Source: a virus (Duplodnaviria; Caudoviricetes). Taken from it: a stretch of 61,895 bases of DNA. Below the pieces are notes generated by a model. The model was given only the letters and a program-made list of their open reading frames with translations. It was not told the DNA's origin and did no database searches. Below are positions 1-61,895 of the stretch, piece by piece. Within the stretch, counting starts at the first letter, position 1. The number at the start of each line of letters is the position of its first letter. The stretch lies in the IMG/VR virus record IMGVR_UViG_3300016675_000012, positions 1-61,895 of that record. One strand, 5' to 3'. A program made the translations under genes and the position numbers.

Positions 1-2
1 CT

Positions 3-803
3 GTGAAGCAAGCCATCATGACTTCCCTCTATGGTTCGACTGCTACCCCGGAAGCTGTGTTCGGTGACAACATCGACCTTTTCTACGAAACCATGGAGCT
101 GATGGCTCCCGGTGCATGGGATCTGAACCAAGGGCTTCAAGACCTCTGGGAAATGTTCAAGTCCTCTGATTACGCATGGGTGCTGCCTGACAACTTCCAT
201 GCCTACATCGAAACGAAGACCTCTGAGATCGTTCCCTTCACCTTCCTGAACACGCCCTACAAACTGGTGAGAAAGATTGACGGTCGTCCTGAGTTCCACA
301 AGGGACTTGGCCCCAATCTGATTCACTCGATTGACGGCATGATCGTGAGGGAAATGTTCCGTCGTTGCAGCTACGATCCGAAGACCATCACTCGTGTCAA
401 GGATCTGCTCAATGTCGGAGCCAATGGAACCAATGGAAAATCTGGTCCCATGGTTCAGACTCTCTGGACCCACTACAAGGAGACCGGGTTCCTCAGCACC
501 CGGATCTTTGACTACCTGTTCCATGACACCATTGGGCTGGTTGATCAGGCTACCATCAAAGCTCTGATCGACACTTTTCCTGCTCAGCCCTTTGACATGG
601 TGTCGGTCCATGACTGCTTCAGGTGCCATCCGAACTATGGCAATGACCTTCGTCGTCAGTATCAGCACATCCTTGCTGATCTGAATGACTCTCACCTTCT
701 GTCCAACCTGTGTTCCCAGATCGCAGGCAAGAAAGTGAAGACCAAGAAGGTCGGTAATCTGACTCGTCAGACCATCATGGAGTCCAACTATTGCCTCGCA
801 TGA
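3..803 (+). CDS. N4-type RNA polymerase II subunit 2 (gp16-like), C-terminal part; 5' end outside window
   Basis: T7-like RNAP motifs KQAIMTSLYG (motif B tail), PNLIHSIDG and SVHDCF (motif C); N4 synteny upstream of the AAA/VWA pair. Confidence 0.9.
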   Translation: MKQAIMTSLYGSTATPEAVFGDNIDLFYETMELMAPGAWDLNQGLQDLWEMFKSSDYAWVLPDNFHAYIETKTSEIVPFTFLNTPYKLVRKIDGRPEFHKGLGPNLIHSIDGMIVREMFRRCSYDPKTITRVKDLLNVGANGTNGKSGPMVQTLWTHYKETGFLSTRIFDYLFHDTIGLVDQATIKALIDTFPAQPFDMVSVHDCFRCHPNYGNDLRRQYQHILADLNDSHLLSNLCSQIAGKKVKTKKVGNLTRQTIMESNYCLA

Positions 804-808
804 GGTCT

Positions 809-842
809 TGGCCTATCCCTCCGGGGGTAGGCCACATTTTTT
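809..842 (+). terminator. Rho-independent terminator
   Basis: TGGCCTATCCC-TCCG-GGGGTAGGCCA hairpin followed by a T6 tract, just after the RNAP2 stop. Confidence 0.75.
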
Positions 843-852
843 GGAGACAGCG

Positions 853-1038
853 ATGACAGAGCGTTACTACACCTATGACGACAGAAATCTGATCGTCTAC
901 TACTCTGATGAACTCCCTGAAGATCTCAACCTGATCTATCTGGGAACATCAGACAACCCCAACCCATCAATGGCTGCTGCTGTCTTCCTCAAGAATGGGA
1001 AGATCCAGTCTGGTTTCAGACTTCGCAAACTGGAATGA
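853..1038 (+). CDS. hypothetical protein (61 aa)
   Basis: GGAG RBS before ATG 853; the longer 808 start lies in the terminator. Confidence 0.7.
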   Translation: MTERYYTYDDRNLIVYYSDELPEDLNLIYLGTSDNPNPSMAAAVFLKNGKIQSGFRLRKLE

Positions 1039-1089
1039 GTTTCTCTTCTTGGTTTTTCTGGACACTATAGTCCACCACAGGAGAGTAAC

Positions 1090-2298
1090 ATGACCCAAAC
1101 CTTGACTCCTTCGGAGGCGAAGGAATTCATCACGAATGCGCTTATGATTCGTGAGATCCCATACCTGTCTGGTCCTCCCGGTATCGGAAAGTCTGACATC
1201 GTGGCTCAAGTGGCTGATGACTTTGGTCTCATGCTTCTCGACATTCGTCTGAGCCAGATGCTTCCTGAAGACCTGACTGGTCTTCCCAGCCTGAATACCA
1301 CAACTGGCAAGGCTGCCTACAACCCTTTCGATACCTTCCCCATGGAAGGTGATCCCATTCCTCCGGGATACAATGGCTGGCTCATCTTCCTTGATGAGAT
1401 GAGTTCTGCTTCGGAAGAAGTCTTCGCAGCCATCTACAGCCTTCTGCTGGGTCATCGTGTGGGTGGGAAGAAAGTCCATTCCAAGGCTCTCATTGTGGCT
1501 GCTGGCAACCGTTCCACGGACTCTGCCATTGCTCGTGAGCTGCCTGATACTCTCATCACCCGTATGCTCCCGATCACCATGACGGTGAGCCACAAGGACT
1601 GGATGATGTGGGCCACTGACCCGAATACCAAGGGCCATGAAGGCATCATCGACTACATCAAGAAGTATCCCGACAATCTGAATACAACTGTCGAGGCTTC
1701 GAAGCGTGATGAACTGGAAACTTTCCCGACTCCTCGTGGTTGGGGAAAAGCCATGAAAATCATGCACTTCCATGAGAAGATGTCTTCCAAAAACAAGATC
1801 ACCCGGAAGGATGCTGCTGGTATCCCTATGGGAGATCAGAACTCGACCACTCCCATTACCCCTCAGATCCATGCTCTGCTGGAAGCTGCTGTGGGTATGG
1901 CTGCTGCGAAGAGCTTCCAAGAACACTACGATGAAGCCATCTCGCTGCCCTATCCGTGGGAGATTGCTCAGTCTCCAAACTCTGCTCGGATTCCCAACAA
2001 CACCATTGGCAAAGCCAAGCTGGTGAGTGATCTGGCAGATTTCTTCATCGGCACTCAAGACCAATCTCGGGATGCCATCCTTCAATACATGAACCGGATG
2101 GAACCTGAACAATGTGCCCTGTTCGCTCAGATCATGGTCGAAAAGCTGGGAGACACTCCCACTGACCGTCGTATGATCGACAACATCAAGAAGCGTCTTG
2201 GTGTGAAGGACATCATGGTTCAGTCTGCTCCCCCGGATGATCCTACTGGTGGTATGGTCTTTCCTCGTGGAACCATGAGTGGAATCGTTCAACCATGA
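1090..2298 (+). CDS. MoxR-like AAA+ ATPase (N4 gp24-like)
   Basis: Walker A GPPGIGKS, Walker B IFLDE, AAGNR, FPTPRGW; coupled to a VWA gene. Confidence 0.85.
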   Translation: MTQTLTPSEAKEFITNALMIREIPYLSGPPGIGKSDIVAQVADDFGLMLLDIRLSQMLPEDLTGLPSLNTTTGKAAYNPFDTFPMEGDPIPPGYNGWLIFLDEMSSASEEVFAAIYSLLLGHRVGGKKVHSKALIVAAGNRSTDSAIARELPDTLITRMLPITMTVSHKDWMMWATDPNTKGHEGIIDYIKKYPDNLNTTVEASKRDELETFPTPRGWGKAMKIMHFHEKMSSKNKITRKDAAGIPMGDQNSTTPITPQIHALLEAAVGMAAAKSFQEHYDEAISLPYPWEIAQSPNSARIPNNTIGKAKLVSDLADFFIGTQDQSRDAILQYMNRMEPEQCALFAQIMVEKLGDTPTDRRMIDNIKKRLGVKDIMVQSAPPDDPTGGMVFPRGTMSGIVQP

Positions 2299-3569
2299 AC
2301 CAGATCATCCCCCAGTTCCCCGTATCAGGTGTGATACCTCCTGATCCTGCGGCAACAACTCAAGCTCCCAGAACATGGGAAGCTCATCTTCTTCGGCCTA
2401 TGGTTGAGGAAGTGTTCAGGAAGGATCCACGTTTCGTGGGTCTTTCCAGATTCATCGTCAATGTGAGGATCTTCTGGTCTTTCGAGATCCCCACTGCCTG
2501 TGCTGGCCATGGATTCATCTTCTTCAACCCTGATTTCTGGGACTCCATTCCTGAAGAGACCAGAAAGACTGTCATGGCCCATGAAGTGTGGCACCTGATT
2601 CTCAAGCACTTGGAACGTGGTGAAGGCTGTGATCCTGTGATTCACAACGAAGCCTGTGACCATGTGATCAACCTGAGTCTTGAGAAGGATGGATTCACTT
2701 TCGATGGAACCAATCCTCTGAAGGATCCGATTCACATCGGGAAATCCAGTGAACAGATCTACAATGAGATCTGGCAAGATCGGAAGAAGAATCCTCCCAA
2801 GCCTCAACCCGGTATGGTCTCCAAAGACCAGATCGAACAGCTCATCAAGGATCAGCTCGCTCAAGATGCTGCAAACGGTGGTCCCAGCAAGACCCTGAAC
2901 CAGCAGAAGGAAGATGCTGCCAAAGACGCTGATGAAGCTGCCAAAGGCTGTGGTGCTTCTCCCGGTCAAGCCAACATCAAGTTGGATCTGACCAAGAACA
3001 AGATCTTCATTCAGAAAGCCACCTATGACCAGATCTTCAAGGAATATCTTGTGGATCCTCTGTCTGGTGGGAAGAGAACCTTCATGAGGCCCTCTCGCAG
3101 ATCTCATGGGGCACCGACTCAACTGATCACTCCGGGAAGATTCCCCAAAAGAGGTCACAAGAATCGTCTGACCCATCTGGTTTACGCTCTGGATGTATCA
3201 GGATCTATCACCAGACAACAGGCTCAGCAGTTCCATGATTCCGTCAGGACCATCAAGGATCTTCTGAATCCTGAGAAGCTGACTGTTCTCCTCTTCGATA
3301 CCCGGATTGTCTTCGAGAAAACCTTTACGGACACAGAGAAGTATGGAAACATCAACGTCCAAGCTGGTGGTGGGACAGACCTCAAAGATGTCTACAAGAG
3401 GATGTCCCAACTCCAAGCTGAAGCAATGGTCTGCTTCACTGACCTGTGTGTCACCATCCCGCCTCAACCTGAGTGGCAGTCAATCTGGATTGTTCCCAAC
3501 ATGAACTGCCACATTCCAGCCAACCTGTATGGGGAGGTTTACCTCATTCCTCCCCTCAAAGGACAATGA
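2295..3569 (+). CDS. HExxH metallopeptidase-like plus VWA domain protein (N4 gp25-like)
   Basis: AHEVWH motif, MIDAS DVSGS, GGGTD; ATGA overlap with the ATPase. Confidence 0.85.
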   Translation: MNQIIPQFPVSGVIPPDPAATTQAPRTWEAHLLRPMVEEVFRKDPRFVGLSRFIVNVRIFWSFEIPTACAGHGFIFFNPDFWDSIPEETRKTVMAHEVWHLILKHLERGEGCDPVIHNEACDHVINLSLEKDGFTFDGTNPLKDPIHIGKSSEQIYNEIWQDRKKNPPKPQPGMVSKDQIEQLIKDQLAQDAANGGPSKTLNQQKEDAAKDADEAAKGCGASPGQANIKLDLTKNKIFIQKATYDQIFKEYLVDPLSGGKRTFMRPSRRSHGAPTQLITPGRFPKRGHKNRLTHLVYALDVSGSITRQQAQQFHDSVRTIKDLLNPEKLTVLLFDTRIVFEKTFTDTEKYGNINVQAGGGTDLKDVYKRMSQLQAEAMVCFTDLCVTIPPQPEWQSIWIVPNMNCHIPANLYGEVYLIPPLKGQ

Positions 3570-4078
3570 TCATGATCATCAACGGACAGAGCTTGCTTCG
3601 AGCCAAGCCTTTCGAAACCATGGAAGACAGGAAGATCCGTTTCCAAGGAACTTCCTACGGTCTTTCTGAAGCTGGCTACGACATTCGAATCAAGCAGGAT
3701 GTCACCTTCTACAAAGATGCCTTTGGAGATCGTGTGACTGTTCGTGAGCCTGATGGGACTGAAGAAACCTTCTTCGGCTCCTTCTGTTTGGCTTCCAGCA
3801 TTGAACGGTTCACCATGCCGAACAATCTGGTTGCCAGAATCCATGACAAATCCACTTGGGCACGTTCTCGACTGTCAGTCTTCAACACTGTGGTCGAACC
3901 CGGATGGACTGGCTGGCTCACCCTTGAGCTTGTCTACCATGGACAAGAAACCTTGCATATTCCGGCTGGTTCCGGGATTGCTCAAGCCCTGTTCGATCTG
4001 ATCAGCGACCCTGCCTCTTATGGAGATGGGAAGTATCAGAACGCAGGAGACTTCCCCCAACCTGCCATCAAAGCTTGA
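3566..4078 (+). CDS. dcd: dCTP deaminase (start 3566 or 3572)
   Basis: GLSEAGYDIR, DKSTWAR, VEPGWTGWLTLEL and GKYQN motifs; N4 gp26 position. Confidence 0.85.
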   Translation: MIMIINGQSLLRAKPFETMEDRKIRFQGTSYGLSEAGYDIRIKQDVTFYKDAFGDRVTVREPDGTEETFFGSFCLASSIERFTMPNNLVARIHDKSTWARSRLSVFNTVVEPGWTGWLTLELVYHGQETLHIPAGSGIAQALFDLISDPASYGDGKYQNAGDFPQPAIKA

Positions 4079-4089
4079 GGAGAAAGCCA

Positions 4090-4614
4090 ATGGCCAAGAC
4101 GAAGACGGAGGGCTTTGATCTCGCCCTCCATGTGGATCCTCGTGTCCGCATGAAAGAGATCCGTGCCATGGTTCAGAACCATGTGAACGGGAAGGCTGTG
4201 AACGAATATCTGGGTCATCTGGCTAATCTTGGTGATCTGCCCGACAACATGGCTGACGCCCGTCGTGTGATCGTCGCTGTCCAAGACCTCCATGAGGATG
4301 AACGGACTCGTCATCGCAAGGCAACCCAGCACATCTGTTCTCTGGTTCACATCCTTGAGGGGATGGCTGAATACCAAGAAGAGCTGCTGGCAATGATCGA
4401 CCATTTCGGTCGTGAAAACGGGCAGCTCCGTGAACATCTGGGTATGGCTGAACGTCATCAGACCCAGATCACAAAAGAAATGCGTCGTTCTCAGCAAGAG
4501 CGTGATGCAGTTCTTCTGACCATGAAACTTCTGAATGGTCAGCAACCGCAATCGACCAACCAAGAGACTCCGATGTCGATGGTTCTGCGTCGTGATGAAA
4601 GGAACGGACTCTGA
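4090..4614 (+). CDS. hypothetical coiled-coil protein
   Basis: GAGGAG RBS, helical heptad-rich sequence, coupled to the next gene. Confidence 0.7.
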   Translation: MAKTKTEGFDLALHVDPRVRMKEIRAMVQNHVNGKAVNEYLGHLANLGDLPDNMADARRVIVAVQDLHEDERTRHRKATQHICSLVHILEGMAEYQEELLAMIDHFGRENGQLREHLGMAERHQTQITKEMRRSQQERDAVLLTMKLLNGQQPQSTNQETPMSMVLRRDERNGL

Positions 4615-4865
4615 TGGGACAGATCATCACCGGAGGACTCATGGCCGTTGGCCTTGTCCTCTTCGTCATCCTGATGGTCATTCTGGGAACCCTCTTCGGT
4701 GGGATCGCAGGATGGATTGTCGGTCTCTTCTTCACCGACACCATCATGTCCACCCTCAACCGCTTCGGTGTTGACACCATGGGCATGACCATGTGGCAAC
4801 TGGGTGCGACTCTGGGCTTCATCTCGGGCTTCTTCAAAGCCTCTCATGTGAAGGCAGGCAACTGA
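4614..4865 (+). CDS. small membrane protein
   Basis: Long hydrophobic segments; TGATG coupling at both ends. Confidence 0.75.
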   Translation: MGQIITGGLMAVGLVLFVILMVILGTLFGGIAGWIVGLFFTDTIMSTLNRFGVDTMGMTMWQLGATLGFISGFFKASHVKAGN

Positions 4866-6232
4866 TGACCCAACGCCGGAAACCCAAGCTTCTGATCATC
4901 GGTCATGCTCGTCATGGCAAAGACACCTTTGCTGAGCTGCTCCGTGACAAACTGGGTCTGGCCTTTACCTCCTCCTCCCATTTCGTGGGGGAGGAGTGTA
5001 TTTGGCCCATGTGGGGAAAAGAGCGGTATCCGTCTTTCGAAGCCATGTTCGAAGATCGGGTCAACTACCGCAAACTGTGGGCTGATCTCATCTCTGCCTA
5101 CAATACTCCCGACAAGACCAGAACTGCTCGAACCATGCTGGAACGTGGCTACGACATGTATGTCGGAATGCGTCGAATGGACGAATTCGTGGCATGTCAT
5201 CAGGCCAAGCTGTTCGACTATGTGATCTGGGTTGATGCTTGCAAGCGTCTTCCCCCTGAAGGTGCAGACTCCAATGAGATGCTTCCCAATCTGGCTCATC
5301 TCTTTGTAGACAACAACGGTCCTCTGGAAGCTCTGAACGAATACGCTGATCTGCTTCAGAAAAAGCTCCACGAAGAGGGCTTTGATGTCGGTATGGATGG
5401 TCCCAAGACCCTCGAATGGACCGACATGCCTGAAGGAGCAGTCCGTGTTCTCGACCATGGTTTCTTCATTGTCCGTGAGGTCATGGGATCTGACAAAGCA
5501 ATCGCTGACTCAGCCCGTATGAGCTATGGACGTGGAACCAAGAAGACCAACACTGATGAAGGTCTCATCAACTATCTGGTTCACAATCATCATACCTCTC
5601 CTCTGGAGATGGGTGAGATTCGTGTTCACATGAGGCTTCCCATCTTTGTCATGAGGCAACTCATCAGGCACCGAACAGCCAACGTCAACGAATACTCAGG
5701 TCGCTATTCCGAGATGGTTCGTCTCTTCTACATCCCTGAATTTGAACACATTTGTCACCAAGACACTGTGAACAAGCAGGGATCGGCTGAACCTCTGGAC
5801 AAGGAAACTGCTGCTAAAGTCCAGATGGAAATGCTTCGTATCTCGAACGAAGCTTTCGACACCTATGAGAAACTTCTGGAGAAGAAGGTCTCTCGTGAAA
5901 CTGCTCGGATGGTGCTTCCTCTGAACACCTATACCGAGTGTGTCTGGAAGATCGACATCAACAATCTGACCAAGCTCTTGAAGCTGCGTGATGACTCCCA
6001 TGCTCAATATGAGATCAGGGTCTATGCAAAGCTTCTGGCCGAAGCTCTTCAGCATTTCTTCCCTGCTGTTTACTCGGCTTATGAGCGTGACAGAGGACGG
6101 GTGAGCCTAAACAGGGATCAGCTTCGTGCTTTGATGACTGGACATCTGGTCAATCTGAGCAAATCCGAAGCCAAAGTTGTTCGTGACCTCTTGAACGAAC
6201 ACGACATTCCGGTATTTGAGCCGGAAGAATGA
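4865..6232 (+). CDS. thyX: fusion of dNMP kinase (N-terminal) and flavin-dependent thymidylate synthase ThyX (C-terminal)
   Basis: N-terminal P-loop IIGHARHGKDT; C-terminal HTSPLE, RHRTANVNEYSGRY, ETARMVLP and HAQYEIR ThyX motifs. Confidence 0.9.
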   Translation: MTQRRKPKLLIIGHARHGKDTFAELLRDKLGLAFTSSSHFVGEECIWPMWGKERYPSFEAMFEDRVNYRKLWADLISAYNTPDKTRTARTMLERGYDMYVGMRRMDEFVACHQAKLFDYVIWVDACKRLPPEGADSNEMLPNLAHLFVDNNGPLEALNEYADLLQKKLHEEGFDVGMDGPKTLEWTDMPEGAVRVLDHGFFIVREVMGSDKAIADSARMSYGRGTKKTNTDEGLINYLVHNHHTSPLEMGEIRVHMRLPIFVMRQLIRHRTANVNEYSGRYSEMVRLFYIPEFEHICHQDTVNKQGSAEPLDKETAAKVQMEMLRISNEAFDTYEKLLEKKVSRETARMVLPLNTYTECVWKIDINNLTKLLKLRDDSHAQYEIRVYAKLLAEALQHFFPAVYSAYERDRGRVSLNRDQLRALMTGHLVNLSKSEAKVVRDLLNEHDIPVFEPEE

Positions 6233-6308
6233 TTCGGTTGCCCTGACTGGGGGGTAAAGCCCAGCGGTAAGCAGATAGAGCCGGGTTCGCGCTGCCCAAT
6301 CATCTGTA

Positions 6309-6360
6309 GGCCAGAGCTAGTGGAACCTCCTACGCAAGCTCTGGCCACTTTTCTTTTTCT
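6309..6360 (+). terminator. Rho-independent terminator
   Basis: GGCCAGAGCT...AGCTCTGGCC stem followed by TTTTCTTTTT. Confidence 0.75.
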
Positions 6361-6404
6361 CACTTCATGCTATAGGTCACTTGACTCTAAGGAGATCTGA
6401 CCAA

Positions 6405-6878
6405 ATGGCAACAAAACCTCCAAAAATTACAGTGAAGAGGGGCGATGATTTTCGCCTCGATATGACTGTTCAAGACGAGAACAACAACGCTGCCATTGCT
6501 GCAAAAGCAGTTTTGGAAGCAGCTCAAGCAGCATACAATGCTGCTCTTGCTGCCAATCCTCAAGTTCCTGCTGACATCACATCCACAAATGCAGCTCTGA
6601 TTGCAGCTCAAGCAGATTATGCTGCTGCCATCAAAGTGGACATCTCTACTTGGACCATCACTTCAAAGATGGCTTGGGCTGGTAAGCTCATTTCCACTTT
6701 CAATGTGATCATCACTGATGGCCCTGAAGGAGACTTCTCAGTTCGTCTTGGAAGTGCTGATACAGCTCTCTGGAAACCAAGAGAGTATGACATGGACGTT
6801 CAGTTCGTTCGAGCTGAAGGAAAAGTCTCATCAGAAACCTTCAAAGTGATTGTGGAGAGAGACATCACCAATGGCTGA
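6405..6878 (+). CDS. putative virion/tail-appendage adaptor protein
   Basis: AAGGAG RBS; ITVKRGDDF...YDMDVQF...SETF pattern recalls BppU-like baseplate adaptor domains; first gene of the collagen cassette. Confidence 0.55.
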
Positions 6879-7917
6879 TCAACTCGACATCAATGAGAGT
6901 CTTGGACCACTGTTCACAATCAAGGTGGTTCACTATGCTGATGCACTGTCATCCAGCATCAATCCTCCATTTGCTGTCGTTGTTGAAAAACCAATCAAGC
7001 AGATGTTCAATCTGTCTGTTGGTTTGAAATCAACCACTTACCAAGGTCCGCAAGGCCCCCAAGGCATTCAGGGACCACAAGGAATCCAAGGTCCAGTAGG
7101 ACCACAAGGCCCTCAAGGACCAGCAGGAGCTAATTCTACAGTTCCCGGTCCTCAAGGTATCCAAGGTCCAAAGGGTGATACAGGAGACCAAGGACCACAG
7201 GGTATTCAAGGACCAAAAGGCGATACAGGAGATACTGGACCCCAAGGGCCTCAAGGTATTCAAGGGATTCAGGGTCCAACCGGACCACAAGGACCGAAAG
7301 GTGACACCGGAGATACCGGACCAACTGGCCCTCAAGGGCCTATTGGACTTACTGGACTTCAAGGACCAAAAGGAGACACTGGGGACGTTGGACCACAGGG
7401 TCCAATTGGTCTGACTGGTCCCCAAGGACCAGAAGGTCCAACCGGAGCAACTGGTTCACAAGGCCCAATTGGATTGACTGGGCCTACAGGCCCTGCTGGT
7501 CCTAAAGGAGACACAGGTGACACCGGACCTCAAGGGCCTACTGGTCCACAAGGTCCGCAAGGTATCCAAGGACTGAAAGGAGATACTGGAGACACAGGGC
7601 CGCAAGGACCAGTGGGACCAACAGGTCCACAGGGACCACAGGGCATTCAAGGTATTCAAGGCCCTCCCGGATCTGGAGGAATGGCTGATACCTTTGAAAC
7701 TGTTTCCAAAAACCTTTCTGCGTATGATGCAACTTTCGTCTATTCAGGAGGGGAACTTCAAACTATCACCTACTCAAATGGGGTAGTGAAAACCTTCAGC
7801 TACGGTTCAGATGGTCTTGCATCTGTCACTCTATCAGGCTCAACCCCAAGTGGGATTGATCTGGTAAAGACGTTCATCTATACCTCTGGAAATCTGACTG
7901 GAGTGTCATACTCCTAA
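6871..7917 (+). CDS. collagen-like tail fibre protein
   Basis: About 200 aa of Gly-X-Y repeats ([15 protein letters not shown]) followed by a beta-rich C-terminus. Confidence 0.85.
7042..7672 (+). repeat. collagen Gly-X-Y coding repeat
   Basis: Periodic 9-bp GGN-CCN-CAR-type units with one interruption (ANSTVP). Confidence 0.9.
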
Positions 7918-7931
7918 GAGAGGATCCTTTC

Positions 7932-8375
7932 ATGTCAAAGAGCAATGCCACCGAAAACGACTATGTGAAGTTTGAAGCCAATGGAGTGGCTATGCCTTCC
8001 TATGGTGCCACTCTTCAAATCAACCTTCACACTGCTGATCCGGGGGAAGCGGGTGTCGCTTCGACCAACGCTCCGACGTATGCTGCATACGTTCCTCAAG
8101 TGGTCACAAGAGACTCCTCTGGTCTGACCATCTGTGATGGAACAGTTCCATATGCAGCCAATCCCAATGGTCCGGGCTACAAGAATGCTGCTCTGGTTTC
8201 TTTCCCAGAATACGAAGGCGGCTTCTCAGGGACTGAGACAATCACACACTCTTCAATCAGTGTGATTGCAACTGGTCAGATTCTTCGTCGTTCAGCACTG
8301 AATGCTCCTCGCATCTATGCTGCTGGTGCAACTCCTCAGTTCCTTCCCGGAACTATGATCTATGTGGAGGATTGA
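7932..8375 (+). CDS. putative tail/virion structural protein
   Basis: GAGG RBS; LHTADPGEAG...ITH motif common in small tail-associated proteins. Confidence 0.6.
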   Translation: MSKSNATENDYVKFEANGVAMPSYGATLQINLHTADPGEAGVASTNAPTYAAYVPQVVTRDSSGLTICDGTVPYAANPNGPGYKNAALVSFPEYEGGFSGTETITHSSISVIATGQILRRSALNAPRIYAAGATPQFLPGTMIYVED

Positions 8376-8378
8376 TCT

Positions 8379-8999
8379 ATGACCCAGAGCTTTACACAAG
8401 TTCCGCCTGACAGCACAGGCGACAAGCTCGACATGAGATCCCGCGTCAAAGGCGCGGATACTCTTTTGGAACAAGGTGTCTACCTTCCCGGTGCGCCCTC
8501 ATTCAGAGTCTTTGCTGACAGCATTGTTCCAGCTTCGAACAAGTATCACATTGCTGTCTTCAACCAGTCTGCTTCGGCACAGACCCTCTATATCACGGGT
8601 CTTTACTGCCTCAACCTGAACATCACCGCTGTTACTGGTGTCATCAACCGTTTCGACTTCCGTCGATTCACAGGTGCCCCGACACTGACTGCATTGACTC
8701 CGATGGCTTTCAACTCTGCTGACCCAGCTCTGACAGGTGTCACAGCAGGCCACACCATTACTGCTGGTGTGACTGATGGTGTGATTTTCCAGTCTCTGCT
8801 GATGTCGTCAGAAGAGCAGACAGCCGTGCCTACAAACACTCAGATGATGCTGGAACGTCTGAACCTGCTTCAGCCTTCTAACCCAAATCAGCGTCCTTTT
8901 GCGCTGAGACCGGGAGAAGGCTGCACTGTGAAACAAAACGGCACAGGCACAGTTGGTGCCCTGACATGGATCATCGACTTTGCGGTGGAGCCTGACTGA
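8379..8999 (+). CDS. putative virion structural protein
   Basis: GGAGG RBS; N-terminal QVPPDSTG motif; beta-rich; inside the fibre cassette. Confidence 0.6.
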   Translation: MTQSFTQVPPDSTGDKLDMRSRVKGADTLLEQGVYLPGAPSFRVFADSIVPASNKYHIAVFNQSASAQTLYITGLYCLNLNITAVTGVINRFDFRRFTGAPTLTALTPMAFNSADPALTGVTAGHTITAGVTDGVIFQSLLMSSEEQTAVPTNTQMMLERLNLLQPSNPNQRPFALRPGEGCTVKQNGTGTVGALTWIIDFAVEPD

Positions 9000-9373
9000 T
9001 GCCTCTTGGTTCTTGGTTCTCTTTCCACTGGTATCCGGGCCAAATGGCTGCTGTGGGACAAGCAACTCCCACAGCCAGTCTCTCTATGAACAGCCTTAAC
9101 AGAATGAGTTCTGTTGATGTTTCTGTTCCAAGCTCGGATGTCACGGCAAGAGTTACCAAGACAATGAGTCTACAAGACACGACTCAACCTTCAGGTTCTC
9201 TTTCAATGAGAAGCCTCAACAACATGAGTCTCACCAACAAAATTGGTGAACTCACTGCTGACGATGTGACAGGAGCTGTTCTTACAGCTCAAATCGCACC
9301 GGGATTGACTCTCAAAGATGCTCTTCTTGACGCAAGAAAGAATGCAAAACTGGCAGCCGCTCTCAGTGCATAA
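8999..9373 (+). CDS. hypothetical protein (fibre cassette)
   Basis: TGATG coupling; internal repeat SLSM(N/R)SLN(R/N)MS. Confidence 0.6.
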   Translation: MPLGSWFSFHWYPGQMAAVGQATPTASLSMNSLNRMSSVDVSVPSSDVTARVTKTMSLQDTTQPSGSLSMRSLNNMSLTNKIGELTADDVTGAVLTAQIAPGLTLKDALLDARKNAKLAAALSA

Positions 9374-9384
9374 TAGGATAGGCC

Positions 9385-11433
9385 ATGCTGGAACCAGTCA
9401 ACAGACAGCTTTCTCTTCTTGTTGGAGTGAAACCCGGAACTTCCGGGTTTGGTTCTGTTGGTGAACAAGGCCCAGCCGGACCTATGGGGCCTCAAGGACC
9501 GCAAGGGCCTATGGGACCACAGGGACCAGTTGGACCTCAAGGACCGGCTGGAACAAACGGCACAAATGGAACAAATGGGATCAATGGTGCCCCCGGTGTA
9601 AACGGTGCCCAAGGCCCTGTTGGACCCGCTGGTCCTGCTGGACAGACAACCCGTATCTCCAACTCCATAGTGACGCTTGGAGTAGGGTCAAAGACCTTTG
9701 CCTATACAGAGACAGCCTCCAACATTGGATGGGCTGTAGGAACCCGTCTAAGGGCTTTCCTTGAAGCTGGTCGCTACATGGAAGGTCTGGTGACTGAGGT
9801 TTCATCTACTTCAGTCACTTTCTTGTCTGATTACTTCACTGGTTCAGGCAATGGTTCTGCTTGGTTCATCGGAATCATCGGTGATCGTGGAACCAATGGA
9901 GCAAACGGAACCAATGGGGCAGATGGGCTGAAAGGAGACAAAGGAGACACTGGTCCTCAAGGTCCAGTTGGTCCTGCTGGTGCTACAGGTGCAAAAGGAG
10001 ATCAAGGTGATCCCGGTCCTGAAGGTCCAATGGGACCAGAAGGCCCTGCTGGAACTGTTGACCCAGTTCTTCTTGATGCCAAAGAAAACAAGGCTGAAAA
10101 AGGTGCCCCTGATGGATATGCCAGTCTGAACTCAGCAGGAAAAGTTCCTGCATCTCAGCTCCCTTCAACTGGCGATGTGATCGAATACACAGATATGACC
10201 TTCTTCCCTGCAACAGGTGAAGTAGGAACGATCTACATCGCTCTGGACACAGATACCTCATACATCTGGGACGATGACGCTTCAGTCTACACTCCCCAGA
10301 CTACTGTGGGGTCTCTGCCTTCAAACGTTGGATTCAAAGTCCCTTGCCGTCTGGTCGCAACCAGCAATATCGACATCGCTACAGGCGGTTTCATGACCAT
10401 CGACGGTAAGATGGTGGCCAACAAGTATCGAGTCCTCCTGACAGCTCAGACCAATCCTGCTGAAAACGGGATCTATGTTGCTGCTGCTGGACCATGGGTC
10501 AGAGCCAATGATGCCAATGTGATTGCAGAGTGTAGAGCTGCTCTCGTGTCTGTCTGGCAGGGAACGACCTATGGTGGCTCTCTCTGGTTTACTACGATGG
10601 ATCAGAACGATGTTCTGGGAACCACTCCCATGAACTGGTTCAGAGTCACTCATACAGGCAACATTGTTGCTCTGATTGATGATCTCTTGGGCAGTAACAT
10701 GTGGAGATCAGAAGGTGCTGATGGTCGCACAATCCTTAATGGAACCTCTGCTCCTACTACAGAAGGCGAAGATGGAGACTTCTATCTTCGCACTTCTACA
10801 TCCATGCTCTACGGTCCCAAGACTGCTGGTTCTTGGCCTGCTGGTGTGTCTCTGATTGGTGCCCAAGGTCCACAAGGGATCCAAGGTGAAGTTGGTCCAA
10901 CAGGGGCTACAGGAGCCACTGGTGCAACCGGACCTGCTGGTGCAAACGGAGCTACTTGGACCTCAGGCTCAGGTGTTCCTACTGGTGGATCTGATGGAGA
11001 TTTTTACCTCAGAGAGGCAAACTCTGATGTCTACAAGAAAATTTCTGGAACTTGGACTGTAATTGGGAACATCAAAGGTCTTACTGGAGATACAGGACCG
11101 GCTGGGGCAAATGGAACGAATGGTCTAAATTTCCCTGCTAAGAGTATCAACTCTCAAGCAGGAACATCATATACCCTTCAGAATAGTGATTTTGCTGGAA
11201 ACGTTGTTCTCAGAATGAGCAATGGTTCAGCTATCACTCTTACAGTGAATACTGGTCTTACTGGAGTAGAACCTATTCATATTATTCAATATGGTGCAGG
11301 ACAGATCACTCTGGCAGGAACAGCAACCATTCGCTTTGCAACAGGACTGAAAAGCAGAACACAGTATTCTGCCTTCTCTCTAATTCCAATCGGGACTGAT
11401 GAGTATCTTGCAGTTGGAGACATGACAACATGA
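9385..11433 (+). CDS. multi-module collagen-like tail fibre
   Basis: Four Gly-X-Y stretches; [22 protein letters not shown] fibre motif; [16 protein letters not shown] module; two GxDGDFYLR repeats. Confidence 0.85.
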
Positions 11434-12887
11434 GCCTTTCAAATCTTCTGGGAACAGTTGCAGCCTCAGTTGTTCTCTCTTCTGCTGACCCTGTGGTTCC
11501 TTTTTCTAATGTAACAAGTGTAGTGAATCTTCTTCCTTTTTTGGATGAAAGTTCACTAGGTTCTACCTTTGAACATTTTGATCCTCCTTTCTGGAGCAGA
11601 ACTGAAGGAAAATTTGGTGGAGCAATGAAAGGCCGCATTTCTGCGGACTCTTCTGGATATATTTCTGATCCCACAATCTCAAACCTTGGAAATAGTGATT
11701 TCACTATTGAATGCTGGATCAAAGCTTCTGTTGAACCAAATTCTGGAACTTTGATGGGTCGCTGGGGCACAACCGGAAATCGTTGCTGGTATATCAGCTA
11801 TGATGCTTCTGGTAATAGATTCAGATTCATTGCATCTCTTGATGGTTCTGCCAGCACAGTAGCCATCAATTATGACTTTGATATTGAAAGCATCAATCTT
11901 GCTACAGCATTTGACGGAAATCCCCATCATCTTGCTGTATCTCGTTCAGGTGGAAACATTTATATCCACTTTGATGGTGATCTTGCATCGGGGTCAGCAA
12001 GCTCATACACCATCAATTCAAACTCTATTTGGACGACATCCACTTTTAACTTCTTTGTGGGAGCCTATACAGTTTCTTCTGCTACACCAACAAATGGTTG
12101 GCAGGAGTTTATGGATGAGGTTCGGATTACCACAGGAACTGCTAGATATTCACAAGCAGACTTCACACCACCATCTACTAAATTTGGTAGAAATTCCACG
12201 GATGATCCTAACTTCAGCAATGTAAAACTCTTGTTGGGATTCGATTCTCCTTCAGGTTTTGCAATTGGTGGAAGTGGCACAAATACACCAAACCTTGTTG
12301 CAAACGGTCAAGCGTATGTCGGTCTTACCTCTTTGGGGTTTGGTCGTCGTGCATCTGTGACTTCACCATACTTCTCTGCTGAATCTGGCTATCTCTTTGA
12401 CTCCGGTGATTTCACCGTAGAAGTCTTTGGAGCAAATGAGACTACAGGATGGTCTTCTGGACAAATTCTTGGAGTTCGTAGATCAGGCTCTTCAGGTGAA
12501 TTGTCTTGGGCTATTGTTTACACCAGCACAGGAACAAAATTCCAATTCATCTACTCTATAGATGGATCTTCTGAGGTTGCTGTCGATTTTACAGGAATTA
12601 TTCCAGCAACAAATACATCATATGACCTTGCTGTTTCCAGAAAAGGAAGCACTCTTAGTCTGTATGTGAATGGTGTTCGTGTAAATACACACACAATTGG
12701 CTCTAATGCCTTGTATGCTGCTACAGTAACACCCCTTGGAGTTTGCTGTGGTATGAACTCTAGCATTTCTTCAGCAAGCACCATGAACACTTCTTTCAGA
12801 TTGAAAGCCTTTAGGATTACTAAAGGGGCTTATCGTTACAATTTGGACTCATACACTGTCCCAACGCTACCTCTTGCCATGGAATGA
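11430..12887 (+). CDS. LamG/concanavalin A-like lectin protein (putative receptor-binding protein)
   Basis: Two LamG-like repeats (DFTIECWIK...HHLAVSR...[13 protein letters not shown]; DFTVEVF...LAVSRKG...[10 protein letters not shown]); visibly AT-richer DNA. Confidence 0.8.
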
Positions 12888-12939
12888 TCTTAGATTTACT
12901 TGATCAAACCAAACAAACTCACCAAAGAAGGATCTCTTG

Positions 12940-14076
12940 ATGCCTATGACATCTAAGCAGTCAGAGGCTCTACGCCTTTGGCGTGAGAACAAAGAGAACA
13001 TGACAAAAACAGCAAAGCAGCTTGGTCTTGCAAGGTCATCTCTTCAGGAACTCATCAAAAAAGCTTTGAAATGGGAGGCTGCTGAAGACTCTCCGGGTCA
13101 AGTTGCAGCTCTTGAGACCACAGGTCTTGACGTTGGAATTGCTCGTCATGGATGGAGAATCGTTGTCGATCCTGTGACTGGTTCAAGAGACTCAGTGTTC
13201 TGGGTCTCAGAGAATCCAGAGATCCCACCAGAAAGCTTTACCCACAGACTCAAGGAAGCTCTGAAAGACATCGACAAACTGAAGCCTATTCCCAAACCTG
13301 CTCAGTGTGACGAAGAGCTGTGCAACTTCATTCCTCTGGCAGATCTCCATATCGGTGGTCAGTATGGAGATCCTGAGTATCTGAAAGAAATTGAGAGATG
13401 CACTTACAAGCTCATGGGAAGCCTTCCCAAGGCCAAGAAGGCAGTCATCCTTGAACTGGGTGATCTACTCGATGCCAATGACCACAAGGGCCTCACACCA
13501 GCCTCTGGCAACGCCTGTGACGTGATTAGAGAGAACGTCCTCAAGAACTCTCAGGATGCCATCCAGATCATGAGCAGGTTTATCGTATTGGCTCTCAGAA
13601 CCCATGAAGAAGTGGAAGTCCATCTTCTCCGTGGAAACCATGATGAGACAGCTTACATCGCTGTCATGCTTACTCTCCAAGCCTACTTCAAAGACAACAA
13701 GAGAGTGAAGATCATCGTCACTGATGATGACTTCAGAGTGATCCCATGGGGCCTGTGTGCTGTCTTCCCGAACCATGGAGACAAAGCCAAGTGGGAAGAT
13801 CTCAAAGGAGTGTTTGCAGACCAGTTCCCTGATGCTTGGGCCAAGGCCAAGTATTGGAGGTTCATCTGGACTGCTCACTTCCACCATGATCGACAGAGAG
13901 ACATCATGGGAGTCTTTGCTGAACACTTCAGAACACTCTCTGCCCCCAACAAGTGGGCTAAGCAAAAAGCCCTCTTCTCAAGAGGAGGGATTCAAGCTGT
14001 AACTCTTCACAAGACTGATGGTGAAATAAATCGCACCAAAGTCAATCTGAAGCCCTTGCTTTTGCAAGACACCTGA
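12940..14076 (+). CDS. calcineurin-like metallophosphoesterase with N-terminal HTH
   Basis: ADLH, GDLLD, GNHD, NHGD and AHFHH motifs; N-terminal TAKQLGLARSSL helix-turn-helix. Confidence 0.8.
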   Translation: MPMTSKQSEALRLWRENKENMTKTAKQLGLARSSLQELIKKALKWEAAEDSPGQVAALETTGLDVGIARHGWRIVVDPVTGSRDSVFWVSENPEIPPESFTHRLKEALKDIDKLKPIPKPAQCDEELCNFIPLADLHIGGQYGDPEYLKEIERCTYKLMGSLPKAKKAVILELGDLLDANDHKGLTPASGNACDVIRENVLKNSQDAIQIMSRFIVLALRTHEEVEVHLLRGNHDETAYIAVMLTLQAYFKDNKRVKIIVTDDDFRVIPWGLCAVFPNHGDKAKWEDLKGVFADQFPDAWAKAKYWRFIWTAHFHHDRQRDIMGVFAEHFRTLSAPNKWAKQKALFSRGGIQAVTLHKTDGEINRTKVNLKPLLLQDT

Positions 14077-14132
14077 TCCATCTTTGTCTCACAGGGATCG
14101 TGGAGAGATTCACCGAAGATCTGTTGGTGTAT

Positions 14133-14166
14133 GAAGCCGAGGAGAGATCCTCGGCTTCTTCTTTTT
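14133..14166 (+). terminator. Rho-independent terminator
   Basis: GAAGCCGAGGA-GAGA-TCCTCGGCTTC perfect stem followed by TTCTTTTT. Confidence 0.85.
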
Positions 14167-14203
14167 GGTTCGCTTCGAACCCATCAACAATGGAGAATCT
14201 CAA

Positions 14204-14386
14204 ATGGCCGATAAGAGCGGCAAGACCCGGAAGAAATCCCTTGGCTCCGTCCGGGCAAAAGCTGGTATGCCTGCCAAGGCTGGGCGTCGTCGTCCGCCCC
14301 ATCTGAAGAGCGTTCGTGATCGCAACGGTCATCGTGACTGGGTGACGGTCTCCCACGCTGAACCGAAATCGCAGAAGAAGGAATGA
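14204..14386 (+). CDS. small highly basic protein (60 aa)
   Basis: GGAG RBS before ATG 14204; K/R-rich. Confidence 0.6.
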   Translation: MADKSGKTRKKSLGSVRAKAGMPAKAGRRRPPHLKSVRDRNGHRDWVTVSHAEPKSQKKE

Positions 14387-14396
14387 TTCCTGCTGA

Positions 14397-14495
14397 CACA
14401 CCTATCCGTAGGACGGACCCAGCCATGAATGCCTGATAGACTGCCACAGCAGCCTTGAAAGGAGCTAGAGATAAGCTGGCTACGGATAGACTGTG
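14397..14495 (+). ncRNA. putative structured RNA (multibranch stem-loop)
   Basis: CTATCCGTAG (14402-11) pairs with CTACGGATAG (14480-89); inner CCAGC/GCTGG and CTGC-CACA-GCAG hairpin. Confidence 0.4.
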
Positions 14496-14496
14496 G

Positions 14497-14542
14497 AAAG
14501 GAGACTAAGGGAGTAGTGACCCCTTGGTCTCCTTTTCTTTTT
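14497..14542 (+). terminator. Rho-independent terminator
   Basis: AAAGGAGACTAAGGG / CCCTTGGTCTCCTTT stem followed by TCTTTTT. Confidence 0.8.
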
Positions 14543-14546
14543 CGAA

Positions 14547-14669
14547 CTGGAAGTCGTCTAGGGAACGGGGAAACCCAAAGTCAGGACACTCAGACAGGGG
14601 AAATTATCTCGTCTAACATAGGACACCCCGACTTGGGAAACACAGGTGCGAACCCTGTCTTCCGGTCCA
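14547..14669 (+). ncRNA. tRNA-like RNA without an anticodon, with duplicated D-arm core and encoded CCA
   Basis: Acceptor stem CTGGAAG/CTTCCGG plus T-CCA; T-arm ACAGG-TGCGAAC-CCTGT; two TCGTCTA...AGGACA D-arm motifs. Confidence 0.7.
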
Positions 14670-14696
14670 TTCAACCGTGAACCAAGGAACAACGCA

Positions 14697-17258
14697 ATGG
14701 AAGTGATGAACGGCACTGAGCTGGTTCAGACTGAAGTGCTGGTCGGCCAAAAGTCTGTAACCCGGAGCTTTGGGGTTTCTGATGACCCCATGCTCATGTC
14801 GATGCTCTCGACTGGCTTCTATCAGAAGCCTCTTCGCACTATGATTCAGGAAGTCATGTTCAATGCTTGGGATGCTCACCGTATGGGCAACTGCCAAGAT
14901 CGTCCCATCGACATCTACCTGAATGAGACCACTGGTCTGATCATCCGGGACTATGGTCCGGGGATTGATCCCGGTGAGAACGACGACAACATGCACGAGA
15001 TCTACTGCATGTATGGTGGCTCGACCAAACGGAAGATGAAGAACCAGACTGGTGGCTTCGGTCTTGGGAGCAAGTCTCCTTTTGCCTACACCGAATCCTT
15101 CACTGTCACCTCCCACTATGGTGGCACCAAGAACATGTATCTCATCTCCCGAGTCTCTGAAGCCAATGGAGGCAAGCCGGGAATGACATGTCTAGTTCGT
15201 GTTCCTACGACTGAGACGGGTCTTCTGGTGACGATTCCCCTGAAGAAAGGGGACATGCTCAAAGCCTATGAACACATCAAGGACGTTCTATTCCTGAGTG
15301 GCATCAAGGCAATGATCCACTACGAAGACGAGAAAGACGAGTTCATCGACTCTGACTCTCTGACTGTCGGTCAATACTTGATTGATGAGAACCATCGTCA
15401 GGGACGAATCTGGGCAGTCTACGGTGGAGTTCGTTATGAGATCCCCATGTTCGAGGAGTATGAAGACGAATACGACTTCATGAAGCTCATCTCGAAGGGA
15501 TACGATCTCTTCGTTGGCTTCGCTCCTGACACTCTCAGTCCTCTCCCCAACCGGGAAGGTCTGAACATGGGAGAGAAGTCCAAAGAGACTGTGAAAACAG
15601 TCTTCGAGATGTGTTCAGAACGGTTCAACGTTCTCATCGAACCGATGCTGAATCTGTTCTTTGAAGACTACTTCAAGATCTGCAAAGACCATCACAAGCT
15701 CCAGCCGGAGTTCACCTTCATTGATTTGGGCAAACTTGGTCTGTCTCAGAATTTCCAGACAATCATCTCTGCTCGATCCATGAAAGACCGTCTTCTCAAG
15801 ATGCGGTTTGATGGAGTAGAAGAAGACCTCTGGAACATCATGGCGACTCTGCTCACCAGCAATCTTGGCGACATTCGTCGTCACATCAAGATGGAACGCT
15901 GGAGGACTCTGATCTTCAAGAACTTCCTGAAGGTCTATCCTGAAGGAAAACACATCGTTTTCGCTGCGATGAAAAAACCGATCAAGGATGTCTTCAACGT
16001 CCACTCCCATGATGCCAGCCTGACTTTCGTCTCTGAATACCTTCGTCACAGCTTCTTACTGGATCAGATGAAGTTCATTCGTGAGATGAAGAAGGAGTTC
16101 CCCGCTGATGTCAGTCTACATCCTACGATGCGTCTGATGATCAGAGATGATTGGATTGCTCCTATCTGGGACCGTGGTTTTGCCAACACCAGAAAGACCA
16201 AATACGGAGTCCGTGGAGGCATTGATTCCAAAGATCCTCGTCTGGCTCGTTCTCCCAAAGGACTCTCTACTCTGAATCTCTGGGCACCCAGAAACAGTGA
16301 CGAGCTTTCCTTCACCATGATGACTAAGACAGTCATTCTGGCGAAGACAGCCACTGCTCTGAAAGACACTGTGGTTCCTGCAAGAATTCACACTCACAGC
16401 CAGATGATACAAGGACTCCATTACTACTACGATGGTGTGAGCTGTGCTGCTCCTGCCTACGTCGTTCACGAAAGGAAAGGTGCATACCAGAAAGCCAAAG
16501 AGATTCTGGAGTCCATGGGCTTCACTGTCTACGAAGGCGCTGAACCAGTGAAGGCTAAATCAAGACCCAAAGTGAAGACGCTTCCGACCTACAGTCTGAT
16601 TTGTCCCCAGAATGCTGAGACTTGGTGCAGCACCAATCCCAATGACCAGATTCCTGATCCGACTCACTTCTTCTATGTCACCCAGTATACGTTGAAGGGA
16701 TACAGCTCTGGTGAGCGTCCTGACAGGGAATTGGTCTACTGGTTCATGAAGAAGAACCCCAAGTTCGTTACGGTGAATCACCAACGAAGTGCGGACACTC
16801 TGATCAAGATGGGAGCAATTCCCTTCTACGATGACATCATCAAGTGGTATGACACCCTGTCGGTGAATATCGACCGCATGATGAACATCATTCGTGCTGC
16901 TCGAATCAAGGAATGGACCCCATTCCCTGAAGAGATGCTTCGCCATCCCCTGATCCAATTGGAGCTGGGTATGGAGCCTGTCGATGAGGCAGATGAAGAC
17001 TTCTGGTATGAATCCAGAGGTGTGAATCTCCTCATGAATACCGAGTTTTATCCTCTGAAGACCCTGAAGAGAAAACTCAACATAGATCTGGAACAGCTCT
17101 GGAGGCAAGACAAAGAGTCCTCCAACATTCGTCACATGACGGGTGTCTCGAAGGTCTTCAACGCCTTTACGATCTCTTCTCTTTGGTCTGACACTGATAA
17201 GGCAGGCAAAGATCGGCTTGTGGATTCAGTCATCACCACTCTGAAACTCTTCTCCTGA
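14697..17258 (+). CDS. rIIA: RIIA-like protein
   Basis: N-terminal GHKL ATPase motifs (EVMFNAWDA, RDYGPGI, GGFGLGSKSPFAY); followed by rIIB; RBS AAGGA before ATG 14697. Confidence 0.9.
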   Translation: MEVMNGTELVQTEVLVGQKSVTRSFGVSDDPMLMSMLSTGFYQKPLRTMIQEVMFNAWDAHRMGNCQDRPIDIYLNETTGLIIRDYGPGIDPGENDDNMHEIYCMYGGSTKRKMKNQTGGFGLGSKSPFAYTESFTVTSHYGGTKNMYLISRVSEANGGKPGMTCLVRVPTTETGLLVTIPLKKGDMLKAYEHIKDVLFLSGIKAMIHYEDEKDEFIDSDSLTVGQYLIDENHRQGRIWAVYGGVRYEIPMFEEYEDEYDFMKLISKGYDLFVGFAPDTLSPLPNREGLNMGEKSKETVKTVFEMCSERFNVLIEPMLNLFFEDYFKICKDHHKLQPEFTFIDLGKLGLSQNFQTIISARSMKDRLLKMRFDGVEEDLWNIMATLLTSNLGDIRRHIKMERWRTLIFKNFLKVYPEGKHIVFAAMKKPIKDVFNVHSHDASLTFVSEYLRHSFLLDQMKFIREMKKEFPADVSLHPTMRLMIRDDWIAPIWDRGFANTRKTKYGVRGGIDSKDPRLARSPKGLSTLNLWAPRNSDELSFTMMTKTVILAKTATALKDTVVPARIHTHSQMIQGLHYYYDGVSCAAPAYVVHERKGAYQKAKEILESMGFTVYEGAEPVKAKSRPKVKTLPTYSLICPQNAETWCSTNPNDQIPDPTHFFYVTQYTLKGYSSGERPDRELVYWFMKKNPKFVTVNHQRSADTLIKMGAIPFYDDIIKWYDTLSVNIDRMMNIIRAARIKEWTPFPEEMLRHPLIQLELGMEPVDEADEDFWYESRGVNLLMNTEFYPLKTLKRKLNIDLEQLWRQDKESSNIRHMTGVSKVFNAFTISSLWSDTDKAGKDRLVDSVITTLKLFS

Positions 17259-17271
17259 GAAAGGGAAAACA

Positions 17272-18783
17272 ATGGATTCGTCCACCAAACAGGTCATCTC
17301 CATGTTGGTGTCGGGTGAGAAAATCACCCTCTTCACCATCACTGGGGAACTGATCGAAGTGAAGAACGATGGAGACTACGATACGGTGAAGATCACCGAG
17401 TATCTGACTTCTCGTCTGAGCGGAACCAACGCTGTCGAGATCAATCTGGATGAGTTCTCCAAGATTGCCAAGATTCTTCCGGCTGATCTGGAAGACCATG
17501 GGATCGAGGTCACTCAGATCATCGACGGTCGTGAAGTTCAGGGGATCTTCTATCCCCGCAAAGTCGCTGTCGCTGTCAAGGTCGATGGTGAGAAGGTCCA
17601 CATCCCGGATGTGGAAAACCTGTCTGGTCACATTCAACGGGCTGCTGCTGAAAAGAGTCCGTCTGTGGCCAACTTCCTGAAGCGTCTGGCTCCTGTTCTG
17701 AAAAGCCGGAAGCACTCGGGAGAAGATCTAATGAAGTTCATCAAGCTGTCTGAGATGCCTCTGACGAATGATGGCCGAATCATCGCCTACAAGCGTGTGA
17801 ACAAGGCTGATGACCCCTACTTCAAGGATTGCCATACGGGCAAAGTGAAGCAGCGGGTCGGTTCTCGTGTCGTCATGAAGGTGAATCTGGTTGACTCCAG
17901 CCGTCACAACTCGTGTTCGACTGGTCTCCATGTGGCCAATCTCGGTTACATGAAAAACTTCAGTGGTGCCCATACCCTGATCGTGCTGGTGAACCCTGAA
18001 GACTTCATCGCTGTTCCTGTGGGCGAAGACACCAAAGCTCGTGTCTGTGCCTATGAGATCATCGGAACCATGAGCAACAGTGCCCATGACAAGGTGAACA
18101 CTGGCTCCCACGTCTCGGGTGACATCACCCTTCAGCAGCTCATCAAAAACGCTGTGGAAGGCAACCATATCCGTCCCTTCGAAGAAATCGAAGTAGGCAA
18201 ATATGGTGAGATCGTCCGAGTGAGTCCGTTGGAAGGTGGTGGCAAGCCCACAACCCCTGTGAAGCCTGTTGCCACTTCGTCTGGCAAGTCTCTGGCTGAT
18301 GATCCGAATCCGGGGACTCAGAACAAGGATGTGGTCAAGACTACTAAGGAAGTCCAAGGGAAACCGACGACTCTTCCTGAAGAAGTCAGCCAAGCCTTCC
18401 AGATGATCCGTGATGGCATCAGCAAGTCTGAAATCGCTCGTCGTCTTGTGACTTCGACCCGTTCCATTGGTCGCTGGATCGAGAAGTATGGTGATCCTTT
18501 CTCTCTGGTTTCGCCTCCGAATGAGGAACCGAAGCCTGAACCCAAAGAGGAGGCTCCCGTGAAGAGTGATGATGATTTCGCCAAGATGGTTCAGTCGAGT
18601 GAACCGCCGAAGCCTGCCACCAAGGCAGAGCAGATGCGGAAGCTCTACAACAACTGGATCCTTGGCGGAAAGAAGCCTGAAGATCTGAAAGCTGTGAAGC
18701 TGTTCAAGTCGTCGGCCAAGAAGAGCTATTCGGCTCTTGGCCTGACTGCTGCTGAAGAGCAGAAGATTCAGGATGCCGAATGA
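17272..18783 (+). CDS. rIIB: RIIB-like protein
   Basis: DGRIIAYK, CSTGLHVA, VNPEDFIAVP and KARVCAY motifs; HTH in C-terminal part. Confidence 0.9.
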   Translation: MDSSTKQVISMLVSGEKITLFTITGELIEVKNDGDYDTVKITEYLTSRLSGTNAVEINLDEFSKIAKILPADLEDHGIEVTQIIDGREVQGIFYPRKVAVAVKVDGEKVHIPDVENLSGHIQRAAAEKSPSVANFLKRLAPVLKSRKHSGEDLMKFIKLSEMPLTNDGRIIAYKRVNKADDPYFKDCHTGKVKQRVGSRVVMKVNLVDSSRHNSCSTGLHVANLGYMKNFSGAHTLIVLVNPEDFIAVPVGEDTKARVCAYEIIGTMSNSAHDKVNTGSHVSGDITLQQLIKNAVEGNHIRPFEEIEVGKYGEIVRVSPLEGGGKPTTPVKPVATSSGKSLADDPNPGTQNKDVVKTTKEVQGKPTTLPEEVSQAFQMIRDGISKSEIARRLVTSTRSIGRWIEKYGDPFSLVSPPNEEPKPEPKEEAPVKSDDDFAKMVQSSEPPKPATKAEQMRKLYNNWILGGKKPEDLKAVKLFKSSAKKSYSALGLTAAEEQKIQDAE

Positions 18784-18832
18784 CAAGCCTCTAGGCTTGC
18801 TTTCCTAGAAAGCAAGTCCTGAGACTTGCCTG

Positions 18833-18871
18833 AGTCGCCATGGTTGCCCCCAGCCATGGCGACTTTCATTT
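18833..18871 (+). terminator. probable terminator/processing hairpin after rIIB
   Basis: AGTCGCCATGGTTG-CCC-CAGCCATGGCGACT followed by TTCATTT. Confidence 0.6.
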
Positions 18872-18888
18872 GAACCAAGGAGGCCAGC

Positions 18889-19320
18889 ATGGGCTTTGAA
18901 ATGCAAGTCGAAGAATGTGAACTCGGCTATGATCCTGAGTATCAGAACATCCCTGAAGACATTCTTTTCGAGATCGAGGATGGCAACGTCATCATCCACT
19001 ACGTTCTTTCGTCTCAGTTCCCTGAGAAGAACGGCTTCTGCTCGTGTGAACACTACGAGAGTGGGTGTCTCGATTACATGATCGAAGGTTGCATCGGGGA
19101 TCTCCCTGATGGCTACTACATGATCGAAAACGCCAATATCCACTATACTCGTGGTGATGGCTGGACCACTGACGATGATGCTGATCTGGATTTCGAGTCC
19201 ATTCGTGTGGCTCGATACTATGAGATACGAGACACCCTGTATCGCTGGGATGCTCTCAAAGCTCTCCCCAGACAGGTCTGGATCGCCCTCAACGTCCTGT
19301 GGGGAAGGGTGGTGTTCTGA
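18889..19320 (+). CDS. acidic hypothetical protein
   Basis: Strong AAGGAGG RBS; D/E/Y-rich. Confidence 0.75.
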   Translation: MGFEMQVEECELGYDPEYQNIPEDILFEIEDGNVIIHYVLSSQFPEKNGFCSCEHYESGCLDYMIEGCIGDLPDGYYMIENANIHYTRGDGWTTDDDADLDFESIRVARYYEIRDTLYRWDALKALPRQVWIALNVLWGRVVF

Positions 19321-19835
19321 TGTGCAGACGAACCCTCATTGATGACAAGATCAAGTCAAATATTGTCATCAAGGACTGCGGATACGAGACTCCCTGCCAT
19401 GTCTGGCAAGGCTCTCATTCCGGGACTGGTCGTGGTGGTGGATACCCTCGGATGTCTCTTGACGGTCAGACAGTGGCGGTTCACATCGTCGCTTACACCA
19501 ACAACAATGGGTTCGTCCCCGGCAAGAAACAAATCGACCACAAGTGCAACAATCGCTTGTGTGTGAACCCTGATCATCTTCAGATGGTCACGCACAAAAA
19601 GAACCAGAAACTCAGGATCGAACGATCCAGAAAGGCTTCCAATGTCACGAGCATTCTTGAACAACACGGTCAGCTACCCGGTCATGATGCTTCCCTTCAT
19701 GATCGAGGAGGAGACCAAATTCCAGAATTCGCCGGAATTCCAAAAGATGAAGAAGCAGCAATCGAAGACTCGATTGATGGGCGTTATCTTCCAGACCGTG
19801 CGTTCTGGAAAACGTCTCCCGATCTTCGCCCCTGA
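19320..19835 (+). CDS. HNH endonuclease (Zn-binding HNH_3 type)
   Basis: CHVWQG...GYPRM...VHIVAY...IDHKCNNRLCVNPDHL...N; TGATG coupling. Confidence 0.8.
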   Translation: MCRRTLIDDKIKSNIVIKDCGYETPCHVWQGSHSGTGRGGGYPRMSLDGQTVAVHIVAYTNNNGFVPGKKQIDHKCNNRLCVNPDHLQMVTHKKNQKLRIERSRKASNVTSILEQHGQLPGHDASLHDRGGDQIPEFAGIPKDEEAAIEDSIDGRYLPDRAFWKTSPDLRP

Positions 19836-19878
19836 TCATCGCATTCGTCCTCTGGAGAAGGTCGATGCTGCGAACTGA
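19642..19878 (+). CDS. hypothetical protein overlapping the HNH tail
   Basis: AAAGG RBS; overlaps the next gene's start as in a coupled operon. Confidence 0.5.
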   Translation: MSRAFLNNTVSYPVMMLPFMIEEETKFQNSPEFQKMKKQQSKTRLMGVIFQTVRSGKRLPIFAPDHRIRPLEKVDAAN

Positions 19879-20104
19879 TCCTCCCAAAGAGATCATCTAC
19901 TTCGACAAAGGTAGAGCGATTCTTCCCAACGAGAAGTTCCTTGTCTGCAAACGGAATGGATCACAAGAGATTGTGGTCCAGTCTGAACGCAGTGATGCAA
20001 GGGCTGAATACAGTGTGAACGTGATGAATGAGCATGAAGAGAACAATGCTCGTCTTCCCGTCTTCTACTGGAGAATGAGAAAGGAAGGCGAATGTCCAAC
20101 GTGA
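19865..20104 (+). CDS. hypothetical protein
   Basis: GGAG RBS; fills the operon. Confidence 0.65.
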   Translation: MLRTDPPKEIIYFDKGRAILPNEKFLVCKRNGSQEIVVQSERSDARAEYSVNVMNEHEENNARLPVFYWRMRKEGECPT

Positions 20105-20583
20105 GGACTGCTCATGCAACTGGTCAGACAATTCGCTATCACACCAATCCTGTGATGGCTCGACTGCATCAGACAGATGCTGACCATAGCTGGGGTGTGG
20201 CTATGATCATTCTGAAACTCCACCCCAATCCTTCTCGGAACCTTCTGGGTCAAGCCATTGCCCATGACTGTGGAGAGAAGTGGGCTGGTGATCTCAGCTA
20301 TCCCTTCAAGAGGATGTTCCCTGAGATTGGCCGTGCCCATGCTGAAGCTGAAGAACAGCTTGCCCGGAGACACAGCATCCCCCACTTTGAACTGACTCTG
20401 GATGAAGCCAAGTGGCTCAGATTTGCTGATCGTCTGGAGTGTCATCTATATGCTGAGATCTTCCATCCTTGGGTTGTGAAACAGCCTGACTGGGTGAAGC
20501 AGCATGAGATGATCATCGAGATGGCCAAGGATCTTGGAATCAACCAAGACATCTTTGAACCTCAGATCAATCTGTTTACCTGA
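20092..20583 (+). CDS. HD-domain nucleotide phosphohydrolase (YfbR/DatZ-like)
   Basis: RYHT...DADHSWGVA...AHDCGE...GD...PFK...ADRLE pattern. Confidence 0.8.
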   Translation: MSNVRTAHATGQTIRYHTNPVMARLHQTDADHSWGVAMIILKLHPNPSRNLLGQAIAHDCGEKWAGDLSYPFKRMFPEIGRAHAEAEEQLARRHSIPHFELTLDEAKWLRFADRLECHLYAEIFHPWVVKQPDWVKQHEMIIEMAKDLGINQDIFEPQINLFT

Positions 20584-20630
20584 AAGACTCGTCTTTTCGG
20601 TTTTTATCTGGCTTTGAAAGGCTCAAAGGA

Positions 20631-21032
20631 ATGCGTCAAACCATGGACACCTCGAAGATGGTCTTCGTCTTCGGGAGCAACCGCTCTGGCATCCACGGAG
20701 CTGGTGCAGCACGTTATGCTGCCCAGTATCGGGGTGCTGAGATGGGCGTAGGAGAAGGCCCCACAGGGAACTGCTATGCGCTTCCTACGAAGGGCTACAA
20801 CATCACCTTCATGTCTCTTGACGAGGTGACTGCCCATGTGCAGAAGTTCCTTTCCTACGCCAAAGAACATCCCGAACTGGACTTCCAAGTGACACAAGTT
20901 GGCTGTGGTCTAGGTGGGTTCAGAAAGGAGGACATCGCTCCTCTTTTCGAATACGCACCTGACAACTGCTACTTTGATGAGATGTGGAAGTCTCACTTGC
21001 CTCCGTCTGCCCAATACTGGGGAACTTTTTGA
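20631..21032 (+). CDS. macro-domain-like phage protein
   Basis: VFVFGSNRSGIHGAGAA...YALPT...FQVTQVGCGLGG...IAPLF motif set. Confidence 0.7.
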   Translation: MRQTMDTSKMVFVFGSNRSGIHGAGAARYAAQYRGAEMGVGEGPTGNCYALPTKGYNITFMSLDEVTAHVQKFLSYAKEHPELDFQVTQVGCGLGGFRKEDIAPLFEYAPDNCYFDEMWKSHLPPSAQYWGTF

Positions 21033-21511
21033 TGGAAAACTGGAAAGACTGTATAGGCTTCGAAGGTTACTATGAGATCAGTGACCAAGGAAATGCCAGA
21101 CGTGTTGGGAAGACAAAGCCTCTGGCTCAAGTCATCAACAAAGATGGCTATGTCTGTTTTGTCTTTTCAGTGAATGCCATCAAAACCAATGTGTTAGCTC
21201 ATCGGCTGGTAGCCATGGCTTTCATTGGACCTATTCCTCTGGGTCTCATTGTGCTTCACAATGATGGGATCAAGACAAACAATACACCATTGAACTTGAG
21301 ATATGGAAGCAATGCTGACAACTCTCAAGATATGGTGGATCATGGAAACCAAACCAAAGGAGAAGCATCGCACCTCTCCAAGCTAACTGAACAACAGATA
21401 CGGGAAATCCGATCTTCCACCCTATCCACAGTTCAGCTCGGGAAGATGTATGGTGTCTCCAAAGGAAACATTTCCATGATCAAAAACTTCGTCACATGGA
21501 AACATGTCTGA
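21032..21511 (+). CDS. NUMOD4-HNH homing endonuclease
   Basis: WKDCIGFEGYYEISDQG (NUMOD4), HRLVAMAF, HNDGIKTNN...NL, KLTEQQIREIR HTH. Confidence 0.9.
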   Translation: MENWKDCIGFEGYYEISDQGNARRVGKTKPLAQVINKDGYVCFVFSVNAIKTNVLAHRLVAMAFIGPIPLGLIVLHNDGIKTNNTPLNLRYGSNADNSQDMVDHGNQTKGEASHLSKLTEQQIREIRSSTLSTVQLGKMYGVSKGNISMIKNFVTWKHV

Positions 21512-21559
21512 CGTTCTGAACCTGACCCCACCCTGCTTGCATCAGGGTCGAGGGTGAGT

Positions 21560-21609
21560 GAAGCCCCTGCTGGTTTTCCCGACCCAAACCAGTGGGGGCT
21601 TCTGTTTTT
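21560..21609 (+). terminator. Rho-independent terminator upstream of nrdJ
   Basis: GAAGCCCCTGCTGGTTT / AAACCAGTGGGGGCTTC stem followed by TGTTTTT. Confidence 0.75.
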
Positions 21610-21630
21610 CCAACTGAAGAAAGGGACATC

Positions 21631-23955
21631 ATGTCTTCAAAAAACCCCTTCTCCCAACCGATCTCTGAGCAGATCTGGAGGGAAAAGTATCGTCTGATCA
21701 CTCAACGAGAAGAAGTGCCAGATGATGAAACGGTCCAAGACACTTGGATGCGTATCGCCAAAGCCTGTGCAAACTCTCAGCCTGAGCTGTATGGCCATGA
21801 TCACACCATGGACCTTCCTGACACTGTGATCGCTTCCCGAACTCGTGAGTTCTACTCGGCTCTTGAAGACTTCAAGTTCCTTCCTGCTGGTCGTATCACT
21901 GCTGGTGCTGGTTCAGGTCGAAATGTGACCCTGTTCAACTGCTACGTCATGGGCACCATTCCTGACTCCATGGCAGGTATCTTTGACATGCTCAAGGAAG
22001 CTGCTCTGACCATGCAACAAGGCGGTGGTATCGGTTATGACTTCAGCACCCTTCGTCCCAAAGGGGCACCTGTCAAAGGTGTGGATGCTGACGCTTCTGG
22101 TCCTCTGACGTTCATGGATGTCTGGGACGCAATGTGTCGAACAGTCATGAGTGCTGGTTCTCGTCGTGGAGCCATGATGGCAACCATGAGATGTGACCAT
22201 CCTGACATCGAAGACTTCATCACGGCCAAGAGAGATCCTCTGCGTCTTCGTATGTTCAATCTGAGTGTGCTGGTCACAGACGCATTCATGAATGCCGTGA
22301 AGAATGACGCTGACTGGAACCTCCACTTTACCAATCGTCATGGTGAACGTCGGATCTACAAGACGGTGAGAGCCAGAGATCTTTGGGAAAAGATCATGGA
22401 CAACACTTACAACTTTGCTGAACCGGGTGTGATCTTCATCGACCGGATCAATGCAATGAACAACCTGTGGTATGCTGAAACCATTGCAGCTACCAATCCT
22501 TGTGGTGAGCAACCTCTGCCTCCCTATGGAGCTTGTCTCCTTGGTTCAGTGAACCTGACCAAAGTGGTGATCAATGCTTTCACCAAAGATTCCTACATTG
22601 ACTGGGATCTTTTGGAGAAAGTCACCAAGCAGGCTGTAGAAATCCTTGATGCAGTCATCGACATTTCCCTGTTCCCCATTCCACAGCAACTAGCTGAAGC
22701 CAAAGCCAAGCGTCGTATGGGGATCGGGATCACTGGTCTGGCTGATACTCTCCTCATGATGGGTCTGACCTATGGTTCAGACGAGGCTGCAAGCCTTCTG
22801 GACACCATCATGATGACCATGACCTGTGCTGCCTACAGACAGTCTATCGAGCTTGCCAAGCTCTATGGACCCTGCCCTGTGACCATGACTCTGGAACAAC
22901 GTCAGAAGTATGTATCTGGTCGTTTCATCTCAAGTCTGCCTAAAGACATCCAAGATGGTATCATCCAGCATGGGATCAGAAACAGCCACCTGATGTCGAT
23001 TGCTCCCACAGGGACCATCAGCCTGTATGCTGGTAATATCTCCAGTGGTATCGAGCCTATCTTTGCTCCTTCCTACACTCGCAAGGTTCTGAATCCTGAT
23101 GGAACCAAGAGACTGGAGAAAGTCGAAGACTATGCAGTTCGACTCTATCGTGAGCTGATCAACTTCGATGATGATGATCCCATTCCTCATCTGGTGACAG
23201 CTCAAGATCTTCCTGCTTCTGCTCATCTGAAGATGCAGGCAACAGCTCAGAAGTGGGTAGACAGCTCTATCAGCAAGACCATCAACCTGCCTGAAGAGAT
23301 CTCCTTTGAAGAGTTCAAAGAGGTCTACATGGTGGCCTATGAGTCTGGCTGCAAAGGCTGCACCACCTATCGGCCCAATCCTGTCACTGGTTCCATTCTC
23401 GCTGTTGAAGAGAAACCAAAGGAAAAACCAGAGACCAAGCCTGAGCCTCAAGTTCTTGCTGGTCGTCCCGAAGCTCTGCAAGGGTCAACCTACAAGATCA
23501 AGACTGGTGGATCTGAACATGCGATGTATGTCTCCATGACCTACATCGAAGAAGATGGGAAGAAGCGTCCTTACGAAGTCTTCATGAACTCCAAGAACAT
23601 GGAACACTTCGCTTGGACAGTCGCTCTCACTCGAATGATTTCGGCTATCTTCAGACGTGGTGGTGACGTTTCCTTTGTGGTCGAAGAACTGAAAGCAGTC
23701 TTTGATCCCAGAGGCGGAAGCTGGGTCAAAGGACGTTATATCCCCTCTGATGCTGCTGCCATTGGTGGGGTCATCGAAGAATTCATGATGGAAATCAACT
23801 ACATTCCAGAGAATGTCAAAGTTGTTTCCAAAGCGATTCCTGCTGATGTCTCTGTTGAAAAGGTTGAGCTTTGCTCCAAGTGTCATAGCTCAAACATGAA
23901 GAACGAGTCTGGATGCCTTGCGTGTCTGGATTGTGGCCACTCCAAGTGTGGCTGA
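21631..23955 (+). CDS. nrdJ: class II (adenosylcobalamin-dependent) ribonucleotide reductase
   Basis: LFNCYV, RRGAMM, TNPCGEQPL, CLLGS, IAPTGTIS and KGCTTYR motifs; C-terminal TSCPD-like domain and CxxC...CxxC...KCG; no small-subunit gene nearby. Confidence 0.92.
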   Translation: MSSKNPFSQPISEQIWREKYRLITQREEVPDDETVQDTWMRIAKACANSQPELYGHDHTMDLPDTVIASRTREFYSALEDFKFLPAGRITAGAGSGRNVTLFNCYVMGTIPDSMAGIFDMLKEAALTMQQGGGIGYDFSTLRPKGAPVKGVDADASGPLTFMDVWDAMCRTVMSAGSRRGAMMATMRCDHPDIEDFITAKRDPLRLRMFNLSVLVTDAFMNAVKNDADWNLHFTNRHGERRIYKTVRARDLWEKIMDNTYNFAEPGVIFIDRINAMNNLWYAETIAATNPCGEQPLPPYGACLLGSVNLTKVVINAFTKDSYIDWDLLEKVTKQAVEILDAVIDISLFPIPQQLAEAKAKRRMGIGITGLADTLLMMGLTYGSDEAASLLDTIMMTMTCAAYRQSIELAKLYGPCPVTMTLEQRQKYVSGRFISSLPKDIQDGIIQHGIRNSHLMSIAPTGTISLYAGNISSGIEPIFAPSYTRKVLNPDGTKRLEKVEDYAVRLYRELINFDDDDPIPHLVTAQDLPASAHLKMQATAQKWVDSSISKTINLPEEISFEEFKEVYMVAYESGCKGCTTYRPNPVTGSILAVEEKPKEKPETKPEPQVLAGRPEALQGSTYKIKTGGSEHAMYVSMTYIEEDGKKRPYEVFMNSKNMEHFAWTVALTRMISAIFRRGGDVSFVVEELKAVFDPRGGSWVKGRYIPSDAAAIGGVIEEFMMEINYIPENVKVVSKAIPADVSVEKVELCSKCHSSNMKNESGCLACLDCGHSKCG

Positions 23956-23963
23956 TCTCAAGC

Positions 23964-23987
23964 GGGGGAGGGAGCAATCTCTCCCCC
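23964..23987 (+). terminator. GC-rich hairpin after nrdJ (terminator or processing site)
   Basis: GGGGGAGGGA-GCAA-TCTCTCCCCC; no clear U tract. Confidence 0.45.
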
Positions 23988-24009
23988 TAAACCATGGCAG
24001 GTAAGAAAA

Positions 24010-25284
24010 ATGTCACTTAACAAGGGCCAACAGGCTGGATTCCTTGATGTAATCAAGTTCATCAACGATCCAACACAGAAGTATGCACACGTTTCAGGTG
24101 GTGCAGGAACAGGCAAGACCTATTTCATCAGCCAGATCGCTGAAAACATCCTGAAGCACAAAGCGCCTCAAGTGCCTCTCTATTCAGTGGCAATTACCGC
24201 AACCACCAACAAAGCTGCTGCGGTTATTTCTGATGCCATGCCTCAAAGGGCTGGCGAGATTGGCACTATCTTCTCTTTCATGAACCTCCGAGTTCACGAG
24301 AATTTCGCCACTGGTGAGACATCCATTGTCCCTACTCCCAATTGGAAAGTCCACTCTGGCTATTTTGTCATTATCGACGAATGTTCAATGGTGACAAAAG
24401 ATCTATTCAAATACCTTGAGAAAGGTTTGGACAATACCTGCAAAGTTCTCTTTGTTGGTGACAAGAATCAATTGGCTCCTGTGAAGGAAACCATTTCCCT
24501 CATCTACACCCAGAACTTCCAGATCAGTTATCTGACTCAGCCTGTTCGGAACGCAAATCAACCTGCTCTCATGGCTCTCTGCGAACAAGCAAAACAAACA
24601 GTTCTGACTGGTCAGTTCTTCCCCATCAAGGAAGTCCCCGGAGTCATAGACTTTGTTGATGGCACCACTGTTCAGGGAATCCTTGAAAGGGAATTCCTGA
24701 AAGAAGATCCCGGCAAGAGAGTCATTTGCTACACCAACAAAAGGGTGCTGCAATACAATGACTACATTCGTCAGATTCGTGGATACTCCAAATCCTATGA
24801 AGTCGGTGAAATCCTCTCCAACAACAGCTCTGCTGAATTGTTGGGAAAAGAGCGTCTCTATACTGACCAAGTGGTTCAGGTGAAAACCATCGTCTCTGAA
24901 CAGGATGACCCCCACATCGTTCCGGGAAATCATGTTCCTACTGTCACGCTTCAGGTCGAAGATGTGATGAGCCATGTCCTCTATGAGGTCACTGTGTTCA
25001 AGCATTACCAAGACCGTGATGCTGCCATGAAGTATTACAGCTCCCGGAAGCAGTGGGACAAATACTTCAAGGTCAAGAACAACTTCCCGGATCTCCGTTC
25101 AGTGTCTGCATCCACAGCTCACAAAGCTCAAGGTTCAACATATGATTCTGTGATTGTGGACTTGTCAGACATCGGAACTTGCACCAATCTCGATCAGACA
25201 GCTCGTATGCTTTATGTCGCTTTGAGCCGACCCAGAAGCAGGCTGTTCATTCGGGGCAAGCTTCCTGATCGGTATTTCTCCTGA
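24010..25284 (+). CDS. SF1B RecD/Dda-like DNA helicase (N4 gp37-like)
   Basis: GGAGTGKT, TATTNKAA, IIDECSM, GDKNQL, TAHKAQGSTY and LYVALSR motifs. Confidence 0.9.
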   Translation: MSLNKGQQAGFLDVIKFINDPTQKYAHVSGGAGTGKTYFISQIAENILKHKAPQVPLYSVAITATTNKAAAVISDAMPQRAGEIGTIFSFMNLRVHENFATGETSIVPTPNWKVHSGYFVIIDECSMVTKDLFKYLEKGLDNTCKVLFVGDKNQLAPVKETISLIYTQNFQISYLTQPVRNANQPALMALCEQAKQTVLTGQFFPIKEVPGVIDFVDGTTVQGILEREFLKEDPGKRVICYTNKRVLQYNDYIRQIRGYSKSYEVGEILSNNSSAELLGKERLYTDQVVQVKTIVSEQDDPHIVPGNHVPTVTLQVEDVMSHVLYEVTVFKHYQDRDAAMKYYSSRKQWDKYFKVKNNFPDLRSVSASTAHKAQGSTYDSVIVDLSDIGTCTNLDQTARMLYVALSRPRSRLFIRGKLPDRYFS

Positions 25285-25323
25285 TGGCATACCTCCACAC
25301 ACTCACAATGAAGAGAATCGAAG

Positions 25324-27375
25324 ATGAAATACGAGATCGTTGGAAAGGGCAACAAACCCAACATTGCAATTCTGTGCCCTCGGATTCAACCCGAGGAGAT
25401 AGAAAAGCATTACGGGGATCTTCTGCAACTTGGGTCATCACTGATGGTCTGCGACCTCTATCAGGATCGAACCAAGAAGAAGACGAGCAACGATCAGATC
25501 AAGGAATACCTGAATGATCTGATGCCTCATCTGATTTCTCGTGGAATCAACTTCCTGATCGTGACTCATCCTGAATACTTCAAGGTTCTGTCTCGACAAT
25601 CGAAAACAGATGCCACCATTGGTGACATCTATCCCTCCATATTCCATGGAGTGGATGTGACCTACTTCCCGAACTATGGTCGTGTCTTCTATGACCCAGA
25701 GAAAACCAAAGCCAAAATCGACATTGGAGTGTCGTCGGTCATTCGCTGGATGAAGGGAGACAAGACTCCCATTGGACAATCCATCATCAAGTTCGAAGCT
25801 TATCCAATGACTGATCAAGAGATTCTTGATTGGCTGGACAAGCTGTATGAAATGGATGTGGATCTGACCTGTGACATCGAAGGTTTCAGCCTGAAGCATT
25901 ACGATGCTGGGATTGGGACCATCACTTTCTGCTGGACTGAGAATGAAGGCATAGCTTTCCCAGTAGACTATGTGACTGATCCTTCCACTGGTTTGGGAAT
26001 GCAGGTCAAGAATCTGAGAATCAGGAGAGCCTTGAAGAAGTTCTTTCAGGTTTTCCGCAGGAAGATGACCTATCACAACATCTGCTATGACGCATATGTT
26101 CTGATCTACCAGCTCTTCATGGACCATATCTTGGACCAAGAAGGTATGCTGGAAGGTCTCGAAGTGATCCTGAGAAATTGGGATTGCTCTCAGATCATTA
26201 CCTATCTGGCAACCAATTCCTGCTCAGGGAATGAACTGGGTCTCAAGACTCAAGCTCAAGAATTTGCAGGAAACTATGCTCAGGAAGAGATTCACGACAT
26301 CACCAAGATTCCGCTCAAGGATCTCCTGAAATACAACCTGACAGATGGTCTTGCCACTTGGCATGTCTACAAAAAGAATCTGCCAATCATGATTGCTGAC
26401 GATCAGATAGGTGTTTACCATCAGATCTTCAGACCCGCTGTAGTTGACATCATCCAGATGCAGCTCACGGGTATGCCCATCAACATGAAGAAGGTGGTTC
26501 GTCTGAATAGACAGCTCCAGCAGGAGTCTGAAAACCACATTCGGTTGATGAACAACCTTGGAATCGTGAAGAGCTTCGTTGACCAAATGCTTGATGAGCA
26601 TGTGGCCAAGAAGAACTCCGAATACAAGAAGAAGGTCATCACCAAGGCAGATGTGAAACCGGAAACAATCACGTTCAACCCCGGTTCTCCAAAGCAGCTC
26701 CAAGAGTTCCTCTACTCTCAGGATTTCCTTGGTTTGCCTGTTCTGGATTACACAGACACCAAGCTTCCGGCTACAGGTGCTGATACACTGGAAAAGCTTC
26801 TCAAGCATACCAGTGATCCAGAAGTGATTCTCTTCTTGAACATCCTGATCGAATACAAGGCTTCTGCGATCATCCTCTCTACGTTCCTCCCAGCCTTCCT
26901 ACAGGCCAAGGAAGGTAACGATGGTTGGCATTACCTGTTCGGGAACTTCAGGCTTGGTGGAACAGCCTCTGGCCGTCTGTCATCGAACAACCCGAACATG
27001 CAAAACATCCCTGCTTCTGGCTCTACCAAAGCCAAGCAGAGACTTGCCAAACTGATCAAGGAATGCTTTGAAGCACCACCCGGATGGCTGTTTGTCGGTC
27101 TCGACTTTGACTCTCTGGAAGACAAGATCTCTGCTGTCACAACCAGAGATCCCCAAAAGATCAGGGTCTACACTGATGGATACGATGGCCACTGCTTGAG
27201 AGCTTTCGCTTACTTCAAGGAGCATATGCCAGACATCCAAACCTGTCCTCCGACTGCTATCCCCTACAAGGCTGTAGCCGGAGACACGACCTACTTCTTC
27301 CACTCTGAAGAAGAAGTAGAATACCTCGGACAAGTCTACAAAGGGTCCGAGCTTTTCAAACTTCTGAACCAATGA
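25324..27375 (+). CDS. family A DNA polymerase, N-terminal subunit (3'-5' exonuclease, thumb, motif A)
   Basis: Exo motifs DIEG, HNICYD, YNLTD; GRLSSNNPNMQNIP; motif A GLDFDSLE; DGHCLRA; lacks motifs B and C. Confidence 0.9.
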   Translation: MKYEIVGKGNKPNIAILCPRIQPEEIEKHYGDLLQLGSSLMVCDLYQDRTKKKTSNDQIKEYLNDLMPHLISRGINFLIVTHPEYFKVLSRQSKTDATIGDIYPSIFHGVDVTYFPNYGRVFYDPEKTKAKIDIGVSSVIRWMKGDKTPIGQSIIKFEAYPMTDQEILDWLDKLYEMDVDLTCDIEGFSLKHYDAGIGTITFCWTENEGIAFPVDYVTDPSTGLGMQVKNLRIRRALKKFFQVFRRKMTYHNICYDAYVLIYQLFMDHILDQEGMLEGLEVILRNWDCSQIITYLATNSCSGNELGLKTQAQEFAGNYAQEEIHDITKIPLKDLLKYNLTDGLATWHVYKKNLPIMIADDQIGVYHQIFRPAVVDIIQMQLTGMPINMKKVVRLNRQLQQESENHIRLMNNLGIVKSFVDQMLDEHVAKKNSEYKKKVITKADVKPETITFNPGSPKQLQEFLYSQDFLGLPVLDYTDTKLPATGADTLEKLLKHTSDPEVILFLNILIEYKASAIILSTFLPAFLQAKEGNDGWHYLFGNFRLGGTASGRLSSNNPNMQNIPASGSTKAKQRLAKLIKECFEAPPGWLFVGLDFDSLEDKISAVTTRDPQKIRVYTDGYDGHCLRAFAYFKEHMPDIQTCPPTAIPYKAVAGDTTYFFHSEEEVEYLGQVYKGSELFKLLNQ

Positions 27376-27382
27376 GGAAATC

Positions 27383-27550
27383 ATGAAGAAAAATGTGTTG
27401 TCCTTTGATGAAGCAATCTCTCTGCTTCATGTAGGGGCATACAATTTCAAGTTCCAAAGTCAGCGTGGTGACACGTTTGCTGTGGAGCTTGACCACAATC
27501 TTCGTCCGAAGATTGATCCTGTCGAAACTGAAGAAGAGGAAACCAAATGA
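27383..27550 (+). CDS. hypothetical protein (55 aa; below the ORF-track cutoff)
   Basis: GAGG RBS; MKKNVLSFDEAISLL...EEEETK; ATGA overlap with the next gene. Confidence 0.65.
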   Translation: MKKNVLSFDEAISLLHVGAYNFKFQSQRGDTFAVELDHNLRPKIDPVETEEEETK

Positions 27551-28026
27551 AAGATCTCACTCAGTATGCTGTGAGCAAGATGGTCAACGCCAAACCCATG
27601 ACTCGTGGCGAATACAACAAGTTCCGTGAATGGGAACTGCCTGCCAACGAGAACGGGGATGACGAAGGCTATCTTGTCATTCGCCAACGTGAAGGCGATG
27701 ACCATATGGCTTGGATCCCCAAAGCCATTTTCGAAGAGGAAGCCATCAACTGTTCTGATGGTATGCCCTTCTCTGTCGCACTCGAACAAGTGCTGAACCA
27801 TGGTGCCCGAGCAACTCGCAAAGGCTGGATCGGCAAGAAGATGTTCATCTTCCTCGTTCCGGGTTCTGAATTCGAGGTGAATCGTGAGCCTCTCCTGTCG
27901 ATTCTCGGTGAAGGAACCAAGGTGAAATACCACGGTCACATCGACATGAAGACTGCGACTGGAGAGATCGTTCCTTGGTTGGCTTCTCAAGCTGACCTCC
28001 AAGCCACGGACTGGACGTTTGTCTAA
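27547..28026 (+). CDS. DUF2829/Tad2-like protein with an extra N-terminal domain
   Basis: C-terminal MPFSVALE...ATRKGWIGKKMFIFL...VPWLASQADLQATDW matches the DUF2829 pattern; N-terminal AKPMTRGEY...GYLV...WIPKAIFE domain. Confidence 0.75.
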   Translation: MKDLTQYAVSKMVNAKPMTRGEYNKFREWELPANENGDDEGYLVIRQREGDDHMAWIPKAIFEEEAINCSDGMPFSVALEQVLNHGARATRKGWIGKKMFIFLVPGSEFEVNREPLLSILGEGTKVKYHGHIDMKTATGEIVPWLASQADLQATDWTFV

Positions 28027-28238
28027 TGCACAAGGAAGGCATGATTCGGAGACTCAAGAACCCCGACATGTATTCCGTTCAGACTGCTGATCCCAAGGTG
28101 ACAATGCTGCTCAAGGAGGACACCCTCCTTGAGTGGCCTGTCGGGAGTGGCAAAGGAATACCTGTCTCCAAGATCTTCCAGAAACAGGAGAAGGAACGTC
28201 ATGCTAAAGATCACGAAACCCCTGACAGCAGTGCATGA
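28026..28238 (+). CDS. hypothetical protein
   Basis: TAATG coupling (alternative ATG 28041 with AAGGA RBS); overlaps the pol-C start. Confidence 0.55.
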   Translation: MHKEGMIRRLKNPDMYSVQTADPKVTMLLKEDTLLEWPVGSGKGIPVSKIFQKQEKERHAKDHETPDSSA

Positions 28239-28956
28239 AACCACTGCCTCAGAACACGATGTTTCTCGGATCAATGGCATCAAAGTCAGCTACCCTGCCT
28301 TCAGACAAGACTCTAAGGCTCCCACTTTCGCCCTGACCTATCAGGGAACCTACATCACTCTCATGACCAACTGTGGCTTTGCCAAGGATCTGGCCATGAG
28401 CATTGAAGCCAGTTACCACGACCTTTACGTCGTGTCTGACAAGTGGGTTCAGGATCGGTTGGACCAAGCCTGCAAGGATGGATACGTCACTCTGGCCTTT
28501 GGCTTGAGGCTCAGGACACCTCTTCTCAAGCAGGTAGTCTTGGGCACCAGTGCCACTCCTTTTGAGGCTGCTGCTGAAGGCAGGACCGCTGGCAATGCCC
28601 TTGGTCAGAGCTGGTGTATGCTGAACTCTCGTGCTGTCTCTGGCTTCATGAAAAAGGTCAGAACCAGCAAACACAGGCTGGACATCAAGCCCTGCTCTCA
28701 GATACACGATGCGTCCTACTATCTCATCAAAGATGACATGGAGACGCTCCTCTACACCAACACTAACCTCTCCAAAGAGGTTAGCTGGCAGGAAGATCCC
28801 CTGATCCAGAACGAACACATCAAGATGAGTGGCTCCTTGGCTATCTTCTACCCGAACTGGTCCAAGAGCTTTGACATCCCCAATGATGCTGATGAACCCA
28901 AGGTTAAGTCCTTGATCAAGAAGCATTTGGTGAAACTTGAAGGAGAAACCAAGTGA
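28201..28956 (+). CDS. family A DNA polymerase, C-terminal subunit (fingers motif B, palm motif C)
   Basis: RQDSKAPTFALTY (motif B), RTAGNALGQS, QIHDA (motif C); own AGGAG RBS before ATG 28201. Confidence 0.9.
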   Translation: MLKITKPLTAVHETTASEHDVSRINGIKVSYPAFRQDSKAPTFALTYQGTYITLMTNCGFAKDLAMSIEASYHDLYVVSDKWVQDRLDQACKDGYVTLAFGLRLRTPLLKQVVLGTSATPFEAAAEGRTAGNALGQSWCMLNSRAVSGFMKKVRTSKHRLDIKPCSQIHDASYYLIKDDMETLLYTNTNLSKEVSWQEDPLIQNEHIKMSGSLAIFYPNWSKSFDIPNDADEPKVKSLIKKHLVKLEGETK

Positions 28957-29954
28957 AGATTACCAATGAGATGGGCATTGATCTGCCTCTTGCTGTCTGG
29001 CTCTTGCAAGACGGTTACAAGTCTGGTGCTGACAATGCTCCTCCCGGTGAACTGCTTTCAGTCACCACTCTCATGAAGCCCACTCGTCAGCTCATCCTGC
29101 AACGAAAGGTGGACTTCTCCAAAGAGACTCTGGACCTGAGTGAACTGGTCTCGTCTCGTATGGGCCACGGTCTCCATGACAGCATTGAACGTGCATGGAC
29201 CGAAGGTGACTGGAAAGGAGCCATGAAGAAGCTCCACTATCCTGACTCGATCATCAACAAGATCAGGATCAATCCTCCGATGGACAAGCCTTTGGAAGAA
29301 GGCGTCATTCCAATCTATCTGGAGCAACGTGGTTTCAAACCCTTTGAAGACATCGTTCTGACTGGTCAGCTCGATTTCCTCATTGGTTCATCCTACAGAG
29401 ACTTCAAGTCCACTTCGACTTTCTCCTACACTTCAGGATCGAAAGACGAAGACTACGCTCTGCAAGGATCTCTCTATCGCTTCATCTTCCCTGATCTGAT
29501 CAAGGATGATGTCATGCGTATCGAGTTCATCTTCACCGACTGGGCTTCCTACAGAGCCAAGACAGACAAGAGCTACCCTCAAGCTCGTGTGGCTCACAAG
29601 GAGTTCAAGCTCCTCAGCCTGCGTGACACTGAAATGTGGCTCTCGTCCAAGCTGGCTGAGATCCGCAAGAATGCCAAGCTGCCTCAGTCAAAGATGATCG
29701 AATGCACCGACAAACAGCTCTGGAGAGCTGACGATGTGTTCAAGTATTACTCGAACCCTGAGACAGCCAAGACTGGTGGTCGATGCACCAAACGCTTTGA
29801 CAAGGAAAGCGAAGCCGTTCTCTTCATGCAGGAGAAGGGCAAAGGTGTCATCGTCAAAGAAGCCGGAGAACCGAAAGCCTGCATGTATTGCAACGCTTTC
29901 CAAGTCTGTGAGCAGCGGAAACGCTACTTCAATGACGATGGTTCTTCCCGGTAA
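28953..29954 (+). CDS. PD-(D/E)XK exonuclease-like protein (N4 gp42-like)
   Basis: SVTTLMKP, GHGLH, GQLD...DFKST, LQGSLY, C-terminal CxYC...C. Confidence 0.8.
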   Translation: MKITNEMGIDLPLAVWLLQDGYKSGADNAPPGELLSVTTLMKPTRQLILQRKVDFSKETLDLSELVSSRMGHGLHDSIERAWTEGDWKGAMKKLHYPDSIINKIRINPPMDKPLEEGVIPIYLEQRGFKPFEDIVLTGQLDFLIGSSYRDFKSTSTFSYTSGSKDEDYALQGSLYRFIFPDLIKDDVMRIEFIFTDWASYRAKTDKSYPQARVAHKEFKLLSLRDTEMWLSSKLAEIRKNAKLPQSKMIECTDKQLWRADDVFKYYSNPETAKTGGRCTKRFDKESEAVLFMQEKGKGVIVKEAGEPKACMYCNAFQVCEQRKRYFNDDGSSR

Positions 29955-29979
29955 TCCATGAACACAAGGAACCTACTCC

Positions 29980-32148
29980 ATGTCCTCTTCCAAGATCTTT
30001 GATCTGGAAGTGCTGAAAAGCACTCCCCATCACGTTGCCATGAGCGAGATCGTTGATCTTCTGTGTCATCGCACTGGCAACGTGAACCGAGACTTCTTCC
30101 AAGCAGAAGTCGCCTACTTCCTCGGTCTGATCCCCAGTGCCATGAGAGTGACCATCGAAAGTGCTGAACGTGGCAAGATCCCGGTCAACATCTATTCGAT
30201 TGCTCTGGCCACCTCTGGCTTTGGCAAGGGTCACTCTGTCTCTCTGATGGAAGACATGATCTCTGACTTCCGTGAGACTTTCGTTCAGAAGGTCTTTCCC
30301 TTCATCGCTGAGAAGTCTCTCTATGATCTGGCTACCGAACTGGCAGCAGCCAAGAGCGGTGATCAAGCAGAAGAACTGAAGCTGCTGGAAGCAGACTTCA
30401 AGCGTCAGGGTCATGCTCCTTTCATCTTTGACTCAGGCACTGGTCCTGCTGTCAAACAGCTTCGCTACAAGCTGCTTCTGGCTCGTGCTGGCTCCATCAA
30501 TTTCCAGATGGATGAGATTGGTTCCAACCTCAGTGGTCAGACTGAAATCATCAACATGCTCCTTGAGCTGTATGATCTGGGTCGGATCAAGACCAAACTG
30601 GTCAAGAACACTGTGGACAATGAACGTGGGATCGACCTTCATGGTTCGACTCCTGCAAACATGCTGATGTTTGGCACCACTTCGAAACTGTTCGATGGAG
30701 CCAGAACTGAAGAAGAGTTCTACAGCTTCCTTGAGATCGGCTATGCACGTCGTTGCTTCTTCGGTCTGGGAAAGCCTGAGATCTACAACTCTCAGGTGAA
30801 CCCTGAAGATGTCTACAACGGTCTGGTCTCCAAGAACCGTTCCCAGAACCTCGTGAAATGGAAAGGCATCCTGAAGAACTTCGCTGATCCTGCTCACTAT
30901 GGGACCAAGCTCCAAGTTCCTCGTCAGGTCGGTGTGAAGCTCGTTGCCTACCGTCTGCTGTGTGAAAGCCTTGCTAATGCAATGGCTGAACACGAAGTCA
31001 TTCGGAAAGCTGAAATGAGTCACCGTTACTTCAAAGCTCTGAAGCTGGCTGGTGTCTATGCCTATCTTGATGGCTCCAAGGACATCACCATGGACAACTT
31101 GATGCAGGGCATCAAGGTCGCTGAAGAGTCTGGTGCAAGCTTCCAGCAACTTCTGAAGCGTGAGAGAAACTTCGTCCGTCTGGCGAAGTATATCGCTGCT
31201 TCTCCGGGAGAACTGACCCATGCTGATCTGGTCGAAGATCTTCCCTACTACCCCACCGCTACTGGACCTCGTAAGGAGATCATGGACCTCGCCATGGCTT
31301 GGGGTGTTGGGAACCATGTGGTCATCAAGAAGACCGTTGTCTCTGGAGTGGAGTTCTTCACTGGCTCTACCCTTCAAGAGACAGATCTCCAGAAGATCAT
31401 GTTCAGCTACTCTGACCATTTCGCTCAGAACTACACGTCTTACCAGAAGCCTTTCGACAAGCTTCCACAGCTCCTTGGAGCTAAGGACTTGCACTGGTGC
31501 AACCATGGGTTCGACAAGGAACACAGAGCTGAAGAAAACGCACTGGAAGGCTTCAATCTCCTTGTCGTGGACGTGGATGGGACGATCTCCCTGAATGCTG
31601 TCCATGAGCTGATGAAGGACTATACGTTCATCACCAGCACCACTAAGAGACATACTCCTGATGTGAACCGTTTCCGGCTCATCATGCCAACTAACTATGT
31701 CCTCAATCTGGACAAGGTTGACTATCGGGAGTTCATGAACAGCTTCCTTTTGTGGCTTCCCTTTGACTCGGATACCTCTGCGAACCAGAGGTCCAAGAAA
31801 TGGATGACTCATGAGGGATCTACCATCCATCTCCACCGTGGACCCAATCTCGTCAATGTTCTACCCTTCATCCCGAAGACCAAGCAGAACACTGAATACC
31901 GGGCTTCGATTGTCGATCTGGGACGCCTCAACCATCTGGAACGCTGGTTCCTCAACAACATGGATGAAGGCAACCGGAACAATAATCTGGCCAAATTCGG
32001 CATGATGCTTATGGACGCTGGCATGAGCTACGATGAGATCGTCCACAAGATCTACACCTTGAATGATCAGTGTCAGTCTCCCCTGAAGAAGGATGAGATC
32101 CAGCAGACTGTTCTCAAGTCAATCGCTTCGAAAATGTCGAAGAAGTAA
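29980..32148 (+). CDS. N4-type DNA primase (gp43-like)
   Basis: SGFGKG, DEIGSNL, VVDVD, TTKRH...RFRLI and EGNRNN (PriCT-like) motifs; N4 synteny. Confidence 0.85.
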   Translation: MSSSKIFDLEVLKSTPHHVAMSEIVDLLCHRTGNVNRDFFQAEVAYFLGLIPSAMRVTIESAERGKIPVNIYSIALATSGFGKGHSVSLMEDMISDFRETFVQKVFPFIAEKSLYDLATELAAAKSGDQAEELKLLEADFKRQGHAPFIFDSGTGPAVKQLRYKLLLARAGSINFQMDEIGSNLSGQTEIINMLLELYDLGRIKTKLVKNTVDNERGIDLHGSTPANMLMFGTTSKLFDGARTEEEFYSFLEIGYARRCFFGLGKPEIYNSQVNPEDVYNGLVSKNRSQNLVKWKGILKNFADPAHYGTKLQVPRQVGVKLVAYRLLCESLANAMAEHEVIRKAEMSHRYFKALKLAGVYAYLDGSKDITMDNLMQGIKVAEESGASFQQLLKRERNFVRLAKYIAASPGELTHADLVEDLPYYPTATGPRKEIMDLAMAWGVGNHVVIKKTVVSGVEFFTGSTLQETDLQKIMFSYSDHFAQNYTSYQKPFDKLPQLLGAKDLHWCNHGFDKEHRAEENALEGFNLLVVDVDGTISLNAVHELMKDYTFITSTTKRHTPDVNRFRLIMPTNYVLNLDKVDYREFMNSFLLWLPFDSDTSANQRSKKWMTHEGSTIHLHRGPNLVNVLPFIPKTKQNTEYRASIVDLGRLNHLERWFLNNMDEGNRNNNLAKFGMMLMDAGMSYDEIVHKIYTLNDQCQSPLKKDEIQQTVLKSIASKMSKK

Positions 32149-32156
32149 GGAGTCCC

Positions 32157-32309
32157 ATGGGAGACTGTTCTACCCACCTGATCTTTTACCAAGGCTATTG
32201 GTATCTGGTCTACTCGAACAATGAAGTATGGATCGACTCCAAATATCAGGAGACGGTCTGTCACATTGGTCACGAAGAAAAGAAACTCGAACTCAGTGAG
32301 GTCCAATAA
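32157..32309 (+). CDS. hypothetical protein (50 aa; below the ORF-track cutoff)
   Basis: AAGGAG RBS; MGDCSTHLIFYQGYWY...; TAATG overlap with the next gene. Confidence 0.6.
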   Translation: MGDCSTHLIFYQGYWYLVYSNNEVWIDSKYQETVCHIGHEEKKLELSEVQ

Positions 32310-33037
32310 TGGACAGTGAACACCCCAAGAGCCTTCTGATTGCTGGTGAGTCTGGAGCAGGCAAGTCCTTCTCCTTGGCGAACCTTCGTGGTCAGGAGGG
32401 TGTCCTCTACATCAACTGTGAGGGCGGAAAACCTCTGCCCTTCAAGAACAAGTTCAAGCGTGTGACAGTCGATGATCCTCTGGAGATCTTTGATCTCTAT
32501 CAGGCCATCATCGACAACCCCGGCAAGCGTTTCCATACTGTTGTCATCGACACGGTGTCTTTCATGATGGAACGCTTCGAAGCAGTTCATGTGAATGGCT
32601 CTGCCAATACCATGAAGGCTTGGGGTGACTATGGTCAATTCTTCAAGACCCTCATGTATGACTATGTGGCGAAAGCCGATGTCTACTCGGTCATGTTGGG
32701 CCACCTTGATGGTGAGCTTCAGGAAGAAACGAACCAGATGAAATACAGTGTCCCCGTCAAGGGTTCGCTAAAGAAGAATGGTCTGGAGGCATACTTCACG
32801 ACTGTCGTTGTCTGCAAGAAGGTGAAGATCAAAGATCTCAGACCCAACAAGCTCCTGACAATCACGGAGCGTGACGAGGAGATCGGGTTCAAGCACGTCT
32901 TCCAGACTCGCACCACCAAACAGACAGTGGGGGATCGGATACGCTCTCCCTTCGGTCTGTTCAATGACGACGAGCTTTACATCAACAACGATGCACAGAT
33001 CGTCATCGACCAACTGAAGGAGTTCTATGCCGACTAA
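32309..33037 (+). CDS. Sak4-like AAA ATPase (N4 gp44-like)
   Basis: GESGAGKS, VVIDT and RIRSPFG motifs; adjacent to SSB. Confidence 0.85.
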   Translation: MDSEHPKSLLIAGESGAGKSFSLANLRGQEGVLYINCEGGKPLPFKNKFKRVTVDDPLEIFDLYQAIIDNPGKRFHTVVIDTVSFMMERFEAVHVNGSANTMKAWGDYGQFFKTLMYDYVAKADVYSVMLGHLDGELQEETNQMKYSVPVKGSLKKNGLEAYFTTVVVCKKVKIKDLRPNKLLTITERDEEIGFKHVFQTRTTKQTVGDRIRSPFGLFNDDELYINNDAQIVIDQLKEFYAD

Positions 33038-33078
33038 GGCATAGACCCTTCGCAACCCAAGAGAAGGAACGACAACAC

Positions 33079-33897
33079 ATGTCATCCAACGTGTTCGCAG
33101 GCAAGAAGATTGCCAAAGATACCATCGACGAGGATTATGTCCCCTCTGGTGGTGTGTTCGACTCGAACATCTACACGGCCAAGATCAAGACGGCCTACAT
33201 CGGCAAGGCTCAGGCTTCTGAAGCTCGGAATGTGACTCTGCTGCTCGACATCAATGGACGTGAGCTTCGCTCTGAAGTCTGGGTGTCGAACCAGAAGGGT
33301 GATGTGACCTACACCGACAAGAAGACCAAGGAAGTGAAGAACCTTCCGGGCTTCAACCAGATGAACAGTCTGGCTCTGCTGGTTCTCGGCAAGAACCTTG
33401 GTGATCTGGAAACCGAGGATCTGGTGGTCAAGCTCTATGACTTCGACGCCAAGAAGGAACTGCCTCAGTCTGTGACCTGTTTCAGCCAACTCCATGGTGA
33501 GACGGTTCAGATCGCTGTCCAGCGTCAGACCGTGGACAAGACGAAGAAGAACGAATCGACTGGTGAATATGAGCCAACTGGCGAAACTCGTGACCAGAAT
33601 AAGATCGTCAAGTTCTTCGCTGCTGACAAGCTCGTCACGATCTCGGAAGTCGCTGAGTTCATCAAGGGCCTTGGTGAAAGTTTCGACGATGTGGTGGACG
33701 GTGGCAATCTGCTGAAGGCCATTCGCAAGGTGCCTGAAGAGAACGGCCTCTATGCTGAAAAGTGGCTGGAACAGAACAAGGGCCAGACCTACGACAAGTC
33801 CACGGGCAAGAAGTCTGCTGGCAAGTCGTTCACTTCGGCTTCCGAGTCTGGTTCGGGTGAAGGCAAGAAGAAAGCCTCTTCCCTGTTCGACGACTGA
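33079..33897 (+). CDS. single-stranded DNA-binding protein (N4 gp45-like)
   Basis: LPGFN motif; C-terminal KKASSLF; synteny. Confidence 0.8.
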   Translation: MSSNVFAGKKIAKDTIDEDYVPSGGVFDSNIYTAKIKTAYIGKAQASEARNVTLLLDINGRELRSEVWVSNQKGDVTYTDKKTKEVKNLPGFNQMNSLALLVLGKNLGDLETEDLVVKLYDFDAKKELPQSVTCFSQLHGETVQIAVQRQTVDKTKKNESTGEYEPTGETRDQNKIVKFFAADKLVTISEVAEFIKGLGESFDDVVDGGNLLKAIRKVPEENGLYAEKWLEQNKGQTYDKSTGKKSAGKSFTSASESGSGEGKKKASSLFDD

Positions 33898-33936
33898 GGA
33901 CTACACCCTGTAGTCTGATCCAGACTGGAGATTGCG

Positions 33937-34947
33937 ATGACTGAAGGAAGAGTTTTCCAGATCAAGCTTCCCATGAAGATGAAAGTCAACAAGGGAGGTG
34001 AACAGGAAAGTCTCAACCTGAATGTCTATCGCAATCTCCATTTCTACAAGTTGAACTTCCAGAAGAAGGCTTTTCAGGACTTTGTGAAACCTCTTCTTCT
34101 TGGGCTTCCTCAACTGGAAGCAGTGACTCTCCATTATGAGATCAACCCCAAAGGTGGTTCCAGACTCGACATCATGAATGTCGGATCCATCGTGGACAAG
34201 TTCTTCTCTGATGCTCTGGTTCTCAATCAGATCATCCCCGATGACGACTACAAGCATGTGGTAGGGAACTCGTTCTCTTTTGGATCTGTCTGTCCGACTG
34301 ACCCCCATGTGCTTGTCACAATTACCGAAACTCAACCAAGGAAAGAAACGCCTATGCGTATCCTGTTGGATCAAGATGAAATCCAGCAAGCTCTTGAAGC
34401 CTTCGTTCAGACGATGGGTCTTGCAGGTGCTTCTGGTGTCGAACTGACTGTGGTTGGTGATGAAATCCAAGCAGAGATCATGATGAATGGTCCTCTGACT
34501 TCGACCATCACTGCCCCTGCGGAAACGACCAATACCGCAACTTCCGACCAGCCTGTCAAACGTCGTGGTGGCCGTGTCCTTGGTTCCAAGAACAAACCCA
34601 AGGTGGTGATCCCGAATGTGGCAGAATCTTCTCAGACTGGCTCTGATCTCGATGGCTCAGGAGATACTGAAGGAGGAGAAGAGGAAAATTCTGATTCCAA
34701 CTCCGAAGGTGATGATCAGCCCACGAGCGCAGAACGCGATCTCTTCGGGGAAGGCAGCGGAGATGGCGACGAAGAGGCTGACGGGACTGGACCCAGTGAA
34801 CAAAAGACTGGGACCAACCGGGGAAACCTTTTCGGGGACTCGGACAACGAATCCTCCGAGGATACTGACCCCGACGAAGAGGGTTCTCGTGCCAAGACCG
34901 AAGTGACGCCTCCTCGCAAGCGTCCTTCGATCTTTGATGCGGACTGA
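33937..34947 (+). CDS. RusA-like Holliday junction resolvase fused in frame to an acidic low-complexity protein
   Basis: LNLNVYRN, RLDIMN...DKFFSDAL...IPDDD RusA motifs; second module starts MRILLDQDEI at 34354. Confidence 0.75.
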   Translation: MTEGRVFQIKLPMKMKVNKGGEQESLNLNVYRNLHFYKLNFQKKAFQDFVKPLLLGLPQLEAVTLHYEINPKGGSRLDIMNVGSIVDKFFSDALVLNQIIPDDDYKHVVGNSFSFGSVCPTDPHVLVTITETQPRKETPMRILLDQDEIQQALEAFVQTMGLAGASGVELTVVGDEIQAEIMMNGPLTSTITAPAETTNTATSDQPVKRRGGRVLGSKNKPKVVIPNVAESSQTGSDLDGSGDTEGGEEENSDSNSEGDDQPTSAERDLFGEGSGDGDEEADGTGPSEQKTGTNRGNLFGDSDNESSEDTDPDEEGSRAKTEVTPPRKRPSIFDAD

Positions 34948-34952
34948 GAATC

Positions 34953-35153
34953 ATGTTCACACGCATGATTCTCGCAGTGTCAGGCTTCTGCCTGATTGCT
35001 GGAATTCTGACTATCGCCATCTTCGTGGCAGGTGCGATTCTCGGAATCGTTCTGTCAGTGCTAGCTCCAATCGGACTGCTTTTCACGGGAGTTGGTCTGG
35101 TGTGGTTTTTGGTCACAGATTTCTCTGAAGAGAAGACTGCCAAGAAGCAATGA
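34953..35153 (+). CDS. small membrane protein
   Basis: Two hydrophobic helices and a charged C-terminus. Confidence 0.65.
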   Translation: MFTRMILAVSGFCLIAGILTIAIFVAGAILGIVLSVLAPIGLLFTGVGLVWFLVTDFSEEKTAKKQ

Positions 35154-35222
35154 CGTGTCAGAATACTACTGCACCTGTGGCAGAGCCTCATGAAGGCCAA
35201 GAACTGATAGTGCAGTGGTGAG

Positions 35223-35266
35223 AGGGAGAGCATTTGATTTGTTCGATGCTCTCCCTTTTTCTTTTT
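35223..35266 (+). terminator. Rho-independent terminator
   Basis: AGGGAGAGCAT / ATGCTCTCCCT stem followed by TTTTCTTTTT. Confidence 0.8.
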
Positions 35267-35354
35267 GGTGTGGTGGAAATGGTAGACACGGCGCTTGTAG
35301 GGACGCCAAAACCTGAACGTGCTGGCATTGTGGGTTCGACTCCCACCACCAGTT
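35264..35354 (+). tRNA. atypical tRNA or tRNA-like RNA (Leu-type D arm, non-canonical anticodon arm, no CCA)
   Basis: D-arm TGGTGGAAATGGTAGACAC; perfect T-arm GTGGG-TTCGACT-CCCAC; acceptor TTGGTG/CACCAG. Confidence 0.65.
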
Positions 35355-35400
35355 AGAGAGAGAGCGATTGGGTAAACCAGAAGCTCTCTCTCTTTCTTTT
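35355..35400. terminator. terminator between the convergent middle and late regions
   Basis: AGAGAGAGAGC...GCTCTCTCTCT stem followed by TTCTTTT; abuts the vRNAP stop. Confidence 0.7.
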
Positions 35401-38400
35401 ACCCAGCGGTCAGGGTTGCCCATGGGTTCATACCCGGAGCATCCCAGAGCATGTCCCAACCCAGAGAGTAGGGCAGAGTGCCTTCAGCAGCCTTGCTGAT
35501 GAGGTTGTCAGTCACAGGACCAGACTCCAGCCCCAAGACCCCAATGCCCACCAGAGACCTCACAGGGTTCTCCCTGATGGTCTGTAGAGCCACCTTCATG
35601 GATCTGATCTTGAAGGTCAGGAACCAAGTGGCACCAATCGACTCCAGACCAGTTCTCATCCGTCCCGGAAGGATTGAGAAGTTCACGAACTCTTCGTTCA
35701 CTTTCGCCATTGCTCTTTCAGGACTCATACCTGTTTCAATCAGGTGGTCGTAATAGATCGACTTCGCAATGAAGTCCCCATACTGGACAGCCTTGTTGGC
35801 ACCACGATAGATCGCAGTGTCTTTGCTCAGCAGTCCATACTTGACCACAGTCTGAACACCAGCAGGCAACTTGTTCAGTTGACCCTCAACCCAGTCTCCA
35901 AACTTTCCATCAGTGATCGACACATCCAGTTCTGTCATGCCCTCAGAGATGGTCTTGTAGGCACCAGCCTCGACCAGAGGAGCAACAGAGAACCTCTTGT
36001 TCTCATCTTCCAAAACTTGGATCTGCTGTTTCAGAATGGCCACCTTGTTCTTGTTTGTGGCTGCAAGTCTGATCTCTGCCTGAAGACCCATGATCTTCTT
36101 CAGGTTCTCATTCAGCTTGTCGATTTCCACAAACTTGTCCCGGTAGCCCTTCATGACTGCCTTGGTTCCAACACCACGGTTCACGAGCTGCATGACGTTG
36201 GACTGAGTGTTCATGAAAGGAACCACCAGTGATCTGACCACGATCAGATCCTTGGCTGTAGACACAGTATTCATGGTCACAGTCTCTGTGTTGGCCAACC
36301 ATTTGAAGGCTTTGTCTCCCATGGTCATCTTGCCAACAGTCTTCACAGCCAGAGCCACAGACTCTGGGAGACGATGGTTTCCTGTCCACACATCAACGAT
36401 GGATGGGTCTCTGTAACCCAAAGCCAAGTTGATCATGTCCTTACGAACCATGAAGCCAGTCTCTTCACCAAACACACCGATAATGTGTTCTTTCAGTTGA
36501 GGCGGAATGACCTTCCAGCTCTCCTGATAGATCTTGTCTTTCGATGTATCCATTCTCTCGAACAGACCATCTGTGTTTGGTTCTCTGTTGTCCCAGATCT
36601 TCTTCAGCTCAGTGACCAGAGCAAGGTTGTATTCGTGGGAGAACTTCTCTTCCACCTGACGACCAGCCCAAGCACCAACCATCATTGCCATGTTGGAAGG
36701 TGGCTGAAGATACTTCTGTGCCAAGTCAGGGTTGATCGCTCTCTCATAGAAGAGAACACCACCATCTTGGTCATAGACAGGGATCAGGACATTCTTGGGA
36801 TCTCTCACTGTGCCTGCATTGTTCAGAGCATCAGTCAGAGACACCACAGCAATCCCGGAGATGACCCCTGAAGTGGTTCCATTGACCGTCAGACCAGTGG
36901 TAGCGTTCACACCCCGATAGGTGTCCTGCACTTGCTGAAGGACGCCTTGAGAGTAGTTCCCACCCTGTTTGACTGTGGTCATGTAATAGCCACGAGAAGT
37001 CAGAGACCCTGAGTCTGTGGTGTCATCTGCAACACGCACATACCCACGACGCTCCAGATCTTCCCTGTCAGCATCTCTGGCAATGATGAGGTCGATCTCA
37101 CCCTTGCTGTGGTCAGGGATGTATCCCTTGTAGCCATTCATCCGAGCAGCCTCAGAGATGACCTTAGAGTCTTCTTCCTTGTTTAGAGCCTGAACGTAAA
37201 CCAGCAGGTTGTGAACCCCATCAGGGTCACTTGCCTGCATGTTGGCCACAGACTCTCTCTGAGCCTTGTCTGTGCCGTTGAGGGCATAGAGGCTAATCAG
37301 ACGATCCAGTTCCTTGACCATGGCAGGCTTGTTCCCACCAGCCAGCTTGTGGATGGCATAGGCATTCTTGATGAGCTGGAAACCAGCTCCCTTGCCATTC
37401 ATGAAGTCAGCCAGTTGCTTGCCCTTGTCGATCATGTCTTGCCCAGTAACACCGGGGAACTCCTTTCTGATCTTCTTCTCAAGAGCAGCAATCCGACGAT
37501 CCAGCAGAGACTGATCACTCAGCATATCGAATGAGTCATCAGGGTTCTTCAGATCGAACAGAGCAGCAAAGTCAGACTTGCCCAGAACATGATGGAGGTC
37601 TCTCCATTGCTCTTCGTTGGGATGGGTCTTGAATGCGTTCTGGAAGATCACCGGAAGTTCTTCCCGGTAAGCCTGACGAGACGACTGGACGACATAGTTC
37701 ACCTTGTCCAGCATCTGGATCACATCGGTATTGATTGCATCTCCACCGACGATCTCACTCACCAGTTCCCGAATGAACACGGCACCATCGAGCAGACCAC
37801 CCATATGGGTAGCCGTCTTGGCAGCCTTGGCTGATTGTCTGGACAGGTTCGGGTCCAAGTAGTTGGTTGCCAAAGTCACAGCCCCAGAGACAGTCTTCAA
37901 CAGACCGTTTCTAGTTGAGGCTTGGACCTCTCTGTTCAAGGCATTAGTTTTCTGAGCCAGAGTAGACAAGGCACCACCAACAAACTTGTCAGCCTTGTTG
38001 AAGGTCTTCATCAGACCCTGCAAAGCTTTGAATTCATTGGCATTGTCTTGCTTCAGGATCTCATCACTGAGATTGTCCAAGATCTCCTTGACTGACTTTC
38101 CTTCCAGATCAGAAGAGGCAATCATCTTCTGCATCAGGTATCCAGCCGAAGTCGTCAGCAGATCATTCAGAGACTTGACCTTCTGACCACGTTGAACGGA
38201 AGGCTGAGGCAGTTGCTCCATGGCCTTTCTGAAGCTTGTGGATGTCTGAGACAGAGCCAGAAGAACAGCAATAGCGTCGGACACACCTTCATCATTCTTG
38301 GTTGCTCCCATGAGTTCCATGACAGCACCATAACGGTCCTGTCCAATCTGACCATCTCCCAACATCGCAGGAGTCAGGTTGTTCACAACATGCTCATAGG

Positions 38401-41400
38401 TTTTGCCAAGAGCAATCAGGGCCTTGCTGTCCAGTCTCAGTTCAGACGCAATGACCACATGGATCGAAGCGAAAGTCGTCTTTTGATACTCACTCAGACC
38501 AAATCCACCGAAGTCGAGTTTCTTGAGAGCATCCTCAGCAGTCATCATGTATTTGGTGATCTGCTTGTTGGCTTCCTTGCCTGTCGCAATCTTCGATTGC
38601 TCCAGACGTTCTCTCATTCTGTCGATCCAGAAATTGGTCATCGTCGAGAATGTAGGAGTCACTTCCTCATCCTCTTGGGTCTCGAACCCACCCGGATACT
38701 CTTCGTTACGGATCATCTCCGTGTTGAAGAGGATCTGGCTATACATATCCAAAGGAACCACTCCAAGGATCTTCTGGATCCAAGCCTTTGCAGCCTTGGT
38801 CAGACGAGCCACCAGAGAAGTCGGAGTCTGTTTCAGCTCCTTCATCAGATGTTCATTGCTCAGAGTCCAAGCCATGAACTCATTCAGGGCCACAGAATCG
38901 CCCATAGGAGTGGCTTCAGACTTTGCCACGACAATGGCGGCCTTGGTTCTGAGATAGGCTTCCATGGTCTCCTCAGTGAAGCTGGCACTATCCAGCGTGA
39001 GGAACTCATCCATGAGAGCCTCAAGGTTCTTCACAGCCGTAGACTTCTGAACCCCAGTGTAGTGGTCCAGCACAGCCTTGAAGGTAGCCATGTGAATCAG
39101 CTCATGGGTGATCGTCTCATGGTTGTCACTGATGATGAAGATCGTGTTGCTATCCACGTCGTAGAAGCCCTTGGTTCTTTGTTCCAAGGTCTTGGACGAT
39201 GGATTGCTGTTCTCAGCTCTCCACTTGGCAATCTGATCTTCAGTCCCCATGACTATACGAGCATCATCAGGGAGCATCCCTCTGATGGAGCGAACCACAT
39301 CTCTCAGGTAAGGTTTGGCCTGTTTCATCAGGGCAAGAGTCATCGTAGCGACATCAGTCACCACAATAGGATCCTGAACTTGAACAGGCTCTTCTTGTTG
39401 AGCAGCAGGAACAACCACTTCTTTCCCATCCAGTTTGTCTTGGATGAGTTGGTTGATCTCTTCGTAGGTCAGTTCCTTGCCGTCTTCGTTCCGAACATAG
39501 GCAATACCTGAACCGCCCATGTGATCCACTGACAGAGTGATCTCTTTGAACACAGCCTTTCTGGCTTGGTTCAAACGATGAGCCTCTTTCAGTTTGGTCT
39601 CCAGATCTTCAACACGAACAGCGACAATCGGTGATCTCTCTTCCGATACCTTCTTCACGTTGTTGAAAGCCATGGTCAGTTTGTTTTCCAGACCTTGGCT
39701 TCTGACCTTCTCAAGGAAACCAGAGAAGTTATCGACAATGGGACCGATCACATCGTTGTCCCAGTTGGCAAGAACAGCTTCGTTGATCTGGGGAGCCAGA
39801 TCACTGAAGTCACTCACAGCCATGTCGATACCGTCAAAGATGGGGATGGCTCTTTGAGGAGCATTATCAGCCCCAAAGATCCGGTTCATCATCATGGCGT
39901 CACCACGTCCCTGAACCACATAGGGAATGGTTTTTACCCCCATATGGTCAGGTCTTTGCATAGTGGACTTCACACTGATCTTGCCTGAGAGGTTGGCACT
40001 CATCTCAGTCTTGTCTTGTTGACCAGTGAAGTCTCCAATCCGAAGAGCCTGAAGACCATCGTCAAAGTATGGAGCAAACTCCATGGTCTCTTTGACCACA
40101 GCGTCATAAGCCTCTTGGCTCAACTTTCTCAGAGCAAACTTGCTCGTGTTGTTGGCTTCCCATTCCTTTCTGGCTTCTTCAACGACTTCAGCCAAACGCT
40201 GTTCAAAGAACAGACGCATGAATTCACCTTGAACGCCTGTGGTATAAACCAGCAGAGCATTCACATCAGTCGTCTTCTCGCTCATCACTTCACTGATGGA
40301 GTCACTGAGGACCACTCCAATGGTGTCTTTCACCAGTTGAGCAAAAAGAACCATCATGTCTCTGGGCAGGATGAACTTGTTCACATCCAGCTTTTCAGGA
40401 AGTCTCACACCAAAGAGCATATCCAGATCATCATTGATCTCTGGGTAGTTCAGGTGTTCTTCCACTGAGACACCATCAGGCAGTTCAACCAGTTGAGTGT
40501 AGAACCCAACCAGCATGTCCTGAGTGATCCCATCAGCAATCCCAGTCTCACCAGACCCATAGACACGCTTGGTCATGGGGTTCTTGGAAGTGGCACGGCT
40601 CATGACAATCGAGCCATCAGGCTTGATCTCGAAGTCCCCGAAGTGAGCAGCAAACCGTTGCAGAGCAATCAGCCGCTTCTTGTCCAACCCTTTGGCAGAG
40701 TTGATCATGTTGAACATCTTCTTCGTCGAGAAAGTAGAGTTCACCTCATAGAGATCCACTTCCCCACCTGAAAACAGAGTGTTCAGGGTCTCATTCTTTG
40801 AACCAAGGAACAGACCGATACGCTTGAAGTTTTCATACTCAAGCCGGGTCATCAGACCTTGGCCAAAGGCCATCATCATGTTGGCAGGACCGTCAGTCTT
40901 GCCGTCCAGTTCGAAGCTGAGAGAGGTCTCGAAAGTATCAGCCTTGCCTGCCTTCAGAGCCTGCTGGAGACGTGCCACAGCCAGCACAGCATTGACCTGT
41001 GCCACTTCAACAGACTCACCCTTGTTGGCCTTCAGCATGGCATCTGCAAAGGCTTCTTGATCCAGAGAACCTGTCTCCAGATACTGAGAAACCAGTTGAA
41101 CAGCTTCACCGAAGCGAGCCTGAAAATCCTGTTGAACAGTCGAAAGGATCTTCGAGTGGAGTTTCTTCTCCACTTTCGCAATCCCTGAAGACTGAGCCAC
41201 AGTCAGCCAGAAAGCATCCTTGTGTTTCTGATTGTTGGCCATATCCAGTTTGGAATGGGTCGGAGTGATCATGGCTCTCAGCAACTTGTTGTTCTGAGGA
41301 TTCAGACCCTTCATCTGGTGACGACCAACATTGGTCACACCAACCGGATAGAACACAGGACGACCAGCAGCAGCATCTGCCATCTGGAAAGCAGTGAGGT

Positions 41401-44400
41401 AGTCACGTTCGATAGACGTGTTTTTGCCTTCAATGCTCAGACGCAGAGGGTGACGAGCAGCCAGTTGAGAAGAATCCTTCTTCCCAGCCATTCTTGACCA
41501 AGTATCCAGACCCAGTGCCTTGAAGAAACCGATCACAGGTTCTGAAGGAATATGAGCTGTGTCTTGCATTTTCTTGAGAGCCTTACGCTCAAGAGGAGAC
41601 AACTTCACATCAGGCTTATTGCTCTGGGTCGAGTCCACATGGGTCAGACGTTCCCCAAAGGAAGCCATGATACGGTCTTCCGGGAACAGAACATTGTCCA
41701 GAGAACCAGCAGCCTCAACTCCAATGGCTTCCTGTTCAGGGGCCAGATTGGAGATGTCGAAAGAGTAAGCACTCCCTTTGCCCACAGTGATCTTCACCAC
41801 TTGGACAAGAGGATCTTCCATCAAGCTGAGAACAGTGATGATCTCTTTGACCAGACCTTCTGTAGCACCCCGGATGTCAACCATCTGGGATTGTCTGTTG
41901 GGATTCACATTCCACAGCTTCATGACTTTTCGAGCCAGTTGCTCAGAAGTTGATCTCGGAGGAACGCTGGACAAAAGTCTTTGGATGTCTGTATCAGACA
42001 GATCTTCAGGCTTCAGTTCTAGTTCCTTCATCAAGTCTTCCAGACGATCAGCACCATAGGCTCTTGCTGTAGTCATCCAGTCGATGACCACGAGAGATGC
42101 CATATCCAGAAAACGTTGATCATAGACCCCTGTCTCAGGATCCACGATCATCAGAGTCTTGGCTCTCTGGATTTCCAGCACCTCTTCAGCATTTGCCTTC
42201 AGAGCCTCAGCCATGACCGGACCACCATTGGAGTTCAGGGTCACAGTCTGAAGACGCTTGTTCATTCCGTCACGAATACGCTCGATCAGGATCTCAGCAA
42301 ACTCACGGTAGACTTCTGTTTTCGGTTGAGCAGAGATCAGATTCAGAGCCTCTTGAGCAGTCTGAGCCTTAGGAGCAGTCTTCTTTGGCCGAAACACTGA
42401 GACAAAGCGAGACCCAGTGAAGGGTTTCAATTCCCCAGTAGTCTTTGGCTCATACCCCACTTGCCGGAAGCCAGCCTCATTGGCTGCACGTTCCAAAGCA
42501 ATGTTTGCAGGGTCCATGAGATCCTTGGAGAACACTTCACCACGATTGAGCTGTGCAATGTGTTCCAGCTCATGGGCCATGATGAAGCCCACATAGGTAT
42601 TCACTCCCTTGCCAAGAATGAACTTCTTGAAGTGAGAGACATCCATACCCTTGAAGACTTCAGCCTTCTGAGCAGAGGTCTGCCCTTCCAGCCCATTGAT
42701 ATAGGTCAGACCATTTTTGAAGTCTGAGAGGATCTTGGCCACATTCAGACGAATGGTTTTCTTGCTCGGACTGGTTCCAGCCAGAGATTGAGTCTCGTCA
42801 TTGACGATGACCAGAGACCATCCTTCAGGAAGTTTCCCCTCATATCTGGCTTTGATCTTCTCTGTCAAAGCTGTGACTTCATCCGTCTCGGACGCGACCG
42901 GGGTCGCATCCTCGACAGCCGTTGTGGGAGGAGTTTGTTCCTGTGTTTGGTTCTGTGTGTTCTGGCCGTTCTCGTCGGTCCCTCCTGCCGGAGGAACCTC
43001 CTCGACCGCCGTTGTGTTTTGGTTGGTGTTTTGGTCGCCAACCAAAGCGGTCTCAGAAGCGGTCACTTGCTCTTCTTGAGTTGCTGTTTTGGCAGCAGTC
43101 TCAGTAGCTTCCACCGTTTTCAGAACCGGAACTTCTTTCGGTCCATTCGGGAAAGCTTCAGGGTAAGCAGCAGCCAGAGCATTGTAGACCTTAATCAAGA
43201 CCTTGGCATCAGCAGCCACAGTCTTGGCAAAGGTCACAGAATTCACAGACCGCTTGTTGTAGTTGACAGCAGCAGAACCAGCCATGCCAGCCTTGATGAA
43301 GTCTTTGCCACGAACAAGAGTGTCGTGCATGACTCTTGGTCCAACTCCAGAAGCATCGTTCTTGTCGAACGATTCATTCAGGGCATTGACCTTGAAGGTC
43401 ATGTGATCAGCCAGTTTGCCCATATTTTCGGCAATGGTCTTCACAGGAACTCTGACCCCATCAATCTCCACAGACTGATCAGGTGATCTCATTCCAGTGA
43501 TGATCTGGTTGGCAAAGTCATTGATCGAAGGAACCTTGTTTTCCCCTGACAGGTTTCCAACGATCAGATTGCGAGAGACTTTCTCCACATTGGTTTCAGG
43601 CTTCTCCGGGTTTTGCCCAGTAGCCTTGAGAGCCTTGTATTTCTCTTCAGCAATCTGAACGATGCCCTCTTTGTAAGAGTTCATCGGGATCGACACACTC
43701 TGAGCGATCTCCAGATCACGAACGATCTCAGGAGTCAGACTTTCACGATCATCCTGTTTCAGGATACGAGAAACAATCTCAGGGTTCACATTGGTTGGAT
43801 TGACCTTGCTCATGGCAATGGTCATCGCTTTCACTTTTGGTGAAATCGCTTCAATCGTTGGACTGATTGCAGTGTTCAGATCCAGACGAGCAGCTCTCTT
43901 CCGAATACGTTCCAGATCCGGTGAAGCCAGAACCTTCTTCACTTTCTCTTGGATCTCAGGAGCCAGAGAAGCAGCAGCTCCCTGCATCTGGTTGAACTTC
44001 TCAGTCACATACAGAATGGCATCATCTGCCATGTCTGAAATCGGAGTCTTCTTCTCAGCCAGAGTCTTCACGATTGCAGTCATCGTGTCAGCAATGGTCG
44101 ATCCCGGAACGACTGTATCCTTGAAGACTTCAGGAACTGACTCAGGAGTAGTGTCAGTCGCTGAACCAAGGGAACCAGTATCCACAGCAGGGTCTCTCAC
44201 TGCCTGAGACACTTCCTCAGCAGCAGCAACTGTCTCTGACTGGATCACAGGGTTCGGTCTTTCAACGTAGTCCTGAGCAGTCTTGATTGCCTTGTTCACC
44301 AGAGGCTCAGCAGCAGCCTTGGCAGCCTGCACACCAGTCTTGATGGTGTCCACAGCCGAAGACAGCACACCGCTCTCAGGAAGCCTCTCTGCGAGGCCCT

Positions 44401-45862
44401 GAGCAGCTTCTCTGACTCGTCCAGTGACAGAGTTGAACAAATCCTCAGCAGGAGATGTCTGAGTCATCGTAGAACGAAGATCAGCCTCTCTCTCTTGAGG
44501 AGTCATACGCTCTCTGGCGTCAGCACGACGTTGAACAGCAATCTGATCACCCATACTCTGAACAAAGCGATCATAGGCCACTTCTTCACGGATACGGTCA
44601 GCTTGTTCCTGAAGACCATTGGCAATCCCTGAAGGGGCACCAATGGCACCAGCAACACCGAAGCCTCCAATGGCTCCCAGTGCCACTTGATCACCCACAC
44701 CTTCAATCAGACCTTGAGTCGGATCGACGATACGTTGAATGGCAAGGTTCTGGTTCAGTTGACCAGATCCACCTTGAGCAGCTTCTTCCAGTGCTTCTTT
44801 TCCGGCTGTAGCCAAAACACCAAGAGGGTTCTCACCTCTCATCACTGACAGAGGATTGGCGTTGAACTTGGCACTCAAGAGACCAGCAGCCATTGCTGAA
44901 GGAAGTTGTCTCACGAAAGCATCAAGACCAGCAGCGTCAGCCACTTCCATCAGAGCAGTCTGATGAGTGTAACCTTGAGTAATCAGATCCTGATACATCT
45001 GAGAGCCAGCCATCTCTTCAGGAGTGCGGCTCATCACTTCATTGACTGTAGACGTGTAGGTCGAAGTTGCTTCTGTCAGACCCATACCCACAGAAGAGCC
45101 AGCAGTCTGAAGAGCCAGACGCTGAACACCCTCAATCCCGTATCTGGCAGCAAGACCTGTAGCCAGACGTTCACCAGCCTTGGCAAGAATTGAACCAGTG
45201 AGAACAGAGCCAGCAGCATTTGAGAGCAGATCTCCAGTAGCTACTGGGTCACTGAGAACACGTTCTCCAGCATTGATCACATCACGACCAAACATCGTGA
45301 GTCCAGCAATGAACTCACTGTCTCCAGCAGCAATGTCTTCTTCGTATTGACGTTGGCTGATCTCAGAGTCGATTGCACCGATCTCTCCTTGGATCCGGGC
45401 ACTCTCTTGAGCAACATCAGACCGGGTATCCAGAATTCCTTGAGTCACTTCATCAGTGGCTCCAGCAAGGACCACAGCGTAGTCCTTCATCACCCCACCG
45501 ATGTCTTCAGCAAGGGATCCATCTTCAGCGAAGTATTGGGTAGCATTCCCAACACCACTGACTGCCAGTGATCCAAGAGAACCAGCAAACTGAGGAATGG
45601 TTGCAGCAGCAGTGATCAGGGAGTCCCCAAGGATCTCACCAGCACTTCTGTTCCGAAGACGAGCAGCCTCTTGTTCAAGACGACGACGCTCTTCTTCAAG
45701 AGTCCGTTGCTGAACAGTAGGTTCAGTTGCTGCAACTTCAGCAAGAAACTGAGGGTTCGCCAGAACCGAGTTCGTATACTTAGGAGCCTGCGGTTCTGGC
45801 GTTGGGTTCAGAAAGTTGGGATTGGCCAGAGGAGAGTTGGCGTAGTTGGGAGTGTCAACCAT
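35399..45862 (-). CDS. virion-encapsidated RNA polymerase (N4 gp50 vRNAP)
   Basis: 3487 aa; motifs ELDGKTDGP (A), RATSKNPMTKRVYG (B), PIFDGID (C); no Cys seen on reading, as in N4 vRNAP. Confidence 0.95.
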   Translation of the reverse strand: MVDTPNYANSPLANPNFLNPTPEPQAPKYTNSVLANPQFLAEVAATEPTVQQRTLEEERRRLEQEAARLRNRSAGEILGDSLITAAATIPQFAGSLGSLAVSGVGNATQYFAEDGSLAEDIGGVMKDYAVVLAGATDEVTQGILDTRSDVAQESARIQGEIGAIDSEISQRQYEEDIAAGDSEFIAGLTMFGRDVINAGERVLSDPVATGDLLSNAAGSVLTGSILAKAGERLATGLAARYGIEGVQRLALQTAGSSVGMGLTEATSTYTSTVNEVMSRTPEEMAGSQMYQDLITQGYTHQTALMEVADAAGLDAFVRQLPSAMAAGLLSAKFNANPLSVMRGENPLGVLATAGKEALEEAAQGGSGQLNQNLAIQRIVDPTQGLIEGVGDQVALGAIGGFGVAGAIGAPSGIANGLQEQADRIREEVAYDRFVQSMGDQIAVQRRADARERMTPQEREADLRSTMTQTSPAEDLFNSVTGRVREAAQGLAERLPESGVLSSAVDTIKTGVQAAKAAAEPLVNKAIKTAQDYVERPNPVIQSETVAAAEEVSQAVRDPAVDTGSLGSATDTTPESVPEVFKDTVVPGSTIADTMTAIVKTLAEKKTPISDMADDAILYVTEKFNQMQGAAASLAPEIQEKVKKVLASPDLERIRKRAARLDLNTAISPTIEAISPKVKAMTIAMSKVNPTNVNPEIVSRILKQDDRESLTPEIVRDLEIAQSVSIPMNSYKEGIVQIAEEKYKALKATGQNPEKPETNVEKVSRNLIVGNLSGENKVPSINDFANQIITGMRSPDQSVEIDGVRVPVKTIAENMGKLADHMTFKVNALNESFDKNDASGVGPRVMHDTLVRGKDFIKAGMAGSAAVNYNKRSVNSVTFAKTVAADAKVLIKVYNALAAAYPEAFPNGPKEVPVLKTVEATETAAKTATQEEQVTASETALVGDQNTNQNTTAVEEVPPAGGTDENGQNTQNQTQEQTPPTTAVEDATPVASETDEVTALTEKIKARYEGKLPEGWSLVIVNDETQSLAGTSPSKKTIRLNVAKILSDFKNGLTYINGLEGQTSAQKAEVFKGMDVSHFKKFILGKGVNTYVGFIMAHELEHIAQLNRGEVFSKDLMDPANIALERAANEAGFRQVGYEPKTTGELKPFTGSRFVSVFRPKKTAPKAQTAQEALNLISAQPKTEVYREFAEILIERIRDGMNKRLQTVTLNSNGGPVMAEALKANAEEVLEIQRAKTLMIVDPETGVYDQRFLDMASLVVIDWMTTARAYGADRLEDLMKELELKPEDLSDTDIQRLLSSVPPRSTSEQLARKVMKLWNVNPNRQSQMVDIRGATEGLVKEIITVLSLMEDPLVQVVKITVGKGSAYSFDISNLAPEQEAIGVEAAGSLDNVLFPEDRIMASFGERLTHVDSTQSNKPDVKLSPLERKALKKMQDTAHIPSEPVIGFFKALGLDTWSRMAGKKDSSQLAARHPLRLSIEGKNTSIERDYLTAFQMADAAAGRPVFYPVGVTNVGRHQMKGLNPQNNKLLRAMITPTHSKLDMANNQKHKDAFWLTVAQSSGIAKVEKKLHSKILSTVQQDFQARFGEAVQLVSQYLETGSLDQEAFADAMLKANKGESVEVAQVNAVLAVARLQQALKAGKADTFETSLSFELDGKTDGPANMMMAFGQGLMTRLEYENFKRIGLFLGSKNETLNTLFSGGEVDLYEVNSTFSTKKMFNMINSAKGLDKKRLIALQRFAAHFGDFEIKPDGSIVMSRATSKNPMTKRVYGSGETGIADGITQDMLVGFYTQLVELPDGVSVEEHLNYPEINDDLDMLFGVRLPEKLDVNKFILPRDMMVLFAQLVKDTIGVVLSDSISEVMSEKTTDVNALLVYTTGVQGEFMRLFFEQRLAEVVEEARKEWEANNTSKFALRKLSQEAYDAVVKETMEFAPYFDDGLQALRIGDFTGQQDKTEMSANLSGKISVKSTMQRPDHMGVKTIPYVVQGRGDAMMMNRIFGADNAPQRAIPIFDGIDMAVSDFSDLAPQINEAVLANWDNDVIGPIVDNFSGFLEKVRSQGLENKLTMAFNNVKKVSEERSPIVAVRVEDLETKLKEAHRLNQARKAVFKEITLSVDHMGGSGIAYVRNEDGKELTYEEINQLIQDKLDGKEVVVPAAQQEEPVQVQDPIVVTDVATMTLALMKQAKPYLRDVVRSIRGMLPDDARIVMGTEDQIAKWRAENSNPSSKTLEQRTKGFYDVDSNTIFIISDNHETITHELIHMATFKAVLDHYTGVQKSTAVKNLEALMDEFLTLDSASFTEETMEAYLRTKAAIVVAKSEATPMGDSVALNEFMAWTLSNEHLMKELKQTPTSLVARLTKAAKAWIQKILGVVPLDMYSQILFNTEMIRNEEYPGGFETQEDEEVTPTFSTMTNFWIDRMRERLEQSKIATGKEANKQITKYMMTAEDALKKLDFGGFGLSEYQKTTFASIHVVIASELRLDSKALIALGKTYEHVVNNLTPAMLGDGQIGQDRYGAVMELMGATKNDEGVSDAIAVLLALSQTSTSFRKAMEQLPQPSVQRGQKVKSLNDLLTTSAGYLMQKMIASSDLEGKSVKEILDNLSDEILKQDNANEFKALQGLMKTFNKADKFVGGALSTLAQKTNALNREVQASTRNGLLKTVSGAVTLATNYLDPNLSRQSAKAAKTATHMGGLLDGAVFIRELVSEIVGGDAINTDVIQMLDKVNYVVQSSRQAYREELPVIFQNAFKTHPNEEQWRDLHHVLGKSDFAALFDLKNPDDSFDMLSDQSLLDRRIAALEKKIRKEFPGVTGQDMIDKGKQLADFMNGKGAGFQLIKNAYAIHKLAGGNKPAMVKELDRLISLYALNGTDKAQRESVANMQASDPDGVHNLLVYVQALNKEEDSKVISEAARMNGYKGYIPDHSKGEIDLIIARDADREDLERRGYVRVADDTTDSGSLTSRGYYMTTVKQGGNYSQGVLQQVQDTYRGVNATTGLTVNGTTSGVISGIAVVSLTDALNNAGTVRDPKNVLIPVYDQDGGVLFYERAINPDLAQKYLQPPSNMAMMVGAWAGRQVEEKFSHEYNLALVTELKKIWDNREPNTDGLFERMDTSKDKIYQESWKVIPPQLKEHIIGVFGEETGFMVRKDMINLALGYRDPSIVDVWTGNHRLPESVALAVKTVGKMTMGDKAFKWLANTETVTMNTVSTAKDLIVVRSLVVPFMNTQSNVMQLVNRGVGTKAVMKGYRDKFVEIDKLNENLKKIMGLQAEIRLAATNKNKVAILKQQIQVLEDENKRFSVAPLVEAGAYKTISEGMTELDVSITDGKFGDWVEGQLNKLPAGVQTVVKYGLLSKDTAIYRGANKAVQYGDFIAKSIYYDHLIETGMSPERAMAKVNEEFVNFSILPGRMRTGLESIGATWFLTFKIRSMKVALQTIRENPVRSLVGIGVLGLESGPVTDNLISKAAEGTLPYSLGWDMLWDAPGMNPWATLTAG

Positions 45863-45892
45863 GGGAGTTCCTCAAACAGGTTGAGGACTCTC

Positions 45893-47893
45893 TTACCCTC
45901 TAATGTCTGCGAGGAGAAGTTCTTTTTCGTTTGGAGTTAGTGTTGAGTCCAGACGAACAGTCTCTTCCAGTTGAGCCATAGCCCGATAGAACTCAGCAGA
46001 GTTCGGATCGAGACCTTGCAGACGAGATGCCATCCCAGTCCTAGAGATGTAGTCTCTCAGGTTTTGTTCACGTTCTCTGGGAGTCATACCCTTGAGAATG
46101 GTATCCCTCAGAGTGTTGATCTCTGCTTCCGCAGCAGCTCTCTCAGATGAACCAACAGGAAGCTTTGCAGCTCTGGTTCGAGCAGTAGCCAGTTGCAGCT
46201 CAGCAGCAGCTCTTTCAGCCTCACGAGCTGAAGTCTCTGACAGAGAAGCATCATATGCAGCACGAGCCTGTTCACCGAAGTTTCTTTCGGCCAAACTCAT
46301 GATGGTTGCATACATGTCTGTGTCTGGTGCAGCCTGAAGCATGTCATTGAATTGACCAAAGTTTCCTTGAGAAACCTGAGCCAGAGTTGCAGCCATTTCA
46401 CCTTCAGTGACACCAGCACTCTGAGCCATCTGAGCAACACGTCTGTTGACATACTCAGCATCAACCCCAGAACCTTCAGGCACTTCCATACCTGACAGAA
46501 GAGACTGACCCACATTCCCAGACTCTTGAAGAGTTTGAGCCTGTTCATAGAGTTGAGCAGTTGGATCAATTCCAGCCTGTCTCTGATCAGCAGCAGCACT
46601 TCTTGCCAGAGCATCAGTGACCTGTTGGTCAGGGCTGACAGTAGGAGCAATGACACCACCAAAGCGTCCAAGATCCTGTCCAGCAGCAGCCAATTGGTTG
46701 CCATAGCTGAGACCCGGAGTAGACAGCAGATCTCTCTGAACAGCAGCCTCACTGAGGTTGTTAGGATCCAGAAGAGCAGCAGTCGTAGCCTGTGCAGCCA
46801 GTTCAGCCTGACGACGAGCCTCAGCAGCATCAATCTGTTTTTGGCCTTGTCTCTGTTGGTCCAGCACATTGTTGTAGAGAGCCAGAGCCTCATCAGGTGT
46901 CATATAAGTCCCTGCCATCAGGGCAGAGGTAAAGTCAGCCGTAGCTTGACCACCCATGGGGTTTTCTCTGACTGGGACTGTTCCAGCCACAGCACCATTG
47001 TAAGCAGCTCTCAGCCACTCAGGAGCAGTATCACCAGAGCCTCCAGCACCCCAGACTGCGGATTCACCGAAGCCAATGTGCATACGGCCAGCACCCATGT
47101 AATCATTGTCAGCCCCAATGCCTGTAATGCCGTTGGCTCTGGCTCTTGTCACAATCTCTTGGAAGATCGGAAGGTCTTGAGGATTGTTCCAATCAAGCTT
47201 TCGATCACCAATGTAGAAATCTGCATCAGCAGCATTCCCATGGTTGTGACGAGTTGACCCTGTTCCATTGGGACCATTGTTCTCTTGTCCACCAGAAACA
47301 ACTTTCATGGTGATGCCCATATCACCAAGGAAGCTCATGGCACTCACAAGGTCAGAAGACAGAGGATCATTTCTTGTTGCCCCTTGGTTGTCCATGACAA
47401 GCCAAGCAGGAGCAGAGCCACTTCCTGTGCCATACCGTTGGGCTTCTTGGACAGCACTCATGAAGGCAGGAGTCAAAGCTCTCTGCTCATTTCTTCTGGC
47501 CACACCATCCAGATACTCAGCAGCAGTTCTGGTTTCACCAGCATTTGCACGAGCATTCGCATCAGCAGCATTGGTTGTTGCTTGTCTGGTTTGGTTGTTC
47601 CCCAGAATGGCAGATCTTGCACCAAGAATGTTCTGACGCATTGTGTCAGAGATGTTCATGGAAGCCAGATCTGTAGTTCTCAGGAAGTTCGCCAGATCCT
47701 CTTCTGAGTTCAGACCAGCAAGGGCACCAATGAGAGCTTGATCTCCCTTGGCTTGTTGACCCTCATTGTATGAGTCAAGAATGCCTTTGGCACTCTCCAT
47801 GCCAGAGGTGAAGCTCTGATTGGCCCGAGCCAGCATCTCTGAAACAGAGGAGAAGTCTGGAGCCTTGACTTGCTCAATCGTCAGACGTGCCAT
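45893..47893 (-). CDS. ejection/internal virion protein (gp51-like) with an M15-type peptidase domain
   Basis: Position next to vRNAP; VVSG...STRHNHGNAAD...GIG...MHIG motif; Ala/Gln-rich helices. Confidence 0.7.
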   Translation of the reverse strand: MARLTIEQVKAPDFSSVSEMLARANQSFTSGMESAKGILDSYNEGQQAKGDQALIGALAGLNSEEDLANFLRTTDLASMNISDTMRQNILGARSAILGNNQTRQATTNAADANARANAGETRTAAEYLDGVARRNEQRALTPAFMSAVQEAQRYGTGSGSAPAWLVMDNQGATRNDPLSSDLVSAMSFLGDMGITMKVVSGGQENNGPNGTGSTRHNHGNAADADFYIGDRKLDWNNPQDLPIFQEIVTRARANGITGIGADNDYMGAGRMHIGFGESAVWGAGGSGDTAPEWLRAAYNGAVAGTVPVRENPMGGQATADFTSALMAGTYMTPDEALALYNNVLDQQRQGQKQIDAAEARRQAELAAQATTAALLDPNNLSEAAVQRDLLSTPGLSYGNQLAAAGQDLGRFGGVIAPTVSPDQQVTDALARSAAADQRQAGIDPTAQLYEQAQTLQESGNVGQSLLSGMEVPEGSGVDAEYVNRRVAQMAQSAGVTEGEMAATLAQVSQGNFGQFNDMLQAAPDTDMYATIMSLAERNFGEQARAAYDASLSETSAREAERAAAELQLATARTRAAKLPVGSSERAAAEAEINTLRDTILKGMTPREREQNLRDYISRTGMASRLQGLDPNSAEFYRAMAQLEETVRLDSTLTPNEKELLLADIRG

Positions 47894-47904
47894 TGGTCAT
47901 CTCC

Positions 47905-48363
47905 TCAGAGGCTGTGATCTTTCAGGTAGGCATCAGCTTCAGCCTGAGAACGCCCTTCGTTCACATAGCGAGATCTGATACGGTCTTCGAGAGCTGTGTT
48001 GTAGCTCTGTTCTTGGTTCTGAAGGTTGGTGTTGAAAGCATCCTTCTGGAATTGGAAAGACTGCTTTGCCAGCTTCTGTTGTTGGAAGCTGTTCCACAGT
48101 GAACCAAGGGTCTGAATGGCACCGAGAGCAAACTGACCGATACCACCCTGAGCGAAGAAACCCGGAGTAGCAGGAGCAGCAACTCCAGTTCCTGTCCCAG
48201 TAGGAGTAGGAGTTGGAACCGTCACACCAGTTGCAGTCTGAGGAGCAACTCCAGTTATCGTTGGAGTAGTTCCAGCAGCAGTAATTGCTGCACCCGGATC
48301 AACCGTAGGCATCCCCATGGAAAGCCCAGTTGGATCTGTTGAAAAGATGTCTGTGTAGCTCAT
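47905..48363 (-). CDS. virion protein (N4 gp52-like)
   Basis: QKLAKQSFQFQK...NQEQSYNTALEDR motif; synteny. Confidence 0.75.
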   Translation of the reverse strand: MSYTDIFSTDPTGLSMGMPTVDPGAAITAAGTTPTITGVAPQTATGVTVPTPTPTGTGTGVAAPATPGFFAQGGIGQFALGAIQTLGSLWNSFQQQKLAKQSFQFQKDAFNTNLQNQEQSYNTALEDRIRSRYVNEGRSQAEADAYLKDHSL

Positions 48364-48372
48364 ATCTGCCTC

Positions 48373-51075
48373 TCAGGTTTTGGGAAGGGTAAGACTCAGA
48401 TCAGAGAAGTCGTTGATCATGGAGAGTGTCATGTCCACGATGTCAGACCCTGTTAGAGTCGTTCTCTGGATGAAGTCATCGAGACTTTCTGGCAAATAAC
48501 TACCAGTCCCAGACCCATTGCCTGCTGCATCTGTAAGAGACATTGGGTTGAAAGCCAAGTCATTTCCCATCAGGTCAGCCAGCAGGTCTTGGATCCGATC
48601 CATTTCCTTTTCGTATTCAGACTTCATGTCTGTTAGCTTGGCATTGATCTCAGCGATCTCACCTTGGACAAACCCATTGTAACCATTGGCCAGAGCAGAA
48701 CTCAGAGCCAGAAGGTTCGAAGGTTGGAACAAAGTTGAGAGGTTGCTGAAACCTCCACCCAAACCAAAGCTGATAACGAAGCCCAGAATTGAACCAATAA
48801 GGGCACCCCACTTCTGACCAAACAGGGCAGTAGAAGCTGATGACAGGGCTGTAGAGATCAGCACAGCAGCAATCGCATTAGCGACTGCACCAGCAACCAC
48901 AGCACTTGTGCCTGTGAGGCCCAGAGCGCCTCCTACAGCAGCATTGGTTCCAAAGATACCAGAGATACCTCCAACGGCTCCGGGAGCAATCAGTGCCCCA
49001 ATCACAACGATAGCGATGATGATGAAGAGCATTCCAAGGAATGTCTCATACCACTTCTTCTTGTAGATCTTGTAAGAGTTGAACACGATGTAAGTATTCG
49101 CTGTAGCCAGTTGAGTTGAACTCACCAGCCCAGCCTCTTTCAGACTCGGGTAATGAAGTGGAACCAGAAAACCTGAGTCATCTGTGTCATCCAGAGCTTC
49201 AGAGCTGGTGATCCTTACGGATTTACCACCATAGATGAAGTTCTCATGGACAGCTCCATAGACCCGAAGTCTTCTGTATTCGTTGTCTCCACTCTGCCAG
49301 TAGATGTTCATCAAAGGCATGGAGTTTGAAGTTGTGTGTCTGGTGTCTTCACCTGAAGAACTGACGTAACCAGTGGTTACAGTCCAGTTGAGTGAAGTCC
49401 CTTTCTCGATCCAGTAGTCTCCCTTCTTGGCTCCAACTTTTCCGATACCTGTGAACGTCGTCTCATCAATGAATGAGAACGAGATACGGTTGTCGAAATC
49501 CTGAAGAGAAGCACTGTCAGTCTTGAATTGGAGAGTGACAGTAGGAGGTGTCCCATACGAAGGTGTGGGAGGCTTGGGAGTTCCATAGAGAGGATTGGTT
49601 GGATTGCTCTGTGCAGCAGTCCAAGCAGTCACAGCAGCCAGACCAGTTTGGTAGGCTGCATTCGATGTGACGAAGTTGTCGATGTAGTCTGAAGGCAAAC
49701 CATGAAGAGGAATCAGGTTCTTCCAGAACGAGTAGAGATACTTCTTCGCATCGTTGTCTTTGGTGTTGAGAGTGACAGCCCATTGAACATAGGCATAGTC
49801 GATCTCACTCAGATCAGGGTTGTCTTCAACCTGAGCAACCAGATCATCGAATGTCTGGTTCTTGGTTGCTTTCTTGTAGAGCTTCTTTGTCGAGTCAAAG
49901 AGAGCAGCATAGCTAGGGTCTGTGATCGAAACGTTGTTCAGTCTCACAGGCAGAAACGGGAAGAACTCTGCGGTCACTTCTGAACCAACAGAGACATTCA
50001 GTGCATCCAGCACAGCATTTCCAGTCCCGATCTTGTAGATGAACATCTTGGCTCCGCCATAGTTCTTCTCAAGGATCGTGTCCTGTGTGTCGAGCTGCCA
50101 GTCATAGACCGTTCTGAGGAAGTCCCCAGTAATGGTTGTAGTGACTGTTTCTGTCACTCCACCACCTAGATCATTGTAGACTGTCGATACCGAGGTGTTT
50201 GTATAGACCTCTCGGTATTCCCAGACTCTTCTGAAGGTTCTGGTTTTGCTTGTCTGTGGATTGGATCCATCTCCCCCATTGTAAACCTCTTTCTCATGGA
50301 TCGTGTAGATCGTGTTGAAAGGTGTCTCAATGTGAGGGTAATCGGTTGTCGTGATCGTAGGATCCCCATTGGAATAGGTCTTCACAATGGTTCTTGTCTG
50401 ATCCTGAACATAGGTTACAAGCCCTGTATTCGTTGTCGAAGTCAGGGTGAAACCAGAAGTGGAAGGAAGACCTGAAGTAGCAGCAATCGTCTTGGTCCCT
50501 TCGACCAAAGGCTGCACTTCTTCCGGGAGATTGGTGTAATAGTTGGCCACCACAAATCTTCCGTTAGGATCATAGATCCCAGCAGAGAAAGTCACAGTAG
50601 CACCACCTTCTCTTTGGATCGTGATCGTGTGATCTCCTGAGTTGTATTCAGCAACCCAGTCAGTATCGACTTCCGTAGGGAAGTTTTCGATCATGTGCTT
50701 TAGAGCAAAGACTTCGTAGTCTCCATCAGCAAGGCTGGCATCTTGGATTGAGAGAACCAAACCAGCAGGAGATGCAGGGACTGAGATGAAGGGTCTGACA
50801 ACCTCTGGATCCAGCTCAAGAGCTTTGGAGATAGAATAGGTTGGAAGACCAGCATAATCCTGTCTGACTGCATACTTGAACAAAGACCTTTGATTCATAC
50901 CCGGACCACCAAGGTATGACTGAACAATCGTCTCCCCAATGAAGGGAGTCGATGGATTCATCACTGCACCGAAGACTGTGGACTTCAGGAAGTTAGGGCG
51001 GTTAGCCTCATCTCCAGCCATATTGTAGACTGTAGATGAGACCACCACCGTTTTCCGATCACTGAAGAAGCCCAT
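48373..51075 (-). CDS. virion structural protein (N4 gp53-like)
   Basis: MGFFS...SSTVYNMAGD start with AGGAG RBS; KKKWY followed by hydrophobic helices; synteny. Confidence 0.8.
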   Translation of the reverse strand: MGFFSDRKTVVVSSTVYNMAGDEANRPNFLKSTVFGAVMNPSTPFIGETIVQSYLGGPGMNQRSLFKYAVRQDYAGLPTYSISKALELDPEVVRPFISVPASPAGLVLSIQDASLADGDYEVFALKHMIENFPTEVDTDWVAEYNSGDHTITIQREGGATVTFSAGIYDPNGRFVVANYYTNLPEEVQPLVEGTKTIAATSGLPSTSGFTLTSTTNTGLVTYVQDQTRTIVKTYSNGDPTITTTDYPHIETPFNTIYTIHEKEVYNGGDGSNPQTSKTRTFRRVWEYREVYTNTSVSTVYNDLGGGVTETVTTTITGDFLRTVYDWQLDTQDTILEKNYGGAKMFIYKIGTGNAVLDALNVSVGSEVTAEFFPFLPVRLNNVSITDPSYAALFDSTKKLYKKATKNQTFDDLVAQVEDNPDLSEIDYAYVQWAVTLNTKDNDAKKYLYSFWKNLIPLHGLPSDYIDNFVTSNAAYQTGLAAVTAWTAAQSNPTNPLYGTPKPPTPSYGTPPTVTLQFKTDSASLQDFDNRISFSFIDETTFTGIGKVGAKKGDYWIEKGTSLNWTVTTGYVSSSGEDTRHTTSNSMPLMNIYWQSGDNEYRRLRVYGAVHENFIYGGKSVRITSSEALDDTDDSGFLVPLHYPSLKEAGLVSSTQLATANTYIVFNSYKIYKKKWYETFLGMLFIIIAIVVIGALIAPGAVGGISGIFGTNAAVGGALGLTGTSAVVAGAVANAIAAVLISTALSSASTALFGQKWGALIGSILGFVISFGLGGGFSNLSTLFQPSNLLALSSALANGYNGFVQGEIAEINAKLTDMKSEYEKEMDRIQDLLADLMGNDLAFNPMSLTDAAGNGSGTGSYLPESLDDFIQRTTLTGSDIVDMTLSMINDFSDLSLTLPKT

Positions 51076-51088
51076 TGAAAGACTCCTA

Positions 51089-52411
51089 TCAGAGACCGTT
51101 TGCAGCTCTGTTTGCAGCCAGAACAGTTCCAGCATTCGACGTGGTGAGTTCTGTCGGAGGAGACAGACCTTCGTCCAGCGTCTTCTGCGTGATCCAGTTG
51201 TCCAGATACATCTTGGCCGTCTTGTATTTGGCGTCCTTGATGAAGCTGTCGATCTGTTGGGTATACAGATCCTTCTGCTTCCCAACCGAACCCACCACAG
51301 TCTGACCATCAGTCCGTGTGTTGAGAGTCTTGGATCTCTCAGCCTCACGCTGTTCTTTCACCAGATCCAGTTGAACTGGGAGAACATAGGTCAGATTGTA
51401 TTCCTTAGTGTCGATGTCAGCTTGCAGAGAGTCCTTCTGCTTGCCCATCAGACCAGCAACAAGAGTCAGACCATCTGTCCGAGTGTTCAGGGTCTGGGCA
51501 CGTTGAGACTCCCACTGCTCTTTGACCAAACCAGTCTGAGCAGGCATGAGGAAGTTCAGCTTGTGCTGTTCTTGACCCAGTTGAACAGGCAGCAGGCTGT
51601 CTCTCTGGAATTCGTCGATGTCAGTCTTCAGAGGCAGAGTCACATCCACGTTGTATTGAGCAGCAGCCTTCTCGATAGGTTGCAGTTCACGATGGATGTA
51701 TTCCTTGATCGAAGCTTCAGCAGGAAGCACACGATCTGCCTGAACCTGATTGATGGCCACCGTAGAAGGCAGCACTTCCATTCTCTGGTATTGCTGAATG
51801 GCAAGTTCAGCAGGCAGAAGGTATCTAACTTTGTAGACCTCACCCTCAGTTTGAGCCATGAGAAGGAAGTTCTTCTGGTTCTCATTCGCCAGTTGAAGCT
51901 TTGTCAGGGCGTATTGGGCACCTGAGTTCTTCATGTCGAAAATGGCTTTCTGGGTGAGAACCTTGGCTTCCTCCAGCTCAATCAGAGCCTTGGTAGCCTG
52001 AATCTCTGCAACACGAGCCTGCATCTGAGCTGTGATTGCAGCCCAGTGAGCTTGGTCTTTGGCCAGAAGGAATTGAACAGATGAACCAAGGACACCACCC
52101 ATCACCTCAGTATAAACCTTGGCGTATTGGTCTCCGGTGATGCGGTTGCCTTTGAACTCACGCTGGATGTGAAGATCCATCGCAGCCATGAGTTTATCAA
52201 AGACGCCAGTGCCTTCCAGATCGACCTCTGTCAGATCTTCAATGGAAATCTCACTGGCGTCTTTGTAGAGTTCCGAGTTCTCATCTGGTTCAAACGAGAA
52301 CTTCGGATCTGTGAAATCGACAGTAGGAGCGACTGGAGCATCAGCGACAAGGGACTCAAACAGTTGTTGAGCAAGATCATCAACCATTTGATCATCGGTG
52401 TAAGTGGTCAT
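51089..52411 (-). CDS. virion structural protein (N4 gp54-like)
   Basis: GTGVFDKLM...RITGDQYA and GKQKDLYTQQIDSF motifs; internal LP repeats. Confidence 0.8.
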   Translation of the reverse strand: MTTYTDDQMVDDLAQQLFESLVADAPVAPTVDFTDPKFSFEPDENSELYKDASEISIEDLTEVDLEGTGVFDKLMAAMDLHIQREFKGNRITGDQYAKVYTEVMGGVLGSSVQFLLAKDQAHWAAITAQMQARVAEIQATKALIELEEAKVLTQKAIFDMKNSGAQYALTKLQLANENQKNFLLMAQTEGEVYKVRYLLPAELAIQQYQRMEVLPSTVAINQVQADRVLPAEASIKEYIHRELQPIEKAAAQYNVDVTLPLKTDIDEFQRDSLLPVQLGQEQHKLNFLMPAQTGLVKEQWESQRAQTLNTRTDGLTLVAGLMGKQKDSLQADIDTKEYNLTYVLPVQLDLVKEQREAERSKTLNTRTDGQTVVGSVGKQKDLYTQQIDSFIKDAKYKTAKMYLDNWITQKTLDEGLSPPTELTTSNAGTVLAANRAANGL

Positions 52412-52457
52412 CTGATGCTTCCCTTTGTCAAAGCTACTCCAGTCTCCTTACCAGAAA

Positions 52458-53183
52458 TCAGTTGCTGGTGTCGATAGACTGAGAAGCCCGTTGCAGAACA
52501 CCAAGTTCCCGGATTTCCTGCATCGTCAAAGGAGGCAGAACTTCCACACTGAACTTGTTGGTCATCACTGTCTTGTAAGCTTTCACCCCAAAACGACCAG
52601 ACTTCACTTCTTTCCGAAGCGGGAACTTCCAGTTCTTCAGATGCTCATACAGCATCCAAGGAATGTGGTAGCCGTTCTCAGTTTCATCCCCAAAGGGAAT
52701 CAGCTTTGAAACCTTGCCCGTATACTTGTTCTGGACAGAGATGATCGCACCAGTAACTGATGAGTCATTCGGATCCAGATTGCGAAGACGAACCCGAACC
52801 AGACGAAGAGCTTGGGCACGGATTGCTTCACGACGAAGAGCAGTGTCTTCGATTGTCGAAGGATCCACTGTCAGCAGATCAATCTTGGGCTTCTGACGAC
52901 GAACAGGCTTGTTCACCTGAATGTATTCTTCTTCAGCTTCAGGACCATCTTGGAACCCACTCAGATCAGGTTCATCAAACTGGTTCGTAGAAGTGGGAGA
53001 ACTCATCAGGAATTTGTCGAGCTGAGCCATCAGTTTTCCACGAAGAGTTTCCAGACCTGTGTTCCCAGAGAATGGGACATTCATGTCTTTGGCGAGCTTC
53101 CGAAGAGGCTCAATCGAGTCTGCTGTCTTCACAGCTTCGATGACTTCAGCAGCCGTCATCTGGCTCATGTTGATGTCGTTCAT
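52458..53183 (-). CDS. N4 gp55-like protein
   Basis: LRLVRVR...NLDP...IPFG...YHIP...LPPLT pattern; downstream of the capsid gene. Confidence 0.75.
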   Translation of the reverse strand: MNDINMSQMTAAEVIEAVKTADSIEPLRKLAKDMNVPFSGNTGLETLRGKLMAQLDKFLMSSPTSTNQFDEPDLSGFQDGPEAEEEYIQVNKPVRRQKPKIDLLTVDPSTIEDTALRREAIRAQALRLVRVRLRNLDPNDSSVTGAIISVQNKYTGKVSKLIPFGDETENGYHIPWMLYEHLKNWKFPLRKEVKSGRFGVKAYKTVMTNKFSVEVLPPLTMQEIRELGVLQRASQSIDTSN

Positions 53184-53222
53184 GGTGCTTTTCCTGTTGT
53201 TGTTGTGTAAGAGTCCCCTCTC

Positions 53223-53256
53223 AATAAATTGGGGGGAACCTTTCGGTCCCCCCCAA
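53223..53256 (-). terminator. terminator after the major capsid gene
   Basis: On the - strand TTGGGGGGGACC-GAAA-GGTTCCCCCCAA followed by TTTATT. Confidence 0.8.
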
Positions 53257-53279
53257 CTTCTTTCCCTAGATCAGTCATA

Positions 53280-54734
53280 TCACTCAGGAGCAACCGAGTA
53301 GCCCAGTGCAATCCGTTCAGGACGGAGAGCGATGAAGCCATACCAGAAGCTGATCGAGCTGAAGCCGATCTTGCCGTAGGGATCCGAAACAGTAGCCATC
53401 TCTTCGCCGGGCTTCTTGACGATGATCTTGAACTTCTGCTTCGAGTCTTTCTTGCCAGACGACTGGAGACCGACAGTAGCGAAGGACTCCGAGCCAACCA
53501 CGAGAACCGGGAACACGTCGTAGCGTCCAGCAGTCTCACGGTAGCCGAGGTTGGCAGAAGTTGCCGTGGCCCCAGCACCAGCCCAGTGCATCATGTTCGG
53601 CACAACCACGATACGGAAGTCACCCACCGAACCGATTTCGCCATTCATGATGGTCGTCGCATCAGCATACTGACGAACTGGCGTGAAAGCAGCGACAGTG
53701 AGAGACCCGATGGTCTGGGTCATGTTCTCGAAAGTCGTTTGCAGTTCAGACCCGATATACATGATCCGAGCAGCGTTGATCGTCTTGGTATCGACCATGG
53801 TCGAACCCTTGATGATCTTCGTGTTCTTCGGAGTCCGGTTGTCATCGAGCGTGATGGCCAGCTTCTTCAGGTCGTTGTAGTTGATCACCGAAGGATCAGA
53901 ACCTTGACCAGTGATCGTGCCAACCGAAGTTGCAGTCCCACTGAACAGGATGGTTCCAGCAGCCGACAGGAGGTCGAGTTGCAGGAGATCTTCCGTGATC
54001 TGGTTGGCCCCGATCAGCATCTCACGCGACATATGACCATACAGGTCAGAGTCGGTATCGAAGGTCAGAGAGTCTTCCGAGAATTCGGTGAAGAAGCCGT
54101 ATTCTTGGATCGTCCCAGAACGTTCGATACGAGTGAAGCCGACACGGTTCACACGACCACCAGTTTCCGACAGTTCGGGCATACGAGAGGTGATCGTCCC
54201 CACGTCTCTGCTAGAACCATACAGGTTCCCACCACGTTGCTCGATCTTGACCAAAGTCTCATCGGCACGTTTGGTAGCAGTTGCCAGAGCAGCCACGACA
54301 GCATTTGCCTCGACTTGAGTGCCTGCAACCAGAGTCGTGTCGTTGATGGTCACGGTCCACGGAGATGCCGCACCAGACTTGGTGGCAGCACCAGCTTGAA
54401 TCGCGTTCACAGCAGCAGCCAGTGCAGTAGCACCAGCTTCAACCACATACGAGTATGACCCCTTCAGCGTCACCATGAAGTCAGCATTGCTGATGGCAAC
54501 ACCATTGGCGTCGATACCTTGGTCGTTGACGTTCCGTTCGTCCAGCAGCGGAACGTAGTAGTAGACCTTCAGTTCCTTGCCGTAGTTGGCAGGCATTGAA
54601 CGCACGTCAGCCAGAGGAGAGAAGAACATCTCCCAAGCTGCGTCGATCAGACTCCGACGATCCCAGTAGAACGTGTTGAACTGGTTGCCGATTGTGGACG
54701 GTGTGCCCGGAGGGGCGTTATACAGTTGAGCCAT
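53280..54734 (-). CDS. major capsid protein (N4 gp56-like)
   Basis: YVPLLDERNVNDQGIDA, GNLYGSS, GGRVNRVGF and DPYGKIGFSSI motifs. Confidence 0.93.
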   Translation of the reverse strand: MAQLYNAPPGTPSTIGNQFNTFYWDRRSLIDAAWEMFFSPLADVRSMPANYGKELKVYYYVPLLDERNVNDQGIDANGVAISNADFMVTLKGSYSYVVEAGATALAAAVNAIQAGAATKSGAASPWTVTINDTTLVAGTQVEANAVVAALATATKRADETLVKIEQRGGNLYGSSRDVGTITSRMPELSETGGRVNRVGFTRIERSGTIQEYGFFTEFSEDSLTFDTDSDLYGHMSREMLIGANQITEDLLQLDLLSAAGTILFSGTATSVGTITGQGSDPSVINYNDLKKLAITLDDNRTPKNTKIIKGSTMVDTKTINAARIMYIGSELQTTFENMTQTIGSLTVAAFTPVRQYADATTIMNGEIGSVGDFRIVVVPNMMHWAGAGATATSANLGYRETAGRYDVFPVLVVGSESFATVGLQSSGKKDSKQKFKIIVKKPGEEMATVSDPYGKIGFSSISFWYGFIALRPERIALGYSVAPE

Positions 54735-54764
54735 GTTGGTTCATCCTTTTCAAACTTCTCTGGA

Positions 54765-56030
54765 TCAGCTTGGCGGTTTCAGCTTGAGGAATTCCTCGTC
54801 GCTCATCGCCCAGTAATCCGGTTGACCTTGGTTGCCTGCTCCACTTGAGGGAGGAGTAGCACGAGGTTGCTTTGTCGAAGAGAGGTTTGGATTGGGCGCA
54901 ACAGCGGTCTGTGCTGCCTTCCGGGTGCCAGTGTCGAGCGGAACTTGAGTTCCCTGCGATTGGACTTGCATCTTCGGTTTCTGCGTCAAGTTGGTTCCAA
55001 ACACACCAGCTTTTTGCATCGCATCAGCCACCAGATGGTAGGCTTGAACGAAGGGAACATCGGTCAGGAAACCCATTGTCCGCTGGTAGTCAAGTTCCTT
55101 CTTGACCTGTGCATATACTCCAGATCTGCGTTGATCAAGTAGATTCTGGAAAATAGCAGGTTGATCTCTCAAAGCTTCCTTTGAAACATCATCCCAACTT
55201 GAGTTGATCTCCTTGATCAGATCAGGACCACCTTCAGAAGCCATAGTTGACTCAATTGCTTCTTTGAAAGCCAGAGTCTTGGCATCAATCTGGTGGTTGG
55301 CAGGCTTGTAGGCAACTTCCTTGGACACGTCGATGTCGATTGGGTCGATCTTCTTGTCCTTCAGAAGCTTCTGAATTGCTTCCGGCTTGCCATTCATGAC
55401 TTCGATCATGAAGTTCAACTTGTCAGGGTTATCCAGACCCTGAGCCTTCAGCATTTCATTCTGGGCACGAAGAGGCTTCATCTCGTGCATACGACGAGAG
55501 TAGTTCACTCCCATCTGCATGAGACGAATTGCATCTTCAGGAGACCGGACTTGAATGTCCTTCCCATCAGCTTTGAAGGGAGCAGTCACCTTCTTGTAGA
55601 AGTCGAGAGCTGCTGCTTGAACAACAGCGGGACTCTCCTCTGGCTTTTTCCCTTCCGGCTTCTGATCTTCAGCTTTGGACTTGGATCCGGGAGCTGGTTG
55701 GGTTTCGGCCTTTGGAGGAGTTGGTTGTCCCTCTTGATTCTGTGCTTCAGAACCTTGCTTGAACGGTTCTCCAGATGGAGCAGGAACTTGTCCTTCTTCT
55801 CCACCTTCATTGGCAGGCTGTTCCTGACCTTGCTCTCCTGAGTCTGAACCAGAAGAAGCAGAAGCATCCCCAGCATTGGGGTCGGTGTCAGCATTGCCAT
55901 CGGTGTTGGCTGAAGCATTGGAATCACCCTCTTGAGGAACGAACGCTTGAAGTTGAGACGGGTCCAACTTCAGGAATTCTTCATCTGAGAGAGTGTCCAG
56001 ATCAATCGGGGTCTGGGCATTGTCTGTCAT
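54765..56030 (-). CDS. N4 gp57-like protein (putative scaffold/tape-measure-like)
   Basis: PFKADGK...LMQMGVNY motif; terminal SDEEF repeats; upstream of the capsid gene. Confidence 0.8.
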   Translation of the reverse strand: MTDNAQTPIDLDTLSDEEFLKLDPSQLQAFVPQEGDSNASANTDGNADTDPNAGDASASSGSDSGEQGQEQPANEGGEEGQVPAPSGEPFKQGSEAQNQEGQPTPPKAETQPAPGSKSKAEDQKPEGKKPEESPAVVQAAALDFYKKVTAPFKADGKDIQVRSPEDAIRLMQMGVNYSRRMHEMKPLRAQNEMLKAQGLDNPDKLNFMIEVMNGKPEAIQKLLKDKKIDPIDIDVSKEVAYKPANHQIDAKTLAFKEAIESTMASEGGPDLIKEINSSWDDVSKEALRDQPAIFQNLLDQRRSGVYAQVKKELDYQRTMGFLTDVPFVQAYHLVADAMQKAGVFGTNLTQKPKMQVQSQGTQVPLDTGTRKAAQTAVAPNPNLSSTKQPRATPPSSGAGNQGQPDYWAMSDEEFLKLKPPS

Positions 56031-56059
56031 GGTTTTGTCCTTATCGAGGGTGATTCAGA

Positions 56060-56455
56060 TCAGATTGCGTTTGCAGCCTGATCAGCTTCCATTTGCTTGC
56101 GAGCCTCTTCCAGATTGGCCAGCTCATCACGAGCGATGTTGCCCTTCTGAATGAAGGTCGTCATGAAAGTCCGAAGTTGTGCGATACCACGAAGATCTTG
56201 CACACAACCTTGAATCTGATTCTCATTCAGACGACCTGACGCAATGAGACTGCCCAGACGGGCAGGTTCACGAGTGAAGTAGTCTTCCATGATCAGGGCT
56301 TGGAAGTCAGCGTTCTTGGCCAGTCTTGCTGCCATCTCTGACTGTTTGATGACGTGTTCAACAGAAGCCCGATACTGTTGATACTCTTCGAAGGTCATCG
56401 CTTGTTCTTCGGTGCCTTCCCCCAGTTCAGGGGCATTGTCTTTGTAGAGGTTCAT
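56060..56455 (-). CDS. N4 gp58-like protein
   Basis: RLAKNADFQALIMEDYF motif; GGAG RBS; synteny. Confidence 0.75.
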   Translation of the reverse strand: MNLYKDNAPELGEGTEEQAMTFEEYQQYRASVEHVIKQSEMAARLAKNADFQALIMEDYFTREPARLGSLIASGRLNENQIQGCVQDLRGIAQLRTFMTTFIQKGNIARDELANLEEARKQMEADQAANAI

Positions 56456-56507
56456 TGCCAACTCCTTGGTTGGTTGAATGGTTGCAGTAAGTTGTGCTTA
56501 CCCGAAG

Positions 56508-58853
56508 TTATCTCGGATAAGCAAGCCTTTGAGCAGGATTCATTTGTTGGGCACTCTGAAGAGGAGCCAACGGAACTTGTCCCGCAGGAGGAACATAGGG
56601 TTGAGCAACTCTAGGAGGTTGAGTTGCCCTCATCTCGTTCTTCTTCTCGACCAGTGAGTTGTAACCCACAGCCGCTTGGATGTTCTGAACAGGTGTCTCA
56701 CCATTCAGAAGACCCAGAGTCACATCTCTAGCTCTGTTGCCCTCAGCTTGGGCACCCATCAGAGCCATCTCACGTTGATGATCAACACCAGTTGCATCCT
56801 GTTCAGTTTGCAGAGCAGTGTTTTCAGCATCAGCCTGAGCAGTGAGAGCCTTGGCTTTGTTGAGTTCAATCTGAGACTTGAGCAGCTCAATCTGAAGCTT
56901 GGCCATCTCTTGCTGAATCGGATCAGGTTGAGGTTTGTAGTCCCGAACACGCTTTGCCAGATCAGGCATACGCTTCAGTTCCATGATGTCAGCCATGATG
57001 ATTGCACGGAGACCCGGATCCATTTCAGGACCAATGGTCTGCATCAGCATACCCAGATCCTGAGACTTCAGCTCATCAACTTGAGCAGAAGCAATGTCAC
57101 AGATCAGGTCAAAGTTTCCGTCCAGCTCATCTCTGTAGACTTCAACGAACGTATCATTCGTGACCCGAACCACTTCCTTTTTCTCAAGGAACTTAGCGTT
57201 CATTGAAATCATCTTGTTGCCGATTTGACGCATACCTTCAGCAATTCTGCGAAGGATGCTCATGTCTCTCTGACCAGTAGCGTCCAGAGCAGCACCAGTA
57301 TTGCGAGCAACCTTGCCAAAGGCATCTCCAGTGATCCCTGAAGAGAATGCCTTCACACCACTGAGAGACTCGGCTTCAGTGTTCTGGTTGTTGGCAATGA
57401 TCAGAGCCGACTGAGGAATCTCAGGGTAGGTCATCTGACGGATGGCTGTATTCGGATCAGAGTTTGGGTTGAACTCGAAATCCTCACCTTTGATCAGACG
57501 TTGACGGTTCACAGGGTCAAGGAACCCTTTGGCGTAACCAGTCTGAGCATTCGAAGACCGACCCAGAAGGTCAATCATCCCACGAGTCACAGCACCCAGA
57601 ATGCGTTGATTGTCTTGCAGGATCGAAGCATCAGCTTCCCCGAAAGACGAACCATCAATGGGCATGTAGGGAATAAGGACAAACGGAGGCTTCCGATCAG
57701 GGAAGGGGTTCTCCTGCATCTGGATGATTGTGTCACCGATGAAGGTCACAACAATCGGAACCATTTCCCCAGTATCGTGAATATCGCACAGACCCCAGTA
57801 TTCGTAGACAAGGATCTTCGCCTTCTTGGAGTTGAAGCGAATGTCTGTCTGAGGAGTATTGGACTTGTGATCGAGGTTTCCAAGCTTAGATTTGACTTGG
57901 TTTGCACCCCAGTTCACCTTGTCGAGGTTCTTGTAGATCCGACGCTTTCTCAGCTCGGACTCAGTGGTCTCATAGGTGTGGATCATGTATTGAGCTTCAG
58001 TCCAATCACCATCAGGTGTTGGTTCAATGAAGAAGTTCTCAACGTTGATGACCTTCACGCTTGGAGCATTCCAAACGATTTTGTCTTCGTAGACCTCTTC
58101 CATGCCAACTTCTTGGGCATAGACGGCCACATGATTCTGAACCCTATACTCCACAGCAGCCTTCAGACTGTCTGGGATCTCCATGTTCAGTTCGAACAGG
58201 TCAGGATCCTGCATATACATCTGAGTTGCTTCAGCGAGGATCTGAAGCATTTGCTCATCTTGCAGAGGGTAATACTCATACTTCATTCGCTGGACTTTGA
58301 CCTTTTCGGTCTTCCGTTCCCAGCCCACACGAATGATGGCTGTGCCTTCGTCCACAACTTTCCGAACCACTTTGTCGATGAACGCAACCTTGTTCATCTT
58401 CGTATCAAACTGCCAGTTCAGAACCAGTTGGTTCTGTTGAGCAGCTTTCTTGTCTTCAGCAGTTCGAGGATTGATCGTGAAGACCTTGTAGTCATTTAGG
58501 AAAGGTTCACTCAGAGTGGGGTATCTCCACTCATTGTGCTTCCGAATCAGCTTGGGTTGAACAGTGGAACGTCCGGGAACAGCAGTCTTGCCCTTCTTCC
58601 CAGACTCAACTCCAGTAGCATTCCGAAGAGCAAGCCAACCTTCAACATTGGCTCTCTGATCAAGGTTCTCTTGACGAGCGTATTCAAGGTCTCCCTTGAT
58701 GTCTTCGATTGTAGGCTCATAAGCCCAATCTGTCAGACGACCATCGTCTTCTTGAGTCTCAGAAAGCTTGTATGGCTCAACGACTTCTTCAGCCGGAGCC
58801 ACAGTTGAACCAGAAGGAACAGAGGTTTGGTCTTCGAGATCTTTGATGTCCAC
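56508..58853 (-). CDS. portal protein (N4 gp59-like)
   Basis: GRSTVQPKLIRKHNEWRY, LSEPFL and AESLSGVKAF motifs; GTG start at 58853 with AGGAG RBS. Confidence 0.9.
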   Translation of the reverse strand: MDIKDLEDQTSVPSGSTVAPAEEVVEPYKLSETQEDDGRLTDWAYEPTIEDIKGDLEYARQENLDQRANVEGWLALRNATGVESGKKGKTAVPGRSTVQPKLIRKHNEWRYPTLSEPFLNDYKVFTINPRTAEDKKAAQQNQLVLNWQFDTKMNKVAFIDKVVRKVVDEGTAIIRVGWERKTEKVKVQRMKYEYYPLQDEQMLQILAEATQMYMQDPDLFELNMEIPDSLKAAVEYRVQNHVAVYAQEVGMEEVYEDKIVWNAPSVKVINVENFFIEPTPDGDWTEAQYMIHTYETTESELRKRRIYKNLDKVNWGANQVKSKLGNLDHKSNTPQTDIRFNSKKAKILVYEYWGLCDIHDTGEMVPIVVTFIGDTIIQMQENPFPDRKPPFVLIPYMPIDGSSFGEADASILQDNQRILGAVTRGMIDLLGRSSNAQTGYAKGFLDPVNRQRLIKGEDFEFNPNSDPNTAIRQMTYPEIPQSALIIANNQNTEAESLSGVKAFSSGITGDAFGKVARNTGAALDATGQRDMSILRRIAEGMRQIGNKMISMNAKFLEKKEVVRVTNDTFVEVYRDELDGNFDLICDIASAQVDELKSQDLGMLMQTIGPEMDPGLRAIIMADIMELKRMPDLAKRVRDYKPQPDPIQQEMAKLQIELLKSQIELNKAKALTAQADAENTALQTEQDATGVDHQREMALMGAQAEGNRARDVTLGLLNGETPVQNIQAAVGYNSLVEKKNEMRATQPPRVAQPYVPPAGQVPLAPLQSAQQMNPAQRLAYPR

Positions 58854-58857
58854 TGGA

Positions 58858-59142
58858 TTACTCCTGTTCTTCCTCACAGACGCCATAGGCAATGCAAAGC
58901 GTCTTCAGCCGACTGTTTGCAAGCAATAGGCCCTCAGTATTTCGGATGTAGGCTTGTGTCAACGTTCCGACAGAGTTGACAGGTCCAGCATACAGGGGAA
59001 CCTCATCGTAAACTTGACGAGGTATCCCTGAACCTGAGTTGGGAAGAGATTTCTCTCCACACCCATTAAGGGCGAATACGCTCATGAAAGCGATCAAGAA
59101 CACCTTGGATTTCAGGCGGGAGACTCTGGGAGTAGACAACAT
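58858..59142 (-). CDS. o-spanin (Rz1-like lipoprotein)
   Basis: Signal peptide with lipobox LNGC; overlaps the i-spanin 3' end. Confidence 0.8.
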   Translation of the reverse strand: MLSTPRVSRLKSKVFLIAFMSVFALNGCGEKSLPNSGSGIPRQVYDEVPLYAGPVNSVGTLTQAYIRNTEGLLLANSRLKTLCIAYGVCEEEQE

Positions 59143-59380
59143 CTGGAACTTCCTTTCCGAGATCTTCAAGGGCAGACTCTGCAATCTGCCTGTATTCGAT
59201 TTCCCGATCCAGTTGCTGAACCAGAAGACGAAGGTTCTCTGCATTCTTCTCGATCTGAAGAGTCAGCTCTTCGTTCTGAGAGGAGAGTCTTCTGTTGCTT
59301 TCCCACAGGTTATCCACCCAAAGGGCAACTCCTGCTGCAAGCAGCAAAGCACCAATTGTGAGATACAGACGAGGAATCAT
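59066..59380 (-). CDS. i-spanin (Rz-like)
   Basis: N-terminal TM helix followed by coiled coil; ATGA overlap with endolysin. Confidence 0.8.
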   Translation of the reverse strand: MIPRLYLTIGALLLAAGVALWVDNLWESNRRLSSQNEELTLQIEKNAENLRLLVQQLDREIEYRQIAESALEDLGKEVPDVVYSQSLPPEIQGVLDRFHERIRP

Positions 59381-59988
59381 GGGAAGGGAGTATCCTTGAT
59401 CTTTTGCCACTTGGCAAAGGAAGCAGCCAACTTCTTGTCGTATCCGTTCTTGGCGAAACCCGGACCATTGTAGCCACGAGCAAAGCCAACCCAGTCACGA
59501 CGGCGAAGTTCGTCATCCAGACCAGCAGCAATGATGAAACGAACCATGGCCAGAAGATGCTCTTCTTCATCATCCTTGAACTTCATCGCCATGGCTTCAG
59601 CAGAAGAATATCCTGCCATGGAAAAGTTGAAGCCCATGATCTGACCCAGACCCCAAGAAGCTGATCTCAGAGCCAGTTCCTTGTTGATCAGCATCGCTCT
59701 TTCGAGTCGAGGATAACTGTCACTGGGATAGGGTTGTTCACCCCAACTCTTGTAGGCCAGACCTTGAGTAATGGCCGTTTGAAGCTTGCTTGGGTCGTTG
59801 GCTGCAAGCTGCTTGTAGAAGATGTGAGGCTCGAACAGGATGATAGGCCGATTCTGCGAATCGAAGCCTTTCCCTCTGGTTTCAGTGTCGAGAACGGCAT
59901 GAATTTCATCCTCTCCAACACCAATCAACCTCCCGATTTTCGGGAGGTCGATGTCGTCCAGTCTCTTTGCAGCTCCAACGAAGCTCAT
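59377..59988 (-). CDS. endolysin, N-acetylmuramidase (DUF3380-type)
   Basis: ILFEPHIF, SASWGLGQIMGFN and FARGYNG motifs; AGGAGG RBS. Confidence 0.9.
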   Translation of the reverse strand: MSFVGAAKRLDDIDLPKIGRLIGVGEDEIHAVLDTETRGKGFDSQNRPIILFEPHIFYKQLAANDPSKLQTAITQGLAYKSWGEQPYPSDSYPRLERAMLINKELALRSASWGLGQIMGFNFSMAGYSSAEAMAMKFKDDEEEHLLAMVRFIIAAGLDDELRRRDWVGFARGYNGPGFAKNGYDKKLAASFAKWQKIKDTPFP

Positions 59989-59998
59989 GGGAACCTCC

Positions 59999-60358
59999 TT
60001 ACGGGATGATGACAAGTGGGGGTGGCTCAACCCCCTTCGACTTGAGAAGCCCTTCAAGAACGCCAACATGTCGAACATAGGTGTTCAGCTCCCTGCGAAG
60101 TTGGTCAATTTCAGCATTCTGATCGTGAATCTGTGCCTCCAGTGAAGTGATACGTTCACTGAACAGCTTTTCCAGCTTTGCCCTTTCAGCCTGTTCAAAC
60201 TCACGTTCCTTCACATTCTTGGCGTCCATGCGTGTGAGCAGCCATGCCACAGCACCACCAAGAGTGGTCAGTCCAGCGATAAACAGAGGGATGAGTTCTT
60301 TCAGTGCGGAGAGATCCATTTGGTATTCCTGCTCTTGAGTTCCGATTGTAGTGTCCAT
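59999..60358 (-). CDS. putative holin/lysis membrane protein
   Basis: Single TM helix plus coiled coil, directly upstream of endolysin. Confidence 0.55.
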   Translation of the reverse strand: MDTTIGTQEQEYQMDLSALKELIPLFIAGLTTLGGAVAWLLTRMDAKNVKEREFEQAERAKLEKLFSERITSLEAQIHDQNAEIDQLRRELNTYVRHVGVLEGLLKSKGVEPPPLVIIP

Positions 60359-60386
60359 GATGGATCCTCCCTTCGAGGATGAGAAA

Positions 60387-61058
60387 TCAAACAAAGCCTC
60401 TTTGAGAAAAGCGGTTGTCCACTTCAATCTCAGAGGTCGAACTGTTGTTCCTCATCTCGTCTTCCCCGATGTGACGGAGATACGCAGCGTAGTATCCGTC
60501 AGCTTTTGCGGTGTGTTCAGGACCGTTCATTTGTCCGATATACAAAGAAGCAACCAGCAGTTGAAGAGCTGCTTCCAGATTTGGAGGAACTTCGATGCCG
60601 CTTGTTTCATCAATCTCGGGATGACGAGCTTGATACCGAATGCGAACTTTCGGACTCAACTCAAGGAGCTTGGAAGTTGTGAAGCGGATCCGATTGTAAG
60701 ACGGAGTGGTCACATGACCATTCACATCCAGCAGAACATCATCACCATTGGTGTCATAGACATTCAGAATCTTGATGAAGGCTTCCGGGTCAAAGGTCTG
60801 CGATAGTTCGACCATCGTCAGGAAACTCGTATCAGTGTCGAAGCTGTATTCGTTCTTGGCTTCATCCAGTGCCAGATCGACTTGCAGTTTGAACAGAGGG
60901 AACTTGGTCGAAAGCGTTGTGAGAGCCTGATTGGTCAGACTCAGCACAGTAGGAATGTAGTCAGGCACAATCTCACCGAGGTTGGTCTGATCAACCGCAC
61001 TCATGTTCTTAAGTTCTGCTCTTGCGAGTCTGGTCGCAAACTGAGTGAAGCTGATCAT
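60387..61058 (-). CDS. head-tail adaptor (N4 gp67-like)
   Basis: ELKN...NQALT.L..KF, YQARH and NRFSQRGFV C-terminus; downstream of terL. Confidence 0.8.
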   Translation of the reverse strand: MISFTQFATRLARAELKNMSAVDQTNLGEIVPDYIPTVLSLTNQALTTLSTKFPLFKLQVDLALDEAKNEYSFDTDTSFLTMVELSQTFDPEAFIKILNVYDTNGDDVLLDVNGHVTTPSYNRIRFTTSKLLELSPKVRIRYQARHPEIDETSGIEVPPNLEAALQLLVASLYIGQMNGPEHTAKADGYYAAYLRHIGEDEMRNNSSTSEIEVDNRFSQRGFV

Positions 61059-61067
61059 TTGATGACC

Positions 61068-61895
61068 TCATGCCATGTAGGAGCTGTAGTTGCTCAAATC
61101 TGTATCATTGGAGAACGCATCTGCGCTACCCCAAACTTCTCTGGGCAGATCCCTTTGTGGCTGAGACAGCGGAGGAGCATCTCCAGTTGGAACCCAAGGA
61201 TTCATATACTGAAGCATGGACACAGTGTCCACGCAGTCATCCTTGCCCTTGATTCCGTCTCTCGTAACCATCGAGAGCTGTTCAATGAAGAGACCCAGAA
61301 CACGAGATGACTTCATCTCTTCGGCAAACTTGATCTTCCCAGCTTTGAACAGAGGAACAACCAAGTTGAACCGAGCCAGCTTGTCAGTAGCTGGACGGAT
61401 ACCCGGATGACCATTGTGATGAGTCAGGTTGAAGTATTTCTCTCTGGTGTTCATCTCCATCATGAGCCAGTCCACAAAGCCTTGCTGTTGGCCTGTGATT
61501 TCGACTCCAACCCCTTGAGGTTGATACTCTTCTGCCAGACGAAAGAGGTCATTAATCGTCTGAGTCATGTTCTGACGTTCAACGATTCCATCAACCCAGA
61601 TCCACTCACTCTGCTTCGAGTAAGCCCACACAGAGATGACAGCGAAGTCAGCAGTCTGCTTCGATGAGGTGGCAAAGTCAGTAGTGATGTAAAAGTTGTA
61701 GTCCTGCTTGTTCTTCAAAATCTCCTGACGAGATGTCCAACCGATGTCAGAATCTTGAACCAGACGAGACTCATCGTTGGTGATTCGAAGCATGAGTTCC
61801 TGATAGAAGGACTTCAGATTTCCCTCTTTCAGAGCAGAGTCATACTGGGTCTTCACATAATCGTAAGTGAAGCGATCTTCCCAAGCTCCCCGGAA
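61068..61895 (-). CDS. terL: terminase large subunit, C-terminal nuclease part; 5' end outside window
   Basis: FYQELML, YITTDFATS, ADFAVISVW, GVEITGQQ and KDDCVDTVSM (RNase H-like) motifs. Confidence 0.9.
   Translation of the reverse strand, partial: FRGAWEDRFTYDYVKTQYDSALKEGNLKSFYQELMLRITNDESRLVQDSDIGWTSRQEILKNKQDYNFYITTDFATSSKQTADFAVISVWAYSKQSEWIWVDGIVERQNMTQTINDLFRLAEEYQPQGVGVEITGQQQGFVDWLMMEMNTREKYFNLTHHNGHPGIRPATDKLARFNLVVPLFKAGKIKFAEEMKSSRVLGLFIEQLSMVTRDGIKGKDDCVDTVSMLQYMNPWVPTGDAPPLSQPQRDLPREVWGSADAFSNDTDLSNYSSYMA

What the first reader, a model, noticed from the sequence alone, without database searches (positions are those of the whole stretch)
14547..14669. Anticodon-less tRNA mimic with encoded CCA and a second, nested D-arm core, upstream of rIIA
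Seen: a 123-nt element parsing as acceptor CTGGAAG(14547-53)/CTTCCGG(14659-65)+T+CCA; TC; D-stem GTCT/GGAC whose loop carries an extra GGG-GAAA-CCC hairpin; anticodon-position stem CTCAG/TTGGG; variable loop AAAC; T-arm ACAGG-TGCGAAC-CCTGT. A 39-nt insert replaces the 7-nt anticodon loop: GGGG/CCCC closing a second TC-GTCT-A...A-GGAC-A D-arm preceded by AAAT. This gives two tRNA cores joined through their anticodon stems, or a tandem duplication of D-arm plus mini-arm. Established: TCGTCTA...AGGACA is the Glu-type tRNA D-arm, and many antiphage systems (PrrC, PARIS AriB, retron PtuAB, some TA toxins) attack tRNAs. Inference: a stable non-decoding tRNA mimic, acting as a decoy for tRNA-targeting or tRNA-sensing defences, a synthetase/EF-Tu/RelA ligand, or an RNase P-processed leader of the rIIAB mRNA. 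Intact acceptor, T-arm and CCA argue against random decay.
Basis: partly seen in the sequence, partly recalled or inferred. Interest (0 to 1): 0.8.

Follow-up and report, generated by a model that had tools for sequence, protein, structure and literature searches.

The report
Anticodon-less double-core phage tRNA mimic
A freshwater N4-like phage carries a conserved gene for a tRNA-shaped RNA that has no anticodon but a second, nested tRNA-arm module; it belongs to an undescribed family of phage tRNA look-alikes whose job is still unknown.

Summary
ARAGORN and Rfam do not call it. Three further copies were found (L003, L080, L072). RNAalifold on the four predicts the same helices unprompted, and 8 of 29 pairs keep pairing through changes on both sides.

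It is wider than the finding. Related phages carry about 105-nt tRNA-like genes with the same D stem, a D-loop hairpin and degenerate anticodon arms, in their tRNA clusters. Two viral contigs (L012, L021) carry a circularly permuted version with the acceptor capped by a loop.

The encoded CCA is not conserved, and no expression data exist.

Best reading: a stable, non-decoding, tRNA-Glu/Gln-derived shape mimic that acts in trans on a tRNA-binding protein. The RNA gene is well supported; the function is inferred. New variant of a known kind (tRNA-like ncRNAs such as YrlA).

The parts
14500..14542 (+). Intrinsic terminator just upstream: 12-pair hairpin GGAGACTAAGGG / CCCTTGGTCTCC with a 9-nt loop, then TTTTCTTTTT
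   Evidence: Read. The weak Rfam hairpin matches (FinP, mir) lie here and not on the element. The simple scanner missed it because its loop limit is 8. Kept in run X3, which lacks 14388-14496.
14547..14669 (+). The whole tRNA-like element (123 nt)
   Evidence: CM R1 scores 146 bits and has no second copy in the window. ARAGORN, only with introns allowed and the threshold lowered, returns exactly these ends. Homologues: L003 1314-1474, L080 592-714 (-), L072 259-360 (-).
14547..14553 (+). Acceptor stem 5' strand CTGGAAG, pairs with 14659-14665 CTTCCGG
   Evidence: 4 of 7 pairs change on both sides among 4 sequences; 7 of 7 among 11 family members, with 97.4% of cells paired.
14556..14587 (+). 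Outer D arm: GTCT / GGAC around a 24-nt D loop with the GGG-GAAA-CCC hairpin (14567-14576)
   Evidence: The stem is invariant or changes on one side only. The loop hairpin varies in length: 3 pairs here, a long hairpin in L003, none in L072. Family members carry a two-tier hairpin at the same place.
14589..14593 (+). Outer 'anticodon-position' stem 5' strand CTCAG, pairs with 14633-14637 TTGGG
   Evidence: U44.G90 becomes U-A in L003 and in contigs of runs X4 and X8 (14636 G>A). L072 forms GCG(A)CG/UGCGU at this place in a constrained fold. Predicted by RNAalifold.
14594..14632 (+). 39-nt insert in place of the anticodon loop: ACA, GGGG (14597-600), linker AAATTATCTC, hairpin GTCT-AACATA-GGAC (14611-24), A, CCCC (14626-29), GAC
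   Evidence: Stems are identical in all 4 copies, so there is no covariation. Predicted by RNAalifold. The same strings GGGGAAAT ... TCGTCTAA ... GGACACCCCGAC occur in the permuted L012/L021, where a T arm sits where TATC is here.
14638..14658 (+). Variable loop AAAC and T arm ACAGG-TGCGAAC-CCTGT
   Evidence: 3 of 5 T-stem pairs change on both sides. The T loop is TTCGAAT in L003 and L072. G at position 55 is shared with family members (TGCAAAT).
14666..14669 (+). Discriminator T and CCA
   Evidence: Kept in L003. CTA in L080, where the CCA belongs to a second tRNA-like element about 125 nt further on. AAT in L072.
14697..17258 (+). rIIA-like gene (Shine-Dalgarno AAGGAA at 14684-89), followed by the rIIB-like gene 17272-18783
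   Evidence: Matches RIIA/RIIB of N4-like roseophages. Weak HATPase_c match. Translation from 14697 starts MEVMNGTE.

Best explanation
The element is a gene for a stable, non-decoding, tRNA-shaped RNA derived from a tRNA-Glu/Gln-type ancestor.

Shown:
- It has a conserved, covarying acceptor stem, T arm and outer stem, with a complete set of tRNA elbow nucleotides.
- There is no anticodon loop. In its place sits a conserved helix that ends in a second D-arm-like hairpin.
- It belongs to a wider family of expanded tRNA-like genes in phage tRNA clusters.
- It has circularly permuted relatives with a closed acceptor.

Inferred:
- It is co-transcribed with rIIA/rIIB, downstream of the terminator at 14500-14542.
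- It is cut out by the host's tRNA-maturation enzymes: RNase P at the 5' end, endo- and exonucleases at the 3' end, with CCA repair where needed.
- It then works in trans by shape. It occupies a host (or phage) protein that recognises the tRNA elbow, D arm and anticodon stem of Glu/Gln-type tRNAs, such as a tRNA-directed defence or quality-control factor. It cannot be used in translation and, lacking the loop, cannot be cleaved there.
- Because permuted relatives cap the acceptor with a loop, the active surface is the core and the double-arm end, not a chargeable 3' end.
For: Structure: RNAalifold reproduces the fold unprompted. 8 of 29 pairs covary, 0 of 500 shuffles reach that, and slid controls are far lower. 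In the 11-member family the acceptor covaries at 7 of 7 pairs and the T arm at 3 of 5, with 97.7% of 176 cells paired.

Selection: the 3' 86 nt are 80 of 86 identical between window and L003. That compares with 762 of 895 in rIIA, 95 of 124 upstream (plus 52 gap columns) and 19 of 25 in the spacer. The changes seen are compensatory, in loops, or G.U to A-U.

Not coding: L003 is 38 nt longer, so no frame is kept.

Not tied to rIIA: L072 has the same architecture next to unrelated small ORFs. Family members sit in tRNA clusters.

Shape over ends: L012/L021 hold the same modules in circularly permuted order with a hairpin-closed acceptor. RNAalifold predicts that fold, with 2 compensatory pairs. 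The window-to-L021 alignment scores 68.5 in permuted order and 62.0 in linear order, against 23.6 +/- 5.9 (maximum 45) for shuffles.

Non-decoding: no ARAGORN call at default settings and no Rfam tRNA match even at E<=10.

Distribution: contigs of 4 of 4 laid runs from 4 studies cover the element.
Against: There are no RNA data of any kind, so processing, stability and trans action are inference.

The single-sequence fold is not the MFE. The antisense strand scores nearly as well on the mirrored structure (-30.2 against -32.5).

The most unusual part, the inner GGGG/CCCC stem and hairpin, never varies in the 4 copies. It therefore has no covariation support.

The window type is rare: only 1 other IMG/VR contig and 2 metagenome contigs. 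Only 1 of 5 rIIA relatives has it.

No partner protein is known. The phage records searched encode no Ro60 (G000 only), no CCA-adding enzyme and no RtcB.

The CCA is not conserved. In three related phages the element always sits in the rIIA leader, which also fits a cis role.
Confidence: 0.5

Rival explanations
1. It is a cis-acting 5' leader of the rIIA/rIIB mRNA. A tRNA-like fold at the start of the transcript would be cut by RNase P, or would simply protect the 5' end. It would thereby set the stability or the processing of the rIIAB message rather than act in trans.
For: In window, L003 and L080 it lies between a terminator and the rIIA ribosome-binding site, 27 nt before the ATG. The leaders of relatives L006 and L007 are also long, about 100 nt. 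tRNA-mRNA co-transcripts processed by RNase P and RNase E are established in bacteria (recalled).
Against: L072 has the same architecture in an unrelated context. Family members lie in tRNA clusters, not in leaders. DSS3phi2 and 4 of 5 rIIA relatives do without it. L080 holds two different tRNA-like elements in tandem at the site, as a tRNA-gene landing site would. L006 and L007 leaders share no convincing structure.
Confidence: 0.17
2. It is a decaying remnant of duplicated tRNA-Glu/Gln genes, a pseudogene without a function of its own. It would persist because it is young or because its acceptor-T minihelix still serves as a processing signal.
For: The two halves read like a tRNA-Glu anticodon arm broken in the loop: TCAG-ACA-GGGG-AAAT and GGACACCCCGACTT, against TCGTCTAACGGTTAGGACACCCCGACTTTCAGTCGGGGCGAT in L095/L104/L106/L107 (by eye). 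Pipelines label odd phage tRNAs 'tRNA-OTHER', pseudo (phiCB2047-B). The window type is rare.
Against: There are compensatory changes in three helices. It is more conserved than its flanks. The same odd architecture is kept in the distant L072 and, permuted, in L012/L021. Where the inner T arm is absent (window type) the inner D loop lacks GG; where it is present (L012/L021) GG is there.
Confidence: 0.12
3. It is a Y-RNA-like partner of a host Ro60/Rsr protein: a YrlA analogue supplied by the phage to redirect the host Rsr/PNPase RNA-decay machine.
For: The permuted relative L012 gives a weak YrlA match (29.8 bits, positions 30-81 of 114: T arm, closed acceptor, D arm). YrlA RNAs are tRNA mimics found in bacteria and in 22 phages. 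M. smegmatis YrlA is cut by RNase P and gets CCA (PMC4201824, passages read).
Against: There is no YrlA match on the window even at E<=10. L012's score is far below the gathering score of 69. There is no GNCGAAN0-1G motif in 14300-14800. There is no TROVE gene in the phage record, which is 84% complete. YrlA's near-invariant D arm is GCUC/GAGC, not GUCU/GGAC. The host is unknown.
Confidence: 0.08
4. It is a real decoding tRNA whose 39-nt insert and D-loop hairpin are removed as introns.
For: With introns allowed and the threshold lowered, ARAGORN calls the exact ends. One family member (L266 1844-1964, -) has a normal 7-nt loop UUUUAAG with anticodon UUA (by eye).
Against: Removing GGGG...CCCC leaves a 6-nt loop ACAGAC without U33. 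Bacterial tRNA introns are group I introns of over 200 nt (recalled). The insert is the best conserved part. ARAGORN's relaxed calls disagree on the anticodon between copies: Pro in window and L080, Glu in L003, Ile in L072.
Confidence: 0.03
5. It is a DNA-level element, such as an attachment site, an origin or a cruciform, rather than an RNA.
For: The mirrored structure on the antisense strand is almost as stable (-30.2 against -32.5 kcal/mol).
Against: 5 of 32 pairs are G.U, which become A.C on the other strand. One of them is replaced by U-A in relatives. T-loop and elbow nucleotides are tRNA-specific and strand-specific. It lies in the sense of all neighbouring genes.
Confidence: 0.02

Closest known systems
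YrlA, bacterial and phage Y RNA-like tRNA mimics (Rfam RF02553; Chen et al. 2014, PMC4201824)
   Same: A non-decoding RNA with tRNA-like T arm, D arm and acceptor and no anticodon loop. The anticodon-stem position leads into another module. The permuted relatives L012/L021 have YrlA's order (T arm, closed acceptor, D arm) and a weak model match. One YrlA is an RNase P and CCA-enzyme substrate.
   Different: The window element is not permuted and has open ends. It has no Ro60-binding motif, no Ro60 gene nearby, a different D arm and no model match. Its second module is another tRNA arm, not a Ro-binding stem.
Phage T4 RNAC and RNAD (species 1 and 2 stable RNAs of the tRNA cluster)
   Same: Phage-encoded stable small RNAs beside tRNA genes, with functions still unknown (PMC9697503, passage read). 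Their tRNA-like ends and RNase P processing are recalled, not checked here.
   Different: T4 is unrelated to this N4-like phage.
Canonical phage tRNAs that evade tRNA-targeting defences (PMC10264068, PMC11555353; abstracts in a search listing only)
   Same: Phage-borne tRNA-shaped RNAs thought to act in the conflict with tRNA-cleaving host systems.
   Different: Those are decoding tRNAs that replace cleaved host tRNAs. This RNA has no anticodon and cannot replace anything.
tmRNA tRNA-like domain
   Same: Acceptor plus T arm with a reduced or absent anticodon arm.
   Different: No tag reading frame and no pseudoknots. No ARAGORN or Rfam tmRNA call at normal thresholds. One relaxed 'tmRNAp' call on L080 has an atypical tag.
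'tRNA-OTHER' pseudo-tRNAs annotated in N4-like roseophage tRNA clusters (Sulfitobacter phage phiCB2047-B, NC_020862.2)
   Same: Odd tRNA-like genes in the tRNA cluster of a cultured relative, flagged as pseudo by the annotators.
   Different: The phiCB2047-B sequence read has no GTCT/GGAC D arm and no nested module. R1 matches only its tRNA-Gln.
Circularly permuted tRNA genes of the red alga Cyanidioschyzon merolae (recalled)
   Same: The 3' half lies before the 5' half, with the acceptor strands joined.
   Different: Those mature into normal decoding tRNAs through a circular intermediate. L012's acceptor hairpin is only 4 pairs and no anticodon loop could be restored.

Membership tests
Canonical tRNA (Rfam RF00005) | 7-pair acceptor, D arm, T arm with T54/C56/A58, elbow nucleotides | tested here: met
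   Position 55 is G in the window and U in L003 and L072.
Canonical tRNA (Rfam RF00005) | 5-pair anticodon stem closing a 7-nt loop with U33 and an anticodon | tested here: not met
   A 39-nt structured insert takes the place of the loop and is conserved in 4 of 4 copies.
Canonical tRNA (Rfam RF00005) | Detected by ARAGORN at default settings or by the Rfam model at its gathering score | tested here: not met
   no match, even at E<=10.
tmRNA | tRNA-like domain plus tag-peptide frame and pseudoknots, detected by ARAGORN or Rfam | tested here: not met
YrlA (RF02553) | Match to the covariance model at the gathering score of 69 bits | tested here: not met
   No match on the window. The permuted relative L012 scores 29.8 bits.
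YrlA (RF02553) | GNCGAAN0-1G motif near the 5' end (PMC4201824) | tested here: not met
   0 matches on either strand in 14300-14800.
YrlA (RF02553) | Encoded within about 4 kb of a Ro60/TROVE gene on the same strand (PMC4201824) | tested here: not met
   No TROVE match in the 61.9-kb record, which is 84% complete.
YrlA (RF02553) | Permuted order: T arm, closed acceptor hairpin, D arm | tested here: not met
   The window has open acceptor ends. The feature is met only by relatives L012 and L021.
Expanded tRNA-like genes of phage tRNA clusters (family defined here) | Covarying 7-pair acceptor and T arm; UC-GUCU...GGAY D stem | tested here: met
   11 sequences, 97.7% of 176 cells paired, acceptor covaries at 7 of 7 pairs.
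Expanded tRNA-like genes of phage tRNA clusters (family defined here) | Extra hairpin inside the D loop | tested here: met
   Present in window, L080, L003 and 7 cluster members; absent in L072.
Expanded tRNA-like genes of phage tRNA clusters (family defined here) | Non-canonical element at the anticodon position | tested here: met
   Tetraloops, loops of 6, 8-10 and 16 nt, or the nested module. One member has a normal UUA loop (by eye).
T4 RNAC/RNAD | Sequence or structure likeness to the T4 RNAs | not tested
Only a passage of PMC9697503 was read.

The most novel reading that the evidence does not exclude
Phages carry a so far unnamed class of modular, 'double-core' tRNA-shaped RNAs. Two tRNA-like modules are joined through their anticodon stems. 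The class exists both in linear form (open acceptor: window, L003, L080, L072) and in circularly permuted form (capped acceptor: L012, L021). It sits within a larger family of expanded, anticodon-less tRNA look-alikes in phage tRNA clusters. These RNAs would act by shape as uncleavable competitive ligands for tRNA-binding immunity or RNA-surveillance proteins. The fast-changing anticodon-end module would be the part under arms-race selection.
Probability: 0.3. Interest if true: 0.85.

Novelty: new variant of a known kind. Interest (0 to 1): 0.66.

Why it matters
Phage tRNA genes are now seen as weapons against tRNA-cleaving defences, but attention has gone to decoding tRNAs. This element shows a conserved, covarying tRNA-shaped RNA that cannot decode. 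It has a nested second module, natural circular permutants and a wider family that standard tRNA finders and Rfam miss.

If it acts as a shape decoy or a Y-RNA-like adaptor, it would add a new kind of RNA counter-measure. It would also give a handle for finding the tRNA-binding host factor it targets.

Practically, it marks a class of genes that annotation pipelines leave blank or label 'tRNA-OTHER, pseudo'.

Tried and rejected
Single-sequence thermodynamics: not informative (z -0.71). The D-loop inserts folded alone give z from +0.5 to -1.8.

Alternative fold ('Model 2'): D stem 14556-59 paired with the second GGAC (14621-24), plus a mini anticodon hairpin CCC-CGACTT-GGG. MAFFT suggested it by aligning the second GGAC with the family's D stem. 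It also resembles the hairpin CCCCGACAAGGG of 39 marine phage contigs. Rejected for the window type: L003 and the X4/X8 variants change the middle G to A, and L072 has no GGG. RNAalifold also picks the nested fold.

Cultured-phage search: blastn of 14380-14720 and of the G003 cluster against 50,697 phage records found nothing.

Promoter idea: TTTT(0-4)GANCTG follows the terminator in several relatives. It is not enriched in the window: 6 matches against 4.8 expected. No sigma-70-like site in 14000-15000.

Leader structure in L006/L007: no convincing consensus.

Phage-encoded tRNA enzymes: no PolyA_pol/CCA enzyme and no RtcB in G000, G001, G003; no TROVE in G000.

Neighbours of the permuted form: only a weak DUF932 match and PHROGs of unknown function.

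Expression: no RNA holder listed for the stretch. The runs labelled RNA-Seq are 'probably DNA' and are kept as contigs, so their depth says nothing about expression.

Rotation test: the permuted order scores only slightly better than the linear one (68.5 against 62.0), and other rotations score as high, so that test alone is not decisive. The case for permutation rests.

Literature: searches listed no paper on such an element. 'N4-like' with 'tRNA-like' gave 0 papers. The library lacks most subscription journals, and supplements are closed. The supplementary tables of PMC4201824, which list the phage YrlA loci, could bear on the L012/L021 relatives and were not seen.

Full report
CONTEXT. The window is an IMG/VR virus record of 61,895 bases, 84% complete. 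Its rIIA/rIIB region matches N4-like roseophages (Schitoviridae) at 68-76% identity. The finding lies between a strong intrinsic terminator (stem 14500-14511 / 14521-14532, then TTTTCTTTTT) and the rIIA-like gene (Shine-Dalgarno 14684-89, ATG 14697).

THE OBSERVATION. The outer core carries U8, A14, G15/C48, a GG in the D loop, T54, C56 and A58. ARAGORN at default settings finds no gene there. Rfam finds nothing at gathering scores in the whole window. At E<=10 its three weak matches all lie on the terminator hairpin. Thermodynamics alone does not single the fold out. The MFE of -37.5 kcal/mol is another structure, with z -0.71. The proposed fold scores -32.5. Once the acceptor and T arm are imposed, the best fold is the proposed one (-33.4).

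HOMOLOGUES AND COVARIATION.
- Of 5 IMG/VR loci that encode rIIA relatives, only L003 (89% identity) has the element.
- A metagenome scan for the inner D arm gave 35 stretches, two of them of the window type. L080 is near-identical to the window. L072 is distant and lies in an unrelated gene context.
- Between window and L003 the acceptor changes at two adjacent pairs, both compensated. The T loop becomes the canonical TTCGAAT. U44.G90 becomes U-A. The D-loop hairpin is replaced by a much longer one.
- L072 changes 3 T-stem pairs and 4 acceptor pairs with pairing kept. In a constrained fold it forms GCG(A)CG/UGCGU and UGGGG/CCCCG at the two central stems.
- On my 29 pairs, 96.5% of 115 cells pair and 8 pairs change on both sides. 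0 of 500 shuffles reach this, and slid controls pair at most 67.8%.
- The inner GGGG/CCCC stem, the inner hairpin and the outer D stem are invariant, so they are conserved but untested by covariation.
- The 3' 86 nt are 93% identical between window and L003. This compares with 85% in rIIA, 77% upstream and 76% in the spacer.
- L003 is 38 nt longer, so no reading frame is preserved.
- Contigs of four laid runs from four studies cover the element. Their listed variants are 14636 G>A, four T-loop changes and one C inserted in the inner loop, as in L003. None of the listed differences of X2 (8 of 11 listed) or X3 (8 of 10 listed) falls in the element.

A WIDER FAMILY. A covariance model of the four copies (R1) finds no second copy in the window. 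In the complete genome of another rIIA relative (G003) it hits a tRNA cluster.
- Between tRNA-Pro and tRNA-Gln lie three genes of about 103-120 nt that ARAGORN does not call.
- Their acceptors are CTGAAAG and CTAGAAG (window: CTGGAAG). They share the UC-GUCU D stem, a two-tier hairpin inside the D loop, and T loops TGNAAAT with G at position 55, as in the window.
- Their anticodon positions differ: a tetraloop hairpin, an 8-10-nt loop and, in one case, a normal UUUUAAG loop (read by eye).
- A pattern scan added L272, L276, L277, L281 and L274 from other viral contigs, again beside ordinary tRNAs.
- Across 11 members the acceptor covaries at 7 of 7 pairs and the T arm at 3 of 5. The D stem changes on one side only. 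97.7% of 176 cells pair.
- The D-loop hairpins differ in sequence but keep their architecture.

The window element is therefore the most elaborate member of a family of expanded, mostly anticodon-less tRNA-like genes.

PERMUTED RELATIVES. Two viral contigs (L012, which is the same contig as L091, and L021) carry the strings GGGGAAAT, TCGTCTAA, GGACACCCCGAC, GGAAAC and a near-identical T stem (CAGG/CCTG). Their order is:
- GGGG, AAAT, T arm 1, UC, D arm 1, A, CCCC, GAC;
- then AAGG, AAAC, T arm 2, a hairpin-closed acceptor, UC, D arm 2, G, CCTT and a T run.

This is the window's connectivity opened at the internal loop and closed at the acceptor, with a T arm where the window has TATC. RNAalifold predicts exactly this two-core fold, with two compensatory pairs in T arm 1. 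The window-to-L021 alignment scores 62.0-68.5 against 23.6 +/- 5.9 for shuffles. L012 gives a weak YrlA match over T arm, closed acceptor and D arm: 29.8 bits against a gathering score of 69. Where T arm 1 is present, the inner D loop has GG. Where it is absent (window type), GG is absent. This fits a lost elbow contact.

ORIGIN. The D arm is the Glu/Gln type. It occurs in ARAGORN-called tRNA-Gln genes. It also occurs in tRNA-Glu(UUC)-like pieces reading TCGTCTAACGGTTAGGACACCCCGACTTTCAGTCGGGGCGAT (by eye). The window's TCAG-ACA-GGGG-AAAT and GGACACCCCGACTT read like the 3' and 5' halves of such an anticodon arm broken in the loop. The GGGG/CCCC stem would then be an anticodon stem formed between two tRNA copies. 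It does not imply decay.

THE CCA. It is kept in L003. L080's copy ends CTA, and the CCA there belongs to a second, different tRNA-like element inserted about 125 nt further on. L072 ends AAT. Of the 10 family tails I read, 3 are CCA. L006, a leader without the element, has CCATTTCCGTG at the same spot. The phage records encode no CCA-adding enzyme.

FUNCTION (inference). The gene reading is well supported; the mechanism is not shown. I favour a stable RNA cut from the rIIA co-transcript by host tRNA-processing enzymes, acting in trans by shape on a tRNA-binding protein (0.5). Three points favour it: the architecture is independent of the rIIA context; relatives lie among tRNA genes; and permuted forms show that a free 3' end is dispensable. 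Rivals are a cis-acting rIIA leader (0.17), a pseudogene (0.12), a Y-RNA-like partner of host Ro60 (0.08), a spliced decoding tRNA (0.03) and a DNA-level site (0.02).

COMPARISON WITH WHAT IS KNOWN. The element works most like YrlA-type tRNA mimics, but it fails all four YrlA membership features tested. T4 RNAC and RNAD are the nearest phage precedent, and their function is still called unknown. It matches no Rfam family. My six literature searches listed no description of it.

VERDICT. It is a new variant of a known kind. Interest 0.66.

Noticed in passing
window 35264-35354 (+): A second odd tRNA-like gene. ARAGORN calls it 'tRNA-???' with a 4-letter anticodon gtag. The Rfam tRNA model gives 26 bits, below its cut-off of 29, with a defective anticodon arm and a long variable region. 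It is flanked by hairpin-plus-T-run sites, and the loop contains GTA (Tyr-like).
   Followed up: partly
L080 about 470-590 (- strand): Directly 3' of its copy of the element, L080 has a second, unrelated anticodon-less tRNA-like element. It has acceptor GAGAAGC/TCTTCTT, then A and CCA, two T-arm-like hairpins, two further hairpins and no D arm. The window looks like L080 minus these roughly 125 nt (by eye; the relaxed ARAGORN call is).
   Followed up: partly
L266 1844-1964 (- strand; genome G003): A family member with a large D-loop insert but a canonical 7-nt anticodon loop UUUUAAG (anticodon UUA, which would read the stop codon UAA). ARAGORN does not call it.
   Followed up: no
L226-L264 (39 viral contigs): A tRNA-like gene of about 72 nt with GGACACCCCGA(C/T)AAGGGAG at the anticodon position. 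ARAGORN calls it 'tRNA-???' with a 2-letter anticodon in 4 of the 6 loci tested. It lies in tRNA clusters. L253 also carries a cyano-type tmRNA and a manA RNA.
   Followed up: partly
L013 about 8910-9010, L016 about 1850-1930, L102 1159-1233 (-), L087 about 130-300: Single or tandem circularly permuted tRNA-like modules inside phage tRNA arrays. Their order is GGGG, AAAT, T arm, short closed acceptor hairpin, UC-GUCU...GGAC, A, CCCC. Neither ARAGORN nor Rfam YrlA calls them (read by eye).
   Followed up: partly
L276 7709-7748, L277 7115-7155, L272 825-868 (-): The hairpin inserted in the D loop of family members is flanked by a short direct repeat, (G)ATAGG(A), as an insertion with a target duplication would be. 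Alternatively, it may allow two alternative D-stem pairings.
   Followed up: no
window 14437-14445 and 14485-14493: GATAGACTG occurs twice in the non-coding stretch before the terminator and is kept in L080. The stretch 14388-14496 is absent from the X3 contig and is replaced by 410 other letters in X8.
   Followed up: no
L095, L104, L106, L107: Repeated 5' two-thirds of a tRNA-Glu(UUC)-like gene. Each diverges after the variable loop and is followed by an ORF (Saganbacteria and other MAG contigs). They look like tRNA-targeted insertion junctions.
   Followed up: no
window 9385-12887: Two large ORFs upstream carry collagen triple-helix repeats and a concanavalin-A-like lectin (Laminin_G_3) domain, probably fibre or host-recognition proteins. 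They are followed by a calcineurin-like phosphoesterase at 12937-14076.
   Followed up: no

Follow-up and report, generated by a model that had tools for sequence, protein, structure and literature searches.

How can a DNA polymerase serve as one enzyme when its gene is cut in two between the catalytic motifs, and what are the extra peptides that the two products carry at the cut? The question is raised by a 61,895-nucleotide stretch of viral DNA (IMGVR_UViG_3300016675_000012, here called the window), in which a family-A polymerase is encoded by two genes on the same strand, polN (25324–27375, 683 aa) and polC (28201–28956, 251 aa). The reading that we favour, with a probability of roughly 85%, is that this N4-like phage of freshwater or wastewater encodes its polymerase as a "gene in pieces": the endonuclease has been lost, and the halves reassemble without splicing, with a tail on the one and a leader on the other forming a clasp. 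The established part of this reading comprises the anatomy of the locus, its conservation, the selection acting on it, its homology to endonuclease-bearing junctions and the turnover of cargo between the halves.

A Polymerase Encoded in Two Genes

The upstream gene, polN (+ strand), encodes the N-terminal subunit with the exonuclease region, the thumb, motif A of the palm and the first fingers helices, followed by the tail. Residues 424–636 match Pfam PF00476 (4.2e-26, profile positions 8–200 of 381), and the protein matches phrog_17 at 8.5e-108. The first catalytic Asp lies in D594-F-D-S-L-E599 (27103–27120, + strand), which we take to be polymerase motif A; across 65 N-halves the columns of D594, F595, S597, L598, E599 and D600 do not vary. 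The C-terminal subunit, encoded by polC (+ strand), carries the segments that are presumably motif B (R35..G49, nt 28303–28347) and motif C (H169-D170, nt 28705–28710). It matches phrog_2573 (1.7e-36) and positions 184–336 of the 381 in the PF00476 profile (3.4e-07), with a score of 30 bits, under the curated cutoff (34.3) since polC has just the final portion of the domain. Membership of family A, and of the N4 gp39-like group within it, is thus supported by PF00476 on both halves, by phrog_17 and by invariant catalytic-motif residues (D594 and E599 on polN; R35, K39, F43, Y47, H169 and D170 on polC).

The break falls at the fingers tip, between motifs A and B, and an alignment against the single-chain polymerase of Dinoroseobacter phage DS-1410Ws-06 leaves zero residues missing there. 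The original prediction of two genes parted between these motifs was correct in all its coordinates, as was its placing of the catalytic Asp of motif A (D594) and that of motif C (D170) on separate polypeptides. It also had both genes in the same frame, which is true of the window; the shared frame is without significance, since in L003, L007, L008 and L009, among other relatives, the two frames differ.

Read from the sequence, each gene is separately initiated. As predicted, polC has its own ribosome-binding site ahead of the ATG at 28201, a Shine-Dalgarno-like AGGAGAAGGA (28186–28195, + strand) that holds AGGAG at 28186–28190 and GAAGGA at 28190–28195. A start at TTG 28129, the longest-ORF call, is disfavoured, since polC in 10 relatives begins at the position aligned with 28201, with M-L-(K/S/V)-(I/F) or MQRI. 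The length of the homologues is likewise uniform, at 243–259 aa in 104 of the 120 listed among 1355 matches in total.

The 825-nt gap (27376–28200) holds three ORFs on the same strand. These had been described as tightly packed and free of a homing endonuclease, and Pfam and PHROG searches find none in the window's gap; the statement does not extend to the relatives, some of which carry one there.

The Tail and the Leader

The polymerase core of polN stops at YFKEHMPDI (27237) and is followed, as had been proposed, by a 45-aa tail (27238–27372, + strand) and a TGA (27373–27375). This C-terminal extension is not found on intact polymerases. Seven of its positions are invariant in an alignment of 9 tails (P4, F21, H22, E25, Y29, G31 and G36), and among 1.84 billion proteins it sits at or near the C-terminus in 28 of 30 profile matches and is never internal. 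Of the polN end-region matches listed, 119 of 120 terminate after the tail, and in the one exception, P0226, the extra length is due solely to an intein elsewhere. The stop codon is followed by a 7-nt spacer, ggaaatc, before the next ATG (27373–27382, + strand), a conserved coupling junction whose T(G/A)A-gg.a..-ATG context recurs in L003, L009, L011 and L012; in L012 its ATG is the polC start. One candidate explanation, that the tail is a diverged copy of downstream polymerase sequence, was rejected: the matches that suggested it, at 40% identity over the full length in Agrobacterium phage OLIVR1 and others, overlap polC's own match site and depend mainly on the 30 conserved core residues.

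On the other side of the gap, polC opens with a 19-aa leader (28201–28257, + strand), an N-terminal extension that is also not on intact polymerases (alignment of 11 leaders) and that runs into DVSRINGIKVSYPAFRQDSK just as described. Among 67 C-halves V21 never varies and M1, L2 and H19 hardly do, and the cultured-phage matches to polC, among the 40 listed, start at residues 18–35. The two extensions joined as one uninterrupted insertion in an intact polymerase were not found among the 30 profile matches and the 120 listed polN-end matches (594 more exist), nor did HMM scans of six-frame ORF pieces from the window and the related loci find either module outside the polymerase.

In tail and leader, pN was lower than pS in all 36 pairs. 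Omega was 0.28, 0.11 and 0.08 for the tail in the unsaturated pairs and 0.09 for the leader in the L009–L012 pair; both extensions evolve faster than the core, where it is 0.01–0.08. Judged by these ratios, the tail and the leader are under purifying selection.

Probable Footprints of a Homing-Endonuclease Cassette

The same tail and leader enclose an HNH gene in five related loci (L008, L033, L034, L035 and L043). The endonucleases of L008 and L031 share 35% identity (1e-30), and the L031 gene lies at a second split site, located 22 residues upstream of the window's site (site 1). A profile built from 127 tails finds the second-site tail with E = 5.6e-5 among about 6,900 ORF pieces, the next match being at 2.5. 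The second-site leaders have no match to the leader profile in an HMM search and resemble it by eye only, so the tail alone is statistically homologous across both sites. Both extensions are kept in every site-1 split form examined, endonuclease-free ones included. On these sequence relationships, both extensions were left behind as footprints by an HNH homing-endonuclease cassette, still present at this junction in some relatives, an origin that the original prediction missed; the window is read as an endonuclease-loss derivative because those relatives carry the endonuclease at the same junction, as with the endonuclease-free clades of the MobA preprint. The arrangement is therefore of a known kind (Crona et al. 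2011; Manning and Atkins preprint) and not a new principle.

At the upstream site, the split L064 and L084 are almost identical in a quick tree to the intact L063, L067, L071 and L051; among the loci in that tree the window's site has no near-identical intact partner. The site-1 state changes at least five times on the quick tree, and, as a point against the favoured reading, the intact polymerases L015 and L017 fall inside the window's split clade in the quick-search tree, so that either re-fusion or several gains are needed. One relative's polymerase is in at least three pieces and has an intein as well; the triple-split example, L039, came from the metagenome scan, and the P0254 scan of viral_contigs found none.

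Comparison with Other Interrupted Genes

Close counterparts in cultured phages are the HNH-interrupted polymerases of Klebsiella phage Pylas, Escherichia phages VEc25, Pollock and PMBT57, and others, which share both the polymerase and the endonuclease family with this group, their endonucleases being 45–50% identical to that of L031. Unlike the window, these N4-like phages are split 22 residues upstream (KVY/TDGYDGH), keep the endonuclease and have no cargo; the Pylas locus, L113, is classed as split at the upstream site. The site-1, endonuclease-free form has no counterpart among 50,697 phage records, and in the literature outside subscription journals we found no paper describing a split DNA polymerase in N4-like phages. 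In Aeromonas phages 44RR and 25, gp43 is reportedly (Petrov and Karam) made of two cistrons, with or without an endonuclease between them. This split gp43, a PolB, is credited to Petrov and Karam in PMC2677866; the window's polymerase differs in belonging to family A and in its break point.

Three further systems bear comparison. At the nrdA-a/mobE/nrdA-b locus of Aeromonas phage Aeh1 (Crona et al. 2011, PMC3045599), a free-standing endonuclease of the HNH type likewise cuts the gene of an essential enzyme related to replication, the insertion brought unique tails at the C- and N-termini, and the halves rejoin without RNA or protein splicing. The window differs in the enzyme, a family-A polymerase, in the fingers-tip break and in the replacement of the endonuclease by other genes; the role of its tails is a predicted one. 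In the T4 gene 39/mobA/gene 60 topoisomerase split (Manning and Atkins preprint, 10.1101/2022.08.31.505936), the HNH element contributes two extensions, one C-terminal, in frame and about 44 aa long, the other N-terminal; the endonuclease ORF shares sequence with the extension but is read in a different frame, insertions have happened repeatedly among "parental" genomes that are nearly identical, and some clades without the endonuclease retain both extensions. The window, unlike T4, has no translational bypass cassette; its N-terminal extension is shorter (19 aa), and its vacated site has gained cargo. The fractured genes of Dassa et al. 2009 (PMC2677866), which encode enzymes of DNA metabolism and are known from aquatic metagenomes, share the order gene-N plus peptide, free-standing endonuclease, peptide plus gene-C; their peptides are true split inteins that ligate the halves, and the window lacks the intein features.

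Predicted Assembly of the Halves

Modelled together, polN and polC gave a complex with an ipSAE of 0.76, against 0.00 for the best control. Of 157 solved complexes 116 reach that value of 0.76, as do 2 of 215 mismatched pairs. At least 98% of contacts are shared between runs, and the partner's pLDDT is no lower than 84. The predicted interface has 338–347 confident contacts, mostly beyond the two extensions, and takes in tail residues 639–641, 646–653, 655–660, 663–669, 671, 677–678 and 681–682 and, on the leader side, residues 1–28 of polC. The output gives interface residues and not tail-leader pairs, tail-leader contacts are inseparable in it from a polymerase fold that the model has learnt, and much of this result may reflect resemblance to single-chain family-A polymerases of solved structure.

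The predicted complex, together with the missing intron and intein signatures, favours the non-spliced heterodimeric PolA that the original prediction had put forward, and no element of its interpretation failed a computational test. Its further proposal, that tail and leader act as docking modules, is supported as far as computation can reach: both are conserved, selected and within the confident predicted interface, while docking itself is predicted only. "Docking" may even be the wrong word, because in the NrdA precedent the tails are not needed for heterodimer formation.

Alternative Explanations

That the split is real and the chains assemble, with tail and leader dispensable for binding, is the rival that we take most seriously, though we consider it unlikely. 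The extensions would then do something else, for instance in higher-order assembly, the binding of a partner, folding or stability, or be slowly decaying leftovers of the cassette. The tails of the NrdA-a/NrdA-b pair stand in just this position, essential for activity yet "not required for heterodimer formation"; the predicted native interface is very large and mostly outside the extensions, and these outpace the core in evolution. Their presence in every site-1 split form, however, and the inclusion of nearly all their residues in the confident predicted interface argue against dispensability, and an omega well below 1 argues against decay. That the whole polymerase is a decaying pseudogene or an assembly artefact, with another polymerase doing the replication, is extremely improbable; nothing but the interruption speaks for it. 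Both junctions are crossed by contigs of two other studies, about 97% identical and in one case 74.9 kb long, and these two independent DNA assemblies rule out the artefact at the junctions that the original prediction had itself named as an objection; moreover, each half falls into more than 100 protein clusters in public data, many on contigs of about 70 kb, the core omega is that of a constrained gene (0.01–0.08), and every catalytic motif is intact.

Splicing in either form fares little better. A self-splicing group I or II intron with ORFs, occupying the 1017 nt between the polymerase cores and removed from the mRNA to give a full-length polymerase, is very doubtful, even though GenBank annotates the Pylas polymerase as a joined CDS with its endonuclease noted as "homing endonuclease intron", N4-like phages have group I introns elsewhere (pVa5 td against RF00028, 1e-18; PMC5746245), and 231 nt across the L012 junction fold better than shuffles (z = −2.83). 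No Rfam intron family matches 26900–28600 with E up to 10, which bears out the prediction that the gap holds no intron core, or L031 4000–5200 with E up to 1. The sequence to be excised encodes a tail and leader under purifying selection, polC has its own ATG (GTG in L008) at a position conserved in 10 relatives, and in L012 the cores are only 201 nt apart, nearly all of it coding; a common ribozyme core is impossible, given junctions of anywhere from 9 nt to about 2.3 kb that hold unrelated genes. None of the listed sequencing runs is recorded as RNA; two that are labelled "RNA-Seq" consist of contigs that are probably DNA; they contain no whole-insert joint and are uninformative on splicing. 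Hardly credible, in turn, is protein trans-splicing by a split intein that is very small or degenerate and ligates the two halves. Such an intein would fit the fractured-gene architecture of gene-N plus peptide, endonuclease, and peptide plus gene-C (Dassa et al. 2009, PMC2677866). Most leaders end in His-Asn, the tail has an invariant His, and true inteins do invade this polymerase, as in P0226, with C...HN/S at GRLS/SNNPN. Against this, tail and leader total 64 aa, and a HINT domain is about twice that size. Neither half has a Pfam Hint or intein match, while P0226 has a precomputed PF14890; the residue after the leader is an invariant Val and not Cys, Ser or Thr; the window's own leader ends in His-Asp; and the third tail residue, Cys in the window, varies among C, A, T and L. 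The absence of an intein junction, as originally claimed, is upheld by that Pfam result, the Val and the variable first tail residues.

We return to the gene in pieces whose halves rejoin without splicing. A free-standing homing-endonuclease cassette of the HNH type (NUMOD4 + HNH_3) would have entered the polymerase at the fingers tip. To the upstream part it would have added an in-frame C-terminal extension and a stop codon, and to the downstream part a translation start of its own (ribosome-binding site and ATG) with an N-terminal extension. Later this lineage would have lost the endonuclease gene while keeping the split, tail and leader. Two polypeptides would be translated separately from one operon and reassemble non-covalently and unspliced into one active enzyme, the large native palm/fingers interface holding them together and the tail and leader perhaps adding a clasp at the break. 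The vacated junction would be left as an intergenic slot that small genes enter and leave, with highly conserved sequence of an essential gene on either side.

A Slot for Cargo

The genes now in the slot are of mixed character. ORF A (27383–27550, + strand, 55 aa) belongs to no family, with no Pfam or PHROG match, and has a 43%-identical homologue at the same junction in L008. It is an exact cassette, present or absent between strains: in independent contigs of runs X2 and X3, 27382 is joined to 27547, skipping 164 nt. ORF B (27547–28026, + strand, 159 aa) has an N-terminal domain of no assigned function followed by a Tad2-like (DUF2829) domain at residues 73–159, which matches PF11195 (1e-21, 77.7 bits against a cutoff of 25) and phrog_872 (7.4e-39), with PDB sequence matches to ModTad2 9eib (8.3e-13), Tad2 8v3e (1e-12), SptTad2 and AcrIIA7. 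It is likely, from this similarity, to be a Tad2-like putative anti-defence sponge, whose target is not readable from the domain alone because the Tad2/DUF2829 family also includes AcrIIA7. ORF C (28026–28238, + strand, 70 aa) overlaps the polC start by 38 nt, has no family by Pfam or PHROG, and has a 74%-identical homologue in the same place in L003.

Across relatives the junction runs from 9 nt to about 2.3 kb and contains Tad2-like genes, Acb2/Tad1-like genes, a class II RNR or nothing; the entire junction of L012 is TAA-GGAGaccgt-ATG. The cargo differs even between strains that are about 97% identical, and this survey of relatives bears out the suggestion that the split point is a site of cargo insertion. 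Whether the junction is in addition a mobile cargo slot, with the polymerase break as a vehicle spreading counter-defence genes and a ribonucleotide reductase among aquatic N4-like phages, is a more speculative matter, and we regard it as possible though rather doubtful. Homing, or homologous recombination in a co-infected cell, could carry genes that lie between tail and leader into related phages, since such genes are flanked by highly conserved essential sequence and, in L008, adjoin a homing endonuclease. That benefit, beyond irreversibility, would explain why the split has outlasted the endonuclease, and if it were real, the junction would be a place to seek new anti-defence genes.

Implications

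For practical purposes, such genes should not be annotated as intron-containing joined CDSs, and the fingers-tip break is a natural example for the engineering of split family-A polymerases. For the biology of these phages, the finding adds the replicative polymerase of a large uncultured N4-like branch to the few enzymes for which a rebuilding from pieces by way of element-borne peptide extensions is known or proposed, a third route beside RNA splicing and protein splicing. It also indicates that the splitting event recurs, at two sites 22 residues apart, and that a split is able to outlive the selfish element that made it.

Anatomy and Reality of the Polymerase Split

In the replication module of this phage, a Dda-like helicase gene (24010–25284) is followed by polN (25324–27375, 683 aa), which encodes the N-terminal part of a family-A DNA polymerase, then by three small ORFs, by polC (28201–28956, 251 aa), which encodes the C-terminal part, and by genes for a gp42-like exonuclease (28953–29954) and a primase (29980–32148). 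The 61.9-kb virus record has no end repeats and an estimated completeness of 84%, and the cultured phages closest to it are N4-like roseophages (Schitoviridae, Rhodovirinae), with a DNA identity of only 72.8% over 18% of the region. Alignment with the intact polymerase of Dinoroseobacter phage DS-1410Ws-06 reveals that the break between motifs A and B named in the original prediction is clean: the polymerase sequence ends at ...HMPDI in polN and restarts at (H)DVSRINGI in polC with zero residues missing, and what lies beyond the polymerase core is a tail of 45 additional residues on polN and a leader of 19 at the start of polC, as had been proposed. The halves cover positions 8–200 (polN) and 184–336 (polC) of the 381-position Pfam DNA_pol_A profile. 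In the motif naming of the family, D594 and E599 on polN belong to motif A, and R35, K39, F43 and Y47 and H169-D170 on polC to motifs B and C, respectively; comparison with Taq and Klenow puts the break at the fingers tip, within the loop that precedes the O-helix.

That the split might be an assembly artefact at the junctions is contradicted by independent contigs from sequencing runs of two other studies (667 nt in run X2 and 74.9 kb in run X3), which span the polN tail, the cargo (the genes inside the junction) and polC at about 97% identity. In protein databases there are 1355 polC-like sequences, 138–440 aa in length, and 104 of the 120 among the matches listed are 243–259 aa long. The end region of polN has 714 matches, and 119 of the 120 among the matches listed stop after the tail, most being 676–722 aa and eight shorter, many on contigs of about 70 kb. 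The lone exception among these 120, P0226 (964 aa), still ends in the tail and owes its extra length to a genuine intein (C...HN|S) at GRLS|SNNPN; with this canonical intein in a tailed polN, the kinds of mobile element known from the same gene come to three. The split polymerase is a confirmed observation.

Intron and Intein Readings

The halves might be rejoined by an intron, a reading that has a counterpart in GenBank, where the endonuclease-interrupted polymerase of Klebsiella phage Pylas (L113, 758–4038) is entered as a two-piece joined CDS and the endonuclease is called an intron. An Rfam E-value scan of window 26900–28600 returned no intron family, its five matches (snoRNA, miRNA and cis-regulatory families) being no better than chance, which argues against a group I or II intron at the junction; the insertion of the related locus L031, which is homologous to that of Pylas, likewise yielded no intron family. 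There is no terminator-like site on the + strand of the polN–polC gap. An intein would give the same layout: in Dassa et al. 2009 (PMC2677866), fractured genes are arranged like those of the window's relatives, but there they carry true split inteins. Here, neither polymerase half has a Hint or intein Pfam match, the window's leader ends in His-Asp and is directly followed by a Val that is invariant, residue 3 of the tail is Cys in the window and otherwise C, A, T or L among tails, and tail and leader come to only 64 aa combined, so the intein is rejected. The absence of both elements had been asserted in the original prediction, and it holds.

Tail and Leader

The two extensions, judged by their conservation, are most readily read as functional protein. 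Nine aligned tails share the invariant residues P4, F21, H22, E25, Y29, G31 and G36, and eleven leaders follow a common pattern, M-L-x-(I/F) ... (H)-(N/D)-V. When omega is quoted only from pairs without saturation at synonymous sites, it is 0.28 (window–L003), 0.11 (L003–L004) and 0.08 (L009–L012) for the tail and 0.09 (L009–L012) for the leader, with the polymerase core at 0.01–0.08, and every one of the 36 pairs has a pN lower than its pS. A tail profile run against 1.84 billion representative proteins gave 30 matches, 28 of them N-halves of the polymerase, or fragments, in which the tail occupies or lies close to the C-terminus (position taken from full sequences for 23 of the 30 and from the match table for the remaining ones); the other two, P0259 and P0261, are repeat proteins and were judged spurious. 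In a further set of loci (L103/L104, L048/L049 and L053) the polymerase is also split at the window's site (about 4060–4300 in L103), with tails (ending, e.g., in ...LPDGT..V..) and leaders (ending, e.g., in FN|V, FD|V or YN|V) that have diverged beyond the reach of the tail profile; extension types are thus more diverse than the family studied here.

Complex prediction with polN residues 370–683 and polC, each with a separate alignment, gave an ipSAE of 0.76 against 0.00 for the best control. In the tool's calibration, 116 of 157 solved complexes attained this mark, as did 2 of 215 mismatched pairs; runs agreed in at least 98% of contacts, with a partner pLDDT of at least 84. The predicted pairing joins strands near motif A (588–592) with strands near motif C (173–177, 214–216), and since this pairing is common to any single-chain family-A polymerase, that part may be model memory. 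The confident predicted interface also takes in most tail residues and all leader residues 1–28, a part of the model that could not have been learnt from any solved structure. The proposal that tail and leader act as docking modules, for which an AlphaFold-type check had been suggested, agrees with the placing of both in this predicted interface; the output gives interface residues without tail-to-leader pairs, and a clasp between the two is what we infer from it.

Endonucleases at the Junction of Relatives and a Probable Mobile Origin

Thirty viral loci were retrieved with polC as query; ten of these share the window's tail and leader, and L014 has the same leader, its tail region falling outside the locus. 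The distance from polN stop to polC ATG in the viral loci runs from 9 nt in L012, where the junction is simply TAA-GGAGaccgt-ATG in frame, up to 1198 nt in L008, and a stop-gga..-ATG context lies directly 3′ of polN regardless of the next gene (e.g., L003, L009, L011, L012). L012 also has a perfect hairpin within its leader-coding sequence (about 5030–5055), and the 231 nt across its junction fold with z = -2.83 versus shuffles; it could affect reinitiation, or it could be what is left of a hairpin that once regulated an endonuclease.

The statement that the gap harbors no homing endonuclease is right for the window and wrong for some of its relatives. A 182-aa NUMOD4 + HNH_3 endonuclease abuts polC in L008, and a metagenome scan contributed four further endonuclease-bearing junctions: in L033, L034 and L043, a 197–198-aa endonuclease of the same family occupies the whole junction, its start overlapping the tail end in all three and its end overlapping the leader start in L034 and L043, and in L035 the equivalent position gives a match to this endonuclease. 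The polymerase has another split site 22 residues upstream (KVY|TDGYDGH), used in L031, L039, L045, L052, L059, L064, L066 and L084 as well as in some cultured phages (e.g., Pylas, VEc25 and Pollock); mapping placed a homologous endonuclease at this junction in L031, L039, L052, L064 and L084 and in those cultured phages. The L031 enzyme is 35% identical to that of L008 over 169 aa (1e-30) and 44% identical to that of L039. The upstream-site tail matches a profile of 127 tails from the window's site (E = 5.6e-5; next match 2.5); none of the upstream-site leaders, which are too short for such a test, matched the leader profile. Both splits occur in L039, the upstream one with an endonuclease. 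This locus also has an intein and a 91-aa micro-subunit in which 20 polymerase residues lie between a leader and a tail, a kind of protein also represented by P0254, P0255 and P0260. L039 (653–6041) is on a high-GC N4-like contig of 73.8 kb and has its polymerase in at least three pieces, the order being an N part with the intein (frame break inside the intein), the HNH endonuclease, the micro-subunit, a 188-aa cargo ORF of no assigned function and polC.

The window itself has a free-standing 175-aa ORF at 20984–21511 (+), just 5′ of a class II ribonucleotide reductase gene (21592–23955). By tblastn, it is 35% identical to the polymerase-splitting endonuclease family of the relatives, which suggests that a related endonuclease is still in the genome, outside the polymerase.

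Of 79 loci with both polymerase parts, a set that includes the window but not the doubly split L039, 53 are intact, while 19 have the window's split and 7 the upstream one. A quick IQ-TREE built on 74 distinct rows, five duplicates having been removed beforehand, implies at least five state changes for the window's split and at least six for the upstream one; the split L064 and L084 differ hardly at all from the intact L063, L067, L071 and L051, and the window falls in a starred clade that joins nine split rows with two intact ones (L015, L017). The picture is of a mobile cassette invading repeatedly; in the window's lineage, the cassette would be old and its endonuclease since lost.

Cargo at the Junction

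A survey of cargo among relatives agrees with the proposal that the split point is a cargo-insertion site, as the content varies from nothing (L012) to a complete class II (B12-type) ribonucleotide reductase gene of 643–664 aa (L037, 1254–3248; L041, 4233–6164); this gene lies upstream of the helicase in the window and DS-1410Ws-06, unlike in L037 and L041, whose tail and spacing recur in L038 and L042. The window's junction holds a 55-aa ORF, a 159-aa Tad2-like protein (ORF B, 27547–28026), which matches solved Tad2 proteins and AcrIIA7, and a 70-aa ORF. A Tad2-like gene stands alone in L004 and L010, with a 75-aa ORF in L003, between a 55-aa ORF and the endonuclease in L008 and, in L014 (upstream end outside the locus), fused to a weak Lar-like match below the Pfam cutoff, alongside other ORFs. 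L005, L006 and L013 have a crAss001_48-like, Acb2/Tad1-hairpin protein and a 54-aa ORF, L007 has RyR plus the Acb2/Tad1 hairpin, and L009, L011, L036, L039 and L040 have small ORFs with no Pfam family above cutoff, one in L040 giving weak HTH matches.

The 55-aa ORF is present in the window and absent in the X2 and X3 strains as an exact 164-nt cassette: in those assemblies, about 97% identical to the window, 27382 is joined to 27547 without 27383–27546, and the Tad2-like gene directly follows the polN stop. By eye, window 27383–27550 resembles the N-terminal region of L010's 141-aa Tad2-like protein (96–521), the two sharing an SFDEA....G..F motif, and the ORF may be a detached or duplicated piece of a Tad2-like gene. 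We consider it unlikely, at perhaps one chance in four, that the slot is a vehicle for counter-defence genes. Gaps the size of a small ORF also separate other replication genes of relatives: polC and exonuclease are 350–400 nt apart in L004 and L005, and in DS-1410Ws-06 two hypothetical CDSs follow the helicase before the polymerase begins, so the junction may behave like any intergenic site.

Relation to Known Split Genes

OM43 phages (PMC10580990) and a cyanophage lineage have been reported to have split family-A polymerases, in neither case with an explanation, and Pfu polymerase is reported to tolerate a termination-reinitiation split engineered into the tip of its fingers. A search of the openly accessible literature found no paper on a polymerase split in N4-like phages. 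Crona et al. 2011 (PMC3045599) describe the split NrdA of phage Aeh1, in which tails made by mobE insertion are essential for activity, and propose such tails as a general way to neutralise fragmentation. In split T4 topoisomerase, according to Manning & Atkins (10.1101/2022.08.31.505936), MobA brought with it extensions at a C-terminus (about 44 aa) and at an N-terminus; its insertions are recurrent, and some clades without the endonuclease still keep the extensions. The original reading of the split is supported, and the mechanism belongs to this known kind; here it takes the form of a family-A polymerase gene whose endonuclease has been lost and whose slot has been re-used.
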